A stretch of DNA of 64,000 nt from a virus (Duplodnaviria > Caudoviricetes). Made by a program: the position numbers and the translations under genes. Of this stretch, positions 1-64,000 are shown in pieces. Every line of letters begins with the position of its first letter. Within the stretch, counting starts at the first letter, position 1. The stretch covers positions 11,747-75,746 of IMG/VR virus record IMGVR_UViG_3300020044_010179; one strand, given 5' to 3'. Under the pieces are notes generated by a model. That model was not told the origin of the DNA, did no database searches, and saw only the letters and a program-made list of their open reading frames with translations.

Positions 1-1
1 C

Positions 2-346
2 AGCAAATGGGCTATATGGTTTGACATATATAACAAAGCATTTTATGAAGAATTATGTCCCGTACAGGATGATTGGACAGGATATGGTCCTTGGGATTGG
101 TATTCTAATATGTTGAGTGAGTATGCTAAATCAAAAGGAGTTGATTTTCAACAATATCTTTTAAAAGGCCAAACAATTTTCGAATATCAAACAGGTCCCT
201 TAAAAGAAAGAGATTTTACTAATTATTATAAAGATTTTATAAAAGTTAAAGTAGGAGCTAAAGAACAAAGAGATAATTTTGAAGCTAAAATGCAAGAATA
301 CTTAAATAAGGGAATTCAAATGTTACAAACAAAAAATATAATATGA
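2..346 (+). CDS. 5'-truncated CDS, probable glycosyltransferase C-terminus
   Basis: Frame of ORF 110..346 is open back to position 2 (SKWAIWFDIYNKAF...GYGPWDWY). The GYGxxD motif resembles GT2/GT7 C-terminal motifs, and the neighbours are glycosyltransferases. Confidence 0.5.
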   Translation, partial: SKWAIWFDIYNKAFYEELCPVQDDWTGYGPWDWYSNMLSEYAKSKGVDFQQYLLKGQTIFEYQTGPLKERDFTNYYKDFIKVKVGAKEQRDNFEAKMQEYLNKGIQMLQTKNII

Positions 347-421
347 TTAAAGAAAACCACTCAGGAGAAAATATTGACCAATTAATCCTTTTTTTAAATA
401 AAATAGAAAACCAAAGAACGG

Positions 422-450
422 TTGGAGAATCAAAATTCCCTTATTATATT
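422..450 (+). promoter_or_regulatory. Bacteroidota-type sigma promoter (TTGG-N19-TATATT)
   Basis: TTGG 422-425, 19 nt spacer, TATATT 445-450, upstream of ORF 474. Confidence 0.6.
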
Positions 451-473
451 AAACAATAATTAAAAACACACAA

Positions 474-1394
474 ATGAAAAAATTTATAGTAACAACAACA
501 ATTAATTCACCAACAATAGCAACTCATAAATTTATTGAAATTGCTAAACGTGATAATTGGCACTTTGTAGTTGTAGGTGATACTAAAACACCACACGCTG
601 AGTATGAAAAATTAGACTGTACATACTTACACCCAGACAATCAAGAATTAATGTATCCTGAATTAAGTGAGGCTATAGGTTGGAAAACCATTCAACGTCG
701 TAATATTGGATTCGTTTATGCTTATGAACACGGAGCTGAAGTAGTAGCTACTGTTGATGATGATAATATCCCCTATGATAATTGGGGAACTGATTTATAT
801 ATTGGTAAGGAAGTTGAAGTTGATTATTACTCACCTGAAATGGATGTATTTGACCCATTATCCGTAACTAACTATCCTAATTTATGGCATAGAGGTTATC
901 CAATTGATTATTTACAAAAACGAAATAGAGTTGAGTATAAAGGTAAAAAGAAAATTACCCCATTAATTCAAGCAGATTTATGGGATGGTGATCCTGATAT
1001 TGATGCAATGTGTAGATTGACTCAAAAACCTATTTGTAAATTTAATACTACTGGACCATTTGCTGCTGATAAACCATCCCCATTTAATTCACAAAATACA
1101 TTTATTCATAGAGATGCTTTAAAACATTATGCAGTATGGCCTTATGTAGGTAGAATGGATGATATTTGGGGAGGATATTATACCCAAGATATGATTGGCC
1201 CTGATAAATTAATTTATAATAGAGCATCAGTCTATCAAGACAGAAATGTTCAAGACTTAATTGTTAATTTAGAAAAAGAAATTATTGGATATAGAAATAC
1301 ATTAAATTTTATAATAGAACCATATACTGATAATACATGTATTCCACAGGAAACACAAAAATTCTTAAATATTTACTTTAATCACTTTAAATAA
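474..1394 (+). CDS. STELLO/DUF288-like (reversibly glycosylated polypeptide-like) glycosyltransferase
   Basis: IVTTTIN, VVVGDTKTP, RRNIGF, DDDN and RMDDIW motifs typical of the STELLO/RGP family. Confidence 0.75.
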   Translation: MKKFIVTTTINSPTIATHKFIEIAKRDNWHFVVVGDTKTPHAEYEKLDCTYLHPDNQELMYPELSEAIGWKTIQRRNIGFVYAYEHGAEVVATVDDDNIPYDNWGTDLYIGKEVEVDYYSPEMDVFDPLSVTNYPNLWHRGYPIDYLQKRNRVEYKGKKKITPLIQADLWDGDPDIDAMCRLTQKPICKFNTTGPFAADKPSPFNSQNTFIHRDALKHYAVWPYVGRMDDIWGGYYTQDMIGPDKLIYNRASVYQDRNVQDLIVNLEKEIIGYRNTLNFIIEPYTDNTCIPQETQKFLNIYFNHFK

Positions 1395-1398
1395 AAAA

Positions 1399-2256
1399 AT
1401 GCAAAGTCAGTTCAACACATTAGTAAAAACACATCATATTGCTGAAATGGCTCCTTTATTTAGCTATTTTGATGAAATAAAATATGGTAATCTTAACTAT
1501 GATGCCATATGGAAATGGTCAGGTATATTAGATGCCTTTTATAAAATATATGGTGAAATTCCCGAATTTGATCAATGTATAGATATTGGGGGTGGGTTGT
1601 CTCCTATCCATTTAATAATGTCTAATTATGGAAAAGTAAAAAATGTTGATGATTGCTCCCATACAGGAGGTAAATTTTCCGGTTGGTTTCCAATAGAAGA
1701 AAACAATGTATTTTATGAAGAATCCCCTGGATTTGAGTACAATAAAGAAAACATTGAATACATCAATTCAGACTTTATTAAATACATTCAAACAGTACCA
1801 GATAATTCAATTGATTTATATGTTGATGGTTGTTCCTTAATCCACGTAGGTCCTTGCGCTAACCATAGTTTTCATGATGGTGTTAGCGAAGTAGCTTACC
1901 ATATGAATAGAACATTAAAACCAGGAGGGCATTTTATTTCTACTTGTGACATTTATAATCCTAAATTAAAAGAAAGCTACCCAGGACTATTAAGAAATGA
2001 TGGTGTTACTTACCCAGAAGCTTTATTTAAAGTCTACAGTGATTCAGGGTTAGTACCTGTAGATGAATGTGATTATGAAGTAGAAGAATTTTATAAAAAC
2101 TACAATAATAGAATTATTCCTACAGCCGATGCTCCATTCCACAAAAGATTAAACCCTTCATTCTCTCAAAATAAAAATTTACCAGATTACCATGCTTTTA
2201 GCCAAATCCAAGATTTTCCAATGTTAATAGCTAGATTTGTATTTAAAAAACCTTAA
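1399..2256 (+). CDS. Class I SAM-dependent methyltransferase
   Basis: CIDIGGG motif I, acidic VDD strand, and MNRTLKPGGHFIS motif. Confidence 0.75.
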   Translation: MQSQFNTLVKTHHIAEMAPLFSYFDEIKYGNLNYDAIWKWSGILDAFYKIYGEIPEFDQCIDIGGGLSPIHLIMSNYGKVKNVDDCSHTGGKFSGWFPIEENNVFYEESPGFEYNKENIEYINSDFIKYIQTVPDNSIDLYVDGCSLIHVGPCANHSFHDGVSEVAYHMNRTLKPGGHFISTCDIYNPKLKESYPGLLRNDGVTYPEALFKVYSDSGLVPVDECDYEVEEFYKNYNNRIIPTADAPFHKRLNPSFSQNKNLPDYHAFSQIQDFPMLIARFVFKKP

Positions 2257-2260
2257 TAAA

Positions 2261-3139
2261 ATGAAAATATCAGCAGTTATAATTTCCCGAAACGACAACT
2301 ACGGAGGTTACTTAAACGAAAGGGCAACTTATGCTCTTAACTCAGCAATTAATACTTACGATGAAGTAATTTATGTAGATTGGAATTCACCTGAATATAG
2401 TTTACTTTATGATATTAAAGATAATTTACAATTAAAAGGAAATTTAAAACACTTTGTTATTACACCTGAAGTAGCTTCAATACTAACAAATAATGACCCT
2501 CAAGCTCAAAAATGTTGTGAAGTATTAGCTCGTAATATTGGTATTAGAAGAGCAACAGGTGATTTTATTATTTCTACTAATATTGATATTATTCACCCTA
2601 AACGAGAAGATGTTGAAAAAGTAATTAATGATAGTGATAATAACACAATGATTACTTTAAGTAGAAGAGAAACAACATGGGATATAATTAAAGAATTTCA
2701 TGGTGGTGAATTAAAATACAACGAGTGGGATAAGCTTAGAGATTACATTTATATTAACTCTGAAGAACGTAAACATGAAGAAAAAACAGTATCTAGTGAT
2801 GATTATAGTATTATCAATTGTTGTGGTGATTTTCAATTAGCTCCTAAACATGTTTGGGATAGTATTCGTGGATTTGAAGAAGAATTAATATATCCTTTAT
2901 TTGCTGATACTAATGTTCAAAAGAAATCAATAATGCATGGACATGGTTTAAAAGCAATTTACAACCCCCCTATGTTTCATATTAATCATGGATCTAAAGG
3001 ATGGGGTGGTGGGGGAATCGCTGATGGGATTAATAAAAAATCAAATGATCAATATAGAGCAGTAGTTCATCAACAATTAACAGAAAATACAGATTCATGG
3101 GGTTTTGGAGATACCGAAATTGAATTTGAAATCATTTAA
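2261..3139 (+). CDS. Glycosyltransferase (GT-A fold, GT2/GT7-like)
   Basis: ISAVIISRND N-terminus, VIYVDWNS, RNIGIRRATGDFIISTNIDII, GDFQL...GFEE. ATG 2261 preferred over the 2237 start in the track. Confidence 0.75.
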   Translation: MKISAVIISRNDNYGGYLNERATYALNSAINTYDEVIYVDWNSPEYSLLYDIKDNLQLKGNLKHFVITPEVASILTNNDPQAQKCCEVLARNIGIRRATGDFIISTNIDIIHPKREDVEKVINDSDNNTMITLSRRETTWDIIKEFHGGELKYNEWDKLRDYIYINSEERKHEEKTVSSDDYSIINCCGDFQLAPKHVWDSIRGFEEELIYPLFADTNVQKKSIMHGHGLKAIYNPPMFHINHGSKGWGGGGIADGINKKSNDQYRAVVHQQLTENTDSWGFGDTEIEFEII

Positions 3140-3315
3140 AAGCTTGCTAACACACCACACCCAATGAGCCTATATATATACTATAACAAACACGATAAAA
3201 CTAAAGAACCTCACGGTAAATTTGAGGCTATTGATTTAGAGGATGCTATTTTGGTAGCTTCCCACATCAAAAACATGAATATACAAGATTTTTTAACAGT
3301 ATTTAAAGTAGAAGA

Positions 3316-3699
3316 ATGGAAGAGACGTTCAAAAAACTAAGTGAATTAATTGGAAAAGGCGGTAAGATAGAAGAGAGTGAAAAATCAATTAAACGCAAAA
3401 AGGAAAAATTCTTTTTAGATATAATTTCAATTTTGTGTGAAATTGAGGCATACCAAAAAATATCTGAAAGTGTAGGAATAAGCCTGGTTAAATATGAGGA
3501 TTTACATTTTCAAATAATTGAAGGATTGCTTGAAAAACAATATGGAGAACTAGAGAAAAACATAATTATATGGTGGGTATTTGAAAGCTTAAAAGAAAAT
3601 GGTGAAGTTTACCCTTTAGTTTCAGAAGATGGAGTCAGACACATAATTAATACACCTTTACAATTATACAAATTTTTAAAAAGATACGATGGAAAATAG
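3316..3699 (+). CDS. Hypothetical protein
   Basis: 127 aa ORF in a tightly packed + strand run. Confidence 0.6.
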   Translation: MEETFKKLSELIGKGGKIEESEKSIKRKKEKFFLDIISILCEIEAYQKISESVGISLVKYEDLHFQIIEGLLEKQYGELEKNIIIWWVFESLKENGEVYPLVSEDGVRHIINTPLQLYKFLKRYDGK

Positions 3700-3988
3700 A
3701 ATATGCATTAAATGTAAAGAGACAATAAATCCCTTAAGAATAAAGGCATTGCCAACAGCAAAAACATGTGTTGAATGTTCAACTACTGGAGCAAAACGAG
3801 GAGTACCAATGATGTTTGGTGAAAAAGACCACACGTGGACAGACATTGTTTTAATGGAACCTGAACAGTACGATGTGTATGAAAAGCACCAACAAAATTA
3901 CTTTAAGGATTCTAAAGTTGAGATGCTTGATTTTGAAAAAGAAGATGCTAAAAACGAAGAGGATATTGACTTTGACAATATAATGTAA
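3689..3988 (+). CDS. TraR/DksA-type C4 zinc-finger protein
   Basis: CIKCKETINPLRIKALPTAKTCVEC matches the CxxC...RxxAxP...CxxC finger; acidic C-tail. Confidence 0.7.
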   Translation: MENRICIKCKETINPLRIKALPTAKTCVECSTTGAKRGVPMMFGEKDHTWTDIVLMEPEQYDVYEKHQQNYFKDSKVEMLDFEKEDAKNEEDIDFDNIM

Positions 3989-3990
3989 AA

Positions 3991-4644
3991 ATGGCTCACG
4001 CAAAACCTATATCAAAAGAGGATGTACTGAGGGCAATGAAACAAACCCGCTCTGTTTTATCAGCGGCACGGTACTTAAATTGTTCCTACCAGCATTTAAA
4101 GCCGTTTATGAAGGCATATAAAGATGAGGAAACAGGTTTGTCTTTATTTGATTTACATAAAAATCAATGTGGAAAAGGTATTCCAAAATTTATGAGCAAT
4201 CATCCATTTGGAAGAAAACAACCCGCCATTGAGGATATTGTAAATGGAACAGCAGATGCTTCGTCCTTTTCACCAGATAAACTAAAGTTTAGGATGGTGG
4301 AGGCCGGATATATGATAGAGGAATGTTATTGGTGTGGGTTTAATGAAAAAAGAGAGGTTGATGGAAAAATTCCTGTAATTATGTTTTTTAAAGATGGGAA
4401 TAAGCACAATTTTAGAGATGGTAACCCACAATTATCGTGTTATAACTGCTATTTTATACGTTTAGGCAACGTTTTTACTGAGCGAGACATGGAGTCTATG
4501 GAAGGCCATCAGACCGTTTATAAAACCACGGAAATGATTGATTTTAAATTGGATGATTACCATATGAGAAAACTGGAGGAGTTAGGGGGAAATGAAAGTA
4601 GAGTTGAAACTGACCCATATGCTTTAGTTTCAAGGAAAAAGTAA
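3991..4644 (+). CDS. HTH plus degenerate HNH-like domain protein
   Basis: N-terminal VLSAARYLNCSY helix-turn-helix; CYWCG...DGNKHN...CYNC zinc-binding HNH scaffold with the catalytic His apparently replaced. Confidence 0.55.
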   Translation: MAHAKPISKEDVLRAMKQTRSVLSAARYLNCSYQHLKPFMKAYKDEETGLSLFDLHKNQCGKGIPKFMSNHPFGRKQPAIEDIVNGTADASSFSPDKLKFRMVEAGYMIEECYWCGFNEKREVDGKIPVIMFFKDGNKHNFRDGNPQLSCYNCYFIRLGNVFTERDMESMEGHQTVYKTTEMIDFKLDDYHMRKLEELGGNESRVETDPYALVSRKK

Positions 4645-4943
4645 TATTTATGATCAAAATATTATGTCTAAATCTAAAAAAGAAGGTAAACCTAAAAGAA
4701 ACAGTGTAAATCTTGCTAAGAGATTAAAGCACATTGAAAACAACGATGCAATAATAAGTAAATTGAAGGAAAATATTCATCATTAAGTGAAAAAGAAAAA
4801 ACATAATAAGTTAATAAAAGACTACGATAAACAAAAACGTCGTCACCTTGAGAAACTAGCAACAAAAATGCTAGAAAACGATGAGAAGATTAATAAATTA
4901 AAAGGAAAAAATATTAATACGGACTTTTTAAACTTATTTTAAA

Positions 4944-5258
4944 ATGGTAACAGAAATTAGTGTATTTGATAGTGAGGAATTTGAGGAATTGATTTCACAA
5001 CGTGATTTGAGAATATCAAAGGCACTTGTAGAAACTATCTTAAAGAACTTAAAAGGTAGAAAAAGACACCTACACGCCCTTACAGTATTGGTAGAGCAAG
5101 ATCAAACAATATATGATATAACAGTGGATAGAAATGATTTTATCACCACTTTAGAACAGAACCTTCCAGTATATGAAAAAAATGAACTGTATGAAGGATG
5201 TGCTGAAATAGTTACTGCTGTAAAATTTTTAAAAGGCAAGGATATTAAAAAGAAATAA
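4944..5258 (+). CDS. Hypothetical protein with C-terminal UVR-like motif
   Basis: ELYEGCAEI resembles the UVR coiled-coil motif. Confidence 0.5.
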   Translation: MVTEISVFDSEEFEELISQRDLRISKALVETILKNLKGRKRHLHALTVLVEQDQTIYDITVDRNDFITTLEQNLPVYEKNELYEGCAEIVTAVKFLKGKDIKKK

Positions 5259-5261
5259 AAG

Positions 5262-5295
5262 GGAATTGGATTTACAAAAGAATTTTTGTATATTT
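5262..5295 (+). promoter_or_regulatory. Promoter GGAA-TTGG-N19-TATATTT
   Basis: Canonical Bacteroidota -33/-7 spacing, with the same upstream GGAA seen in the early cassette promoters. Confidence 0.65.
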
Positions 5296-5312
5296 CATCT
5301 AAAAGAAAGGTT

Positions 5313-5756
5313 ATGTTAAGTGAGTTAACGTTAGAATATGAAGATGGAACAAGGGTAGTAAAAGTGGTACCAAAAAGTGAATCCACAATTTACCCCCAAA
5401 GAGACAATATTAAACATTGCACTCATAGATCTTTCAAATACGAGGTATCAAAACACCCTTATTTATGTGTTGCTATTGTAAAAATGGGAGAGGAATATAG
5501 AATTATGCCTGAAGGTATTAATTGTATTCCTGAAACTGAATTAAGTGATGTTTTGGTAATAGATAATTTACCTAAAGTTGTTGAAAAGCCTAAACAGGAA
5601 AATAAATGGATGTTTGAATCCTCAAGTGGAGATGGCTTTTATCAAGTAAGAGAGAATATGGGTAAATTAAAATGTAGTTGTCCTGGATCGTGGAGAGCAT
5701 TTGATAAAAGATGTAAACATATTAAAGAAGTAGAAAAAGAGTTAAATATAAAATAA
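5313..5756 (+). CDS. SWIM zinc-finger protein
   Basis: FYQV...CSCPG...RCKHI (CxC...CxH). ATG 5313 follows the promoter. Confidence 0.7.
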   Translation: MLSELTLEYEDGTRVVKVVPKSESTIYPQRDNIKHCTHRSFKYEVSKHPYLCVAIVKMGEEYRIMPEGINCIPETELSDVLVIDNLPKVVEKPKQENKWMFESSSGDGFYQVRENMGKLKCSCPGSWRAFDKRCKHIKEVEKELNIK

Positions 5757-5858
5757 AAATATGAGTAAAAATTCAGCAAAACAAAACACAGAGCAGTTCC
5801 AAAGTTGGTTAAGTTGGTTAAACTATATCACTAGAAAACAAGCTAAAAAGTAAATTTT

Positions 5859-5930
5859 GGTCCTATCGACTATCGGTTAGGTCGTCAGGTTTTCATCCTG
5901 GAAAGCGGGGTTCGATTCCCCGTAGGACTA
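5859..5930 (+). tRNA. trnE: tRNA-Glu (TTC)
   Basis: Acceptor GGTCCTA/TAGGACT, anticodon arm CAGG-TTTTCAT-CCTG, T-loop GGTTCGATTCC; no encoded CCA. Confidence 0.92.
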
Positions 5931-6016
5931 CAACAGCCTGTACCCTTGAGAAACTCGTATTTAAAGATAAGCAGGTTGGCTTCGAAATAAAGGGGTATTA
6001 GAATAAGAAGCAATAT

Positions 6017-6120
6017 AGTCAGGTGGCGGAATGGTAGACGCTAAAATAATGGGTAAACAGCGTGCCATTGGGGTAGAACCAAGAAAGTTACGCATACAGG
6101 TTCGAATCCTGTCCTGACCA
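6017..6120 (+). ncRNA. tRNA-like element lacking a canonical anticodon arm
   Basis: AGTCAGG/CCTGACC acceptor, Leu-type D arm GCG-GAATGGTAGA-CGC, perfect T arm ACAGG-TTCGAAT-CCTGT; a 54 nt insert replaces the anticodon and variable arms. Confidence 0.7.
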
Positions 6121-6194
6121 CAAAAAAACGTTGGTGGAAACACTAAAGAGCATAATGATATCAGCTCCAGCAGGTTAAGCGTGCCCTGCAATAT

Positions 6195-6264
6195 AGTCAG
6201 ATGGCGTGTTGGCATACGCACCCGATCATAAGGGAGATAATGGGTTCGATTCCTAATCTGACTA
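6195..6264 (+). tRNA. Degenerate tRNA-like element, CAT in anticodon loop (pseudo-tRNA-Met/Ile2)
   Basis: AGTCAGA/TCTGACT acceptor, GCGT/ACGC D stem, weak CCC/GGG stem around GATCATAA, imperfect T stem with GGTTCGATTCC. Confidence 0.5.
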
Positions 6265-6323
6265 CGCAAAAAACATTGAACTGAGTTTCCTTGCCGCAAG
6301 GTGGGTTTTACAAGTTCAACTAT

Positions 6324-6397
6324 GCGTCTGTAGCTCCAATTGGTAGAGCATCGGATTCCAAATCCGAGTGTTAGTGGTTCAAATCCATTCAGGCGTG
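6324..6397 (+). tRNA. trnW: tRNA-Trp (CCA)
   Basis: GCGTCTG/CAGGCGT acceptor, GCTC/GAGC D stem, TCGGA-TTCCAAA-TCCGA anticodon arm, GGTTCAAATCC. Confidence 0.92.
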
Positions 6398-6437
6398 CAA
6401 GTGCAAGAGTTCTTTGACATATAAAAATTTAAAAAAC

Positions 6438-6821
6438 ATGATAGAAATCACATCATATGTTTTAGGTATGCTTACGATTACAGCAGTATTATTATTGATT
6501 GCTTTAGTTGTAGGTATGGTTAAGATAAGCAAATTAGAAAAAAAAATAAGTGAACATCAAAAACAATTCGATATTGTATATGAAAATATGAGCCGCAGTG
6601 AAGAATATCTTCGTCGATTGCTTGAAGATACTCATCGCGATATCAATATGGTTGAAAAAACAATAATGAATCAAGTTCAACAAATTGATCAAGAACATCA
6701 CAAAATAGAAGATGAAATTCATCGAGAAATTGATCAAACAAAATCCTATATTGATTCTCGAATCGATAAGGTAGTATTACAAGGTTCTCTTGTGGGATCA
6801 AAAGAATTAATTAAAGGATAA
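6438..6821 (+). CDS. Membrane-anchored coiled-coil protein
   Basis: N-terminal hydrophobic helix (VLGMLTITAVLLLIALVVGM) followed by a charged heptad region. Confidence 0.6.
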   Translation: MIEITSYVLGMLTITAVLLLIALVVGMVKISKLEKKISEHQKQFDIVYENMSRSEEYLRRLLEDTHRDINMVEKTIMNQVQQIDQEHHKIEDEIHREIDQTKSYIDSRIDKVVLQGSLVGSKELIKG

Positions 6822-6851
6822 ACTAACCGTTAAAAACTCTTGTACTTTTAT

Positions 6852-6880
6852 TTGGCTTTTAAAATTTTTTTTCGTATATT
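6852..6880 (+). promoter_or_regulatory. Promoter TTGG-N19-TATATT
   Basis: TTGG 6852-6855; CGTATATT 6873-6880; upstream of ORF 6904. Confidence 0.65.
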
Positions 6881-6903
6881 CCATTATAAAAAAGGAAAAA
6901 CCA

Positions 6904-7614
6904 ATGAAAATTACATTAATCTCTGATACACATTCAAAGTATAAGCAATTGGATGGAGATCTACCTGGAGGCGAGATATTGATCCATGCCGGTGATTTCA
7001 TGAACTCAGGTTATGTTAAAACAGAGGCAACTGAATTTTTTGATTGGTTTGATGCAATAGACAATTACGATACAAAAGTACTTATTGCAGGCAATCATGA
7101 CCGAATCATGGAAAATGATCCTGAATGGGCTCAAGGTATCTTAACTGGATATAAAACAATTGAATATTTACAAGATGAAGATTTAACACTATACTATGAC
7201 GGACACAATGGAGATTTTCCAGAAGACAATGTTCACATATATGGTTCACCTTGGCAACCTGCATTTTACAATTGGGCTTTCAATTTACCACGAAATAGTG
7301 AGGAAATGAAAGCAAAGTGGGATGCTATCCCAACTAACACAGATATCTTAATTACACATGGGCCTCCATTTGGCTACCAAGATATACCAGGTGGACAGAG
7401 CATACGAGTTGGATGTGAAATGTTACGTTATCGAGTAGATGAACTCAAACCAAAAATTCATGTGTTTGGTCATATACATGGAGCAAATGGATATTACTTT
7501 AATGGACATACACATTTCTTTAATGCTTCTGTTTTAAACGAGCGATACAATTATACAAATAAACCATTTACTTTTGAATGGAATCAAGCAACAAATGAAA
7601 TAAAATGGCTATGA
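6904..7614 (+). CDS. Calcineurin-like metallophosphoesterase
   Basis: ISDTH, HAGD, IAGNHD, THGPP and FGHIH motifs. Confidence 0.9.
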   Translation: MKITLISDTHSKYKQLDGDLPGGEILIHAGDFMNSGYVKTEATEFFDWFDAIDNYDTKVLIAGNHDRIMENDPEWAQGILTGYKTIEYLQDEDLTLYYDGHNGDFPEDNVHIYGSPWQPAFYNWAFNLPRNSEEMKAKWDAIPTNTDILITHGPPFGYQDIPGGQSIRVGCEMLRYRVDELKPKIHVFGHIHGANGYYFNGHTHFFNASVLNERYNYTNKPFTFEWNQATNEIKWL

Positions 7615-7988
7615 AAATAAATCAAGATAAAGTACCATTAACATTAGATACTAGTGGTAATCTACACATGGATCAACTAGAAGATTTAGCAGAGCTACTA
7701 ACCCAAGGTAAACCTAATTGGAAGCTCGTTAGAGAAGGAGATGGATTAACCAAACATTCAGTAGACATATGTTGGATTGAGTGGAATGAAGACGGTACCT
7801 TTAAAGAAAAGCACGATACATTTGCGATTGGTCGTTCATTACTTATGTCACCATTTAATCAATTTTTTACATGGCAAACAACTCCAATAACAAAGATTAT
7901 TACTAGACGGCCGACTGCTGATATATTTTATGTTAAATTTGAAACAGAAAATAGTGTTTATAGATTAATTAAACTAAAAAATAATTAG
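7605..7988 (+). CDS. Hypothetical protein
   Basis: 127 aa ORF overlapping the upstream stop. Confidence 0.6.
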   Translation: MAMKINQDKVPLTLDTSGNLHMDQLEDLAELLTQGKPNWKLVREGDGLTKHSVDICWIEWNEDGTFKEKHDTFAIGRSLLMSPFNQFFTWQTTPITKIITRRPTADIFYVKFETENSVYRLIKLKNN

Positions 7989-7993
7989 AAAAT

Positions 7994-8233
7994 ATGGGAA
8001 AAATAATATTGGAGTTTGACTCTATTGAAGAACAAGATGATGCAAGAATGGCATTAGATGGTATTAAATGGAAAGTAGCTATGTGGGAATTAGACCAATT
8101 ACTTCGAAGTGTAACAAAATATGGTACTTTTGATGGTAGAGAAGCTACAGCAGCAGAACAAGACATGGCTTTTAAAGTAAGAGACTCTATCAGAGATATA
8201 TTAAATGAATCCAATTTAAACTTAGATGATTAA
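7994..8233 (+). CDS. Hypothetical protein
   Basis: 79 aa ORF in operon. Confidence 0.6.
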   Translation: MGKIILEFDSIEEQDDARMALDGIKWKVAMWELDQLLRSVTKYGTFDGREATAAEQDMAFKVRDSIRDILNESNLNLDD

Positions 8234-8239
8234 ATAGTT

Positions 8240-8446
8240 ATGAACAAATGGTATAATTATGGGAAGTGGAGACATCCTGAAAAACGTAAAGAACTAATGA
8301 AAAATATGAATAAAGAACAAGCAAAAGACGAGTTAATCAAAGTATTGTACTCTCAAGTAGTAGATCTAACCATGATGTCCAAAATTGAATTGGGAGATGA
8401 TGTGATAGCAGAAATTAAACGACTAAACGAGATTATCAATGGATAA
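8240..8446 (+). CDS. Hypothetical protein
   Basis: 68 aa ORF overlapping the thyA start. Confidence 0.55.
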   Translation: MNKWYNYGKWRHPEKRKELMKNMNKEQAKDELIKVLYSQVVDLTMMSKIELGDDVIAEIKRLNEIING

Positions 8447-9497
8447 CCTAGATAAACAATATATAGCTTTACTCCAAGATATATTAGATTACGGAGTTGA
8501 AAAACAAGACCGAACAGGTACAGGAACTAAAAGTATTTTTGGTTATACCATTCGTCATAATATGAAAGATGGTTTTCCATTGCTTACAACTAAGAAGATG
8601 CCATTCAGACTTATCGCAACAGAATTACTATGGTTCCTTCGTGGTGATACAAACATTAAGTTCCTGGTTGACAATAATTGTCATATTTGGGATGGTGATG
8701 CTTATAAGAATTATAAATTAAAACATAATTTTCAAATTAACCAAGGTATTGAGATTTTATCACAAGAAGAATTCATCAACAAAATCAAAACAGATGATGA
8801 GTTTGCTAAGAAGTGGGGTGAATTAGGACCAATTTATGGTAAGCAATGGAGAGATTGGGGAAGTAAAAAAAGATACGGTGACTATGAACCCCCAATGTAT
8901 GGTGGTATAGACCAAATCGCAAACCTAATCAACGACCTTAAAACAAACCCAGACTCAAGACGATTAATGGTTTCAGCTTGGAATGTAGGTGAATTGGACC
9001 AAATGGTTCTTCCACCTTGTCATTATGAATTTCAAGTTTATACAAGAGAGTTGAGTTTGGAAGAAAGATATGTAATGTATATTAAAAAATTAGACCATAC
9101 TATGGTTCCATTAGATATTAAAGTTCCTAATATTCATCAATATTTTACTGAACATAATATACCAACCAGAGCAATCTCTTTAATGTGGAATCAACGCTCA
9201 GCAGATACATTCTTAGGTTTACCATTCAATATCGCATCTTATGGACTACTACTTGAAATCATTGCTAAAGCAGTTAATATGGTACCCGATGAATTGATTG
9301 GTAATTTAGGTGATACACATTTGTATTTGGATCACATGGAACAAGCAAAAGAACAGATTGGTAGAACATCATTTGAATTACCAACAGTAAAATTATCTGA
9401 TAGAATTGTTAATGATATTTCGGAATATACTTTGGATGATATTATTTTAGAAAACTATCAAGCACACCCACATATTAAAGCACAATTATCAAATTAA
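8439..9497 (+). CDS. thyA: Thymidylate synthase
   Basis: DRTGTGT, FPLLTTKK, ELLWFLRG, LGPIYGKQWR, SRRLMVSAWN, LPPCH, QRSAD, GLPFNIASY, GDTHLY. Confidence 0.97.
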   Translation: MDNLDKQYIALLQDILDYGVEKQDRTGTGTKSIFGYTIRHNMKDGFPLLTTKKMPFRLIATELLWFLRGDTNIKFLVDNNCHIWDGDAYKNYKLKHNFQINQGIEILSQEEFINKIKTDDEFAKKWGELGPIYGKQWRDWGSKKRYGDYEPPMYGGIDQIANLINDLKTNPDSRRLMVSAWNVGELDQMVLPPCHYEFQVYTRELSLEERYVMYIKKLDHTMVPLDIKVPNIHQYFTEHNIPTRAISLMWNQRSADTFLGLPFNIASYGLLLEIIAKAVNMVPDELIGNLGDTHLYLDHMEQAKEQIGRTSFELPTVKLSDRIVNDISEYTLDDIILENYQAHPHIKAQLSN

Positions 9498-9608
9498 AAT
9501 TTATAAAAACAATGAAAAATATGAATAAAACAATATATCACTCAATCTTACATTTACTAGCGGGAATTACAATAGGTTATTTAATGTTTTCATAAAATTT
9601 AAAACAAT

Positions 9609-9839
9609 ATGTTTCAAGATACTAAAGGAAGACTACCTGAAAAGAAAATAGTAACAGTAGTTGTTTATAGAAAACCTACTGGAAAAAAATATTATCTATT
9701 AACAACGGAAGATTCAATAATTACTATATTGAATCCATCTAAACGTAAACCTCTTTTACCCGATAATTTTGAAATAATTGATATAGGAATGGGAGAATCG
9801 TACATTGAAAAATATAAAAAATTATACAAAATAAAATGA
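9609..9839 (+). CDS. Hypothetical protein
   Basis: 76 aa ORF. Confidence 0.55.
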   Translation: MFQDTKGRLPEKKIVTVVVYRKPTGKKYYLLTTEDSIITILNPSKRKPLLPDNFEIIDIGMGESYIEKYKKLYKIK

Positions 9840-10048
9840 AACCAGTATACATGCATGGAGAAAACGCCTACATTATTGTAGGGCAAAAACCTGTTAATCA
9901 TTTTGCTAAAACATTTGGAGACCACCCCAATATGGAGTATGTTCAAATGTATATGAATTGGTTAAAATGTGATCACGTGTTGAACAATCAAACACATTTT
10001 CTGTTTTGTGAAACAATAAAAGAAGCTGAATTAATAGAGGAAAATTAA
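9836..10048 (+). CDS. Hypothetical protein
   Basis: 70 aa ORF, ATGA overlap with the upstream gene. Confidence 0.55.
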   Translation: MKPVYMHGENAYIIVGQKPVNHFAKTFGDHPNMEYVQMYMNWLKCDHVLNNQTHFLFCETIKEAELIEEN

Positions 10049-10052
10049 AAAT

Positions 10053-10310
10053 ATGATATCACCACAATCAATCCGAAAAGGAGTTACAATTAAATTTGAC
10101 AATGTAGAAGTAGATAAAGCTACTATCATTAAAGCAAGTGAAGAATGGAAGGAAAGCCATGAAATTCTATTTAAAAAACTACTTAAACAAGGTGGTTCAT
10201 TTAAAATCAACGGTGTTTTAGTTGAAGTTAAACCTACAGACAAAATGTTAACATCTCGTGGTGAACAAGATGGTGGTGTGATTCAAGTTGATGCTTTTGC
10301 AAGATTTTAA
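10053..10310 (+). CDS. Hypothetical protein
   Basis: 85 aa ORF. Confidence 0.55.
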   Translation: MISPQSIRKGVTIKFDNVEVDKATIIKASEEWKESHEILFKKLLKQGGSFKINGVLVEVKPTDKMLTSRGEQDGGVIQVDAFARF

Positions 10311-10361
10311 GGACTAGATTTCTTAAAATATCTTTCGTATATTCCCATTAAATAAAAGGGA

Positions 10362-10571
10362 ATGAAATCAATATTAAATAAAAAATTAAGAGGCAAACCT
10401 GAACCGGAATTCATTATATTAAATGAACACGCTCAGGTTTACTGTGGCTTAAAAGGCGGCTATCCTCAATTTACCGATGACTTTAATGAAGCTAGATCCA
10501 TTGAAAGAGATGAACAGCTAAAAACGATTCAACGAGGGACTTTATTTAAATTAGAAAAAATACTTTTATAG
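10362..10571 (+). CDS. Early cassette hypothetical protein
   Basis: 69 aa ORF behind promoter repeat 10336. Confidence 0.6.
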   Translation: MKSILNKKLRGKPEPEFIILNEHAQVYCGLKGGYPQFTDDFNEARSIERDEQLKTIQRGTLFKLEKILL

Positions 10572-10633
10572 AGGGAATAAGAGATTTGAAAAGGAATTCG
10601 TATATTATAGTATAAATTTAAAAAAAGAAAGAT

Positions 10634-10807
10634 ATGTTTTGGTTTTTATTCGTGATCGTGTTATTATTTATTGGGTTTCTTTACAACGCTTTAGAATACC
10701 TACAGAAAATGTTTGAAGAGCTACGTGAACCAGATACTAGACATATAGGAGTTGGTAGATTGATTTCTGTTGTAATTGTATTCATAGCATTAGCAATGAT
10801 TTTTTAA
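10634..10807 (+). CDS. Small two-TM membrane protein (57 aa, not in ORF track)
   Basis: MFWFLFVIVLLFIGFLYNAL...LISVVIVFIALAMIF, behind promoter 10599 and A-rich leader. Confidence 0.6.
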   Translation: MFWFLFVIVLLFIGFLYNALEYLQKMFEELREPDTRHIGVGRLISVVIVFIALAMIF

Positions 10808-10873
10808 ATAAAGGAATAAGAGATATAAAATAGAATTCGTATATTGAAGTATAAATTAAAAAAAGAAAAAGTT

Positions 10874-11683
10874 ATGAAAATTCAAAAAAGAGAAATGAAA
10901 ACAGAGCGCAGAGGTCGTCCAAAAAAACAAGTTGAAATTGCAACATTCGATTCAACTCAAGTAAAATTACTTAGAGGTAATGATTTATCATTTAATGAAT
11001 CATTGTTTGTTCCTTTAAAAACGAATACTGAAATTGATTTAATTTTATCTACTGATGGTGGATTAATGCCAGGCATAAGCATAATGATTGCAGGAGGGCC
11101 AGGTTCAGGTAAATCAACGTTAGTGTTAGATATGTTATCTAAATTTACAATGCAAGGTTTAAAATGTTTGCTAGTACAAGGCGAAATGGATCAGATAGGT
11201 CATTACAAATACTGTCGAAGAATGCCTTCATTTGGTTGTATTCAAACATTGTTTTTAAAAGATCATATGGATGATATCAAAGAAACAGTTGAACATGTAT
11301 TTAATTTAGGATACGATGTAATAGGAATTGATTCAATTGCTGAAATTTTAGATATGTATAAAGATCAAAACGGAGGTACATCAAAACAAGCTGAATCTTG
11401 GTTTTTGAAGTTACAAGATGAAACGAAAAAAGGCGGTAACGCACAAGGATATTATACATCGTTCATCAACATCCAACAAATGACTAAATCAGATGAATTT
11501 GCAGGATCAAACCGATTAAAACACATGATGGAAGCATTTTGCAAAGTTGAACGTAGTAAAGATGGATTAGAGCGTTCATTGCACTTTGAAAAGAATCGTG
11601 ATTGCGACAAGGATTTTAAAGTGTTTTTTTCAATATATAAGGAAGGAGTACATTACTCGTTTGAACTAGAAAAAGAAGATTAA
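10874..11683 (+). CDS. RecA-superfamily (RadA/Sms-KaiC-like) ATPase with N-terminal AT-hook-like motif
   Basis: GGPGSGKST Walker A, IGIDS Walker B, AGSNRLKH and KNR C-terminal motifs as in RadA/Sms; RRGRPKK near the N-terminus. The start follows the AAAAGTTATG leader. Confidence 0.75.
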   Translation: MKIQKREMKTERRGRPKKQVEIATFDSTQVKLLRGNDLSFNESLFVPLKTNTEIDLILSTDGGLMPGISIMIAGGPGSGKSTLVLDMLSKFTMQGLKCLLVQGEMDQIGHYKYCRRMPSFGCIQTLFLKDHMDDIKETVEHVFNLGYDVIGIDSIAEILDMYKDQNGGTSKQAESWFLKLQDETKKGGNAQGYYTSFINIQQMTKSDEFAGSNRLKHMMEAFCKVERSKDGLERSLHFEKNRDCDKDFKVFFSIYKEGVHYSFELEKED

Positions 11684-11692
11684 TCAAGGAAT

Positions 11693-11712
11693 AGGGAGAG
11701 CAATCTCCCTTT
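11693..11712 (+). terminator. Terminator-like hairpin inside promoter spacer
   Basis: AGGGAGA-GCAA-TCTCCCT then TT, between GGAA and CGTATATT. Confidence 0.6.
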
Positions 11713-11743
11713 CGTATATTCAATTAAATAAAAAAGGAAAACT

Positions 11744-11863
11744 ATGAGCTGTTCAGGAGGAAAATCAACTAAAAAAGGCGGTTACAATAAAGCAGATAAT
11801 TTAAAAAAACCAACCGGATACACCGTTGATAAAAAAGGAAATGTTAAACCAAAATACAATTAA
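11744..11863 (+). CDS. Small basic Lys/Gly-rich peptide (39 aa, not in ORF track)
   Basis: MSCSGGKSTKKGGYNKADNLKKPTGYTVDKKGNVKPKYN directly behind promoter 11713. Confidence 0.5.
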   Translation: MSCSGGKSTKKGGYNKADNLKKPTGYTVDKKGNVKPKYN

Positions 11864-11873
11864 ATAAAAAACT

Positions 11874-12617
11874 ATGAAATACAAATTTATTCCAGTCGAT
11901 AACGACTTAAACAAAGCAATTGCATTTGCTAATTCGCTTGATCAAAACAATGTTATTAATGTTCAAAAAATTAAACAAAAGGAATTTTATATTCCAACAC
12001 TAGATGTAATTACAAAATTACAAGATAGTGGATGGCATTTAAAAGGCGTTGCTGAACAAAGAGGAAAAAATAGGAAAATATCAAATAACTTTATTCAACT
12101 ACAACATCCTGATTTTGCAATACAAAACAGTCAAGGTAAAAACGAAGCATTTACTTCAATTACACTATCAAATAGTTGTAACGGATCATCTCCACTACAA
12201 ATGGATTTAGGAACGTATCGTTTAGTATGCAGCAATGGAGCAATTGCGTTTGACGGATTTGAACAAAATAAAATTAAACATACTGAAGTTAATTATAGAG
12301 ATTTAGATCGTTTAGTTGCATCAATGAATGTTAGAGCAAGTAAATTATTAACTGATGTAAATGAAATGAAACATACAGGACTATCAATTGAAGATATGCG
12401 AAAATTAGCTCGCAACGCAGCTAGTTTAAGATATAGTAATTTAGATGAAATAAACATTGATGATTTATTTGCAGTTAGTAGAGTAGAGGATGAAAGTAAT
12501 GATTTATGGACTGTATTCAACAGAATTCAAGAAAACCTAACACATGATATTACAAACATGAAGGAAGATATCAAATTGAATCAACAACTGTTTGCATTAG
12601 CTGAAACATTTGCTTAA
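11874..12617 (+). CDS. DUF932-family protein (paralog 1)
   Basis: LSNSCNGSS...GTYRLVCSNG and LWTVFNRIQENL motifs. Confidence 0.75.
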   Translation: MKYKFIPVDNDLNKAIAFANSLDQNNVINVQKIKQKEFYIPTLDVITKLQDSGWHLKGVAEQRGKNRKISNNFIQLQHPDFAIQNSQGKNEAFTSITLSNSCNGSSPLQMDLGTYRLVCSNGAIAFDGFEQNKIKHTEVNYRDLDRLVASMNVRASKLLTDVNEMKHTGLSIEDMRKLARNAASLRYSNLDEINIDDLFAVSRVEDESNDLWTVFNRIQENLTHDITNMKEDIKLNQQLFALAETFA

Positions 12618-12671
12618 GGAATATTTTATGTAAAAAAGTTTTCGTATATTGAAGTATATAAAAAGAGAAAT

Positions 12672-12863
12672 ATGAATTTACATCCAGTTATACAAGAAAG
12701 CCAATTACCACAGGAAACTAAAGAATTCCTCCAATATCTATTGGAGGATGAATTTAACAGTGATTTTAATTTATTGCTAGAAAACATGATGGAACATGCT
12801 GTGGGTGATGAAGAATATGAATTAGCAGCAGAAATTAGAGATTATTTAAAAAAATACAAATGA
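12672..12863 (+). CDS. Small UVR (UvrB/UvrC motif) protein
   Basis: MEHAVGDEEYELAAEIRDYL is a textbook UVR motif. Confidence 0.7.
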   Translation: MNLHPVIQESQLPQETKEFLQYLLEDEFNSDFNLLLENMMEHAVGDEEYELAAEIRDYLKKYK

Positions 12864-13123
12864 CAGAAAAAGAAATACAATTACTCGGTTTTAAACGAGA
12901 AGATATGAATGATGGAGATTATTCTGGATATTACTATGCCTATAGAATAGCAAATGGATTTGAATTCCTATCAAATGCAAACGATGAAATAGGAGAAGGT
13001 GAGGAATGGTTTGTTGAATTTTTTAATTCAGACCCACAGATCCGTTTCGATGAATTTGGTGAAGTGCAAACATTGATTAATTTGATTGAAAAAAAAGTAG
13101 TAAAAAGGGAAGTGAAGGTATAA
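12860..13123 (+). CDS. Early hypothetical protein
   Basis: 87 aa ORF. Confidence 0.6.
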   Translation: MTEKEIQLLGFKREDMNDGDYSGYYYAYRIANGFEFLSNANDEIGEGEEWFVEFFNSDPQIRFDEFGEVQTLINLIEKKVVKREVKV

Positions 13124-13168
13124 AATAAATTTCGTATATTAAAGTAAATAAAAGAAAAAATAAAAGTT

Positions 13169-13504
13169 ATGGCTAAGAAAGAGAAAAATGTGATTGAAAG
13201 AAAGTTTATGAATATCAAAACGAAGTTTAAATCGGGTGATTTTGATATAGTGGAAATGGATGGTTTAACGTGTGATTTAATCGCTCATTTAGCCCAACTA
13301 ACATTAAACGGAGTAACTGAAGTTGAAGGTGTTCCAATTGATCTATACAAAGATAGAACTTGGTGGATTGTAGAAAACATTGGACTATTGCCTGAATATA
13401 GAGGACCTAAAGATGAAGAAGAAGAGGGTGAAATTGTAGATGATTACTACTCAAATGACGATGAAATTGAAGTAGAAATAGACGACAGCAAATTTTACCG
13501 GTAA
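13169..13504 (+). CDS. Early hypothetical protein with acidic C-tail
   Basis: 111 aa ORF behind promoter 13133 and AAAGTTATG leader. Confidence 0.65.
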   Translation: MAKKEKNVIERKFMNIKTKFKSGDFDIVEMDGLTCDLIAHLAQLTLNGVTEVEGVPIDLYKDRTWWIVENIGLLPEYRGPKDEEEEGEIVDDYYSNDDEIEVEIDDSKFYR

Positions 13505-13613
13505 ATTAATTTTAAAAGTAATGTACAGGAAATTAGGAGATTTAAAAAAGTTTTCGTATATTATAGTATAAGAAAAAGGATAAATAAGTTATAAATTAAA
13601 AAAAGAAAAAGTT

Positions 13614-14426
13614 ATGTTAGATTTAAGCAATCAAGAGTTTTTAAGTACAGAAGAAATTAAGCAACGCGCTTCATCAATCTTCTCAACAACAGCAGCACCT
13701 ACGGTGTCCGACAAGTTCACGCACATTCCAACGTTTAAAGTAATTGAGGATATGGCAAAATTAGGTTGGGATGTAGTAGATGCTAAACAAGTTAAAGCAC
13801 GTAAAGAGGAAACACGTGGTTTCCAAAAACACCTAGTAGTATTTCGTAACAACGATGTAGTAATTAATGGAGCAGACGGAGATACAGTTTTTCCACAAAT
13901 CCTATTAACAAATTCCAACGATGGAAAAAATGCATTTACATTCACAGCAGGTTTGTTTCGAATGGTATGTGAAAATGGTTTAGTTATTTCAACTGAGCAA
14001 TTCAATGATGTTAAAATGCGTCACATGGGATACACGTTTGAGGAATTGCAAGGTCAAATCAAAGAGATGGTTGAATTGTTACCATTAACTGTTGAATCAA
14101 TGAATAAAATGAAAGCAATTGAATTGAACGAAGATCAAACCAAAGCATTAGCTAAAAAAGCATTATCAACACGTTTCACAGAAGAGCAAGTTGAAGCATT
14201 TAAAATTGATATTGACAAATTACTAGAGCCAACACGACCTGAGGATAAAGGAAACGATTTATGGTCAGTGTTTAACGTAATACAAGAAAAAATATTAGAT
14301 GGTGATTTCACATACATAACAGGTGCTAAATCAAGAAAAGCACGTAAAGTGAAAAATTTCAAACAAGATATGGAAATTAACCAAAAATTATTTGCAATGG
14401 CCGCTGAATATACAGTTGCGGCCTAA
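13614..14426 (+). CDS. DUF932-family protein (paralog 2)
   Basis: LLTNSNDGK...AGLFRMVCENG, RPEDKGNDLWSVFNVIQEK. Confidence 0.8.
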   Translation: MLDLSNQEFLSTEEIKQRASSIFSTTAAPTVSDKFTHIPTFKVIEDMAKLGWDVVDAKQVKARKEETRGFQKHLVVFRNNDVVINGADGDTVFPQILLTNSNDGKNAFTFTAGLFRMVCENGLVISTEQFNDVKMRHMGYTFEELQGQIKEMVELLPLTVESMNKMKAIELNEDQTKALAKKALSTRFTEEQVEAFKIDIDKLLEPTRPEDKGNDLWSVFNVIQEKILDGDFTYITGAKSRKARKVKNFKQDMEINQKLFAMAAEYTVAA

Positions 14427-14428
14427 GC

Positions 14429-14517
14429 AACACAAAAGTAGATGACCATGAATATGAAACCAAATAAACTAAAAGCGCCCACAGTGGTACATGGATCAGG
14501 CGCTTTATCTACTTGTT
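14429..14517 (+). ncRNA. Candidate pseudoknotted structured RNA abutting a tRNA-like element
   Basis: AAGTAGAT/ATCTACTT, AAAGCGCC/GGCGCTTT and crossing CCATG/CATGG helices in an intergenic region. Confidence 0.5.
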
Positions 14518-14590
14518 AGTCAGGTGTACTTAAATGGAAAAGTACCTAACGCTTAATTAGGAAATGCAGGTTCGATTCCTGTCCTGACTA
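14518..14590 (+). tRNA. Atypical tRNA-like element, loop CGCTTAA (CTT, Lys-like; G at position 33)
   Basis: AGTCAGG/CCTGACT acceptor, TACT/AGTA D stem, CCTAA/TTAGG anticodon stem, GCAGG-TTCGATT-CCTGT T arm. Confidence 0.65.
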
Positions 14591-14619
14591 CAAAACTGCT
14601 TCATAACCAGTTTTCTTTC

Positions 14620-14649
14620 CCCACCTGATGCGGGTTCGGTGGGTTTTTT
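14620..14649 (+). terminator. Intrinsic terminator
   Basis: CCCACC...GGTGGG followed by TTTTTT. Confidence 0.7.
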
Positions 14650-14706
14650 AAATAAAGGAATAGTTGAAGCAAAAGAAATTTCGTATATTATAGTATAAAA
14701 AGGAAA

Positions 14707-14895
14707 ATGAAAGAAAATAAAAGTTTAGAATTAGGTACAATTTTATTTTTAATATTTTTAGTATTAAAATTAACAAACAACATTAGTTGGTCGTGGTGGT
14801 GGGTAACAGCCCCATTATGGATTCCAATTGCATCCATTATTTTAATAGTGGGGATTGCAGTATTAATTGGATTATTTTTTTACTTAAAAAAATGA
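14707..14895 (+). CDS. Small multi-TM membrane protein
   Basis: Hydrophobic 62 aa ORF with the LKLTNNISWSWWWVTAPLWIP motif common in phage small membrane proteins. Confidence 0.7.
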   Translation: MKENKSLELGTILFLIFLVLKLTNNISWSWWWVTAPLWIPIASIILIVGIAVLIGLFFYLKK

Positions 14896-15137
14896 ATAAC
14901 GTAACACCGAGAGTCAGAATACACAAAAATATCAATGAACTAATTGGACGTATAGCAAATAGTAATTGCTTTTCTACAATGAGAGGAAAATTCATTTATA
15001 TTAAAGACGATCGATGTTATTTTGAAATGGTAGCAAACGATGTTTACCCAAAATATAATTATTGTGCTGGTAAAATAGAGTATTTACTTGATCACATGGT
15101 AGCAACAATGAAATTTGAAGAAGATGAAAGCATTTAA
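14892..15137 (+). CDS. Early hypothetical protein
   Basis: ATG 14892 overlaps the upstream TGA; in frame with track ORF 14787. Confidence 0.55.
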   Translation: MNNVTPRVRIHKNINELIGRIANSNCFSTMRGKFIYIKDDRCYFEMVANDVYPKYNYCAGKIEYLLDHMVATMKFEEDESI

Positions 15138-15399
15138 CGCAGAAAATGATAAAGAATTTGGAATAGAAAGATTTTCAATGAAATTTGGCAATGGAAATGC
15201 TATTTCTGTTGTATTTGGAAAAGGAACATATTCCGATCAAGGAGAGACAACAGCTGAAGTAGCAGCTTGGAATAGTAAGGGTGATTGGATGTTATTTCAA
15301 AATGAAAAATGGATTACACTAGAGCAAGACCACGACGTTATGCCCAGATGCACACCTGGGGAAGTTGCTGAAATGATATTTACTTTAAGTAAACTTTAG
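15124..15399 (+). CDS. Early hypothetical protein
   Basis: FSMKFGNGNAISVVFG...AEVAAW beta-rich ORF. Confidence 0.6.
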   Translation: MKAFNAENDKEFGIERFSMKFGNGNAISVVFGKGTYSDQGETTAEVAAWNSKGDWMLFQNEKWITLEQDHDVMPRCTPGEVAEMIFTLSKL

Positions 15400-15462
15400 T
15401 GAAGGACAAGGATTATTGAAAGAGAATTCGTATATTATAGTATAAATAAAAAAATAAAGGTT

Positions 15463-16224
15463 ATGAAAGACACAGAAAATTTTAAAGATCCGAATCAATT
15501 GGATCTATTTGCAGGCATTGTATTAACTGTAGAACAGCAAAGTCAAGTTAATCGCAATATTGATAACATAAACCAAAGTACTAATTGGCAAAGAAATAAA
15601 GTACAACAAATTGAACAGTTGCTTGTTGAAGCAGGTTTTAAAAAGGGAATTGATTTCGAAAACACATTCAAATCATCCCTAGAAACAAGAAATATTAAAA
15701 TAGGATACGGAAGTGGACAATTTGAAACAGAGGTTACAGCTGAATTTCATTCAGGTGATGTTGTGTTGAAAGGTTTAAGATTTTTTGATGGTAAATTAAC
15801 AAATACTACATTTAATATTGATATTGATAACGATAAAGTTCAATGCTATACAGTTCAAGGTCACTCTCGTTATATTAAACCTAAAACATTACTTGAAAAA
15901 CTTAATCAACACAATGAATGTCAAAAAGATCGTTTAAAAGATTTTCAAAATAAAACAAATTTAAAACAAATTATAGTTGAAAAATATACCAAACTATACC
16001 CAAATGCTACAATAACAGTTAAAAGTGATTGGACAAAATATAGCGGCTCGTTTGAAGTTATTGAAGTTAAATTTGAATCAGGAAGTTACATTCAGTTTAG
16101 ATTAGATACATACAACAATAAAGAATATATATACAAGAAACACGATGCTGAGTTTGATAATTTAAATTCAGAGGAATTGTTAAATAGATTTTCAAAACAA
16201 ATAAAAAAGGAAGCTCTCAATTAA
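15463..16224 (+). CDS. Early hypothetical protein
   Basis: 253 aa ORF behind promoter 15429. Confidence 0.7.
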   Translation: MKDTENFKDPNQLDLFAGIVLTVEQQSQVNRNIDNINQSTNWQRNKVQQIEQLLVEAGFKKGIDFENTFKSSLETRNIKIGYGSGQFETEVTAEFHSGDVVLKGLRFFDGKLTNTTFNIDIDNDKVQCYTVQGHSRYIKPKTLLEKLNQHNECQKDRLKDFQNKTNLKQIIVEKYTKLYPNATITVKSDWTKYSGSFEVIEVKFESGSYIQFRLDTYNNKEYIYKKHDAEFDNLNSEELLNRFSKQIKKEALN

Positions 16225-16233
16225 GAGAGCTTT
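16211..16233 (+). terminator. Hairpin inside promoter spacer
   Basis: AAGCTCTC-AATTAA-GAGAGCTT. Confidence 0.6.
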
Positions 16234-16263
16234 CGTATATTACAGTAAATAAAAAAGAAAGTT

Positions 16264-16458
16264 ATGAAAGAAAATAGATTATCAAACAACAATTATGGGG
16301 TATTTTGTATTGCCGCTCAATTAGAACAAAACAATAGAGAATTAGATGTTTTATGGGACAAAGCACTTAAACTGTATGATGAATTTCAAAATAGTAAATT
16401 TAATAATCCCGAAGAATCGGAATTGGAATGTATCAATGAATTTTTAAATAAAAAATAA
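16264..16458 (+). CDS. Early hypothetical protein
   Basis: 64 aa ORF behind promoter 16234. Confidence 0.6.
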   Translation: MKENRLSNNNYGVFCIAAQLEQNNRELDVLWDKALKLYDEFQNSKFNNPEESELECINEFLNKK

Positions 16459-16677
16459 AGAAATGACAGAATTTGAAGAAAACAATCCAGAACAGTTAAA
16501 ATTATTTTTAACCAAGTTAAATGAATTAGTAGATGAATTCCCCCCAAACATTTATTTGTTAAATGGTGTATCAAGAGGATTTCAAACCATTGCAATTGCT
16601 ATTTTAGATGAATTAAATAAGGACAAAGAAATTTAAAAAAGATTTCGTATATTAATCGTATAAAAAGAAAAAAAGTT

Positions 16678-17523
16678 ATGAAAAAAAAGAATTTATTTCA
16701 AGCAGTAAAAACATTTGTCAATGACACACCAAGAGGTGAAACATTTACAACAAAAGAATTAATTGCAAGTGTAGGTAATCAAGAAGATTCAACACAGTGG
16801 AAAAGATGGAATAATAATCCAAATTATAGAACACACACATACAAGGCCTATTTAAAACGAACCGGATTTTTATCTAATCCAAAATATGGTGTATGGGAAG
16901 TTAAAAAACACATACCTGGTTTTGTTAATTTAGGTACAATTGAGTTTTTGGTTGGATATAAAAATTATAAGAATAAATACAATGGCTTAACTGAACAGCA
17001 AATAAAAGATAAAATAGAGGAATTCAATAAAAAACGAAATTGTGTTTGTGGAGAGTGTATTGGCTACATTGATGGAGAAACAACACAACAATTACTAGAG
17101 AATATTGGAATGGAAGGTCAAATGTTACGTCAATTAATTATGTCTCAGCCAATAAATGAAGTAAAATATTTAATAGAGGAACGAGAAGATTTAGAAAAAG
17201 TTCGTATATTGAATGAAATAAAAAAAGAAAAAGTTATGAAATTTGATTTTGAAAAAGGTAAACAGGAATTATTAGAATATTTTGAAATGGAATATTCACA
17301 AGCAACAATGTATTCACTAGATTATATTAAGTCATGTGATGATATGGATGATGTTGAAAGTGAAGTAAAATCGTTCAATTCCTTTAAGGAAGAACATAGT
17401 AAAAGGTTTACAAGAATCAATCGTGCCTCAACACTATCGTTAATATTTGAAGCGTTAGATGATACTAGTTTAGAGGATGACGATGAAAGAATTTTATCAT
17501 TTTTTATTGAAGGACTACAATGA
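16678..17523 (+). CDS. Early protein formed from two in-frame fused cassettes (internal start 17236)
   Basis: A complete promoter repeat plus AAAAAAGAAAAAGTTATG leader is embedded in frame at 17178-17238. Confidence 0.65.
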   Translation: MKKKNLFQAVKTFVNDTPRGETFTTKELIASVGNQEDSTQWKRWNNNPNYRTHTYKAYLKRTGFLSNPKYGVWEVKKHIPGFVNLGTIEFLVGYKNYKNKYNGLTEQQIKDKIEEFNKKRNCVCGECIGYIDGETTQQLLENIGMEGQMLRQLIMSQPINEVKYLIEEREDLEKVRILNEIKKEKVMKFDFEKGKQELLEYFEMEYSQATMYSLDYIKSCDDMDDVESEVKSFNSFKEEHSKRFTRINRASTLSLIFEALDDTSLEDDDERILSFFIEGLQ

Positions 17524-17634
17524 GAAAGTCAGCTAAACAACAAGTAGAGGAAATCGAAATGGCAAGATTTGAAATGTATATGACATTGTTCTTGCTCAAT
17601 TTAGGAATAGAAACAACAAATTAAATAAAATAAA

Positions 17635-18057
17635 ATGGGAAGTGTATTAGATTATATTGAATGCCCGAATTGCAAATTAGAGGCAATGGATGACTTTTAT
17701 TACAAAACAGGAGAGGAATATGTAAACTGTGGTAACTGTGGATACCATTACTCAGCAACAATTAAAAATAGAGAAAAACGATTGGATCTATTAACTGATA
17801 AAGATTGGAAAATTACTGAATTGAAAAAACCATACGGGTCATATAGAATAAAATCATATGATGGAGTTGGGTATTTAGGAGGTTCGTTATCAAATAAAAA
17901 AGAATTTATTGAATTGAAAACGAATTGCGAAACTGATACAAATATAGAGACTTTAACAGTTAGTCGTTTTTTAAATGGTAAAATTAAATTTGAAACAGTA
18001 ATTGATAATGGGCCTAAAGTAGATGGAGCTGGTTTTACAGTTGAAGATAGGGAATAG
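17635..18057 (+). CDS. Zinc-ribbon protein
   Basis: CPNC...CGNCGY. Confidence 0.6.
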   Translation: MGSVLDYIECPNCKLEAMDDFYYKTGEEYVNCGNCGYHYSATIKNREKRLDLLTDKDWKITELKKPYGSYRIKSYDGVGYLGGSLSNKKEFIELKTNCETDTNIETLTVSRFLNGKIKFETVIDNGPKVDGAGFTVEDRE

Positions 18058-18107
18058 AAGATATAAAAGAAATTTCGTATATTAAGGTATAAATAAAGAA
18101 AGAAATT

Positions 18108-18344
18108 ATGTCAGAAGTTAAATTAGAAAAAGTTACATTTGAGTTCACTCAAGAAGAACATTGTTGTTCAAGTGATATGGATGGAATAGAGTTACTTACA
18201 ATTGAATGCACATCAGATTTGGGCATTACAAATACAGAAGGAGCATATTTTGTTTTGAAAACAGAACAATGGGCCATTAATGACATTGATGAGTTAAAAC
18301 TATTATTTGACAAAATTGAACAAGCTATAAACATAGTAAAATAG
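18108..18344 (+). CDS. Early hypothetical protein
   Basis: 78 aa ORF behind promoter 18076. Confidence 0.6.
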   Translation: MSEVKLEKVTFEFTQEEHCCSSDMDGIELLTIECTSDLGITNTEGAYFVLKTEQWAINDIDELKLLFDKIEQAINIVK

Positions 18345-18506
18345 AGAAGCTATGACAGAAAAGGAATTAAGAGAAACATGGGAAAAATATCAATCCACAG
18401 CACATCCAGAAGACATGATGTCGTATGTTGAATTTTTAAGTGAACAAGGAATAGAATTAGAAGATTAATTTTCGTATATTACAGTATAAATAAAAAAAGA
18501 AAAATT

Positions 18507-18935
18507 ATGTCAACAAGATCAAGAATAGGAATTGAAAACCAAGACGGAACAACTACATCAATTTATTGCCATTTTGATGGCATGATAGATGGTGTTGGAG
18601 CAGTATTACAGAAACACTACACTAATCGTTCAAAAGTAGAACAATTAATAGCATTAGGGAGTATTTCATACATAGCAGAAAATGTAAATCCAACAGGTGA
18701 ACATAGCTTTGCTCAACCTGAAAAAGGTGTTGTAGTTGCCTATCACCGTGATAGAGGTGAACCATTTGATCAGCAAATAAATCAAAGTGTTCCTAACCTA
18801 TTTAATTGTATCTATCAATCATGTGAAGAATTAATATATTGCTTTACTAAAGATAACATTTGGTTAGTTTCAGATCTTCGTGTACATCGTAGTCCAGTAG
18901 TTGATTTAAAAGTAGCAATTGAGGAAGGGCTTTAA
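18507..18935 (+). CDS. Conserved-type phage hypothetical protein
   Basis: MSTRSRIGI...SIYCHFDG...GVG...AYHRDRGE, a motif set familiar from phage early proteins. Confidence 0.65.
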   Translation: MSTRSRIGIENQDGTTTSIYCHFDGMIDGVGAVLQKHYTNRSKVEQLIALGSISYIAENVNPTGEHSFAQPEKGVVVAYHRDRGEPFDQQINQSVPNLFNCIYQSCEELIYCFTKDNIWLVSDLRVHRSPVVDLKVAIEEGL

Positions 18936-18947
18936 CAAAAGCTCTTT
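18925..18947 (+). terminator. Hairpin inside promoter spacer
   Basis: AAGGGCTTT-AACA-AAAGCTCTT (one G.U pair). Confidence 0.55.
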
Positions 18948-18973
18948 CGTATATTATAGTATAAATAAAGGTT

Positions 18974-19219
18974 ATGAAAAAGAAAGATATTATTGAATTA
19001 TTACAAAACAAAGAAGCAGTAGCTTATTTAGATCTACAACAGTACAACGACAATTTTGGTGCTGATCATCGATACACAACACTATCAAGACGAACATGGG
19101 GTGTTTTAGTAGAAATAATGGCAGAAATGAAAATCAAACCAAACATGGAATTAGAAGCAAATAAACAAGCTCAAGAAATGGTTTTAGACAGATATAAAAG
19201 AGAATATCTACAAAGATGA
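18974..19219 (+). CDS. Early hypothetical protein
   Basis: 81 aa ORF behind promoter 18948. Confidence 0.6.
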   Translation: MKKKDIIELLQNKEAVAYLDLQQYNDNFGADHRYTTLSRRTWGVLVEIMAEMKIKPNMELEANKQAQEMVLDRYKREYLQR

Positions 19220-19425
19220 AACAAGGTGACAAAGTAAAATGCATATCATACTCAGGTGTTTGGACGTTGGTGTGGTATAAAGAAGGCGACACAACGTGTG
19301 CTATTCAAAATGAAACCCGACGTTACGTTGTTAAAACATCTACTTTAACCTTAGTAAAGGAATAAGAGATACAAAAGAGAATTCGTATATTACAGTATAA
19401 ATAAATTTAAAAAAAGAAAAAAGTT

Positions 19426-19764
19426 ATGAAAATTACAAGCAAAACATTAATGGTAGGCTTCCAAACAGAAGTAAAATTAGGCAATAATGATGCAATTGAG
19501 TTAACATTAATACATCAGGCATATATTAGTAGAGATAAGCTAGGTGGATTATCTGTTGATTTAGATTTAGGTATAGATATTGATAATGTAAAATTTCTAG
19601 GAATAGATATTGAATCGGATTATACATCATTTAAACAATTCAAAGCACAACTATTAGAATTAGGAATTGATTTGAATAAATTAATTGAAGAAAAAGAAGC
19701 AGAGTTAATTACTAATGGAATAGAAAACGAATTAAAATTATTATTTAGAAATAACGAATTATAG
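19426..19764 (+). CDS. Early hypothetical protein
   Basis: 112 aa ORF behind promoter 19384 and long A-rich leader. Confidence 0.65.
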   Translation: MKITSKTLMVGFQTEVKLGNNDAIELTLIHQAYISRDKLGGLSVDLDLGIDIDNVKFLGIDIESDYTSFKQFKAQLLELGIDLNKLIEEKEAELITNGIENELKLLFRNNEL

Positions 19765-19773
19765 TAAAGGACG

Positions 19774-19793
19774 AAGGAGCATAAGCTCCTTTT
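19774..19793 (+). terminator. Terminator-like hairpin inside promoter spacer
   Basis: AAGGAGC-ATAA-GCTCCTT then TT. Confidence 0.6.
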
Positions 19794-19835
19794 CGTATAT
19801 TACAGTATAAATAAATTTAAAAAAAGAAAAAAGTT

Positions 19836-20210
19836 ATGAAAAAAGAAAATTTAATTGAACAATTAAACGCAGCAAAGGCATTATCATCACAAGTTGATAT
19901 TGATAAAGTAATTGAATTGATTAAGCAAATCGAAACAGGAGGACTTACAGCAGAACTAGCTGAGGAGATTGCAGATCAGATCGAAAGATCATTGGATAAC
20001 AATTCATTGAATGATTTGGTTGATTGTGATAGTGCAGAATTTGAAATAAACTATGATAACCGAGTTGAATTGATAGCCGCGGATGTTAATGTGTCAGGAA
20101 TCATGGATCATGTTACTGCCTGCTTAGACAAGTTTATCCAGAAGGAAGAAAAAGATTTACAAGTTGAAGCATATAATGAAAACTTTGGATCAGAACAAAA
20201 TGAAGATTAA
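19836..20210 (+). CDS. Early acidic hypothetical protein
   Basis: 124 aa ORF behind promoter 19794. Confidence 0.65.
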   Translation: MKKENLIEQLNAAKALSSQVDIDKVIELIKQIETGGLTAELAEEIADQIERSLDNNSLNDLVDCDSAEFEINYDNRVELIAADVNVSGIMDHVTACLDKFIQKEEKDLQVEAYNENFGSEQNED

Positions 20211-20225
20211 TAAAATAAGTAAAGG

Positions 20226-20248
20226 AAGCCCTCAATTAAGAGGGCTTT
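20226..20248 (+). terminator. Hairpin inside promoter spacer
   Basis: AAGCCCTC-AATTAA-GAGGGCTT, a compensatory variant of the 16211 hairpin. Confidence 0.6.
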
Positions 20249-20304
20249 CGTATATTAAAGTATAAATAAAGAAATTAATATAAATTTAAAAAAAGAAAAA
20301 AGTT

Positions 20305-20517
20305 ATGACAAAGTTAAATGGATTTGAATCACATGCAATTATTACAGGATTAGAAATTTATAAAAATACATTAAAGCAAGAAATAGCAAATGCAGAAGCA
20401 GCTGGTAAAAGGCCGTTTATGACACAAGGATTTGTTGATATGCAAATTGACGAAGTGATTGGTAAAATCAAACTAATGACTAAGAAAGATAGATTTGCTG
20501 TTACCAACCGCAATTAA
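20305..20517 (+). CDS. Early hypothetical protein
   Basis: 70 aa ORF behind promoter 20249. Confidence 0.6.
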   Translation: MTKLNGFESHAIITGLEIYKNTLKQEIANAEAAGKRPFMTQGFVDMQIDEVIGKIKLMTKKDRFAVTNRN

Positions 20518-20705
20518 ACTATCCTAAATATATAAATTATGGAAGATCTACAAACCTATTTAAAGGAACTTGTTAATGAAGGCATTATACAAAATGATGT
20601 AAAGGACGAGATATTGTTTTTGGTAAAAAAGCTAATTAAGGAATAAGCTTATTAAATTAAATTTCGTATATTACAGTATAAATAAAGAAAATAAAAGAAA
20701 AAGTT

Positions 20706-21002
20706 ATGAGCAAATTCAAAGAATTAAGATTAAACGCACCTAAATTAACTATTAAAGAAGGAGCAAGGGAAGTAATATTCAAAACAATATCATGTATGTG
20801 TGATAATGTTGGACATTTAAGATTTAAGAAAAACAGTGATGGTGATTTTAAACTAGATGGTAACGGATTTGCAGTATCAAATTGGCAAATGAAAAATGAA
20901 AAATATGAAATTGAATGGACCGCAGATGAAGGTGGATGGGATAAAGTGATAAGAATGATTAACTCAGGCACATCAGCAATCGAATCAGTAATAAGTAGAT
21001 AA
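20706..21002 (+). CDS. Early hypothetical protein
   Basis: 98 aa ORF behind promoter 20665. Confidence 0.6.
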   Translation: MSKFKELRLNAPKLTIKEGAREVIFKTISCMCDNVGHLRFKKNSDGDFKLDGNGFAVSNWQMKNEKYEIEWTADEGGWDKVIRMINSGTSAIESVISR

Positions 21003-21020
21003 TAAATAAAAAGAAAAATT

Positions 21021-21236
21021 ATGTTTAAAACAATTAAATTGACATCATTTCACACCAAAACACCTATCTACATAAATGTGGAAATGATAGGAGACTTATC
21101 AGAGGTAGAAGAAAAAGACTTTAACCGTGAGCCAAAAAAATACACCAGTATAGGACACCTAACACATAACAATGGTGGATTTAAAGTAATTGAAAGTGTA
21201 GAGGAAGTATTTAAAAGAATCAAAGCAGAGGAATAA
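21021..21236 (+). CDS. FlbD/YlzI-like small protein
   Basis: IKLT...IYINVEMI...VIESVEEVFKRI pattern resembles the FlbD family. Confidence 0.5.
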   Translation: MFKTIKLTSFHTKTPIYINVEMIGDLSEVEEKDFNREPKKYTSIGHLTHNNGGFKVIESVEEVFKRIKAEE

Positions 21237-21455
21237 GCTATTTAAAAGATATTTCGTATATTATAGCATAAATAAAGAAAATAAAAAGATATGTATAGTT
21301 TAGATTGTAGTTATTACACAGCAGAATTTGAGACATTAGATGAATTAATAGAGGCTGTAATGTATAGTGGAATGGATCCAAGTTACGAGGTAACATTTAA
21401 TGGAGAAGGCATTGGGGAACAAATAAGTGATTATTTAATGTATTAAAAAGAAAGC

Positions 21456-21656
21456 ATGAAACAAACAGCAGTAGAATGGTTGATAGAAATATTTAAAATT
21501 ACCAATGTTAAATTATCACATCATACATTAATTATTGAACAAGCTAAAGAAATGGAGAAAGAGCAGATAAAAAATGCCTGGTTAAATTCATTAACTAAAG
21601 GTGATTACAATTCATCAGAAGAATACTATAACGAAACATTTAATAAAAAAACATGA
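21456..21656 (+). CDS. Small phage protein of the MKQTAVEWL family
   Basis: MKQTAVEWL...EQAKEMEKEQI...EEYYNETF. Confidence 0.65.
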   Translation: MKQTAVEWLIEIFKITNVKLSHHTLIIEQAKEMEKEQIKNAWLNSLTKGDYNSSEEYYNETFNKKT

Positions 21657-22204
21657 AAGAAGGATTAGAGAGATTATTAAAAGAAACTATAAAAATGATA
21701 GAGGAGATTAGAGAAATACCTAACGGAGATTATAAAACAGGATATATCCAGGCATTACTAAATACAAAATCATTATTAGAATATGAACTAGCTATAGTGG
21801 AAAATTAAATGAATAAACGTGTATAAAACGCAAAACATTAATTAACATAGGGACTATCAAAATTAAGGAGATTATCGTATATTAACGTATAAAAAGAGAT
21901 TAACGTATGACAAGTAGATCAACATGGGGAACGAAGATTATCAACAGGGATATTATTAGAATGAAAATCGTTAATGGTATGTGGAAAATGGGAAACGCAA
22001 TGGATATTGTAAGGAATTGTTGGGGATAACCCTTCCATGCAGCAGCCACGCACCTTTACATGTCTTTCCAAAAGTATATACAAAACTTGTGAACATAACG
22101 TGAACATAGTGGAAAAAAATTAAAAGAATGTTAAAAAGAAATTAAAAAAATATTAAAAAAAATTGGGATACCTGGGATATTTCGTATCTTACCATATGTA
22201 TTAA

Positions 22205-22445
22205 TGAGTACGATGGTATCTCCCGCAATGGAAATAGAAACGGGCAACGCAACAGCTTTAGGACACAGAAAGGCGCCACTTAGTAAACAAAACGCAGTAG
22301 AAACATCAGTATTCGTGTGTGAATGAGTATGTAAGGCGATCATTGAAAACTTCACACCGCGATTATAGCCAAACGTGGCGCTTGGATTATAAAGTAAAAA
22401 AGCTTGCACAAGAGATGTAGGCTATCGTTCTGCTTAAGGACTAAG
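22205..22445 (+). ncRNA. Candidate ~240 nt structured RNA
   Basis: Has its own promoter (TTGG...CGTATCTT, 22163-22190), higher GC, no long + ORF, and long-range helices AGGCGCCAC/GTGGCGCTT and GTGTGAA/TTCACAC. Confidence 0.45.
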
Positions 22446-22870
22446 TTTATTAAATGAGAATTCGTATATTATAGCATAAATAAGAAAAATATAAACTATG
22501 AATGAATTAACTGATGAACGTTATGATGTAATTGATAAACTTGCTATTGAAAGTGAATTAATAGAGTTTTTCAATTCAGTTGAAAAAATACAAAACACAT
22601 TAATGAAGAATAACATTGAAGCAAAAGAACAATATGAATATCTATTGACTTTGATGATTAATCAGTGTTAAGGAATAAGTAAAACAAATTATAATTCGTA
22701 TATTATATTATAAATAAAGAGACATATGATAAATTGGACAGAAGAGCAATTGAAAGAAAAAATGAAAGAATATATCACTAAAGCAGATGATACTAGTAAT
22801 GGATATCATGATAGAGATGTATTTAGAAGAATGTATTACTATTACAAGTCATTATTAATGGATAAACAAA

Positions 22871-22990
22871 ATGAAAACAATTGAAGTAACTATTCAGGAA
22901 ATACAAGCCGCAACACGTCCAAACGTGTATAGGAATAGAAAAAAATACACTAGAAAAGATAAATACAGGAATAAGAGTATTGAAAATTAA
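22871..22990 (+). CDS. 39 aa basic peptide with ArfA-like motif (not in ORF track)
   Basis: MKTIEVTIQEIQAATRPNVYRNRKKYTRKDKYRNKSIEN. Confidence 0.45.
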   Translation: MKTIEVTIQEIQAATRPNVYRNRKKYTRKDKYRNKSIEN

Positions 22991-23276
22991 TTCGTATATT
23001 TCAGTATAAATAAATAAAGAAACATATGAAAAAAGTTGTAGTTATATTAAAAAATCGTTTTACAGAATTAAACGAAGAATTGTTTTTATTAGAAAATAAA
23101 ACAATAGTAAATCAAGAAACATTTGAAGAAATTTGCGAACAGAATTATTTTATAAATTCGGATGTGATGGCATGTTTTTATAAGAGTTGGTTTGGGAATA
23201 AGTAAATCAAATTATAGTTCGTATATTGTAGTATAAATAAAGAAAATAAATAATTAAATTAAAAAAAGAAAAAGTT

Positions 23277-23597
23277 ATGAAAAGTGAAGTTAAAAGTGTA
23301 AAATTAGGACGTCCTGTAAATGTAAACAGTGTAAGACAAATTCGTTTAAATGAACTAGAGTTAAAACGTAGTAACGGAGAGTTAAAACGAGGACGTCCAG
23401 TAGTTGAAAATAGTGAACGTCAATTAAGACTAGCTAAACAAGCAGAAAATAAAGCAAACGGTATAGGTCAAGGACGTCCAGTTAATTTGAACAGTGCAAG
23501 ACAGATACGATTAGCGGAATTGGAAGCAAAGCGTGAATTAGGAATATGTTTTAGAGGCCGTCCAAAGCAAATTAAAGGTGATGAGTTAGCTGCATAA
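23277..23597 (+). CDS. Tandem-repeat basic protein with four GRP (AT-hook-like) motifs
   Basis: ~29 aa repeats: LGRPVNVNSVRQIRL, RGRPVVENSERQLRL, QGRPVNLNSARQIRL, RGRPK. Confidence 0.7.
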   Translation: MKSEVKSVKLGRPVNVNSVRQIRLNELELKRSNGELKRGRPVVENSERQLRLAKQAENKANGIGQGRPVNLNSARQIRLAELEAKRELGICFRGRPKQIKGDELAA

Positions 23598-24255
23598 GCT
23601 AACTTTACCTATTCAATCAATTAATTAATTTAAAAAAAAAGTAAATGACAAAAGTAATTTTCGTGACTTGGGGTGTGATGTTGAGTTCAGTATTAATGTA
23701 TGGTGTGATTGTGGGAATAGTAAATTTGATATTAAGTTCGTATATTGGTGTATAATTAAAAAATATAAGTTATGATAGGAACAATTGTTTATGTAAGTTT
23801 GTTATTGAATGTAGTATTAATTTTAAAAGTAATAAGCAAATGATAGGTGTAGGAGTATGTATTGGTTTAGCAATGTTGTTAACGGGATTTAAGTTAATTT
23901 TAATGAGTTTATTTTCATGAGTAAGAAAGAAATTGATGCGTTGTTGATGATGGCGTTTTTACTAGAGCAAGAATTGGCTTGTGAGATTGTGTATGCACCT
24001 CACTACCTGAAATTTGAACACTCGATCATATGGGCTAATTAATGGAAATAGAGATCATAACTCAGGTTCGTATATTGTGGTATAATTAAAAATGATAAGA
24101 TATGAAATTTAGAATTCAAAGTAGTTACGGTCAACATTTAAAAGATTTGATCAAAGCATTCAATGGTGGTTTAATCTCATTTGACGAGATGTGTGAGTTG
24201 AACCAGTACACAATTGATAAGGTAAACATTGGTATAATAAGTAAAAAATAAAGAC

Positions 24256-24561
24256 ATGACAGCTGTAGAATTTGGATTAGCATATATTGGATTTGAGGGG
24301 TTTGGTAAGATCAAGGATATTAATTTTGCGGATGAATTATGGGGTGAGGAGATCAGTGATGGTCTTACCATTCGAGGTATTGATTTTGAGGATGGTCTGG
24401 TTAATTTAGGCACATTGGTAGAATATCCATGTGGTGGGGAGTGTTGTGGAACATATTGGGAGGCTGAGGAGTATAATTTAGACCAATTGGCAAGTAAAGG
24501 TCACTTAGGTAAATTGATTGATATGATGGATGATATATTAACGGTTAAAACGGGAATATAA
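24256..24561 (+). CDS. Acidic hypothetical protein
   Basis: 101 aa ORF with CGGECCG. Confidence 0.55.
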   Translation: MTAVEFGLAYIGFEGFGKIKDINFADELWGEEISDGLTIRGIDFEDGLVNLGTLVEYPCGGECCGTYWEAEEYNLDQLASKGHLGKLIDMMDDILTVKTGI

Positions 24562-24608
24562 TTATTAAGATCTGATTCGTATATTGTGGTATAAATAAGA
24601 TAAGACAT

Positions 24609-24851
24609 ATGATGAAAAAAGTAGACATGATTAAAACGATTCAATTGGCAGAAGCAAGAGCTTGGTTAGTACTTAAAGAATCTCAAGTAACACTTGGTAA
24701 AGATAATCCCGTAACTCAAGAGCTTAAAGAACGGTGGATGACACTTAAATGTCTAATGGGATCTTTAGATATAGACTCAGATGTTGAGTTGGCAGAATCA
24801 AAAGCCGCGCTTCAACTTATATTAGATAACTATAAAAGTACAATGTACTAG
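24609..24851 (+). CDS. Early hypothetical protein (last cassette)
   Basis: 80 aa ORF behind promoter 24578. Confidence 0.6.
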   Translation: MMKKVDMIKTIQLAEARAWLVLKESQVTLGKDNPVTQELKERWMTLKCLMGSLDIDSDVELAESKAALQLILDNYKSTMY

Positions 24852-25084
24852 AAGTACGATATAGAATCGGTGGCTCGCGGTTGGCGGGCTTTCGGTGGCT
24901 ATGAGAATGGATGAATTTATAAAGCAGAACAGAGACCGGATCTATAATATAGACGGTAACCTAGATGAGGGTGATATCTCAGTTATGGGAGATGATATGG
25001 TGTTAACCTTTTACTATTTTAAAGATGGTGTGCTGGTAGGATCCAAACGCAACACCCCACCATGGTAAGACCCTGGTATAAGGA

Positions 25085-25231
25085 TGGCGGGCGGTACGGC
25101 GTATGGCGGTATATATATGGGCGTAATATGGTCGTATGGCCCCACGCGCGCCGGTGTCAATATGGCGCGTGGTGTGGTGGTCCGCGAATTATATGGCTTC
25201 ACTCATCGACTACAACTCTTCACCCATCGAC
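25085..25231. repeat. GC-rich non-coding site: 6x TATGG, 8 bp GC hairpin, 2x TTCACYCATCGAC
   Basis: TATGG at 25102, 25116, 25127, 25135, 25161, 25192; CCACGCGC/GCGCGTGG 25142-25172; direct repeats 25198-25210 and 25219-25231. Confidence 0.7.
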
Positions 25232-25549
25232 ATTGTATATCCTTATATATTAAAATAAAGCATCCCCACAATGTATCCCAAATTTCAAAAGCGATAAAAA
25301 ATGCAAAAATCCAAAAATTCCAAATCTTTCTTTTCAAAAAAAATGCGTGTCTATAACAAGATATATATGTATATTAAACGAATACCATGATATACAGAAT
25401 AATTAAAATACCATTTTATCTTACATTAGGCTATATTGGAATCCTACTTTGTGGAGGAATGTCTATAATTGAAATGTTTAAACACATTTTTCAATACACT
25501 AAAGAAGTAAAAATTAAATCTAACAAATCAGACCAGTTTTATTACTAAT

Positions 25550-25559
25550 ATATTTATAA
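25550..25559 (+). promoter_or_regulatory. Late promoter motif ATATTTATAA
   Basis: Same motif precedes structural genes (see 29480, 32374, 34992, 42577, 52058, 58455, 63637). Confidence 0.6.
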
Positions 25560-25567
25560 TAAAATAA

Positions 25568-25912
25568 ATGGCATCTTACACATACACCCAGTTATACGGA
25601 TCAGGATCAATTGGTGAAAATTTTACAATTAATGTTCAAAAAACATTTACTTTTACAAACCCAAGTGGTTCCTCATATTTTACTATGGAAACTATTCCCT
25701 CCTCTAGTGGTTTTTTTGAAGCCAGTTCCCCTAAAAACTTTAGTGGCTCATATGTAGTTTCAGAATCAATGGGACTAGTTACTTCCTCTTATATAGCTAG
25801 TATTGTTGTACAGCCAGGTACCCAAGTATTTAAATTTACTCCAGCAATCACTGTTACAGGCACTACTTACTACTTAAGAGGCACAGGAGCATATTCTCTT
25901 ATCATTACTTAA
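25568..25912 (+). CDS. Small Ser/Thr-rich beta protein, probably virion-associated
   Basis: Behind a late motif; SGS/TG-rich composition like the baseplate proteins. Confidence 0.5.
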   Translation: MASYTYTQLYGSGSIGENFTINVQKTFTFTNPSGSSYFTMETIPSSSGFFEASSPKNFSGSYVVSESMGLVTSSYIASIVVQPGTQVFKFTPAITVTGTTYYLRGTGAYSLIIT

Positions 25913-25980
25913 ATAGATCCTTGGCTCTCTAATCCTTTATTCGTATATTAATTGTATAAAAATAATTAAAAATAAAGGTC

Positions 25981-26226
25981 ATGAAAGAAGAAAAAATTAA
26001 ATCACTCAAACAAGAAATTAAAAGCCATTTATTTCCATTAATTTTAAATAGTGGAATGGCTATTGCTCAAATATTGCTCCTCATTGGATTTAGCAATAGT
26101 TGGGAAACATTAATGATATGTGGATCATCATTAATGGTATTTGGATTTGGACTAACCGCTACAATCCATGCCCTAGAGATCTCAGATATTAAAAAATCAC
26201 TAAAATCATATACCGATGGAAAATAA
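25981..26226 (+). CDS. Two-TM membrane protein
   Basis: Two hydrophobic segments; host-type promoter TTGG(25921)...CGTATATT(25942). Confidence 0.6.
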   Translation: MKEEKIKSLKQEIKSHLFPLILNSGMAIAQILLLIGFSNSWETLMICGSSLMVFGFGLTATIHALEISDIKKSLKSYTDGK

Positions 26227-26452
26227 AGCATATAAACCCTCAAAAAAGTTAACAACCGCAGATGGTACTATAATGTACACGTTTGATGGTAAACTACACA
26301 ATTGGGAAGGACCCGCTCTTATACCTGAGGGTAATAACCGTAAACGGGAATATTATATAAATGGAATCAAATATACGGAGGAGAAGTGGAAAGAAATGTT
26401 ACAAAGCAGAGAAGGCTTACCATGGTATAAAGGTTCCGGAGCTAGATTTTAA
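26216..26452 (+). CDS. Hypothetical protein with beta-hairpin (MORN-like) repeat
   Basis: DGKLHNWEGPALI...REYYINGIKY. Confidence 0.55.
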   Translation: MENKAYKPSKKLTTADGTIMYTFDGKLHNWEGPALIPEGNNRKREYYINGIKYTEEKWKEMLQSREGLPWYKGSGARF

Positions 26453-26455
26453 GTT

Positions 26456-26908
26456 ATGGAACGTTTAACTGAAGAAGAAGCTAAAGAATTTATTCCTTGT
26501 TCGGAAGATTACTCAAATAACCCCCCTGCATATTTTACTATTAAAACATCAAGTGATGGTTGGGACGAATTAACGTATTACACGTGTAAAAAACGAGGTC
26601 TATTCGTTGGACGCGAGGGTGATGAATGGGTTTATATCTTATCTAATCCCGCAATTCCTAATATGGTTAAAATAGGTTATACCTCAAAATCCCCACTTGA
26701 GAGAGCACATCAAATTTCACGTGGGACGGGTGTGCCCTTGGGGTTTGAAGTTGAGTGGGCTTATAAGTGTTATAAAGGAGAGCGCATAGAAAAAGAAGTT
26801 CACAAGTATTTTAAAAAGCAAATGGTTAACACCCAAAAAGAATTTTTTCGAGTTACCCTAGAGGAAGCTAAAAATATTATTGAAAAAATAGGAAAAAAAT
26901 ACATTTAA
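26456..26908 (+). CDS. T5orf172/MUG113-type GIY-YIG domain protein
   Basis: WVYILSNPAIPNMVKIGYT...ER...TGVP...E...H...KEFF. Confidence 0.8.
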   Translation: MERLTEEEAKEFIPCSEDYSNNPPAYFTIKTSSDGWDELTYYTCKKRGLFVGREGDEWVYILSNPAIPNMVKIGYTSKSPLERAHQISRGTGVPLGFEVEWAYKCYKGERIEKEVHKYFKKQMVNTQKEFFRVTLEEAKNIIEKIGKKYI

Positions 26909-26976
26909 TATTTATTTATGATTAATCAACATATTAACACGTGGATTTAATTTTAAAATAATATATACATATAAGT

Positions 26977-27417
26977 ATGTCAATTAATGGAATATTTGCT
27001 ATGTTTGGGTTTCCTGATGATGGAACAGATAAAGAAACTGGAAAGATTTTAGATGATATAAGTGAATATAAGGATTCTCCTCATTTTAAACTTGGTATGT
27101 TTAAAAAATTAATCATGAATGGTACTGTATTTAAAAAGCAGGTTTTGAAATTCTTTTCTAAATCTGATCCTGAATTAGATATGAAAGGGGTTGATGACGC
27201 TGGAGAATATATGATGTATACAAGAGCATATTATTGGATTCAAAGTTGTAAAGTTAAAAATAAAGAATGGAAACTTGCTTTAAGTAATTATGCAAATGAT
27301 GAGTTTCTTGTTGCGGTAAAATTGTCTATTAATTACTTTGAAAGTACCGAAGAGTATGAAAAATGTGCTTTTCTTAAAAAAATACAAGATTTTATTGAAA
27401 AATGCTTGGCTAAGTAA
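26977..27417 (+). CDS. Hypothetical protein with C-terminal UVR-like motif
   Basis: YFESTEEYEKCAFLKKI. Confidence 0.55.
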   Translation: MSINGIFAMFGFPDDGTDKETGKILDDISEYKDSPHFKLGMFKKLIMNGTVFKKQVLKFFSKSDPELDMKGVDDAGEYMMYTRAYYWIQSCKVKNKEWKLALSNYANDEFLVAVKLSINYFESTEEYEKCAFLKKIQDFIEKCLAK

Positions 27418-27506
27418 AAGAAAGTTATTACCTTTAATCATATTTTGATTTTAAAATGGTTGAAATATATAGATAAAAATTAAATAATCAAATCAAATAA
27501 AATAAA

Positions 27507-27674
27507 ATGAAAAATAAAGAATTATTATTGAGACGGATGGAGTCTATTGAAAACCGATTAAAAGTTTTAAGAAATGCTTTGAACGAAAGAGATCTTGAAA
27601 AAGCAAAATTAGTATTACAAGAAGTATTAGAATTGAGAGAAGACGCTCAATCAATTGTTGAAAGAGAAAATTAA
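27507..27674 (+). CDS. Small coiled-coil protein (55 aa, not in ORF track)
   Basis: MKNKELLLRRMESIENRLKVL...; host-type promoter TTGG-N19-TACCTTT at 27406-27435. Confidence 0.5.
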   Translation: MKNKELLLRRMESIENRLKVLRNALNERDLEKAKLVLQEVLELREDAQSIVEREN

Positions 27675-27691
27675 TAAATTAAATAAAAGTT

Positions 27692-28486
27692 ATGAATCTA
27701 ACCCCAGAACAAATCCAAGAAAATTGGAGTGAATTAATGGATTATATTGAAAAATATATTTCCGAACCACGTAAAGAAAATATTCTATCATTTTATGATC
27801 AATATTCAGAACGTTTGATGTTAATGCCTGCTGCGCATAAAAAAGAATACCATAACGCTTTCCCCGGAGGATATGTAGAACATGTTTTACGCGTTATTCG
27901 ATGTGCTATTAAACAGGCTACATTATGGGAAGAAGAAGGATGTGACATGTCTACTTTTACAACTGAAGAATTAGTATTTTCAGCACTGAATCATGATTTA
28001 GGTAAAATGGGGAGTGAAGATGAAGATTCTTATATACCCCAGACAGATAATTGGAGACGTGAAAAATTAGGAGAGGATTATATGTTCAATACTAAAGTTC
28101 CATTTGCTTCAGTTCCAGATAGAGGTTTATTTCTACTTCAATCACATGGTATATCTTATACATTTAACGAGATGATTGCTATCCAAACTCACGATGGTTT
28201 ATATGATAAAGCAAATGAGAAATATTTAATGCCTTATATGCCAGAACAAAAACCAAGAACTTCATTACCTTTTATCCTACATCAGGCCGATTTAATGGCA
28301 GCACGTATCGAATTTGAACGTGAGTGGTTACCTAAATTAAAAGAAGGTAAAAAGTCCGGGGATAAGCAAAATACTAATTTTACATTGGGGAATAAACCAA
28401 ACATGTCTAAAAAATTATCAACCAAAACCAAAGCTTTAGGTTCATTTAAAAGTGAAGGTTTAAAAAATATATTTAACAGCTTATGA
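27692..28486 (+). CDS. HD-domain phosphohydrolase
   Basis: YVEHVLRV, ALNHDLGK, HDG and LHQAD motifs. Confidence 0.85.
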   Translation: MNLTPEQIQENWSELMDYIEKYISEPRKENILSFYDQYSERLMLMPAAHKKEYHNAFPGGYVEHVLRVIRCAIKQATLWEEEGCDMSTFTTEELVFSALNHDLGKMGSEDEDSYIPQTDNWRREKLGEDYMFNTKVPFASVPDRGLFLLQSHGISYTFNEMIAIQTHDGLYDKANEKYLMPYMPEQKPRTSLPFILHQADLMAARIEFEREWLPKLKEGKKSGDKQNTNFTLGNKPNMSKKLSTKTKALGSFKSEGLKNIFNSL

Positions 28487-28761
28487 TAGTTATATTATGC
28501 ATTTTAGCAACATTAGTAGTAATTCTAGGATTTACTACTTTTAATTTACTTAAAAAAAATGAAAAGCAAGAAGACATACTTGCGGGTTATCTAACGTATT
28601 TAGATAATTTATCTCGAACCATTGAAATCTCTGGTAAGAAATTAAAAGAGTTAGACCGTGGTGGAGTTTTTGAAAAAGACGATGAAGTTGGGGTTATATT
28701 TCAATCAATACTTAAAGTACAAGAAATCCTCAATGAATTTAATCTTAGAAAAACAAACTAA
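28483..28761 (+). CDS. Membrane-anchored coiled-coil protein
   Basis: N-terminal TM helix. Confidence 0.6.
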   Translation: MIVILCILATLVVILGFTTFNLLKKNEKQEDILAGYLTYLDNLSRTIEISGKKLKELDRGGVFEKDDEVGVIFQSILKVQEILNEFNLRKTN

Positions 28762-28762
28762 A

Positions 28763-29470
28763 GTGTCTCCAAAAAAGAAAGTAAGCAAAAATTACTTTAC
28801 ACAAGAGACAGAAGACGCTATTGTATTATACAATAATACCTCTGATTCAGTAATCCGGAGTAGTATATATGAAGAAAAAATACACTATGCGTTTTTTAAA
28901 CTTACTCAAAATATTATTCATACATTTAAATTCTATCATACTGAGGTAGATAATCTAGAACATTTACAACATGAAATCATTGTATTCTTACTTTCAAAAA
29001 TTCATTTGTTTGATCCAAGAAAAGGGGCTAAAGCATATTCTTACTTTGGCACTATTGTTAAACGTTGGTGTATTTTATACAACGATAAAAACTACAAAAG
29101 TAAAGTTAAAAAGGTTTCTACGGATGAATTAGAAAAAGACGATACCCATTCATATACATTAGATCAATCATCTTCAAATGATCGTTTATCTAATTTTATG
29201 GATGAATACGTTGAATTCATTAGTTTAAACATATATAAAACCTTCCCTAAACCTTATGATGCTAAGATTGCAGATGCAATTTTAGAGCTGTTTCGTAAAC
29301 GAGAGGGAATTGACATCTTTAATAAAAAAGCACTTTACATCTATATACATGAGATGGTCCCAGATGCTAAAACTCCTAAAATTACTAAAATAGCAACATC
29401 TTTATACGGAATATTTAAGAAAAATTATTTGTTTTATTTAGAACAAGGATATACAAATTTTAAACTTTAG
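28763..29470 (+). CDS. T4 gp55-like late sigma factor
   Basis: NYFTQE N-terminus and FDPRKGAKAYSYFGTI region-2 motif. GTG 28763, right after the upstream stop, is the likely start (track start 28658 is in frame). Confidence 0.65.
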   Translation: MSPKKKVSKNYFTQETEDAIVLYNNTSDSVIRSSIYEEKIHYAFFKLTQNIIHTFKFYHTEVDNLEHLQHEIIVFLLSKIHLFDPRKGAKAYSYFGTIVKRWCILYNDKNYKSKVKKVSTDELEKDDTHSYTLDQSSSNDRLSNFMDEYVEFISLNIYKTFPKPYDAKIADAILELFRKREGIDIFNKKALYIYIHEMVPDAKTPKITKIATSLYGIFKKNYLFYLEQGYTNFKL

Positions 29471-29479
29471 TATTTTTCC

Positions 29480-29488
29480 ATATTTATA
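29480..29488 (+). promoter_or_regulatory. Late promoter motif ATATTTATA
   Basis: Directly upstream of the baseplate operon. Confidence 0.6.
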
Positions 29489-29503
29489 CCCAAAAATATT
29501 CAT

Positions 29504-29842
29504 ATGAATAATTTAGAATCTAACATTTGGGGTAAGAAAAAATTTTCTGATCTCTTAAAAGAAATTTACGATAACCAAAAGAAAAAAGAAGCTCAAATTT
29601 CTGCACTTATTGGTGAATTAAAACCATTAATTAACGATATTGGTGATGCTACCTTAATTGTTCCATTAATTAAAGAATATATGGAATTAGGTATTAAAAA
29701 TGATGAGCAACTAATTAAAATGGTTAACATAGCTCAACGTGCCCTATCTTCCGGAAAATCAGAGGAGGAATCTTTTGGTATGACTGATGATGAAAAAGCA
29801 CAATTATTATCTGAAGTTAAAAAATTTAATCCTAAGGACTAA
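29504..29842 (+). CDS. Hypothetical late protein
   Basis: 112 aa helical ORF at the head of a structural operon. Confidence 0.6.
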   Translation: MNNLESNIWGKKKFSDLLKEIYDNQKKKEAQISALIGELKPLINDIGDATLIVPLIKEYMELGIKNDEQLIKMVNIAQRALSSGKSEEESFGMTDDEKAQLLSEVKKFNPKD

Positions 29843-31113
29843 TGGGGATGAAATTTGGTTTAGTAGGTTCAACTAGCGGAGCTGGTTCTTCTAAACAAAA
29901 CAATAATCTTGAAAATAAAATTTCAAATGCTCAAGGAAAAGTAGTTGCGGCTAGGGTAATAGATATTGTTTTAGATGAAAACCATAAATACTATGAACTT
30001 GTAGGCCAATGGAATGGAATAGGAGCTATATTTTATGAAATTGTAAATAAATCTGGTACTAAATCATACCCAAATTTTGCATTACCTTATGATTCCCAAT
30101 TAAAAACTTATCCATTAATAAATGAAATAGTTTTATTAATTTCTTTACCAAACCAATCTATGGGATTGGTATCATCAAATGAATCATATTTTTATATGAG
30201 TCCATTAGGTATTTGGAATCACCCCCACCACGATGCATATCCAAATGTATTAGATGGAATAAACGATCAAGAACAAACACGAGACTACCCAACTACTACC
30301 TCAGGAAGTGTTAGAAGAGTTACAGATGGTAGTACAGAAATAGATTTAAATAGTTCCAATCCATCACAAAACACTTTTGTTGAAAAAGTAAACATCCATC
30401 CATTACTGCCTTTTATGGGAGATTCTTTATTAGAAGGAAGACATGGCCAGAGCTTACGTTTTGGAAGTACAGCTAAGTCTAAAAGCGAAAAGAAAAATAA
30501 TTGGTCTGACTCCGGTACAAACGGGGATCCTATTACTATTTTAAAAAATGGACAACCTTCTAAAGTAAGTGATGAGGGTTGGATTCCTATAACAGAAAAT
30601 ATAAATGATGATTTATCATCTATTTATTTAACTTCTACCCAAAAACTCCCTTATAACTTATCTATTGAAAAACCAGAAAAATGGATTAAATCCCCAACTT
30701 TTCCCGGACAATATATCCTTCCTCAAATTTTATTAAATTCTAATCAAATATCAATAAATTCTAAAGAGGATAGTATATTATTAAGTTCTAAAAAATCAAT
30801 AGGTTTAACTTGTGAGGATGAAATAAACTTAACAGGAAATAATACAATATTAGATACTACTAATTTATATTTAGGATCTAAAAGAGCTACTGAATCTGTA
30901 TTATTAGGAGATAAAACAATAAATACTTTAAAACAAATCACATCACTTTTAAAAAGTATTACTAATGTTTTACAACTAGATCAAATGTATCCTGCTGGTA
31001 TTCCTGTCCCTAATGGCCCCTTAAATGTAGTATCTTTAACTGCTACCCAAACATTAGCTACAATTGAAGCTAGTCTAGATAGTTTAGCATCTAAAAAAGT
31101 AAAAGTAGAATGA
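29842..31113 (+). CDS. Baseplate hub/central spike (gp5/VgrG-like)
   Basis: OB-like N-terminal region, GDSLLEGRHGQSLRFGS motif, beta-repeat C-terminus (INISK...ESVLLGD); position before gp25. Confidence 0.6.
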   Translation: MGMKFGLVGSTSGAGSSKQNNNLENKISNAQGKVVAARVIDIVLDENHKYYELVGQWNGIGAIFYEIVNKSGTKSYPNFALPYDSQLKTYPLINEIVLLISLPNQSMGLVSSNESYFYMSPLGIWNHPHHDAYPNVLDGINDQEQTRDYPTTTSGSVRRVTDGSTEIDLNSSNPSQNTFVEKVNIHPLLPFMGDSLLEGRHGQSLRFGSTAKSKSEKKNNWSDSGTNGDPITILKNGQPSKVSDEGWIPITENINDDLSSIYLTSTQKLPYNLSIEKPEKWIKSPTFPGQYILPQILLNSNQISINSKEDSILLSSKKSIGLTCEDEINLTGNNTILDTTNLYLGSKRATESVLLGDKTINTLKQITSLLKSITNVLQLDQMYPAGIPVPNGPLNVVSLTATQTLATIEASLDSLASKKVKVE

Positions 31114-32369
31114 CACCAGAAAATTCTTCAGATAATATTAATTTAACACCTATATCTTCCCCTACTGAAATAGACTATTCAATAGAAGGAACAGTTGTTG
31201 ATTCAACAAATCCCAACAAAACAATCCCAGGAGCAAAAATATCTACTAACGATCAAAACCAAACCACTTCAAAAATTAATGGGCAATTTATCCTTAAAGG
31301 AAAAACAACCTCAGATAAAAAAATAAGTATTTCTGTTAGTTTAAAAGGATATACCCCTCAAAATTTTACTCCATATTTTGGAGACGGTACTATTAAATCT
31401 AATTTAGGAGTAATCCAACTTCAATTAATTCAAAAAAGTTTAGATCAAGATAAAATAGATTCTAGTTTATTAACAGATAGTCAAATTAACAGTTTGACTA
31501 AATCTATAAAATCACCATCATCTTTTTTTCAAAAAAAATTAACAACTTCTATAATTAATGTTAAAAGTCGTTTAATCCCTTTAATATTAACTTTAATTGC
31601 GGGATTTGGAGTTACTCAAGTTAATAAATTAATAGCTAAAGGGACAACTAAAATTTCTGATATACAAAATCAAATTACATGTCCTACTCAAGCAGAATTA
31701 GCTAGAATTATTTCCCGTAAAAATAGATTAGTAAAACAATTAAATAGACTTCTTAAAGTAATCCAATCTACTGAAAAATTTATTAATTCAATTAAAAAAT
31801 TTATTGATATTGTATCAAAAACTATTTTAGGTTTAGATATAGCTTCATTAGCCTTACCTTCTTCAATCCCCCCAGGTATTGGTATCCCGGTTGGTATTAT
31901 TAATAAACCAGGAGATGTAATCAATTTATTAAAAAATCAAATAAAAGGTGAACAAGGAAAAATAGATAATTTAGTTTCCCCCTTAACTTTACTTAAATCA
32001 GTATTATCTCAAGCACTTCAATATTTAAAACTTTTAGATGATTTAGTACAACACTGTTATCAAGAAAATAATAATCAAGATAATAATCAAGATAATAATC
32101 AAGAACAAATTTCTGCAGAATTAACAGCAATTACCACAGACGAATCAAATCAAGAATCCCCCGTAGTTACAGATGTAAATGGATTTACAATGGGTGTTGA
32201 AACTGAATCACAAATATCAACATTATCTGTAAAACGTAGAAGAGCTATAGCTACAAATAAACAAGGTGTAGTAATGTTAACAGGAGAATGGTCATTTAGT
32301 TCAATTGATCAAATACTAATAGATGAACTTGTATTTTATATTCAAACAAATGATTTAAGAGCAGATTAA
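31110..32369 (+). CDS. Structural-operon protein with carboxypeptidase-regulatory-like beta-sandwich and coiled coil
   Basis: IEGTVVDS...IPGAKI...TSKINGQFIL...ISVSLKGY...LGVIQL pattern. Confidence 0.55.
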   Translation: MTPENSSDNINLTPISSPTEIDYSIEGTVVDSTNPNKTIPGAKISTNDQNQTTSKINGQFILKGKTTSDKKISISVSLKGYTPQNFTPYFGDGTIKSNLGVIQLQLIQKSLDQDKIDSSLLTDSQINSLTKSIKSPSSFFQKKLTTSIINVKSRLIPLILTLIAGFGVTQVNKLIAKGTTKISDIQNQITCPTQAELARIISRKNRLVKQLNRLLKVIQSTEKFINSIKKFIDIVSKTILGLDIASLALPSSIPPGIGIPVGIINKPGDVINLLKNQIKGEQGKIDNLVSPLTLLKSVLSQALQYLKLLDDLVQHCYQENNNQDNNQDNNQEQISAELTAITTDESNQESPVVTDVNGFTMGVETESQISTLSVKRRRAIATNKQGVVMLTGEWSFSSIDQILIDELVFYIQTNDLRAD

Positions 32370-32373
32370 CCCT

Positions 32374-32383
32374 ATATTTATAA
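32374..32383 (+). promoter_or_regulatory. Late promoter motif ATATTTATAA
   Basis: Upstream of ORF 32388. Confidence 0.6.
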
Positions 32384-32387
32384 ACAT

Positions 32388-32732
32388 ATGAAAAGTACAG
32401 ATTTTAAAAAATTAATTAAAGAAGCCGTAAAGGAAGCAATTCAAGAAGAATTAAAGGATATTTTATTGGAAGCAGTAAAATCCCCTAAACAAATATTAAG
32501 AGAATCATATTCACCAACATCCCCCTCTCAACCTGCAGTTAATCCATCTTATGCACCACCCCCAATAGATTTTAGGTCAAAATATGCTGAGGTATTAGGA
32601 GAAACAGCTTTAAGTTTTACCTCCCAAAACGCTCAATCTTTTACCCCACAAATGGGTGATCCAGTAAACGGAAGTTTAGGAGCTGGAGAATTAGGTATGG
32701 ATCAAATAATGGGTCTTTTAAATAGTAAATAA
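32388..32732 (+). CDS. Hypothetical late protein with LxE-type N-terminus
   Basis: MKSTDFKKLIKEAVKEAIQEE. Confidence 0.6.
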   Translation: MKSTDFKKLIKEAVKEAIQEELKDILLEAVKSPKQILRESYSPTSPSQPAVNPSYAPPPIDFRSKYAEVLGETALSFTSQNAQSFTPQMGDPVNGSLGAGELGMDQIMGLLNSK

Positions 32733-33136
32733 TGGCATTTAATCCACAATTAATAAATCCAATTGATTTAAATCCAAATCTTGCAGTTGGAGTAAATATT
32801 CCATTTAGTGGACCTTCTGTTTTTACCCCAAATTATTTAACTTCTCAAGCTATAAAAAACAATTTAATCAACTATTTTTTAACTAATCCTGGAGAAAGAC
32901 CATTAAATCCTACTTTTGGAGGAGGTTTAAGAGCCTTTATTTTCCAACAAATTTCAGAAAATTCGCTAGATGGATTAAAAGAAAATGTAAGTTTAAAATT
33001 AGAAACATATTTCCCAAATGTTATAATTAACTCATTAGATGTACTTAAAAGAGATGATGAAAATTCAGTAGTAGTTCAATTGAAATATTCTATTGCTAAT
33101 TCTAATATCAATGATAACTTAACTTTTCAATTTTAA
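32732..33136 (+). CDS. Baseplate wedge protein, gp25-like
   Basis: IKNNLINYFLTNPGERPLNPTFGGGLR motif. Confidence 0.88.
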   Translation: MAFNPQLINPIDLNPNLAVGVNIPFSGPSVFTPNYLTSQAIKNNLINYFLTNPGERPLNPTFGGGLRAFIFQQISENSLDGLKENVSLKLETYFPNVIINSLDVLKRDDENSVVVQLKYSIANSNINDNLTFQF

Positions 33137-33139
33137 AAA

Positions 33140-34987
33140 ATGGCTAAAACTAATAAAGATATAAAATATATTAATCGGGATTTTGAATCCTTTAGATCAA
33201 GATTAATAGAATTTTCTCAAACATATTTCCCCTCAACATATAATGACTTTTCATCAACCTCACCAGGTATGATGTTTATGGAACAATCTTCTTATGTGGG
33301 AGATGTTTTAAGTTTCTATTTAGATAACCAATTTCAAGAAACATTTATTCAATATGCTCAACAAACAAATAATGTATTTGAATTAGCATATATGTTTGGT
33401 TATAGACCAAAAACTACAGGGGTTGCCCAAACAAATGTTGACTTTTATCAACAATTACCTTCAATTAATGATGGCACTGGTAATTATGTTCCTGACTATA
33501 GTTATGCTATTACAATTAATGAAAATACTACTATTACTTCCCAAAACGGTTCTTCATTTATCACCCAGGATAAAATTGATTTTTCTGTTTCAAGTTCATT
33601 AGATCCAACAGAAGTTTCCGTATATCAAATATCTGGAAATATACCACAATATTTTCTTTTAAAAAAGAGCAGAAATGCTATTTCATCTACTATTAACACA
33701 ACCAGTTTTAGTTTTGGAGCACCTCAACAATTTGCAACAATAAACATACAAGCTAACAATATTGTAAAAATATTAGACATTACTGATTCTGATGGTAATA
33801 TATGGTATGAAGTAGATCATTTAGGACAAGAAATGGTATTTGATTCAATAAAAAATACTAACATTAATGATCCAAATAAAATAGATAATACTCCATTTTT
33901 ATTAAAATTAAAAAAAGTTGCAAGAAGATTTGCTACTAGATTTACATCTTTATCAAATTTACAAATCCAATTTGGAGCGGGTTCACCAAGTGATACAACT
34001 GAAGAAATTACTCCAAACCCCAATAATGTAGGTATTGGTTTACCCTTTAAAAAAGATAAATTAACTACAGCATTTTCTCCACTTAACTTTTTATATACTG
34101 GAACATATGGAATTTCACCGGCTAACACAACATTAACAGTTAGATATCTAACGGGTGGTGGAGTAAATTCAAACATTACTGCAAATTCTTTAACTAATTT
34201 AAATACAGGTAATACTAGATTTAACAACTCTAATTTAAATGCAACAACCGCAAATTATATATTTGCATCACTTTCAACATCAAACCCAATAGCTGCAACT
34301 GGTGGAAGAGGAGGAGATACATTAGAGGAAATACGCCAAAATACACTAGCACTAGTTGCTTCCCAAAAACGCTCAGTTACCGCAGATGATTATTTAGTTA
34401 GAGCTTTAAGTATGCCCTCTGAATATGGAGCGGTTTCAAAAGCATATATTGAACAACCTAAATTAACAGATAATCAAGTATCAACAATTGAAACTTTAAG
34501 TTTATATGTTTTATCTTTAAATTCTTCTGGGCAATTAGATTATGCTAATACAACTTTAAAAAATAATTTAAGAACCTATTTATCTCAATATAGAATGATT
34601 GGGGATAATATAGAAATTAGAGATGCATATATTATCAATATTGGAGTAAATTTTGAAATTGTAGTATTACCTGAATATAATAATAATGAAGTTTTATTGT
34701 CTTGCATATCATCAATACAATCATATTTTTTACTTGATAAATGGCAATTAAATCAACCAATTATGATACGAGATTTATATATTTTGCTTGATAAAATTAA
34801 AGGCGTCCAAACAATAAAAACTATATCTGTTGTAAATAAAGCAGGAACTTCAACGGGATATTCACAATATGCTTACGATATAGAGGGAGCTACACAAAAC
34901 CAAGTAATTTATCCTTCATTAGACCCTAGCATATTTGAATTAAAATACCCTAACCAAGATATAAAAGGTAAAGTAGTTCCTTTATAA
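33140..34987 (+). CDS. Baseplate wedge subunit, gp6/baseplate J-like
   Basis: DFESFRSRL, SYVGDVLSFYLD, VRYLTGGG, GGRGGDTLEEIR, QKRSVTADDY. Confidence 0.88.
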   Translation: MAKTNKDIKYINRDFESFRSRLIEFSQTYFPSTYNDFSSTSPGMMFMEQSSYVGDVLSFYLDNQFQETFIQYAQQTNNVFELAYMFGYRPKTTGVAQTNVDFYQQLPSINDGTGNYVPDYSYAITINENTTITSQNGSSFITQDKIDFSVSSSLDPTEVSVYQISGNIPQYFLLKKSRNAISSTINTTSFSFGAPQQFATINIQANNIVKILDITDSDGNIWYEVDHLGQEMVFDSIKNTNINDPNKIDNTPFLLKLKKVARRFATRFTSLSNLQIQFGAGSPSDTTEEITPNPNNVGIGLPFKKDKLTTAFSPLNFLYTGTYGISPANTTLTVRYLTGGGVNSNITANSLTNLNTGNTRFNNSNLNATTANYIFASLSTSNPIAATGGRGGDTLEEIRQNTLALVASQKRSVTADDYLVRALSMPSEYGAVSKAYIEQPKLTDNQVSTIETLSLYVLSLNSSGQLDYANTTLKNNLRTYLSQYRMIGDNIEIRDAYIINIGVNFEIVVLPEYNNNEVLLSCISSIQSYFLLDKWQLNQPIMIRDLYILLDKIKGVQTIKTISVVNKAGTSTGYSQYAYDIEGATQNQVIYPSLDPSIFELKYPNQDIKGKVVPL

Positions 34988-34991
34988 TGCT

Positions 34992-35001
34992 ATATTTATA
35001 A
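34992..35001 (+). promoter_or_regulatory. Late promoter motif ATATTTATAA
   Basis: Upstream of ORF 35014. Confidence 0.6.
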
Positions 35002-35013
35002 TAAAATATATTA

Positions 35014-36126
35014 ATGGCTGTATATAAAATCTTCCCTACCCAAGACGCTACCTTATATTCTGTATACCCTACTATGAATACAGGGTTAGATGCTATCTTA
35101 GAAGCCTCTAACAAATTAGATATTAGTGGAAACCCAGATGTAGCTAGATATTTAGTAAAATTTGATACAGCTGAAATCATAGATATTATTAGTAATAAAA
35201 TATCTGGAAACACATATGATGTATATTTTAAAAATTTTATAGCAGAAGCTCAAGGAATTAATTTAGATACTTCTTTAGAAATATTACCTGTTGCTCAAAA
35301 TTGGAATAACGGAACAGGATATACTTTAGATTCTCCAATCGTTGAAGATGGCTCATCATGGTCATACTCTAATTATAGTGGATCTAATCCTTGGAGTATG
35401 TCAGGTATTGGATTTACAGGTTCATATAATTCAACGTATTCTCCCCAAGGTGGTGGTAATTGGTTTACAGGATCTAATTTTATTGCATCTCAATCTTTTG
35501 AATTACGTAGTGAAAAAGATATTGAAGTAAGTGTAAAAAATACAGTTACTGCTTGGTCAAGTTCACTAATCCCTAATTATGGATTTATAGTAAAATTAAC
35601 TGGATCACAAGAATTTAATTCAAGTCAATATATTCAACCTCAATTTAAATACTATAGTGTTGATACAAATACAATTTACCCCCCATGCTTAGAATTTAGA
35701 TGGAGAGATTATCAATCTGTATTAACAGGATCAGCTACTAGTAGTATAGTAACCACTTCAGACATTAAAATGTCTCTTTCTCAAAATTCTGGTATATTTT
35801 ATCCAACAAGTATAAATAAATTTAACCTAAATGTAAGTCCTTTATACCCAAATCGTACATATCAAACGTCTTCATTATTTACTAATTTAAATTATTTACC
35901 TACTTCTTCATATTATGCCATAAAAGACTTGGCTACCAATGAATTTGTTGTTAACTTCGATAATCAATATACCCAAATTAGTTCCAATTCAACAGGAAAC
36001 TATTTTAGTGTTTATATGAGTGGCCTTGAACCAGAAAGATATTATAAAATTTTAATTAAAACTATAATTAATGGTTCAACATTAATATTTGATGATAATT
36101 ATTATTTTAAAGTTATAAACGGATGA
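35014..36126 (+). CDS. Virion structural protein (DNRLRE/disaggregatase-like beta-sandwich)
   Basis: IFPTQDATLYS...NTG, W...GGNW, NYGFIVK, TIYPPCLE pattern; baseplate context. Confidence 0.55.
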   Translation: MAVYKIFPTQDATLYSVYPTMNTGLDAILEASNKLDISGNPDVARYLVKFDTAEIIDIISNKISGNTYDVYFKNFIAEAQGINLDTSLEILPVAQNWNNGTGYTLDSPIVEDGSSWSYSNYSGSNPWSMSGIGFTGSYNSTYSPQGGGNWFTGSNFIASQSFELRSEKDIEVSVKNTVTAWSSSLIPNYGFIVKLTGSQEFNSSQYIQPQFKYYSVDTNTIYPPCLEFRWRDYQSVLTGSATSSIVTTSDIKMSLSQNSGIFYPTSINKFNLNVSPLYPNRTYQTSSLFTNLNYLPTSSYYAIKDLATNEFVVNFDNQYTQISSNSTGNYFSVYMSGLEPERYYKILIKTIINGSTLIFDDNYYFKVING

Positions 36127-36485
36127 GTGAAAATATAAAATTTAATAAACAAGTATATGATAAAGGACAGTACACTAAAGTAATAAATACATCCTTCACT
36201 CAATTAGGAGTTCAACCAATCCAAGAAACAATTAACAATCAACCTACTACAGATCAATTTTTTAGTATGTATAATGATTTATTTTATGATATTCCTGAAT
36301 TAGGTGAAATTAATTCACATGAATATTTAATTACAAAAAGCAGTGAATATATTAATTTTGATGCTAATCAAGAAGAAATAGAAGCTTTACAAGAAGAAAT
36401 TGCTCAATTAAGAGAAGAATTACTTGATGCTCAAAAACAAAATATAGAATTACAAACAGGAACAACCATATCTACCCCACAATAA
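36123..36485 (+). CDS. Structural-operon coiled-coil protein
   Basis: 120 aa, overlaps both neighbours. Confidence 0.6.
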   Translation: MSENIKFNKQVYDKGQYTKVINTSFTQLGVQPIQETINNQPTTDQFFSMYNDLFYDIPELGEINSHEYLITKSSEYINFDANQEEIEALQEEIAQLREELLDAQKQNIELQTGTTISTPQ

Positions 36486-39400
36486 TGGCTGCAGAAATTA
36501 CTCAAATAGATACTCAAGATTTTACTTCTCAAACATATGGGGGGAGTGATACATCTTTACTTTCTCAATTTGAAATTAATACATCTTTAACATCAAGTAG
36601 TTATATTGAATATTTTATATACGATAATAATCAAAATTTACTCTCAACAGATTATTCATTCTCAGAATACACAGTATTAAATAATGGTCAATCTGCGGGA
36701 ACTGACAATTCTTTATCCCAAATAGAAATAGACCCTGAAAAATCACTTATTAATTCAGGATATGATCAAGGTGAATATATTACATATTTTAATATTTTAA
36801 ATAAACAAATTGGTTCTGAATTACAACAGCTCTATATTACTGAAATATCATCTGATAGAACTGAAATTAGATTAGATAGTACTTCTTTAACTGAAATTGA
36901 TATAGTTGAACAAACTAATATTTTTATACAAGAACGAGAAAATAGTCCATATTTTCTAGATTTTTATTTAAATTTTGGAGATAATAATTTATTTATATCT
37001 AATAATATTTCATTAGATAATCAAGATCCAACTAACCCAACAGTATTAATTAAATTATATGAACCCCTTTCGGATGAATTTGATATAAATTCTACATTGT
37101 GGGTTGTAACTGTTGTAGAAGAACCGGTAGCTTACAAAGTTACCTTTGAAGATATACCTATAGTATTTACAGATACTACTAGTATTGGGGGACCTAATTT
37201 TAATTTAGATTTAAAAGATCAAGTTAACAATTCATCATTAGAGTTATCATATGCTGATTTAGTTTTAACATCTTTAACTAGTTCTGCGAATCAACTAAAT
37301 AGTTTACTTGAGGAAAAAGAAATAGACATAAATGTTGATTACTCAGACTTTTCTAATTTTATTCACTTTAGTTCAGTTCAATCAAGAATTGAAAATTTTT
37401 ATTATAAAGTTGGTTTAATAGAAAGTTATTCATCTTCTATTGCAATTTTAAATAATACTACAAATAATAACCCAAGTGCTAGTAAAGCTATATATGAATC
37501 TAAAATAAATAACATTATAACTAATTTTGATGGCTATGATTATTATTTATATTATTCTAGTGAGTCTTTAGCTTACCCAAAAACTAATTCAACCCTACCA
37601 TATACATTATATTCTTCTACAAGCCCAACAGTTTTAACTTGGTTAGGAAGTGCTGATGAAAATAATGCATATTATGGTGGAATACTCCTCTCAGCCTCTA
37701 TCTACGATAATTTAAACCAAAATAATTTATTTTATACTATTCCAGAATATTTAAGGGAAGATCCTGCAAATGATCCATATCAATTATTTATTGAAATGGT
37801 AGGACAACATTACGATAATATTTGGATATATTATAAAGATGTTACTCAAAAATACAATGCGGACAACCGTTTAGAAAATGGTATTTCAAAAGATATAGTA
37901 GCGGATGCTATTAGGGATTTTGGAATTAAATTATATCAAAATAATTTTTCAAATGAGGATTTATACACAGCATTTTTAGGTTTAACACCTGGAGGTGGTT
38001 TATTTCCATTTCCAAATATAACCGGATCTTTACCTACCCCTAGTGGATACGAGTATATTAACACAAAAATATCTGCTTCAAATGATTATTTACCGTTGGA
38101 TGACGTTAATAAATCGTTATATAAACGCATATACCATAATTTACCATACCTATTGCAAACAAAAGGTACATTGCCTGGTTTGCGTGCACTTATTACTTCA
38201 TATGGTATTCCTGATACAATATTAAGGATTAATGAATATGGTGGAAAAGATAAAACAAATACAAATGATTGGGATTATTGGCAAAATGAATTTAATTACG
38301 CTCATAAACAAAATGGATTTGAAACTCTTAATATCCCTTGGGTTTTAAATTCAAGGTGGGGATCAACTTCAAATGTACCTGAAACAGTAATGTTTAGATT
38401 TAAAACTAATAATTTACTTACTTCATCCCCTCCTCCCCTCCAATCTCCTTTAATTTCAAGCACACTAGATAAATTCAGAATAAACCTTACATACACAGGA
38501 TCAGCATATACTTCTGGTTCTTACAGTGGTTCAATTATTGATCCATATTACCAATATGCCCGTTTAGATTTTATTCCTAATGAGTACCCTTACCCTGATT
38601 CCAGTGCTAGTATTTTTTTACCCTTTTTTAATAATGATTGGTGGTCAGTAATGGTCACAAAAACTGGAACTGGATTATCAACTAATTTCCAATTATATGC
38701 AGGAAATAAAATATATGGTGGTGGTGAAAATGGAACCTCTATTGGTTTTTTTGCCTCATCCTCTATTATAGGGGAGGACACTTTATGGATTTCCCCTCTC
38801 GATGTATTCTTTCAATTATCTGGATCTTTTCAAGAAATTAGATATTATAATAAACCCATAAGTGAAAGTGTATTTAAAGACTATGTAATGAATCCTTCCT
38901 CAATTGAAGGAAACTCTTTAAATTCTGGAGCAGACCAATTAGCATTTAGATTACCTTTAGGAGGAGAATTATATACAGGATCAAATTCAATTCATCCAAA
39001 AGTTACGGGTTCATGGATTACTACATCTTCTTTTGCCTCTAACAATACTGCTTCTTTTAGTTCAACACCTACATTTGTAAAAAATACAGAATATTTTTAT
39101 TACGATCAACCAATAGCAGGAATTAAAAATGCAATTGCTGATAAAATTAGAGTTGAAAATAATGTAATCCCGGGTGGAGATGTATTATCACCATTCATGT
39201 CTTTATCTCAACAAGCTAATATATCTCAAAGTTATACAGCAAACACAAATTTACTTGAGGTAGCATTTTCACCACAAGATGAAGTAAATGATGATATTAA
39301 TTCCTCTCTTGGATATTTTAATATAGGAGAATATATTGGAGACCCAAGACTACGTTCTTCCTCAGCTGAATCATATCCATCTTTAGATGCTTTAAGAGAT

Positions 39401-42400
39401 TCATATTTTCAAAAATATACTAAAAATTATAATTTAGTTGATTTTGTTCGTTTAATTAAATTTTTTGACAATTCATTATTTAAAATGATAAAAGATTTTG
39501 TACCTGCTCGTACAAGTCTTGCTTCTGGAATTGTAATTAAACAACATATTTTAGAAAGAAATAAATATCCTCAACCACAAGTTGATACTAATTCTACTAT
39601 AGCATATTATACTAGTGGATCTACAAAAAATAAACCACTTACATTTCAAGATATATCCGTTTCTGGTACATTATTACCACAATGGAACGACTATAATGCG
39701 GGTACAGTAGAAAACTTTGATGGAGGTACTGCAGGAGTATTTGAAATGTTTAATGGGACCGCTTTTGCTCCATCCGGCTCTAATATATTTAATTTAACAC
39801 AAAGTTGGAGTGAATTAATCCAAAATGCTTCTGGATCTGTAAATGTAATTCATAATTCACAAGATGAATTTTACAATGGTGAATTTGATGGCTCAGTTTT
39901 AACAGTTACTACTCAAAGTTTACATGCACCCTTTCCAATTGAGAATATAGATTTTAGCTATACTCCCGTAATATATGCACCTAATTTATACAGTGGAAAT
40001 ACATTTATAAATCCTGTACTCCTTAATGATTACGATAGTGAAAATTACCAATTGACCCAAGATCAATTTTTAAATAATCTTACAGTACCTGCTCAAGGAG
40101 AAATTTTACTTTTAGATAATTTTAGAATAAAAAGTCCTCCATACACACCATCACCATTTGCTTATGTAAAAATTCATAAAATAGATAATAATAATACTAA
40201 CAATAATATTGCTCTAGGACAAGCTACTAAATTATTTATTCAATTTACTCTATCGAATAATTATAAATTAATAGGAGATATTGTAGGAGTAACAGAATAC
40301 CCAACATACTATTTATATAAAGTTCAAAAATTAGATTTTATTTATTTTAATGAAGCTAATAATTATATTAAAAATTATAAGGTTTCTGCTTCTTTTACTT
40401 CTTCTATTTTTCAATTTGCTACAGGTTCTGAAAACATAACAACTCTTTTTCCTTACCAACCTTCTCCTGCAAATACTAACATATTCACCCAATTTAATAC
40501 TTCCTCAGGCACCTATACCTCTCCAGGAACCCCTAATGTACGTCTTAGTATTACTGCTTCTATTACAACAAGTGGATCAGCTTTAAGTATTTGGACTCTT
40601 CAAACAAACGGAGTTTCTTTACTAGATGGAAATTCCCCAGGAAGTTCTCAAATTATACAACCAGCAGGTTCAAATGTAACAAGAACTCTTTCCGGATCAT
40701 TTTTTGCTTTAGATGGTGACAATATCCAGTTAGTAGGTTATAGAGATTATACTGGATTCTCTCAAATAGTAAAATCAGGCAGCTTTTTAGTTACACAAAG
40801 TTCAAATTGGTCAATAAGTACTAGTCCAACATCATCAGTATCGTGTTCCCTTATAATTGAACCTTATATTACCGACCCCAATTTTTATAACAGCAATAAT
40901 AATGCTCTTTTAAATAGCGTTAATGATCAAAGAGAAAATTCTTTTGCTCTAGATGTAGATTATGGATATGGAATAACTCCAATTAACTTTGGTTTATTAA
41001 TTTCCGGAACAGCAGCCCCATCTACTGTACCTGATTCAAATTATACCTCTAAAAAATCTACTCTTTTAAAATATGATGGTTCAAAATCAACCTCACAACT
41101 TTTAAATCAATGGACCCAAGAAGATACAGGAACATATGGTAAATTACCTACAGTAGAAAGTCTAAAAACATATATAGCATATTGTGATGGGATTAATGGA
41201 TGGCCACCAGAGCATGAAAATGCATCAGCAATGAATGTTTTGTATTTAATTAAAGCTGATGGTACTGTAGTTATTCCAAATACTTCAAAAGATTCACTAT
41301 CAATAATGCAACAAACATTTCAAACTGGTGAAAGAGTATTTATTAGTACAAAAAATGGATCTACATCCCCACTTGATCCTTATAGAACTGTTATTAGAGG
41401 AGGATCCCACATTGAACCTATTTTATATACTCAATATGGTCAACTTCCTGGTGTAAATTTTAATACTACTATGAGTTTTGAAGATATAGCTCTTGCCCCT
41501 GGTGGAGCTACAGCAAATTACGCTGCTTTATATAAACCCTCATCATCTTTAGGTATCACACCAAATACCGAAACAATAGTCCCACTTAATATTGTATTAT
41601 ATGGAGCGGCAATTGGAACATTAAATTCATATGATGTTACTTCTGCATGTGTGCAAGATGGTGTTGATTTAACTTTTATTCTAACACCTAAAGTTGTATT
41701 GTCATATGGTTCTGGAAGTCTTGGTGGAACAGGAACGGCACCTAGCAATATAAATATTATATTTAATTTATATAAAAATTCAATAACTTCAAATAACACA
41801 TTATCAACAAATACGTTTGGACCATATACTTTTCAAAATGGACAATATGCTCAAGGTACATATGTTGCTAACCCAACCGAACTTACTTTTCCTCCCCTAA
41901 CCTACACTCTCTTATCAGCTAATCTAAATACTAGTGATAAAATTTTTGCAACTGTAAAAATTACTCATAACGTGTCAAGTACTCAGTATATTAATTTTTT
42001 TCATTCTTTAAGTAATTCTCCCTTACAAGTTTCCCAATACCCAATATTTACAGCACCCGTAACATCTTCAGGATATAATAAAATTTGGGGATATGGAAAT
42101 AAAACTACTTATCCATATATAATTACCTCTTCTAATACTACTTTAGTTCAATTATATGGAAATCCTAATGTTAGAGCAAAATCTATTACAGGATCGGGTT
42201 TTAATACAATCCAATCCCCTTGGAAAATAAATTATGGAGATGAATTTAAATTTGAAGGTAGAGAAGATTGGTCATATATGGTAAAAAATATATATGCTCC
42301 TGCAGAAAGTGGATCTGGAAGAATATTTCAAACAGGATCTATTGAAGTTCATTTTAATGCAAACTTACCAGTTTCAGCATCTTCTAGTGTATTTAATTTA

Positions 42401-42577
42401 GATCATTTTTTAATCCGTAGGTATGTTGATGATGCTGCACAAAATATTATAACAGGATTTAGACCTCCTAGTTCGCAAGGTCCTTATCTTATAAAACCTG
42501 AATTTGTAGTTCCTGAATTAAATAAATCAATAGATGAAATTATATTAGATCTTACGCAAAAAGGTTTGATTACATAA
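36485..42577 (+). CDS. 2030 aa virion structural protein (large baseplate wedge/tail component)
   Basis: Baseplate context; LPYLLQTKGT...ALITSYGIP motif of wedge proteins; LamG-like middle region; S/T/G-rich beta C-terminal half. Confidence 0.65.
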   Translation: MAAEITQIDTQDFTSQTYGGSDTSLLSQFEINTSLTSSSYIEYFIYDNNQNLLSTDYSFSEYTVLNNGQSAGTDNSLSQIEIDPEKSLINSGYDQGEYITYFNILNKQIGSELQQLYITEISSDRTEIRLDSTSLTEIDIVEQTNIFIQERENSPYFLDFYLNFGDNNLFISNNISLDNQDPTNPTVLIKLYEPLSDEFDINSTLWVVTVVEEPVAYKVTFEDIPIVFTDTTSIGGPNFNLDLKDQVNNSSLELSYADLVLTSLTSSANQLNSLLEEKEIDINVDYSDFSNFIHFSSVQSRIENFYYKVGLIESYSSSIAILNNTTNNNPSASKAIYESKINNIITNFDGYDYYLYYSSESLAYPKTNSTLPYTLYSSTSPTVLTWLGSADENNAYYGGILLSASIYDNLNQNNLFYTIPEYLREDPANDPYQLFIEMVGQHYDNIWIYYKDVTQKYNADNRLENGISKDIVADAIRDFGIKLYQNNFSNEDLYTAFLGLTPGGGLFPFPNITGSLPTPSGYEYINTKISASNDYLPLDDVNKSLYKRIYHNLPYLLQTKGTLPGLRALITSYGIPDTILRINEYGGKDKTNTNDWDYWQNEFNYAHKQNGFETLNIPWVLNSRWGSTSNVPETVMFRFKTNNLLTSSPPPLQSPLISSTLDKFRINLTYTGSAYTSGSYSGSIIDPYYQYARLDFIPNEYPYPDSSASIFLPFFNNDWWSVMVTKTGTGLSTNFQLYAGNKIYGGGENGTSIGFFASSSIIGEDTLWISPLDVFFQLSGSFQEIRYYNKPISESVFKDYVMNPSSIEGNSLNSGADQLAFRLPLGGELYTGSNSIHPKVTGSWITTSSFASNNTASFSSTPTFVKNTEYFYYDQPIAGIKNAIADKIRVENNVIPGGDVLSPFMSLSQQANISQSYTANTNLLEVAFSPQDEVNDDINSSLGYFNIGEYIGDPRLRSSSAESYPSLDALRDSYFQKYTKNYNLVDFVRLIKFFDNSLFKMIKDFVPARTSLASGIVIKQHILERNKYPQPQVDTNSTIAYYTSGSTKNKPLTFQDISVSGTLLPQWNDYNAGTVENFDGGTAGVFEMFNGTAFAPSGSNIFNLTQSWSELIQNASGSVNVIHNSQDEFYNGEFDGSVLTVTTQSLHAPFPIENIDFSYTPVIYAPNLYSGNTFINPVLLNDYDSENYQLTQDQFLNNLTVPAQGEILLLDNFRIKSPPYTPSPFAYVKIHKIDNNNTNNNIALGQATKLFIQFTLSNNYKLIGDIVGVTEYPTYYLYKVQKLDFIYFNEANNYIKNYKVSASFTSSIFQFATGSENITTLFPYQPSPANTNIFTQFNTSSGTYTSPGTPNVRLSITASITTSGSALSIWTLQTNGVSLLDGNSPGSSQIIQPAGSNVTRTLSGSFFALDGDNIQLVGYRDYTGFSQIVKSGSFLVTQSSNWSISTSPTSSVSCSLIIEPYITDPNFYNSNNNALLNSVNDQRENSFALDVDYGYGITPINFGLLISGTAAPSTVPDSNYTSKKSTLLKYDGSKSTSQLLNQWTQEDTGTYGKLPTVESLKTYIAYCDGINGWPPEHENASAMNVLYLIKADGTVVIPNTSKDSLSIMQQTFQTGERVFISTKNGSTSPLDPYRTVIRGGSHIEPILYTQYGQLPGVNFNTTMSFEDIALAPGGATANYAALYKPSSSLGITPNTETIVPLNIVLYGAAIGTLNSYDVTSACVQDGVDLTFILTPKVVLSYGSGSLGGTGTAPSNINIIFNLYKNSITSNNTLSTNTFGPYTFQNGQYAQGTYVANPTELTFPPLTYTLLSANLNTSDKIFATVKITHNVSSTQYINFFHSLSNSPLQVSQYPIFTAPVTSSGYNKIWGYGNKTTYPYIITSSNTTLVQLYGNPNVRAKSITGSGFNTIQSPWKINYGDEFKFEGREDWSYMVKNIYAPAESGSGRIFQTGSIEVHFNANLPVSASSSVFNLDHFLIRRYVDDAAQNIITGFRPPSSQGPYLIKPEFVVPELNKSIDEIILDLTQKGLIT

Positions 42578-42584
42578 TATTTAT
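42577..42584 (+). promoter_or_regulatory. Late promoter motif ATATTTAT
   Basis: Upstream of ORF 42614. Confidence 0.55.
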
Positions 42585-42613
42585 TAGTATAATAGAATAT
42601 ATAACACAACAAT

Positions 42614-43279
42614 ATGGGATATTTAAATAATAGCGTCGTTACAGTAGATGCAATTTTAACAACAAAAGGAAGAGAACTTTTAGCAAAAAATGATGGCTCT
42701 TTTCGAATTACACAATTTGCTTTTGCAGATGATGAAATAGATTATACTTTATATAACCCAACACATCCCTCTGGATCTGCATTTTATGGAGAAGCTATTC
42801 AAAATATGCCTTTACTTGAGGCTTTTCCTCAAGAAACCCAAATTATGAAATATAAATTAGCTACTTTACCTCGTGGAACAGCTAAATTACCAGTTTTAAA
42901 TTTAGGATATTCAGCTATTACTTTAGTTCAAGGTGCTTCTTTAGCTATTACCCCACAAACTTTAAATTATTTAGGCAATGCTCAAGCATATGAAACTAGT
43001 GGATATTCGGCTACAATTTCTGATGTTAGATTAATGAGTACATTTACGGGGATTGGAATTAATACAACAGCTGCACAAACATCAAATGCACCTATTACAA
43101 CAACTTTAGGAACTAATGTTTCTCAAACTGTAATTGGTTCTCAAATTAATTTAAGAGCAACAACAGTAAATACTTTATTTGGTTCTAACACTCAACTTTC
43201 CGCTACATTAACTGTTGTAGGTTTAGATAGTGGAGCTCGTTTAACCATCCCTATTTTAATTAATAAAACAATAGTTTAA
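42614..43279 (+). CDS. Virion structural protein
   Basis: MGYLNNS...DAILTTKGRELLA...ITQFAFADDEIDY resembles tail-collar/baseplate N-termini. Confidence 0.6.
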   Translation: MGYLNNSVVTVDAILTTKGRELLAKNDGSFRITQFAFADDEIDYTLYNPTHPSGSAFYGEAIQNMPLLEAFPQETQIMKYKLATLPRGTAKLPVLNLGYSAITLVQGASLAITPQTLNYLGNAQAYETSGYSATISDVRLMSTFTGIGINTTAAQTSNAPITTTLGTNVSQTVIGSQINLRATTVNTLFGSNTQLSATLTVVGLDSGARLTIPILINKTIV

Positions 43280-43289
43280 ATTATAAAAT

Positions 43290-44303
43290 ATGTCATTTAA
43301 AAGATTAGACCCTGAAGATTTTTTAGTTAGTTCAGATTCAATTGTTAATACTCTGTGGTCAACAGATACACCAACTTTAACTACTTTTTTTACTTCCTCT
43401 ATTCAGGCTGGATCTTCTACAGGTAATTATTACTATAGTGTTTATCAAACTGGATCTACACTTTCAAATGCTGCTGTGCAATTTGATATAGCATATGCTG
43501 ATTCAAAAGGAAGTGGAAGTGTATTATATAATAATGCTGTTCCTGGAGTATCTCCTACAAAAACTATATATGGTCAATATCGTTCTATGATTTTAGAGGA
43601 TGAAAATTCATCTTTTACTTTTGGAAAAGGAACTAATATTTATACAACTACTAATTTTTGGGTAATAAATTTTGAAAGAGCAAGATATAAACAATCTTTA
43701 TTCCCTGGATCTTTAAATTTAAAACTTTCTGGATCTAATGGAATCATAAATCTTACAGATGACTCAGTAGATAATCCTGTATCCCAATTCTTAGGTTCAA
43801 CTAGAGTATATCAATTAATTTCTGGCTCTAATGGAACAGCAGGAACTTTAGCAAATAGTGGATATGTAGCCGGATCTGGTTCATATGGTTTAGTATTCCC
43901 TGATTTAGGGACCATATTAATTAACCCAACAGCTGTATCTCAATCAATTAGAGTATCCCCAAGTAGATCAAATAATTCAGATGGTTTAAATAACCAAAAA
44001 TTATTTTCAGCTATTGATTTAGGTGATTCATTTACAATCAACTCCCAAGAAACACTTACTTCAGACTATGTTTTTGTTAGAGCACGTAATAGTGAATTTA
44101 ACTACTCTGAAAACCCATCATTTATTTCTGGTTCAACAGGTGAGATAATTTATGATGATTTTATTAATGCTCCCCAAGTTTATCTTACTACTATTGGAAT
44201 GTATAACGATAGTAATGAATTAGTAGCGGTAGCTAAAATGTCAAGACCATTATTAAAAGATTTTACAAAAGAAGCTTTAGTTAGAGTAAAATTAGATTTT
44301 TAG
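43290..44303 (+). CDS. Virion structural protein (baseplate/tail collar-like)
   Basis: C-terminal YLTTIGMYNDSNELVAVAKMSRP. Confidence 0.6.
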   Translation: MSFKRLDPEDFLVSSDSIVNTLWSTDTPTLTTFFTSSIQAGSSTGNYYYSVYQTGSTLSNAAVQFDIAYADSKGSGSVLYNNAVPGVSPTKTIYGQYRSMILEDENSSFTFGKGTNIYTTTNFWVINFERARYKQSLFPGSLNLKLSGSNGIINLTDDSVDNPVSQFLGSTRVYQLISGSNGTAGTLANSGYVAGSGSYGLVFPDLGTILINPTAVSQSIRVSPSRSNNSDGLNNQKLFSAIDLGDSFTINSQETLTSDYVFVRARNSEFNYSENPSFISGSTGEIIYDDFINAPQVYLTTIGMYNDSNELVAVAKMSRPLLKDFTKEALVRVKLDF

Positions 44304-44308
44304 AATGA

Positions 44309-45250
44309 ATGAGCATATTCAAACCATTTATAACTTCTGATGTTATTGTTTCTCCTTTTAAGGTAAATAAATCATTTACTTTTACAGGAAACGAGCTTAC
44401 CGGCTCAAATGTACAAATCGATAGATTTCTTGGAAAAAATATTACAGCATCTTTATGGGTATCTGGTTCAAACAATACTGGGTATATTACAACCCAATCA
44501 AGTCAATTAGTATATCGTTCTATTAAAGAACTTTATTACTCTAATTATATTGGAGGAGATAATGGAGCCCCGGCAGCAACGGCTTCCTTTAATAATGATG
44601 GAACAATAACAGGTCTTGCTTATACTCCAAATTACTATAACTATTTATCAAATACTTTAACTGCTAGCAGGTATTTTCCTACAGGATCGAATGAAATAGT
44701 TACTGTAATATCTATCCCTTCAAATTTATTTGGTGAATACCTAAACCCAGGAACCATTTCACTTACCTCAGCTAGTTTAAATCTATATGATGATGGATTA
44801 GGTAATTTAATCTCGGCATCAAAAAAAGTAGGAGATGTTATTTATGAACATGGAATAATTACTATAACTAATAGCGGTACAACACCATATAGTTCAATTT
44901 TACCTAATAATTTTTATAGTGGTTCATTAACTTGCTCATTTGAAAGTACAGTCACTATATATGAAACCCAATATAAATGCACTATTAGAGAAAATGAATT
45001 TAATTTTTCAAATAACCCATCATTAACTTCAGGATCAACAGCTATAAGCAATGATAGTGGCAGTTCATTCCCTCAACCAGGAAGTGGAAAATTAAATGAT
45101 AACGTAACAGGTTCATATTTTTCTCCATATATTACAACTGTTGGATTATACAACAACAATAAAGAATTAATAGCGGTAGCAAAACTTGCTCAACCATTAC
45201 CTGTATCCTCTGTTACAGACACCTCAATATTAATAAACTTTGATTTTTAA
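44309..45250 (+). CDS. Virion structural protein, paralog of 43290
   Basis: EFNFSNNPS and YITTVGLYNNNKELIAVAKLAQP are shared with the upstream gene. Confidence 0.6.
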   Translation: MSIFKPFITSDVIVSPFKVNKSFTFTGNELTGSNVQIDRFLGKNITASLWVSGSNNTGYITTQSSQLVYRSIKELYYSNYIGGDNGAPAATASFNNDGTITGLAYTPNYYNYLSNTLTASRYFPTGSNEIVTVISIPSNLFGEYLNPGTISLTSASLNLYDDGLGNLISASKKVGDVIYEHGIITITNSGTTPYSSILPNNFYSGSLTCSFESTVTIYETQYKCTIRENEFNFSNNPSLTSGSTAISNDSGSSFPQPGSGKLNDNVTGSYFSPYITTVGLYNNNKELIAVAKLAQPLPVSSVTDTSILINFDF

Positions 45251-45255
45251 AATTT

Positions 45256-45714
45256 ATGTCAAAATGGTTTTACAACGATAAATGGATAGAATCCATTGAA
45301 GATTTTCCCCAAGGAACCTATGGTTTTATTTATATTTCTGTTCATATACCAACCGGTAAATCTTATTTAGGTAAAAAATCTTTATACCACAATGTAAAGA
45401 AAAAACTAGGTAAAAAAGAATTAGCTGAACAACCTGTAACTAGAGGAAGAACATCTACTACAAAACAAATTATAAAAGAATCTGACTGGAAAACATACTA
45501 TGGATCAGCAAAACCTATACTTGAACTTATAAAATTAGGAAAACAAAAAGATTTTGATCGTAAAATTTTATGTATTGTTCCAAACAAAAAACTATTGACA
45601 TATTATGAATGCAAATATTTGTTTCAATTAGGTGTTTTAGAAAATCCAAACGATTGGATAAATGATAATATTTTAGGAAAGTTTTTTCGAAAAGACTTTG
45701 TTCCCCAAGATTAA
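45256..45714 (+). CDS. GIY-YIG-family (Seg-like) nuclease
   Basis: YGFIYISVHIPTGKSYLGKK, YYGS, E...N pattern. Confidence 0.6.
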   Translation: MSKWFYNDKWIESIEDFPQGTYGFIYISVHIPTGKSYLGKKSLYHNVKKKLGKKELAEQPVTRGRTSTTKQIIKESDWKTYYGSAKPILELIKLGKQKDFDRKILCIVPNKKLLTYYECKYLFQLGVLENPNDWINDNILGKFFRKDFVPQD

Positions 45715-45725
45715 TATTGTATCTT
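45697..45725 (+). promoter_or_regulatory. Canonical Bacteroidota promoter TTTG-N19-TATCTT
   Basis: TTTG 45697-45700; TATCTT 45720-45725; upstream of the primase. Confidence 0.6.
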
Positions 45726-45731
45726 ACATTT

Positions 45732-46661
45732 ATGGTAAATGAATTACTAGTTAATTTAGTTAATTCTGTTCTAGGAGCAGGCAAACGTACTGCAAGAGGA
45801 AATCAATCTTATACTTGTCCTTTTTGTCATCACCACAAACCCAAACTTGAAGTTAATTTTACTGAAAATAAAGATGGTATAAATCAATGGGCTTGTTGGA
45901 CGTGTAGTAAAAAAGGAAAATCAATAAAAAGTCTTTTTAATCAAATTAAAGTTGATGCTAATCACTTTCATGAATTAAGTAAATTAGTTAAAAATGTATC
46001 TTTACACAATATAGGTGAATCAACCTTTACCACATTAGAATTACCAAAAGAATTTAAAACATTTACAAATAATAAGGATATTGTAGCAAGACATGCTTGG
46101 TCTTATCTTAAAAAAAGAAACATAACCCAACAGGATATCTTAAAGTACAACATTGGCTACTGCAATTCAGGCCAATATAATAATATGATAGTTATACCGT
46201 CATATGATAGCACCGGTAAATTAAATTATTTTACCGCTAGATCATTTGAGCCAAATCCTTACACCAAGTACCGCAACCCGGAAACGTCTCGCGATATTAT
46301 ACCGTTAGAATTGTTTATTAATTGGGATTTACCTATTATATTATGTGAAGGACCATTTGATGCTATGGCAATAAAACGAAATGCGGTTCCATTATTTGGA
46401 AAAAATATTCAACCTAGTTTAATGAAAAAATTAGTTGAATCAAAAGTACAAAAAATATATATTGCTTTAGATAACGATGCTATAAAGCAAGCACTTAGAT
46501 TTTGTGAACAACTATTAGATGTTGGAAAGGAAGTTTATTTAGTAGAATTACAAGGGAAAGACCCTAGTGAATTAGGTTTTGAAAATTTTACAAAACTAAT
46601 ACAAACAGTGTCTCCATTAACACAATATAAACTTATGGAGAAGAAACTATCAACTATATGA
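45732..46661 (+). CDS. DNA primase (DnaG/T4 gp61-like)
   Basis: CPFCHH...CWTC zinc domain; LCEGPFDA and ALDNDA TOPRIM motifs. Confidence 0.88.
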   Translation: MVNELLVNLVNSVLGAGKRTARGNQSYTCPFCHHHKPKLEVNFTENKDGINQWACWTCSKKGKSIKSLFNQIKVDANHFHELSKLVKNVSLHNIGESTFTTLELPKEFKTFTNNKDIVARHAWSYLKKRNITQQDILKYNIGYCNSGQYNNMIVIPSYDSTGKLNYFTARSFEPNPYTKYRNPETSRDIIPLELFINWDLPIILCEGPFDAMAIKRNAVPLFGKNIQPSLMKKLVESKVQKIYIALDNDAIKQALRFCEQLLDVGKEVYLVELQGKDPSELGFENFTKLIQTVSPLTQYKLMEKKLSTI

Positions 46662-47431
46662 CAAAAAGAAACATTAAAAGATCTTACAATAGAATTTTAG
46701 AAATTTCAGAAGATGCAAAACAAATAACATTACCCGATTCAAGATATTATCGTAGAAATGGTAAATATTACCCTTCTATTACATATGTTTTAAGTTATTA
46801 TCCAAAAGGTAAATTTTTTGAAAATTGGCTTAAACAAGTAGGATTTGCTTCAGAACACATTGTTAAAAAAGCAGGTGAAGAAGGTACTCAAGTGCATGAA
46901 ATGATTGAAGAGTACTTAAACGGAAAAGAACTTAACTTTTTGTCCCCAAGTGGAACTCCATTATTTAATCCAGATGTATGGCAAATGTTTTTACGTTTTG
47001 TAGATTTTTGGGAGGAATATAAACCAACATTAATTGAAGCTGAAGTACATTTATTTTCAGATGAAATAAAAGTAGCAGGTACTTGTGACATGGTTTGCGA
47101 AATTAATGGTGAAATTTGGATTATTGACTTTAAAACATCAAATCACTTACAAACAACATATGATTTACAAACGGCAATTTATGGTAAATGCTATGAAGAA
47201 TGTTTTGGTAAAAAAGCAGATCGTTATGGGATTTTATGGTTAAAATCAAGCAAACGTAAAAGTGCTAAAGATAAAATGCAAGGTAAAGGATGGGAAATGT
47301 ATGAATCATCTCGTACACAAGAGGAAAATATTGATATTTTCTTAACAGTTAAAAAATTATTTGATTTAGAAAACCCAACCCACTCACCAATATTTACTGA
47401 ATTTAAAACTAGTGTTAAGCGAGAGTTGTAA
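46658..47431 (+). CDS. PD-(D/E)XK exonuclease
   Basis: YPSITYVL, EGTQVHEMIE, AGTCD...IIDFKTS, LQTAIY. Confidence 0.85.
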   Translation: MTKRNIKRSYNRILEISEDAKQITLPDSRYYRRNGKYYPSITYVLSYYPKGKFFENWLKQVGFASEHIVKKAGEEGTQVHEMIEEYLNGKELNFLSPSGTPLFNPDVWQMFLRFVDFWEEYKPTLIEAEVHLFSDEIKVAGTCDMVCEINGEIWIIDFKTSNHLQTTYDLQTAIYGKCYEECFGKKADRYGILWLKSSKRKSAKDKMQGKGWEMYESSRTQEENIDIFLTVKKLFDLENPTHSPIFTEFKTSVKREL

Positions 47432-47442
47432 TATGTATAATT

Positions 47443-48243
47443 ATGATAAGTCTTATTCAGTTATTGAAGGAAGTGCAAGATAGTCCTAAAGCTATTATAT
47501 TAGCAGGAGCACCAGGATCTGGAAAAGGAACTATTCTAAGAGATTTAAACTTAAGTAAATTTAAAATTCTTAACATTGATAATACTATAGCAGCTTTATC
47601 AAAACAAGATCAATTTACACTAGACCAAAAAACAGCAGATTCCGAAGATAGAAGTAAATTTATGTCAGCAATGCAAACTGCTGCAAAACAATTAAAAACC
47701 CAAGATTTACCTCAAACTATATTAAATAAAGAATCATTTATTTTAGATGGTACTGCTTCATCTCCAAACCAAACATTAAAATTAAAATCCCAACTTGAAG
47801 AAGCGGGATATGAAGTGATGATGTTATATGTTTATACTGATTTAGAAACATCCTTAAAACGCAATGAAGAACGATTCGAAAAATCAGGTGGAGAAGATAG
47901 AAGTTTACTTCCTGGTGCGGTGTTAGGAACATGGCTTATGGTAGCTAAAAATTTTCCTTTATATCAACAATTATTTGGTAATAATTTTGTATCTGTATCC
48001 AATACAGGTAATGAAGAAACATTAAAAGATATTGAACAAATTATCCAAAAGTATGTTACTCCATTTGATCCAAAAGATCCAAAACAAAAAACTGAAAAAG
48101 AACAAGAAAAATCTAATAAATTAAAAGAAAAATTAAATATAGAAATTCAAAATTTCCTTGATTCTAATCTAGCTCAAAATATTATAAACTCCTCTGTTTC
48201 TAAAGAAGAAGCTCAATCTAAAATAAATGAATTCATTAGTTAA
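47443..48243 (+). CDS. P-loop kinase (zeta-toxin/AAA_33-like)
   Basis: ILAGAPGSGKG, ILDGT, YVYTDLETSLKRNEER. Confidence 0.75.
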   Translation: MISLIQLLKEVQDSPKAIILAGAPGSGKGTILRDLNLSKFKILNIDNTIAALSKQDQFTLDQKTADSEDRSKFMSAMQTAAKQLKTQDLPQTILNKESFILDGTASSPNQTLKLKSQLEEAGYEVMMLYVYTDLETSLKRNEERFEKSGGEDRSLLPGAVLGTWLMVAKNFPLYQQLFGNNFVSVSNTGNEETLKDIEQIIQKYVTPFDPKDPKQKTEKEQEKSNKLKEKLNIEIQNFLDSNLAQNIINSSVSKEEAQSKINEFIS

Positions 48244-50281
48244 ATCACTTATATTTCCACTTTTAGAATCTGAACAAAAAGGTGTTGCTTTAATCCCTGG
48301 TGGTTTTAAACCCCCAACTATAGGACATTTTGTATTAGTTAATGAAGTAGCACAAAATCCAAATTTTGATAAAGTAATTGTTTTAATAGGTCATAAAGTA
48401 AGAGATGGTGTAACTAAAGAAGAAAGTCTAGCAATATGGGATATCTATAAAAAATATCTTCCCTCTAACGTTGAAATTAAAATTTCAGATAACTCTTCAC
48501 CTATTGCAGATGTTAGCTCACTTATAAAAAACAATCCAGACACATACTTCTACCCAGTAGTGGGTATTAGAGGTGAAATGGATTTAGGTGATATAAAACG
48601 ATTTGATAGTTTAGAAGGTAAATATCCTAACTTTAAAACAATAGTAATTAAAACAGAAGAAGGTGAAGATCGAGTTAGTGGAACAAACACTAGAGCTGCT
48701 TTAATTAGTGGGGAAAAAGATAAATTTCAATCATATCTTCCAACTGAACTATCACAGGAAGAAAAAGATGGAGTTTGGTCTATTTTAACTAAAACACCAC
48801 TTAATGAAATAAAGTATGCTGAACCTAGCAAATTTGATTATCCAAAACAATTAAAATCACTTACCGAATTTATGTTAGATAAGGGAATGAATATTCGTCC
48901 TTTACCTAAAGTAAAATTTATAGAAGATGATGTTGAAAACGCTAGGAATTTTTTCGGTAAAACGGCGTATTACGACCCAAATCAACGCGTTATAGTACTT
49001 TATACAATGGATCGTCATCCAAAAGACATCATGCGTTCATTTGCGCACGAAATGATTCACCACATGCAAAACTGTGAAAATCGTTTAGGTAATATTGCAA
49101 CTCAAGATACAAATGAGGATGGAGATTTACCTAAAATTGAAAGAGAAGCATACGAAAAAGGTAATATGACTTTCCGAAATTGGACAGATACAATAACTGA
49201 ATGGATTGTTGATACTTCAAAATATAATTATACTCCAAAGCTTTCAAATAAAATATTTTCTCAATTACATGAATTAAAAGTAAATGAAATATCTCTCAAC
49301 CCAAATAATGCTGTTGAAATATATGGTGATTTATTTAGTGGGGAATTTAAAGTAGGAAATATTGAATATATTTACTCAATTAAAAATATTCCTAGCCCTT
49401 ATAAAGATGAAGAGTTATTTTATAATATACAATTTGATGAAAAAAATAATAATGAATCTTCAAATGAACCTACAAGAAATGCTAGAGAAAATTATATAAA
49501 AATATTATCAACAATGTATAAAATTTTATTAGATTTTGTTGAACAAGAAAAACCAGAATATATAGGAATATCAAGTTTAGATAAAAGTGGATATGGAAAT
49601 ATCTACAATAATTTAACTAAAACCAATACACTCCCCGGATACTCAAGAAAAGATGCAGGTTTAGATTTTGTATCTAAATCAGGAGAAAAAGGTAAATTTA
49701 TAGTATTAAAAAAATCTATTATTGATATAACTGAATCTATTGTAGGAGATAGGATTGAATGTGATAATTGTGATTGGAGTTGGCCAATAAAAGATGGTGG
49801 AAATGATTTATATGTTTGTCATAAATGTGGACATGATAATACACCTAAACAACTAAACGAGGAAGAAGAAGATGATGATGGTACTTTATTATATAAAAGC
49901 ATATTTAAACCAGATATAAACATATTAGTTGCTTTTAAAAATTACGAAAATTATAAAATTTTAAAACCTTTATTTAATAAATATGGATATGGTTTTTACT
50001 CCCCAGAAGATAAAATAATAATTCTTAATGGTGAACGTTTTATAAATTCTAATTTAGATTTTAAGGATTTAAAATTTGTTGAAGCACACGAAATAACACA
50101 TTTACTTTTAGGACATACAGGACCATATTCTGAAGAAGATGAAATGGATGCTGATTTAGGAGCATATATTTTATTAAAAAATAAAAAGTTATCAACAGAT
50201 AGACTTGTAAACGAATTTGAAAATAGACATGGTGTCCCATTTACTGAAGAATTACTTGAACGAGTAAAAAATAGGTTGTAA
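48227..50281 (+). CDS. Multidomain protein: HxGH nucleotidyltransferase, zincin (HEMIH), unassigned domain, Zn ribbon, second HEXXH domain
   Basis: GGFKPPTIGHF and RVSGTNTR; SFAHEMIHH...EREAY; CDNC...CHKCG; EAHEITH...EMDAD. Confidence 0.75.
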   Translation: MNSLVKSLIFPLLESEQKGVALIPGGFKPPTIGHFVLVNEVAQNPNFDKVIVLIGHKVRDGVTKEESLAIWDIYKKYLPSNVEIKISDNSSPIADVSSLIKNNPDTYFYPVVGIRGEMDLGDIKRFDSLEGKYPNFKTIVIKTEEGEDRVSGTNTRAALISGEKDKFQSYLPTELSQEEKDGVWSILTKTPLNEIKYAEPSKFDYPKQLKSLTEFMLDKGMNIRPLPKVKFIEDDVENARNFFGKTAYYDPNQRVIVLYTMDRHPKDIMRSFAHEMIHHMQNCENRLGNIATQDTNEDGDLPKIEREAYEKGNMTFRNWTDTITEWIVDTSKYNYTPKLSNKIFSQLHELKVNEISLNPNNAVEIYGDLFSGEFKVGNIEYIYSIKNIPSPYKDEELFYNIQFDEKNNNESSNEPTRNARENYIKILSTMYKILLDFVEQEKPEYIGISSLDKSGYGNIYNNLTKTNTLPGYSRKDAGLDFVSKSGEKGKFIVLKKSIIDITESIVGDRIECDNCDWSWPIKDGGNDLYVCHKCGHDNTPKQLNEEEEDDDGTLLYKSIFKPDINILVAFKNYENYKILKPLFNKYGYGFYSPEDKIIILNGERFINSNLDFKDLKFVEAHEITHLLLGHTGPYSEEDEMDADLGAYILLKNKKLSTDRLVNEFENRHGVPFTEELLERVKNRL

Positions 50282-50299
50282 ATTTATTAAAATTAATAC

Positions 50300-50863
50300 A
50301 TGAAAAAAATACCAACTTTACTTGACTTATACGAGGCAATCAAACCATACACTATATATTGTGATATGGATGGTGTGCTTTGCGATTTTGATCAAGGATA
50401 TGAAAAGCTAACAGGAGAATCTACGGATGAAGCTAACGCTAAAGGTAAATCTTATTTTTGGAAACTTTTTAGAGAAAGCGTTGGAAAAAATGAAAAAGAT
50501 TTTTGGTCTAATTTACCATGGCAACCCGGAGGAGAAGAACTTTGGAATTACATTAAATCTTCTTCCCCAAATATCCTATCAGCTCCCGCAGTAGATTTTA
50601 ATTTACCTCAAGACCAACAATTAAATCCAGAATTTAATCAAGCTATTCAAGGTAAAAAAGAATGGATTTCTAAACATCTTAATGGTGTAAATAAAGAAAT
50701 ATTTGTTCCTGCTCCTCAAAAATCAACATTTGCAACATCAAAGCATATACTTATAGACGATATGCAAAAAAATATAGATGCTTGGAAGGCAGCTGGGGGT
50801 AAAGCAATTTTACATACTTCTGCTCCAAAAACAATAGAAGCTCTTAAAAAATACGATTTATAA
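50300..50863 (+). CDS. HAD-family 5'(3')-nucleotidase-like protein
   Basis: YCDMDGVLCDF, ILSA, GKKEW, ILIDD, W...GG. Confidence 0.85.
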   Translation: MKKIPTLLDLYEAIKPYTIYCDMDGVLCDFDQGYEKLTGESTDEANAKGKSYFWKLFRESVGKNEKDFWSNLPWQPGGEELWNYIKSSSPNILSAPAVDFNLPQDQQLNPEFNQAIQGKKEWISKHLNGVNKEIFVPAPQKSTFATSKHILIDDMQKNIDAWKAAGGKAILHTSAPKTIEALKKYDL

Positions 50864-51436
50864 ATGTCAGATTCAGTTTTAAAAAAAGAATTCCAAAAAA
50901 GAGACGTTGAACGTTTACGTAACCTTGTTAAAGGTAAATATGGAGACAGAACAACTGTTGGAATAGGTTATAGTAAAACTCCTGAAGAAGAACATAAAGA
51001 AGGTGACATTTGGAAATCAGATGGTAAAGAATGGACTATCAAAGATGGTTTAAAAGAAAATATTACTAAATTGGATAAATTTAAAAATTTATCTATTCCT
51101 ATATTTTGTCCAAAATGTAAACAAAACATGGACAAGCAATTAGACATACACTATTTTAAATCTTATGGTGAATGTTTAGATTGTAGAGCTACAACAGAAA
51201 CCCAACTAAAAATATCTGGAAAGTGGGAAAATTATGTAAATCAAACATTTAATAAAGAAATTGATCTTCATGTAGAAGATTATAAAAGTTTCATAGATAA
51301 TAAGTTGTCAGAAAGTAATAATAGCTTTGTAACAGAAGCTGGTGATGTACAAAAATGGGTCGGTGGGATTGATAAAGATCGTGCATTAAAGGCTATGGAA
51401 GAATCTATTAATTATTTAAATTCACTTAAAAAATGA
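50864..51436 (+). CDS. Hypothetical protein with two CxxC motifs
   Basis: CPKC and CLDC. Confidence 0.6.
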   Translation: MSDSVLKKEFQKRDVERLRNLVKGKYGDRTTVGIGYSKTPEEEHKEGDIWKSDGKEWTIKDGLKENITKLDKFKNLSIPIFCPKCKQNMDKQLDIHYFKSYGECLDCRATTETQLKISGKWENYVNQTFNKEIDLHVEDYKSFIDNKLSESNNSFVTEAGDVQKWVGGIDKDRALKAMEESINYLNSLKK

Positions 51437-52053
51437 CAACAACTGTATTTACAACAATTTTAGTAGCATTAATAACTGCTGTATTAGGTCCTATTATAGT
51501 AGCTTGGTTTAAACTAAAAATGGAAAAAAAATCCCAAAATACTTTAATGTTTGATGCTCTTGAAACTTCAACTTTAGTAGATAATCAACTTGAAATCGTA
51601 TTAGAGGAACTAGAATGTGATAGAGTATGGATTGCTCAATTCCATAACGGAGGCCATTTTTACCCTACAGGTAAATCTATCCAAAAATTTTCTATATTTT
51701 ACGAAAAATGTACCCCTGAAACTCCAAACATACAAGGCACATTTCAAAATATTCCTGTATCTTTATTTCCTAGAGTACTTTCTAAAGTATATAAAGACAA
51801 TGAATTGTATGTTTCTGATATAAACAATGCTGAAGATAGTTATGGGTTAGAATTTTTTACTAACCAATGTGGTACTAAAGCATCTTGCATAGTGGGCTTA
51901 CACAGTTTAGATGACCATTTAATAGGAATAATGGGGATATCATTTAAAGAACCACATCAGTTAGAAAAAGAAAAATGGATATTCCTTAGACAAAAAGTAG
52001 GAGTTATAGGAACATTACTTTCTGAATATTTATACGCGACAACTAAAAAATAA
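51433..52053 (+). CDS. N-terminal TM plus GAF-like domain (T4 holin T-like architecture)
   Basis: TILVALITAVLGPIIVAWF TM helix; LECDRVWIAQFHNG...LIGIMGISF GAF-like pattern. Confidence 0.5.
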   Translation: MTTTVFTTILVALITAVLGPIIVAWFKLKMEKKSQNTLMFDALETSTLVDNQLEIVLEELECDRVWIAQFHNGGHFYPTGKSIQKFSIFYEKCTPETPNIQGTFQNIPVSLFPRVLSKVYKDNELYVSDINNAEDSYGLEFFTNQCGTKASCIVGLHSLDDHLIGIMGISFKEPHQLEKEKWIFLRQKVGVIGTLLSEYLYATTKK

Positions 52054-52057
52054 TTTA

Positions 52058-52065
52058 ATATTTAT
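52058..52065 (+). promoter_or_regulatory. Late promoter motif ATATTTAT
   Basis: Upstream of ORF 52072; another copy at 52026. Confidence 0.55.
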
Positions 52066-52071
52066 TATAAA

Positions 52072-52581
52072 ATGAAAGATACTTTTGACTTAACAAAATT
52101 TTTAAAAGAAAATAAATCTCTTGAAAATTTAAATCCAACCTTTAAATCTCTTAATGAAAATAAGCATATAAAAGATAAAATCAAAGAAATGATTTTAGCT
52201 GAATTAGATCCTGCAGGTGATATAAATATTAACTCAACCCCAAAAGATGATCCCTATGCTAATTATTTTGGAGAAGGTAAAGAAATAGAAGAAGCTAAAA
52301 AAGATAAAGAAGTAGAAGACGTTGAAACAACTGACGTTGAAACAACTGATACAACTGAAGAAGTACCTGCAGAAGATACACCAGCTGAAGAAGCACCTGC
52401 TACAGGTGGTGGTTTAGAAGACATAGCTGCAGATATGGAAGGCACAGAAGGTGACTTAATGGACTATTTAATGAAAGCCCTTAAAGTTGCTAAAGGAATG
52501 AACAATGAAAAACTAGAAACACAAATAGGAAACACACTAAAATTTTTCGTTAGCGAATATATTGGTGGAGAAGAACAGTAA
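52072..52581 (+). CDS. Acidic low-complexity late protein (candidate internal head protein)
   Basis: FLKE/LNE motifs; E/T/P-rich linker. Confidence 0.55.
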   Translation: MKDTFDLTKFLKENKSLENLNPTFKSLNENKHIKDKIKEMILAELDPAGDININSTPKDDPYANYFGEGKEIEEAKKDKEVEDVETTDVETTDTTEEVPAEDTPAEEAPATGGGLEDIAADMEGTEGDLMDYLMKALKVAKGMNNEKLETQIGNTLKFFVSEYIGGEEQ

Positions 52582-52611
52582 ACAATTAAATCTATATAAA
52601 CAATCAAATCT

Positions 52612-52785
52612 ATGAACACAACAGAAATTTTTAACGCAATTCAAGAACAATTAGCTACTTTAGAAGCTGAACATGGTAAAACATCAAAAGCAGCTCGTGG
52701 TAGAGCACGTAGCGCCGCTAACAATATTAAAAAATTAGCAGCAGAATTTAAGAAAACTTCAACTGCAGAAGACAAAGCAGCTTAA
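52612..52785 (+). CDS. Histone H1-like (Bacteroidota Hc1-type) small protein, 57 aa, not in ORF track
   Basis: KTSKAARGRARSAANNIKKLAAEFKKTS matches the KAAxxRARKA...EFRKxS pattern of this family. Confidence 0.65.
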   Translation: MNTTEIFNAIQEQLATLEAEHGKTSKAARGRARSAANNIKKLAAEFKKTSTAEDKAA

Positions 52786-52788
52786 AAA

Positions 52789-53460
52789 ATGGAACAACCT
52801 ATTAATGAACCTTTTACTTCAGAGGAATCTCAAGAGATTTACCAGAATTTTAAGACCATTATTAATAGTCGTTTAGATAAACTTTACAACTCAAAAGGCT
52901 CGGACGGCGAACAATACGCATATAGTATCGCCGTTAAGCAAATGAGAAAAAAACAAGCTGAGAAATTAGCAGAACCAACAATTGAAGAACCTATGAAACA
53001 AGGAGACAAATTAAAAGAAATGATTCAATCAGTACTATCTAAACCATTAAACGAAAAGAAAAAATCATTCCCTGATTTAACTGGAGACGGCAAAGTAACT
53101 AAAGCTGATATCCTTAAAGCAAGAGGAGTTGAATTAGATGAAGACCTTGACTTAGGCCATCAAGATGATGAACCACATATGCTTAAAGCGGATTTATATC
53201 GTATTGGAAAATATGCTATGGAACTTTACAAAATGGTTGATCAATTTGAAGGTGAACAAGAAGTTGATTTCCCACATTGGTGGCAAGCAAAAATTACCGA
53301 AGCTAAAAATATGTTAGTTTCCGCTAAACATTACCTTGATTTTGAAATAAAAGAACCTCAACTAGATGCTATGGTAAACGTAGCTTCTGAAGAAGGTGCT
53401 ATTGATGAATCATTAAAGAAAAAAATTAAAGAAGCTATTTTAGCTAAACTTAAAAAATAA
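52789..53460 (+). CDS. Candidate internal head protein
   Basis: PLNE, LDE, IKE motifs; PDLTGDGKVTKADILKARG EF-hand-like segment. Confidence 0.55.
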   Translation: MEQPINEPFTSEESQEIYQNFKTIINSRLDKLYNSKGSDGEQYAYSIAVKQMRKKQAEKLAEPTIEEPMKQGDKLKEMIQSVLSKPLNEKKKSFPDLTGDGKVTKADILKARGVELDEDLDLGHQDDEPHMLKADLYRIGKYAMELYKMVDQFEGEQEVDFPHWWQAKITEAKNMLVSAKHYLDFEIKEPQLDAMVNVASEEGAIDESLKKKIKEAILAKLKK

Positions 53461-53927
53461 TGACTAAAGATCAACTTAAAAGAAGAATTCAAGACTTAGC
53501 TCGTCAAGTATACTCTGCTAACACTATCACCCCAGCAGAAGCTATCGAATACGATGAGTTAACTAAATTCCCCGAACTTAAAAAGGTTATAGTTGATTTA
53601 CTTACTTTAGAATATGATAATTTTTTATCCTCAATTGATTGGGTAGCACCCCGTCCTTCTACATTTAGAATTAATTTAAAAAACGACCAAAATTTTTATT
53701 TAATTTATGGAAGACGTAGTTGGATTGCTCAAGTAGAAGGTAAAAAATACTATTTACTTAATTTACCAGAAGAAGAAAGAGCTTCTCAATCTATAGCAAA
53801 CATGCTAAGGTATGGTGTTAAAGGAGAAGAAGGTGATAGTGAAACTGGAGCAGGAATTGAAAGCTTAGAGACACCTCCTGCAGAAACCCCTCCTGCAGAA
53901 ACACCAACAGAAGAAACACCAGCATAA
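53460..53927 (+). CDS. Hypothetical late protein
   Basis: 155 aa with an ETPPA repeat tail. Confidence 0.6.
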   Translation: MTKDQLKRRIQDLARQVYSANTITPAEAIEYDELTKFPELKKVIVDLLTLEYDNFLSSIDWVAPRPSTFRINLKNDQNFYLIYGRRSWIAQVEGKKYYLLNLPEEERASQSIANMLRYGVKGEEGDSETGAGIESLETPPAETPPAETPTEETPA

Positions 53928-54925
53928 TGGATATTTTAGAACAATTTATACGTGATGTATCTTACAAATTTCCTAAAGGATATCCTGATATGAAGGATCC
54001 TAAGGATGTTGAATTACTTCATAAATTAATAAATGAAGTAGTTGATACTAAACCTTCACTTAATGAACAACAAGCTGATTACGACGATCGAATTAAAGAT
54101 GCCTTAGGTGTTGAACAAATCCCAATATGTCAAACCCCCCTTGAATTAGGTAACGACTTTAACTTAAATGGTAAAGATGGAGAAATTTGGGGTAAATTAT
54201 TTGGTGTTAAACCACTAGCATCTAGAACAGGAAAACAATCAGGTGGATCAGGCAATGGAGAAGTCTCAGTTTATTGGGCTTTTCAATACAATAAATCTAA
54301 TAAATTTCAAGTTCAAGATCAAAGGGGATCTGATAATCCGGATTTAATTATCAATGATTTAGGTGTTGAAATTAAAGATTATAGTTCTAAACAAATTACA
54401 TTAGGTAAATTTTTTGCAGATAAAAAATCATATGGATTATTAAGTAATCTATTTGGATTTAAAAGTTTACTTGAAGCCCTTAAAAACAAAAACTTCCCAG
54501 AAGGATCAGCATCTAATCCAGGAACATTTAAACCTTCAGAATTAGTAGAAGCATCTACTTTAATGTTAGAATTTTATAAAGAATCAAAATTAAAAGAATT
54601 TGCTGTAAAGTATCAATTTGATATGATTATTAATATATTTGAAAGAATAGAAGCTATATTACAAGAACTTAAATTAAATAGTAATGCTTCTCCCGAAGAT
54701 ATAGCTGCTGGAATTCTTAAAATAATGATCCAAACAAAACTTAACAAAAAACCTATGATGAATAAAGAAATAGGATATGTTTTGAATGTTAATGTTGGAG
54801 GAAAAGGAGATTTTGTATCAATAACAAATGAAAAAATAGATTCACTTGATAGTAAATCTTTACTTGATAATATATCAGTTGCTTCAGCTGAAATGAAAAT
54901 GAATTTTGACGCTTTATTTAAATAA
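53927..54925 (+). CDS. Hypothetical late protein, possible PD-(D/E)XK nuclease fold
   Basis: GNGEVSV...PDLIINDLGVEIKDY. Confidence 0.45.
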   Translation: MDILEQFIRDVSYKFPKGYPDMKDPKDVELLHKLINEVVDTKPSLNEQQADYDDRIKDALGVEQIPICQTPLELGNDFNLNGKDGEIWGKLFGVKPLASRTGKQSGGSGNGEVSVYWAFQYNKSNKFQVQDQRGSDNPDLIINDLGVEIKDYSSKQITLGKFFADKKSYGLLSNLFGFKSLLEALKNKNFPEGSASNPGTFKPSELVEASTLMLEFYKESKLKEFAVKYQFDMIINIFERIEAILQELKLNSNASPEDIAAGILKIMIQTKLNKKPMMNKEIGYVLNVNVGGKGDFVSITNEKIDSLDSKSLLDNISVASAEMKMNFDALFK

Positions 54926-54926
54926 C

Positions 54927-55604
54927 ATGGACAAATCACGTTTGAAACACCTTATTAAAGAAGTATACCAAAAAAAGGATAGTTGCAATTGTGGTTGTCA
55001 CAGCTGTGACAACGTAGGTAATCCTGGTGTTGTATTAAACGAAAGTTTAGTTAAAAAAGAAATATTGTCGGAGAATCTGCGATATCACGTGGATAAACAA
55101 CTCCCACTTACCGAAAACACGTTCCGATATGGTTCGCAATCATTTCTTAATTTATGGGCAGAAGCTCGTTCACTATATTTACGTGAAATTATTCATGTAA
55201 ATGAAGATGATAAAGAAATTTTAGAGGAAACTGACTTAGGTAACTTTGGCTTATATGAAAATCAAAAAGTACCTTTAGATTTACTTTTACTTGAAAACGA
55301 GGAACTTGAAGAAGCAGAAGATAAAAAGAAAAATCCCCCACTTGGAAAACCAAAGCGTGGAGGATCTAAAAAATTCTATGTTTACGTAAAAAATCCTCAA
55401 ACTAAAAAAATTAAAAAAATTAGTTTTGGAGACACAACAGGTCTATCAGCTAAAATAAACAACCCAAAAGCTAGAAAAGCGTTTGCTGCACGTCACGATT
55501 GCAAAAATAAAACAGATAAAACTAAAGCTTCATACTGGAGTTGCCGTTTACCTCGATATGCCAAATTACTTGGATTAAAATCATCATTTTCAGGATTCTG
55601 GTGA
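54927..55604 (+). CDS. Candidate internal head protein with basic C-terminal domain
   Basis: LKHLIKE, VLNE, ILSE; C-terminal KKFYVYVK...ISFGD...FAARHDC...YWSCR. Confidence 0.55.
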   Translation: MDKSRLKHLIKEVYQKKDSCNCGCHSCDNVGNPGVVLNESLVKKEILSENLRYHVDKQLPLTENTFRYGSQSFLNLWAEARSLYLREIIHVNEDDKEILEETDLGNFGLYENQKVPLDLLLLENEELEEAEDKKKNPPLGKPKRGGSKKFYVYVKNPQTKKIKKISFGDTTGLSAKINNPKARKAFAARHDCKNKTDKTKASYWSCRLPRYAKLLGLKSSFSGFW

Positions 55605-55978
55605 TGAAAAAAATTGAAAAAATAGTACAAGAAGTCCTTAAAAATCATCCAGGTTTATGGGATAACATACGTGCTAAACGTGAACGTGGGGAAAAACCAT
55701 CCCCAAAAGGATCTAAAGCATATAAGACAGCTGTTAAAGCAGGTAAGGAAATTAATAAACTTCTCGAAGAAGAAACCCCAGAACTTCAATTCCCTGATGG
55801 TTTTCAACCTGCAAAATCTGTTCCTCAAGGTGGTGCTATGTGTGCTAACTGTGCTAAATGGAATAAGAAAACACAATTATGTGAAGGTCAATATTATATA
55901 GATTGGCATGGTAATGGTGAAATTCACGCTGATCCAACTGAATATATTTGTATCTGGTGGGTAGATAAGAGAAAATGA
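55604..55978 (+). CDS. Late protein with HiPIP-like four-Cys C-terminal domain
   Basis: GLWDNIRAKR segment, then CANC...C...CIWW. Confidence 0.5.
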   Translation: MKKIEKIVQEVLKNHPGLWDNIRAKRERGEKPSPKGSKAYKTAVKAGKEINKLLEEETPELQFPDGFQPAKSVPQGGAMCANCAKWNKKTQLCEGQYYIDWHGNGEIHADPTEYICIWWVDKRK

Positions 55979-56235
55979 TCCCATACACAGACATAGAAGT
56001 TACTGATAAATATATCATTCGTGAATTTAACGAAAATATAGACCCAATTGAGCTTATGTGGCATCGCGATGATGAATCTCGTACTATTGAAATTCTAGAA
56101 GATACAAATTGGCAACTCCAATTAGAAAATTGTTTGCCTACCTCACTAAAAGAACGTATATTTATACCAAGACACGAGTGGCATCGTGTAATAAAAGGAA
56201 CAGGAACATTAAAGTTAAAAATACATAAATCATGA
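55975..56235 (+). CDS. Cupin-fold protein
   Basis: WHRDDE...IFIPRHEWHRV. Confidence 0.65.
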   Translation: MIPYTDIEVTDKYIIREFNENIDPIELMWHRDDESRTIEILEDTNWQLQLENCLPTSLKERIFIPRHEWHRVIKGTGTLKLKIHKS

Positions 56236-56504
56236 AATTAGATAATTTAAAACAATTAGTTAAAGAAGAACTTAATCGTACTTTAAACGAAAATGTAAGA
56301 AACAATAAAGATATTAAAGCCGGAGAATATGAAATTACATATGAACCAATGATTGGAGAACCTAAAACTATTACAGTTAAAGTAGAAGAGGACACTACTC
56401 CCCGTGATACAGAAAATTTTTGGAGAAGTTTATTATCTAAAACTAACAAAACATATAAATTAGAAGACCGTCAAAAGAAAATAAAAAAAATAGTAAAAAA
56501 ATAA
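56232..56504 (+). CDS. Small late protein with LxE-type N-terminus
   Basis: MKLDNLKQLVKEELNRTLNE. Confidence 0.55.
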   Translation: MKLDNLKQLVKEELNRTLNENVRNNKDIKAGEYEITYEPMIGEPKTITVKVEEDTTPRDTENFWRSLLSKTNKTYKLEDRQKKIKKIVKK

Positions 56505-56556
56505 CTTACAGACAGATTCATAGCCTGTCGACTTAAAAAAATTATTAGAGATCTGT

Positions 56557-56594
56557 GGCCTCCTTTGGGAGGTCATTTTTTATTTCGTATATTT
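56557..56594 (+). terminator. Intrinsic terminator overlapping a host-type promoter
   Basis: GGCCTCC-TTTG-GGAGGTC plus T-run; TTGG and CGTATATTT (56586) are 19 nt apart. Confidence 0.65.
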
Positions 56595-56610
56595 AAACAT
56601 AAAATAAAAC

Positions 56611-57897
56611 ATGGACAAGAAAATAGTAATAGTAGGAGCAGGTGTAGCAGGTATAAATGCTGCAACAAAATTAGTAGACAACGGATATCCTGGAGAACTT
56701 ATTACCATAATTGATATGGGTAAAGATCCATATAACCGCTTACCTGAAGAGGTAATGACAGGTATGCTAGGAGCTGGAGGATGGAGTGATGGCAAGTTAA
56801 CATACCATACAGCAATTGGTGGTGTATTATCAAAATACACAGGTGAGGAAAAAGCAATGGAATTGATGGATCAAGTAATTACTAATTTCAAACGTTTCCA
56901 CCCTAAACCAGAGGAAGTACAATGTTCAAACCCTGAATCTGAACCTGAATTTATTAAACCATACTTTGGTTTACGTTTGTTTCCTGTATGGCACGTAGGT
57001 ACAGATTATCTATCTGAAATTGCTAAAAATTGGTACGATTATTTAGTTAAAAAAGGTGTTGAATTTATTTGGGAAACTAAAGTAGAAGATATAGATTTTA
57101 AAACCAACTATGTTCTTACTCATAATGCTTATTTACAATATGATGAACTCATATTTGCAGTAGGTAAATCAGGTATTGACTTTGCCCAACAACTAGCAAA
57201 CGAACATGAACTACCAGATGAACCTAAATCAGTGCAAATTGGAGTTCGATTTGAGGCACCACAAGAACACTTTCAAAATCTAATTGATATTTCATATGAC
57301 TTTAAGTTATATAGAAAATTTGACGATAAAGGAGTATCATTACGTTCATTTTGTACAAACAATAATGCAGCATTTGTTGCTGTAGAGGAAACATATGGAG
57401 ATGTAAGTTACAATGGACATGCTAAAAAAGATCCTAAATACTTAAACGGAATGACCAATTTTGGTATCTTAATGGAAATTAAAGGTATTGACAATCCATT
57501 TGAGTGGTGTAGAGAAGCAGTTAAAAAAGTACAAATTGATGGAACTGGAACATACTATAGTCCATCACGTAAACCATCATTAACATCAGAGGGTACAGAT
57601 GTATCCTCGATTCAAGTAGATGATTTAATGTATTTATATGATTCATTAGGTGAATATGCTCAATATATTGTTGATTTTATTGAAGATATGAAAAAAGTAT
57701 TCCCTACACTTAAAGATGATTGGGGAATTTATATGCCGGAAGTTAAATATCTTTCACCTGAACCATTAGTAAATTATGAAGATCTTAGTTTAACAAAGTA
57801 TCCTAACGTACATTTCGTAGGAGATGCTTTATCTGCTCGTGGTATAACAGTTTCGGGAGCGCATGGAGTTTATGTAGCAGAAAGTTTTTTAAAATAA
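56611..57897 (+). CDS. FAD-dependent oxidoreductase (uncharacterised dehydrogenase family)
   Basis: IVIVGAGVAG, GAGGWSDGKL, AVGKSG, IGVRFE, VHFVGDA...RGI. Confidence 0.85.
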   Translation: MDKKIVIVGAGVAGINAATKLVDNGYPGELITIIDMGKDPYNRLPEEVMTGMLGAGGWSDGKLTYHTAIGGVLSKYTGEEKAMELMDQVITNFKRFHPKPEEVQCSNPESEPEFIKPYFGLRLFPVWHVGTDYLSEIAKNWYDYLVKKGVEFIWETKVEDIDFKTNYVLTHNAYLQYDELIFAVGKSGIDFAQQLANEHELPDEPKSVQIGVRFEAPQEHFQNLIDISYDFKLYRKFDDKGVSLRSFCTNNNAAFVAVEETYGDVSYNGHAKKDPKYLNGMTNFGILMEIKGIDNPFEWCREAVKKVQIDGTGTYYSPSRKPSLTSEGTDVSSIQVDDLMYLYDSLGEYAQYIVDFIEDMKKVFPTLKDDWGIYMPEVKYLSPEPLVNYEDLSLTKYPNVHFVGDALSARGITVSGAHGVYVAESFLK

Positions 57898-57915
57898 ATA
57901 TATAAAATAAAAGTT

Positions 57916-58455
57916 ATGAAAATAGGATTTTGCGGCACAATTTCAGTAGGTAAAACTACATTAGTTAATGCTTTAAAAGAATTACCAGAGTTTGCAGATT
58001 ATCATTTTGCAACAGAACGTTCAAAATATTTACGTGATTTAGGTATTCCATTAAACACAGATTCAACATTAAAAGGTCAACTTATATTTTTAGCTGAACG
58101 AGCTAGTGAATTACTTCATAAAAATATGATAACAGATCGTACAGTAATTGATGTTATGGCATTTAGTCATTTATCAACTACTATCCCATTTTTTATATCT
58201 GCTGATTTAAATAAGGCTGTATCTGAATTAATACGAGATTATGATTACATATTTTATGTTTCACCTGAAGGTGTAGAATTAGAAGATAATGGAGTTCGTG
58301 TAGTAGATTCTAAATATAGAATAAAACTTGATAAAACTATTAAAAAATTACTAGAACAACATAAATCTAAACTTAATACTATTAAAGGATATTCTGAACT
58401 ATCAGGCACTACCGAGGAAAGAATACAAAAAATTAAACAAGTAATGTCCCTTTAA
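57916..58455 (+). CDS. NadR-type/AAA_28 P-loop kinase
   Basis: GFCGTISVGKTTL, ITDRTVID, YDYIFYVSP, R motif. Confidence 0.75.
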   Translation: MKIGFCGTISVGKTTLVNALKELPEFADYHFATERSKYLRDLGIPLNTDSTLKGQLIFLAERASELLHKNMITDRTVIDVMAFSHLSTTIPFFISADLNKAVSELIRDYDYIFYVSPEGVELEDNGVRVVDSKYRIKLDKTIKKLLEQHKSKLNTIKGYSELSGTTEERIQKIKQVMSL

Positions 58456-58462
58456 TATTTAT
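58455..58462 (+). promoter_or_regulatory. Late promoter motif ATATTTAT
   Basis: Upstream of ORF 58477. Confidence 0.55.
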
Positions 58463-58476
58463 TAATAAAATACAAT

Positions 58477-59406
58477 ATGAAACAGACTCGATTACTTGAA
58501 ATTATACGTGAAGAAATAGCTGGTGCTTTAAACGAAGCTGGACTTTTTACCTTAAAAGTACCTACAGATTCTAAAAAAGGTCTCCCCCAAACAACCGACC
58601 CTGATGATTCAACAGAAAAATCTCCAGATTTTTTAAAAAAATATAAAAAAGTAACTGAATCCGAAGAACTTGAAGAAGATACTTTAAATGAAGTTCCTGA
58701 TTTTGGAGGTAGATATGATCAACAAGTAGCAGCAAAATATGGTGAAGATCAAACATTAGAAGACGCTACAAAAGATATAACAGATGAAATACTTAAAGAT
58801 ATGGGTGTTTCAAGAGATGACCTTAAAAAAGATGCAGATAAGGCAAAAGACGTACTTAAAGCTATCCGTTCTAAAGTAGTTGGTAAAGCTAGAGACCCAA
58901 GAGTTGCTAAAGCTTTAGAAAAACAAGAAGAATTTGATGATTCAGGTAATGCCCTTCAAGCAAACCAAACAAACAATGCAATTCTAAAAGCACTAGGTTT
59001 AAAAGAACCAGGACAACGTGGTAGAAAAGCAAGTGAAAAATCTGAACCTAAAGAAAAATCTACGAAAACAAAATCTGAACCTAAAGCAAAATCAGAACCT
59101 AAAGCAAAAGAAAGTAAAACAGATGCAGGAACAGATGACGAAGGAAATAAAGTAGAAATAGATACTACTGTTAAAACTCTTACAGGTGATAAAGAAATTG
59201 AAATTAAATTAAAAGATGTTATTTCTAAGAAAAAAGATAAATTAAAAGCAGCTTTAAAATCAAAAGATCAAGAAACATACAATAAAGAAAAAGCAGCTTT
59301 AAAGCAATTTTTAGAAAAAACAGAAATTGCAAAATATATTAAGAAAAAAACAGTTGATAAAGTTAATCCATATACACTCTCTAATATAGAAAATGAGATA
59401 AAATAA
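58477..59406 (+). CDS. K/E-rich candidate internal head protein
   Basis: LLEIIREEIAGALNE; KSEPK repeats. Confidence 0.55.
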   Translation: MKQTRLLEIIREEIAGALNEAGLFTLKVPTDSKKGLPQTTDPDDSTEKSPDFLKKYKKVTESEELEEDTLNEVPDFGGRYDQQVAAKYGEDQTLEDATKDITDEILKDMGVSRDDLKKDADKAKDVLKAIRSKVVGKARDPRVAKALEKQEEFDDSGNALQANQTNNAILKALGLKEPGQRGRKASEKSEPKEKSTKTKSEPKAKSEPKAKESKTDAGTDDEGNKVEIDTTVKTLTGDKEIEIKLKDVISKKKDKLKAALKSKDQETYNKEKAALKQFLEKTEIAKYIKKKTVDKVNPYTLSNIENEIK

Positions 59407-59407
59407 A

Positions 59408-59767
59408 ATGGAGAATAAAATATTTCAAATAAAGTTATCCCATCTTATCATAGGTGGGATACTTTTGTTGTTAACAATATTTTTACTTAAATGTAATGTT
59501 ACTCCAACATTTGTCAACACATATGATAAAGAAAAAAAAGAAATAGACAGTTTACAAGTTGAAATTAGTAAATTAAAACAATCACAACTTAAATTAAATA
59601 AAGATATAGATAAACAAATATTAATCACAGATTCATTAAATAAAGAAATTAAAATTACAGAAAAAGAGCTAACACAAACACGCACATATTATGCTAACAA
59701 AATTAAAAATATTAATAGTTCTTCTCCTTCTGAGCTTAACGAGTTTTTCACAGAAAGATACAAGTAA
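59408..59767 (+). CDS. Membrane-anchored coiled-coil protein (spanin candidate)
   Basis: N-terminal TM ending LLKC, then heptads. Confidence 0.45.
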   Translation: MENKIFQIKLSHLIIGGILLLLTIFLLKCNVTPTFVNTYDKEKKEIDSLQVEISKLKQSQLKLNKDIDKQILITDSLNKEIKITEKELTQTRTYYANKIKNINSSSPSELNEFFTERYK

Positions 59768-60119
59768 AATTTGCTTTCCATATAGTAAAGCAAAACAGAT
59801 AGCAATTGACTTAGTTAGAGGAGATTCAGCTATAGCAGAATTAAAAATCACAAATAAATTAGTTTGGCAATTAAACGAAAAAATTAATACTCAAGATAGT
59901 ACTATTACACTTTACATAGTTAAAGAACAAAATTATATTAGTCAAATAAACAATTACGATAAAATTTCCACTAAAAAAGACGAAATAATAACGGGTCTTG
60001 AAAAAGATGTTACTAAATTAACTAAGAAAAATAATCGTTTAAAATCAGGACTTAAATACCTTGGTGGAGGATTCGTGGCTTCCATACTTACTATTATTAC
60101 CTTGACATTAATTAAGTAA
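59691..60119 (+). CDS. Signal peptide, coiled coil and C-terminal TM (spanin candidate)
   Basis: LLLLSLTSFSQ signal peptide; C-terminal GGGFVASILTIITL; overlaps the upstream gene. Confidence 0.45.
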   Translation: MLTKLKILIVLLLLSLTSFSQKDTSKICFPYSKAKQIAIDLVRGDSAIAELKITNKLVWQLNEKINTQDSTITLYIVKEQNYISQINNYDKISTKKDEIITGLEKDVTKLTKKNNRLKSGLKYLGGGFVASILTIITLTLIK

Positions 60120-61717
60120 TGGCTGAAGATCTAAAAAAAGCGATAAGAGAAGAATATGTGAGATGTGCTACATCTCCGGCATACTTTATGAAAAAGTATT
60201 GCTACATTCAACATCCAAAACGTGGTAGAATTCAATTTAATCTTTACCAATTTCAAGAAAAAGTATTAACTTTATTCCAAGAAAATCCGTACTCAATGGT
60301 TTTGAAATCTAGGCAACTAGGAATTTCAACTTTATGTGCTGGTTATTCTTTATGGATGATTATTTTTCATCAAGATAAAAATATACTTTGTATTGCTACA
60401 AAGCAAGAAACAGCTAAAAACATGGTTACCAAAGTAAGGTTCATGTATGAAAGTTTACCTTCTTGGCTTAAAGAAAAAGATAAACCTACCGAAGACAATA
60501 AATTAACATTACGCTTAAAAAACGGATCTCAAATTAAGGCAACAGCAGCATCAAGTGATGCAGGTCGTTCAGAAGCCGTTTCTTTGCTAATTATAGATGA
60601 GGCCGCATTCATTAACAATATTGGAGAAATATGGGCTTCAGCACAGCAAACATTAGCTACAGGTGGTGGATGTATTGCTTTATCTACTCCTTATGGTACA
60701 GGTAATTGGTTCCACCAAACATGGGTTGCTGCCGAAATGTCAGAAAACAGTTTTTTACCAATTAAATTACCTTGGCAAGTTCACCCTGAACGAGATCAAG
60801 TATGGAGAGATAGACAAGATTCTGACTTAGGAATTAGAATGGCAGCACAAGAATGTGACTGTGACTTTTCTACATCTGGAGATACTGTATTTTATTCTGA
60901 CGATATAACATTTTACGAAAAAACATTTATAAAAGATCCATTAGAAAAACGAGGAGTAGACCAAAATCTATGGATTTGGGAACCTGCAGATTATTCAAAA
61001 AATTATTTAATTGTGGCTGATGTAGCCCGAGGAGATGGAAAAGACTATTCTGCGTTTCACATATTTGATGTAGAAACATTCACTCAAGTAGGAGAATATA
61101 GAGGACAAATTGGTACAAAAGAATATGGTCATATGTTAGTAGGCATGGCCACTGAATATAACAATGCTTTACTTGCAGTAGAAAATTCTAACATAGGATG
61201 GTCTACTATTCAAACTATTTTAGATAGAGGTTACCAAAACTTTTACTATTCACCTAAAGGTGGAAATATGAGTACAGATTCTTATTTTGATCCATATATG
61301 GATACAAGTAGAATGACACCTGGATTCTCTATGACTACAAATACTCGACCTATTGCTATTGGTAAATTTCAAGAAGCAATACAAGATAAAGGAGTTACTT
61401 TTTACTCTAATCGATTACTAGAGGAAATGAAAGTATTTATATGGAGAAATGGTAGAGCAGAAGCCCAATCAGGCTATAATGATGACTTAATGATGGCATT
61501 TGCTATAGGTTGTTATTTACGTGATACCTCATTTAAATTTAGACAGTCAAATATGGATATGACTAGAAGTATGCTTAACGCTATATCAACTAATACCGCT
61601 AAATATTCGGGTGGGTATTCTTCTGGAGCAGCATATGCAGACAAATACAATAACAATCCATTTAACATTGATAACCCTTATTCAAACGAACAAGAAGATA
61701 TTTCTTGGTTACTTTAA
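60119..61717 (+). CDS. terL: Terminase large subunit (T4 gp17-like)
   Basis: FNLYQFQ, KSRQLGIST, LLIIDEAAFI, LSTPYG, ADVARG, AVENSNIG, DDLMMA. Confidence 0.95.
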   Translation: MAEDLKKAIREEYVRCATSPAYFMKKYCYIQHPKRGRIQFNLYQFQEKVLTLFQENPYSMVLKSRQLGISTLCAGYSLWMIIFHQDKNILCIATKQETAKNMVTKVRFMYESLPSWLKEKDKPTEDNKLTLRLKNGSQIKATAASSDAGRSEAVSLLIIDEAAFINNIGEIWASAQQTLATGGGCIALSTPYGTGNWFHQTWVAAEMSENSFLPIKLPWQVHPERDQVWRDRQDSDLGIRMAAQECDCDFSTSGDTVFYSDDITFYEKTFIKDPLEKRGVDQNLWIWEPADYSKNYLIVADVARGDGKDYSAFHIFDVETFTQVGEYRGQIGTKEYGHMLVGMATEYNNALLAVENSNIGWSTIQTILDRGYQNFYYSPKGGNMSTDSYFDPYMDTSRMTPGFSMTTNTRPIAIGKFQEAIQDKGVTFYSNRLLEEMKVFIWRNGRAEAQSGYNDDLMMAFAIGCYLRDTSFKFRQSNMDMTRSMLNAISTNTAKYSGGYSSGAAYADKYNNNPFNIDNPYSNEQEDISWLL

Positions 61718-61726
61718 AAACAAATC

Positions 61727-63625
61727 ATGGCAGACACAGGCTTATTTAAAAGATTACAACGTTTATTTTCAACTGATGTTATTATCCGAAATGAAGGAGA
61801 TAATAAACTAAAAGTATTTGACATCAACAAAATACAAGTTTCAGGAGAATATGAAACAAATTCCCTAGTAGACCGATTTTCTAGAATATTTACAAATTCA
61901 AACACTTCAATTTATGGATACCAAAGTAGTTTCAACTATCAAACAATACGCCCTACGCTTTATTCTGAATATGACTCAATGGATACAGATGCTATTGTCG
62001 CCTCTGCTTTAGATATAATTGCTGATGAAAGTACATTACGTAATGATATGGGAGAAGTACTTCAAATACGTAGCTCCGATGAAGATGTACAAAAAATACT
62101 ATACAATTTATTTTACGATGTATTAAATATAGAATTTAATCTATGGCCATGGGTTAGAAATATGTTGAAATATGGAGATTTCTTTTTAAAATTAGAAATA
62201 GCAGAAAAATTTGGTGTATATAATGTTATCCCATACAATGCATTTCACATTGAAAGACAAGATGGATACGATAGAGAACATCCTGCTTCTATAAGATTTA
62301 AATTTGATCCAGAGGGAATCACAGCTGCCTCAAGTTATGGATTTTACAATGTTCCAAACTCTGCAAACCAAGCGAATGCTATTTATTTTGATAATTATGA
62401 AATGGCTCACTTCCGTTTATTAACGGATACTAACTTTTTACCTTATGGTAGATCTTATTTAGAACCAGGACGTAAACTATTTAAACAATACACTATGATG
62501 GAGGATGCAATGCTAATCCATAGAATTGTTAGAGCGCCAGAAAAACGCATATTTTATATTAATGTAGGAAATATTGCACCTGCTGAAGTAGAAAATTTTA
62601 TGCAGAAAACGATTTCAAAGATGAAACGTACTCCATACATTGATCAAGAAACAGGTGATTACAATTTAAAATACAACATGCAAAACTTGCTTGAAGATTT
62701 TTATATTCCTGTTAGAGGAACAGATCAAGCAACTAAAATAGATAATTTAGGTGGTTTACAATATGATGGAATCCAAGATGTTGAGTATTTAAGAGACAAA
62801 TTATTTGCTGCTTTAAAAGTACCTAAAGCATTTATGGGCTACGAAAAAGATTTAACAGGTAAAGCTACATTAGCGGCTGAAGATATTCGTTTTGCTCGTA
62901 CAGTTGAACGCATACAACGCATTATGGTGTCTGAATTAACTAAAATCGCATTAGTACATTTATACGCGCAGGGATACACAGATGAAAGTTTAACTAATTT
63001 TACTCTTTCATTAACAACTCCTTCAATCATTTACGATCAAGAAAGAGTTGCTTTACTAAAAGAAAAAGTAGATTTAGCTGCTCAAATGATCGAGCAAAAA
63101 ATTATGTCTACAGATTGGATATATGAAAATATATTCCATTTAAGTGAAGACCAATACGATGAAAATAGAGATTTACTTATTCAAGATGCTAAACGTAAGT
63201 TTAGAATAACTCAAATTGAAAACGAAGGTAATGATCCATTAGAAACAGGTAAATCTTATGGAACACCACATGATTTAGCTTCCCTATATGGTAGAAGTAG
63301 ATATGAAGATGGTGAAGTTCCTGTTGGGTATGATGAAAAAGAAACCCTAGGCAGACCAGCAGAAAAAGTAACTGATAGAAATACTCAAGATAATGCTTTT
63401 GGCAAAGATAGAATTGGAGCATCAGGTATGAAAAAAGATAACGATGAATCAGATTCTACTAAACCAAAATATCAAGGTGGGTCTCCATTGGCGCTAGAAA
63501 CTAAAAATACTAGAAATAAAAATTCTAAAATGTTTAATGATATTAAAAATCAAAAGAAACAAATGATTTTTGAAGCTGATATTAAAGGAAATTCATTATT
63601 AGATGAATCACAGATACGAGAGTAA
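61727..63625 (+). CDS. Portal protein (T4 gp20-like)
   Basis: EDAMLIHRIVRAPEKRIFYINVGN, EDFYIPVRG, YLRDKLFAALKVPK, EDIRFAR. Confidence 0.95.
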   Translation: MADTGLFKRLQRLFSTDVIIRNEGDNKLKVFDINKIQVSGEYETNSLVDRFSRIFTNSNTSIYGYQSSFNYQTIRPTLYSEYDSMDTDAIVASALDIIADESTLRNDMGEVLQIRSSDEDVQKILYNLFYDVLNIEFNLWPWVRNMLKYGDFFLKLEIAEKFGVYNVIPYNAFHIERQDGYDREHPASIRFKFDPEGITAASSYGFYNVPNSANQANAIYFDNYEMAHFRLLTDTNFLPYGRSYLEPGRKLFKQYTMMEDAMLIHRIVRAPEKRIFYINVGNIAPAEVENFMQKTISKMKRTPYIDQETGDYNLKYNMQNLLEDFYIPVRGTDQATKIDNLGGLQYDGIQDVEYLRDKLFAALKVPKAFMGYEKDLTGKATLAAEDIRFARTVERIQRIMVSELTKIALVHLYAQGYTDESLTNFTLSLTTPSIIYDQERVALLKEKVDLAAQMIEQKIMSTDWIYENIFHLSEDQYDENRDLLIQDAKRKFRITQIENEGNDPLETGKSYGTPHDLASLYGRSRYEDGEVPVGYDEKETLGRPAEKVTDRNTQDNAFGKDRIGASGMKKDNDESDSTKPKYQGGSPLALETKNTRNKNSKMFNDIKNQKKQMIFEADIKGNSLLDESQIRE

Positions 63626-63636
63626 ATAAGCTCCAT

Positions 63637-63646
63637 ATATTTATAA
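63637..63646 (+). promoter_or_regulatory. Late promoter motif ATATTTATAA
   Basis: Upstream of ORF 63665. Confidence 0.6.
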
Positions 63647-63664
63647 ATAAACAAATATAATAGA

Positions 63665-63900
63665 ATGCAAATTAATCATTCCAAGTATAAAAATACTGGT
63701 ATCCTATTTGAGCTCTTAATTCGCCAAATTACTAATGATACATTAGATAGTAAGGATTCACAGGCAACGAATATACTAAAAAAATATTTCGTTAAAACAG
63801 AATTAGGTCGTGAGTACAAGTTATATGAAACTTTATTAAAAAAAACATCTTTAACTGAAACTAAAGCAAATATTATTACCAATACATTGCTAGATTCATC
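63665..63900 (+). CDS. Head-module hypothetical protein, 3'-truncated by the inverted duplication
   Basis: MQINHSKYKNTGILFELLIRQIT... native sequence ends around 63900; the remainder of the track ORF is inverted portal sequence. Confidence 0.6.
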
Positions 63901-64000
63901 TAATAATGAATTTCCTTTAATATCAGCTTCAAAAATCATTTGTTTCTTTTGATTTTTAATATCATTAAACATTTTAGAATTTTTATTTCTATTATTTTTA
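63893..64000 (-). repeat. 108 bp inverted copy of 63502-63609
   Basis: Reverse complement matches the portal 3' end with one mismatch; junction at GATTCATC/GATGAATC microhomology. Confidence 0.9.

Follow-up and report, generated by a model that had tools for sequence, protein, structure and literature searches.

Three tRNA-like elements in a phage genome (el1, el2 and el3) are best explained as functional genes that belong to a single large family of phage RNAs, in which a non-decoding chassis, processed like a tRNA, would carry a module specific to each class. A probability of about 0.55 is given to this reading, which is drawn from sequence comparison. The window, i.e., the whole stretch of DNA that was analysed, comprises 64,000 nt (positions 11,747–75,746 of IMGVR_UViG_3300020044_010179; Duplodnaviria; Caudoviricetes; IMG/VR) and contains the following features:

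5859..5931, + strand: ordinary tRNA-Glu(UUC), first of a four-gene RNA cluster (ARAGORN; Rfam 54 bits)
6017..6120, + strand: el1, a 104-nt chassis RNA (Rfam tRNA 33.4 bits with a 45-nt insert)
6195..6264, + strand: el2, a 70-nt short-core chassis RNA (Rfam tRNA 30.6 bits; no ARAGORN call)
6289..6311, + strand: terminator-like hairpin with a T-rich tail, between el2 and tRNA-Trp (consensus scan)
6324..6398, + strand: ordinary tRNA-Trp(CCA), last of the four-gene RNA cluster (ARAGORN; Rfam 58.4 bits)
13614..14426, + strand: DUF932 gene, ending 92 nt upstream of el3 (Pfam PF06067, E 1.7e-29)
14518..14590, + strand: el3, a 73-nt cloverleaf with a Lys-CUU-like arm (ARAGORN Lys(ctt); Rfam 34.4 bits)
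14620..14649, + strand: hairpin CCCACC...GGUGGG followed by six T, 30 nt past el3 (read from the sequence)

A Chassis Shared by Three Elements

A preliminary description of this DNA had proposed a single acceptor stem for the three elements, and their sequences read as it claimed. The acceptor AGUCAG(G/A)/(C/U)CUGAC(C/U)-A and a near-identical T arm are common to el1, el2 and el3. The 3´ module GGTTCGAWTCCNNNYCTGACYA has three exact matches in the window, solely at these elements, against none in 100 shuffles of the window. Both el1 and el3 match the family acceptor AGUCAGG/CCUGACU and T arm ACAGG-UUCGAAU-CCUGU almost exactly, and el2 differs from this chassis by G7A with C66U plus a compensated T stem.

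Two canonical tRNA features, a 7-bp acceptor with its discriminator and a T arm with a GUUCRANYC loop, are present in all three elements. The complete canonical anticodon arm (5-bp stem, 7-nt loop, U33, three-nucleotide anticodon and purine 37) is found in none of them. All three reach the Rfam tRNA (RF00005) cut-off of 29 bits, with scores for which the chassis alone accounts, and ARAGORN makes only one call among them, el3 as Lys CUU.

The leader GCAATAT lies upstream of both el1 and el2, as expected from the common flank noted earlier. However, its last bases (A-W-A-T) are the leader consensus across the whole family, so that the sharing reflects more than a local duplication.

The Family at Large

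The pattern first noticed in the window, in which acceptor and elbow stay constant and the anticodon region varies, holds at a very large scale. A 24-base acceptor and T-arm pattern was found in at least 120 viral contigs, with up to six copies each, but in only 24 MAG contigs, mostly of Bacteroidota, among 185,579 bacterial species genomes. The family is found in uncultured lake phages, whose likely hosts are Bacteroidota; moreover, a cultured Flavobacterium phage has an 86-nt 'tRNA-Cys' that seems to be related to these RNAs. The search of the literature and of Rfam returned no published description and no Rfam family for these RNAs.

What the analysis demonstrates is the existence of the family and its structure, how well it is conserved, and a genomic setting like that of tRNAs. 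The fetched loci hold 270 elements with the AGUCAGG chassis (235 unique, 54–196 nt, median 103 nt), in samples that are biased as regards the chassis because the search patterns required exact matches. The chassis can be aligned throughout and the cores cannot, the latter falling into ~184 unrelated classes. Up to seven different elements occur in one locus of at most 15 kb, and a few members (54–65 nt) are nearly coreless, so the chassis by itself may have a job. Each of the three window elements has its own core class, which recurs on other phage contigs with the same chassis.

The discriminator of the family is usually A, and most members add to the acceptor and T arm a class II tRNA-Leu-type D arm (GGCGGAAUUGGUAGACGC) with U48, which matches the tRNA-Leu genes on the same contigs. 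This D arm is typical of the family, not defining: el2, el3 and some other members lack it, and those of el2 and el3 are class I-like 4-bp stems. As a population, the cores give better folds than their shuffled versions do (mean z −0.58, p 5e-11). A three-nucleotide anticodon with U33 and R37 is found in 12/41 of the members called by ARAGORN, compared with 216/232 of the ordinary tRNAs on the same contigs. tRNA finders give part of the family arbitrary anticodons.

The setting resembles that of tRNA genes. All 102 neighbouring RNA genes within 300 nt of the elements lie on the same strand, and half of the elements are inside tRNA-gene arrays. The flanking bases are also those of the real tRNAs there: 80% of members have U(-1) and 98% have C74, a base found in 230/232 of those tRNAs, mostly without CCA. 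A metagenome scan for CCA-ended copies returned genomic contigs only. The commonest protein neighbour is DUF932, a cluster present in 19/145 loci and always on the same strand, and no protein neighbour is universal among the loci examined. No antisense targets of the elements were found in the window or in the fetched loci.

In the window, the cluster runs tRNA-Glu, el1, el2, tRNA-Trp. The sequence of the hairpin at 6289..6311 is kept 3´ of the el2 copies in L183–L185, and that of the hairpin at 14620..14649 in L182 and L007. The latter is probably the end of a transcript carrying the DUF932 gene and el3. It was missed by the consensus terminator scan, probably because its 12-nt loop exceeds the limit of 8.

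The Core Classes of el1 and el2

el1 consists of the acceptor AGUCAGG/CCUGACC, a tRNA-Leu-type D arm (GGCGGAAUGGUAGACGC), a 55-nt core, the T arm and A73. The core comprises 18 unpaired nucleotides and an extended hairpin; it contains no anticodon-type arm, and the Rfam tRNA alignment places 45 inserted nucleotides where that arm would be. Its class was recovered from 41 viral contigs whose flanks are random relative to each other. Identity is 83% in the part of the core that the search pattern did not cover, compared with 30% in the flanks, and the structure is 99.3% paired, with compensatory changes at 10 pairs, which was matched by 0/500 shuffles. Unpaired core nucleotides are conserved as strongly as the chassis within the class. 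The discriminator is A in 15/20 distinct sequences and otherwise G, C or U; position 73 is thus among the most variable in this class, the one sample unbiased for it.

The acceptor of the window's el1 has an A1.C72 mismatch, which the preliminary description did not mention. Its core motif is GUAAA, two changes away from the GUGGA of the other 19 distinct sequences. Given both departures, the window's own copy may be weakened.

el2 has the acceptor AGUCAGA/UCUGACU, a 4-bp D stem with a D loop lacking A at position 14, a T stem of four pairs and a 20-nt core. The weak CAT loop reported earlier exists, as an 8-nt loop holding CAU on a 3-bp stem. It is not an anticodon, however, because CAU is replaced by CGU in a sister lineage (the L150 group), one of the three lineages of the class, between which the flanks differ. 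Variation within the class is confined to loop positions or to pair-preserving changes. Both el1 and el2 cannot decode, and the idea that the elements are decoys for anticodon nucleases fits them poorly because they offer no anticodon loop for recognition.

el3 and Its Fixed G33

el3 retains an anticodon-like arm in which position 33 is always G. Its loop, a CTT loop with G33 in the earlier description, reads C-G-CUU-A-A. The class comprises eight distinct sequences, from nine contigs besides the window, with unrelated flanks, and its changes are confined to the D, variable and T loops or preserve pairing. G33 is invariant in 8/8, in a search pattern that fixed the rest of the anticodon arm and left position 33 alone free to vary.

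Among the three elements, the nuclease decoy and the resistant substitute suggested earlier could each apply to el3, the latter to el3 alone, given its Lys-CUU-like arm and invariant G33. el3 would then be a working tRNA-Lys(CUU) in which U33G protects it from a host anticodon-loop nuclease, a proposal that we regard as doubtful. U33 is near-universal in decoding tRNAs, and el3 has G33. The scarcity of AAG in this phage (89 against 858 AAA) also speaks against ordinary decoding, and the chassis is shared with a mostly non-decoding family. On the other hand, the cloverleaf is full, with a 5-bp stem, a 7-nt loop, CUU, A37 and A73, and G33 persists despite the unrelated flanks. Furthermore, escape from tRNases has been proposed for phage tRNAs whose anticodon loops are altered (PMC10264068), and tRNA-Lys is a common target (PMC13056530).

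A Proposed tRNA-Processed Chassis with Class-Specific Modules

In the preferred reading, an element would be transcribed along with nearby tRNA genes or as the last part of an mRNA. RNase P would cleave the 5´ end, and the 3´ end would be trimmed and receive CCA, as for the real tRNAs of the phage. The product would be a stable L-shaped RNA in which a class-specific module replaces the anticodon and variable region. The chassis would ensure that the RNA is processed and stable and might also offer tRNA-binding proteins a handle, and the module would provide specificity for a partner, most probably one involved in the conflict of the phage with its host. Among the functions first suggested, the RNase P/Z processing scaffold is best in line with the data (tRNA-like strand, spacing, U(-1) and C74).

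The existence of ~184 unrelated cores, each kept within its class, argues against a middle that has simply lost its anticodon arm. Alternatively, the compensatory changes in the core helices could be selected merely to keep the chassis folded. More tentatively, the family may be a natural modular 'tRNA scaffold', a single chassis on which phages of Bacteroidota would produce, process and stabilise a large and fast-turnover library of effector modules made of RNA. These modules, sponges or aptamer-like binders directed against host defence or physiology, would be exchanged between phages via the conserved ends. If true, this would be an unrecognised class of phage RNA weaponry and might explain T4 species 1/2 and T5 RNA1/RNA2.

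Alternative Explanations

The conserved part of the family is the chassis, and near-coreless members exist. Both points would suit chassis-only decoys or sponges for host factors that read the top half of tRNAs, with cores as filler that keeps the RNA off the ribosome. Cas12a3-type nucleases cleaving the tail or acceptor, processing or modifying enzymes, and LeuRS/EF-Tu are examples of such targets. One Bacteroidetes enzyme, Ba1Cas12a3, binds tRNAs at the T arm, acceptor stem and CCA tail regardless of the anticodon, and its authors consider that phages would need unknown counter-measures (PMC12851939); the likely hosts here are also Bacteroidota. However, unpaired core nucleotides are conserved like the chassis, ~184 separately kept core classes are hard to account for as filler, and one decoy per genome should suffice where a single locus may hold seven. 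This explanation is considered rather unlikely.

Plant mitochondrial t-elements are tRNA-like cleavage signals, and the phage elements could likewise punctuate transcripts, defining mRNA ends through RNase P and 3´-enzyme cleavage and releasing an RNA without a further role. They are intergenic and on the gene strand, their flank signature is that of tRNAs, and their core length and sequence are free across classes. Moreover, el3 has the DUF932 gene on one side and a terminator-like hairpin on the other, and downstream of three other DUF932 genes, within 8–91 nt, lie unrelated family members. Nevertheless, half of the elements are in tRNA arrays, where ordinary tRNAs already supply cleavage sites; the cores, including unpaired stretches, are under purifying selection within classes; and deletion bias should shrink cores, yet the median element has 103 nt. 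Punctuation as the whole function appears improbable.

It is equally improbable that Leu-type members such as el1 are anticodon-less acceptors charged by the host LeuRS, serving as leucine donors or as a LeuRS sink. A73 is essential for LeuRS charging in E. coli, and the discriminator varies in the el1 class as described. el2 and el3 lack the Leu-type D arm, and the identity rules used are those of E. coli, which may not be those of Bacteroidota. In its favour, the D arm matches phage tRNA-Leu genes, and the chassis, including el1, keeps A73, A15-U48, G18G19 and the D/T-loop contacts. These are the requirements of E. coli LeuRS, which does not need the anticodon and still charges tRNA-Leu variants without anticodon and variable arms (PMC9976931).

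Finally, decay of tRNA pseudogenes, the null model at the outset, is rejected as very improbable and is already contradicted at the class level by sequence comparison, because all three cores recur on other contigs with unrelated flanks and pair-preserving substitutions, even if the 1-72 mismatch and two core-motif changes of the window's el1 and the weak T stem and arm of el2 would suit it.

Comparison with Known RNAs

The closest known RNAs are T5 RNA1/RNA2 and T4 rnaC. T5 RNA1 and RNA2 (NC_005859, 30501–30644 and 32959–33083), annotated as 'tRNA-like stable RNA with unknown functions', are encoded within the phage tRNA gene region, and each combines an acceptor-like stem with a T arm. In RNA1 the D arm is of Leu type (GCCGGAAUUGGUAGACGG), and ~80 nt occupy the site of the anticodon and variable arms. 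RNA2 has a T arm (GCAGG-UUCGAAU-CCUGU) almost equal to that of the family, and its core has a T-loop-like hairpin, as do several family cores. Similarly, el1 and el2 lie among tRNA genes (Glu and Trp) and keep the acceptor and T arm, with the anticodon region replaced. However, the T5 acceptor sequences differ, and a BLAST search of the three elements against 50,697 phage records gave only generic T-arm/tRNA matches and no similarity to the T5 RNAs. T5, whose host is E. coli, has a few fixed RNAs, whereas the family, in uncultured and probably Bacteroidota phages, has ~184 or more core classes on one chassis.

The T4 species 1/2 RNAs (rnaC 70908–71046 and rnaD 71053–71171 of NC_000866, a record that gives no function) are small stable RNAs at the end of a tRNA cluster. 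rnaC ends, like the family, in a T arm (CCGGG-UUCGAAU-CCCGG) and an acceptor-like stem. In contrast to the family, neither has a Leu-type D arm, the two have no common chassis, and rnaD shows no T arm in its fold.

The class II tRNA-Leu of the same contigs shares with the family the D arm, U8, A14, A15, G18G19, U48, the T loop and the usual A73, but its acceptor starts with GCC/GCG instead of the family A1-U72 (AGUCAGG). el1 and el2 lack its anticodon stem-loop, and the cores are unrelated to its anticodon and variable arm.

tmRNA has the same topology, a tRNA-like acceptor/T-arm domain with a large insert for the anticodon arm. It carries the alanine identity pair G3.U70, whereas pair 3-70 is U-A in the family, el1 included. 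The family cores are short, lack a conserved reading frame and differ between classes. ARAGORN makes no tmRNA call in the window.

The engineered 'tRNA scaffold', in which cargo RNA replaces the anticodon region of a tRNA frame that the cell processes and stabilises (PMC3753655), has the same design but is man-made. By analogy, the natural chassis RNAs may act as carriers.

Implications

The tRNA clusters of T4 and T5 contain annotated stable tRNA-like RNAs without an anticodon arm, and neither record gives a function. The family described here provides hundreds of natural variants of one such design, with ~184 or more middles, each under selection, which opens the question of function to comparative and biochemical work. 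Such work could assign parts of the RNAs to the partners that read them, look for charging and test for an action against tRNA-directed immunity, which is now known to include Bacteroidota systems reading the tRNA top half. In addition, miscalls by tRNA finders affect codon-usage studies and the tRNA numbers given for phages. In this family, the engineered tRNA scaffold has a counterpart in nature.

Three tRNA-shaped elements in the window

The three elements of the window (el1, el2 and el3) begin with AGTCAG(G/A), carry the T loop GGTTCGA(A/T)TCC and end with (C/T)CTGAC(C/T)A, as the preliminary description had read them from the sequence. The combined 3´ module of T loop and acceptor end has exactly three exact matches in the 64-kb window, those in el1, el2 and el3, with none expected from 100 shuffles. 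Ordinary tRNA-Glu and tRNA-Trp genes enclose el1 and el2, and el3 lies 92 nt downstream of a DUF932 gene and 30 nt upstream of a hairpin followed by six T.

Features of the window near the three elements
5859–5931, tRNA-Glu (UUC)
6017–6120, + strand, el1
6195–6264, + strand, el2
6324–6398, tRNA-Trp (CCA)
6904–7614, calcineurin-like metallophosphoesterase gene, after the tRNA cluster
13614–14426, DUF932 gene
14518–14590, + strand, el3

It had been suggested that tRNA-finding programs be applied to these elements. All three exceed the cut-off of 29 bits of the Rfam tRNA model (33.4 bits for el1, 34.4 for el3 and, in a search of the window's own record, 30.6 for el2); el1 and el2 received no ARAGORN call, el3 alone being called, as Lys CUU. 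In an Rfam search of window positions 5000–15500 with E values up to 10, only tRNA hits and chance hits were returned for the three elements. In el1 a 45-nt insert replaces the anticodon arm, and the acceptor stem has an A1·C72 mismatch. The corresponding arm of el2 consists of three pairs and an 8-nt loop containing CAU, and position 33 of the anticodon-arm loop of el3 is a G. Both el1 and el2 are non-decoding, whereas el3 folds as a cloverleaf in which G33 is fixed.

A phage RNA family with constant ends and variable middles

A 24-base pattern spanning the T arm and the 3´ acceptor strand matched at least 120 viral contigs, with up to six copies per contig. The same pattern matched only 24 contigs among 185,579 bacterial and archaeal species (one genome per species), all of them MAG contigs, mostly labelled Bacteroidota. 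A minority variant with an encoded CCA was matched in 88 metagenome contigs; the matches listed lie in contigs of at least 1 kb, inside the fetched stretch, and no short processed RNA was apparent among them.

The members of this family share a chassis, the acceptor AGUCAGG/CCUGACU with its T arm, and differ in the core, the stretch that replaces the anticodon (and variable) region. Measured between the 5´ acceptor strand and the discriminator, the elements of the fetched loci span 54–196 nt (median 103). A relaxed pattern counted 270 elements in these loci, 235 of them unique, which fall into about 184 classes of related cores (156 being singletons). When 44 class representatives were aligned, about 26 bases at each end could be matched up, the middle being unalignable. 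The earlier proposal to look for the acceptor and T-arm motif in related phages was answered with constant ends and changing middles. The 5´ block is the D arm of a class II tRNA-Leu, identical to that of ordinary tRNA-Leu genes on the same contigs, and position 48 is U in 79% of the family members.

The genomic setting is that of tRNA genes. Half of the family elements have another tRNA or family gene within 300 nt, and these neighbours lie on the same strand in 102 of 102 cases. In 80% of the family position −1 is U, and in 98% a C follows the discriminator, after which A or T, and not CA, is usual; this flank signature is the one found in real tRNAs on the same contigs. Such likeness in flanks and setting suggests a tRNA-type maturation, in which RNase P, 3´ trimming enzymes and a CCA-adding enzyme would process the family RNAs. 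The 75.7-kb record, which is about 47% complete, yielded no CCA-adding enzyme, RNA ligase or RtcB. The ordinary tRNAs of these contigs encode C74 in 230 of 232 cases and mostly lack C75-A76, AA or TA following instead, an unusual signature that is uniform across the fetched loci.

The AGUCAGG family is, as a rule, non-decoding. ARAGORN called 41 of the first 208 elements, with scattered anticodons, 15 of which start with A. A three-nucleotide anticodon together with U33 and a purine at position 37 is present in only 12 ARAGORN-called family members, compared with 216 of the 232 ordinary tRNAs on the same contigs. A few members resemble true decoders, for example Lys UUU and Ile UAU.

Anticodon-less RNAs with the Leu-type D arm also occur on acceptors other than AGUCAGG (L163:4030–4138, L040:6420–6518 and 7002–7103, L058:1916–2035, L069:7082–7190, L108:124–264, and L132:393–583 and 1448–1541, as positions within fetched loci). 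The design therefore extends beyond the AGUCAGG lineage.

Conserved classes of the three window elements

A search pattern taken from the el1 core alone matched 40 viral contigs, nearly all of which carry the core on the same chassis. Two of these contigs have a different yet fully compensated acceptor, and five have a hairpin inserted in the D loop. Across 20 distinct sequences of the el1 class, the five proposed helices are paired in 99.3% of cells, with 10 pairs changed on both sides (as high in 0 of 500 shuffles). Pairing fell to 27–51% when the partner columns were slid, and RNAalifold recovered the same helices. Furthermore, the flanks (60 nt on each side) are only 30–31% identical between contigs, the random level, compared with 83% for the core outside the search pattern and 84% for the T arm and acceptor. 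The window copy is atypical of its class: it has the 1–72 mismatch, and its GTAAA stands in place of the GTGGA of the 19 other sequences. One of the copies (L147:2354–2526) is a 3´ remnant, with core, T arm and 3´ acceptor strand but no 5´ acceptor strand or D arm, which is a real pseudogene or a recombination scar.

For el3, a pattern in which the anticodon arm was fixed and position 33 left free revealed tRNA-shaped copies in nine further contigs. All copies have G33, in unrelated flanks. The copies differ only in the D loop and variable loop, at T-loop position 59, in one compensated T-stem pair and by G·U changes in the acceptor.

The el2 class comprises three lineages. The one on the canonical chassis has CGT in place of the CAT of the window, so the triplet is not a conserved anticodon; its T stem differs from that of the window copy by one compensated pair and one G·U pair.

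Simple pseudogene decay had been put forward as the null model. It is rejected at the class level, since each window element has a conserved class that recurs elsewhere with compensated changes.

Cores, neighbours and likely host

As a population, the cores have somewhat more stable folds than their dinucleotide shuffles (mean z −0.58, p = 5e-11). K-mer enrichment revealed no shared core motif beyond residual D-arm words and, in 10 of 149 cores, T-loop-like hairpins. The idea that the cores are captured spacers or antisense sequences was rejected, with no convincing targets in the loci or the window: BLAST of the cores against 1.6 Mb of loci mostly matched other family members, and the best complement to the el1 core within the window is 11 nt, the chance level.

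There is no universal protein neighbour, no neighbour cluster being present in more than 19 of 145 loci. The commonest is DUF932 (19 of 145 loci, always on the same strand). In four loci, the window included, it immediately precedes an element, with three different cores among them. In cultured phages DUF932 is rare (27 of 50,697 records), a contrast that is confounded by phage lineage. Its predicted fold gave no informative match (best Foldseek E value 0.036; best VIA Z 8.0 over 105 residues), and no functional literature on DUF932 was found. The window encodes two DUF932 paralogues (11874–12617 and 13614–14426), no more than 2.5 kb apart.

Relatives of the calcineurin-like metallophosphoesterase lie near family elements in eight loci and also follow the tRNA cluster of Flavobacterium phage immuto. 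The window protein weakly matches the phosphoesterase portion of a PHROG 'RNA ligase' family, a hint of a role in RNA end-healing. The order of tRNA cluster and then phosphoesterase is the same in immuto and in the window. The spacer between tRNA-Glu and el1 (5931–6016) contains CCCTTGAGAAAC and paired segments, and may be a separate RNA element travelling with the family.

The window derives from a 75.7-kb IMG/VR viral contig, about 47% complete; it has a G+C content of 30%, and its genes include those for a T4-type portal and the large subunit of a terminase. The host is probably a member of Bacteroidota, given that the window tRNA-Glu and DUF932 protein have their nearest relatives in phage immuto.

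Alternative explanations

The RNAs could possibly act as decoys that mimic the top half of a tRNA. A Cas12a3 of a Bacteroidetes bacterium recognises the T arm, the acceptor stem and the CCA tail, and according to its authors phages would require unknown counter-measures (PMC12851939). A pure decoy is, however, difficult to reconcile with many distinct cores, each conserved within its class.

It is conceivable that el3 is a nuclease-resistant Lys tRNA (PMC10264068, PMC13056530), although AAG is rare in the genes of this phage (89 codons versus 858 AAA).

Leucine charging by LeuRS has also been considered. The E. coli enzyme requires A73, an A15–U48 pair, G18G19 and D/T-loop contacts, and still charges tRNA-Leu variants without the anticodon arm and variable arm (PMC9976931). 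The features that it requires are kept in the chassis, with A73 forced by the search pattern in the first family samples. In the el1 class, which is free of such bias, no more than 15 of the 20 distinct sequences have A as the discriminator, so that obligatory charging is disfavoured.

Finally, the proposed role as anticodon-nuclease decoys agrees poorly with el1 and el2, neither of which has an anticodon loop for such a nuclease to recognise. Overall, the initial observation holds up, and its first interpretation is supported in part.

Relation to known RNAs

Neither a description of the family in the published literature searched nor an Rfam family for it was found, and BLAST of the cluster, el3 and a 32-nt 3´ module detected no members among 50,697 phage records. 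Its anatomy has precedents. Phage T5 encodes RNA1 and RNA2 within its tRNA region, where their annotation describes stable tRNA-like RNAs whose function is unknown. RNA1 resembles the family in design: its D arm is of the Leu type, it has a T arm, and some 80 nt replace the anticodon region. RNA2 has a T arm nearly that of the AGUCAGG family, and the end of T4 rnaC consists of a T arm and an acceptor-like stem. RNAs of this kind are therefore already known.

No AGUCAGG family member was found in immuto. This phage (vB_FspM_immuto_2-6A) has an 86-nt gene annotated as tRNA-Cys (NC_055915.1 20246–20331; L285:747–832), over-long for a class I tRNA, with the acceptor AAUCGGU/ACCGAUU and a normal T arm, which resembles an uncalled 85-nt element in locus L083. 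This gene probably represents, in a cultured phage, a sister type of tRNA-like RNA that lacks an anticodon. Odd tRNAs are also present in Tenacibaculum phage pT24, a cultured jumbo phage of Flavobacteriaceae, where the AGUCAGG chassis is absent: two near-identical 'tRNA-Undet' genes (L196:2290–2368 and 2657–2735) have an oversized loop in the anticodon region, with a tRNA-Sup nearby.

Two further tRNA-ended families were observed. The second (156–176 nt) occurs on similar phage contigs and combines UGUCAGG-like acceptors and G73 with a conserved core that includes GGGTTGACCACAAAGCCGGCT. In the third (about 153 nt), the acceptor is GGCUCUA/UAGAGCU(A), the T arm is normal and the middle is very long.

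Members of the second and third tRNA-ended families (positions within fetched loci)
L012:587–742, − strand, second family
L038:5302–5469, − strand, second family
L053:12256–12431, − strand, second family
L095:836–992, the only one of the second family not on the − strand
L150:4130–4282, third family
L152:2090–2242, third family
L173:1364–1516, third family
L017:3495–3616, third family

On the sequence evidence, el1, el2 and el3 are predicted to be functional members of an uncatalogued family of phage RNAs on a tRNA chassis, best read as putative tRNA-processed carriers of class-specific modules. What is new is a single conserved chassis with very many interchangeable cores, and the phage and host group in which it is found.
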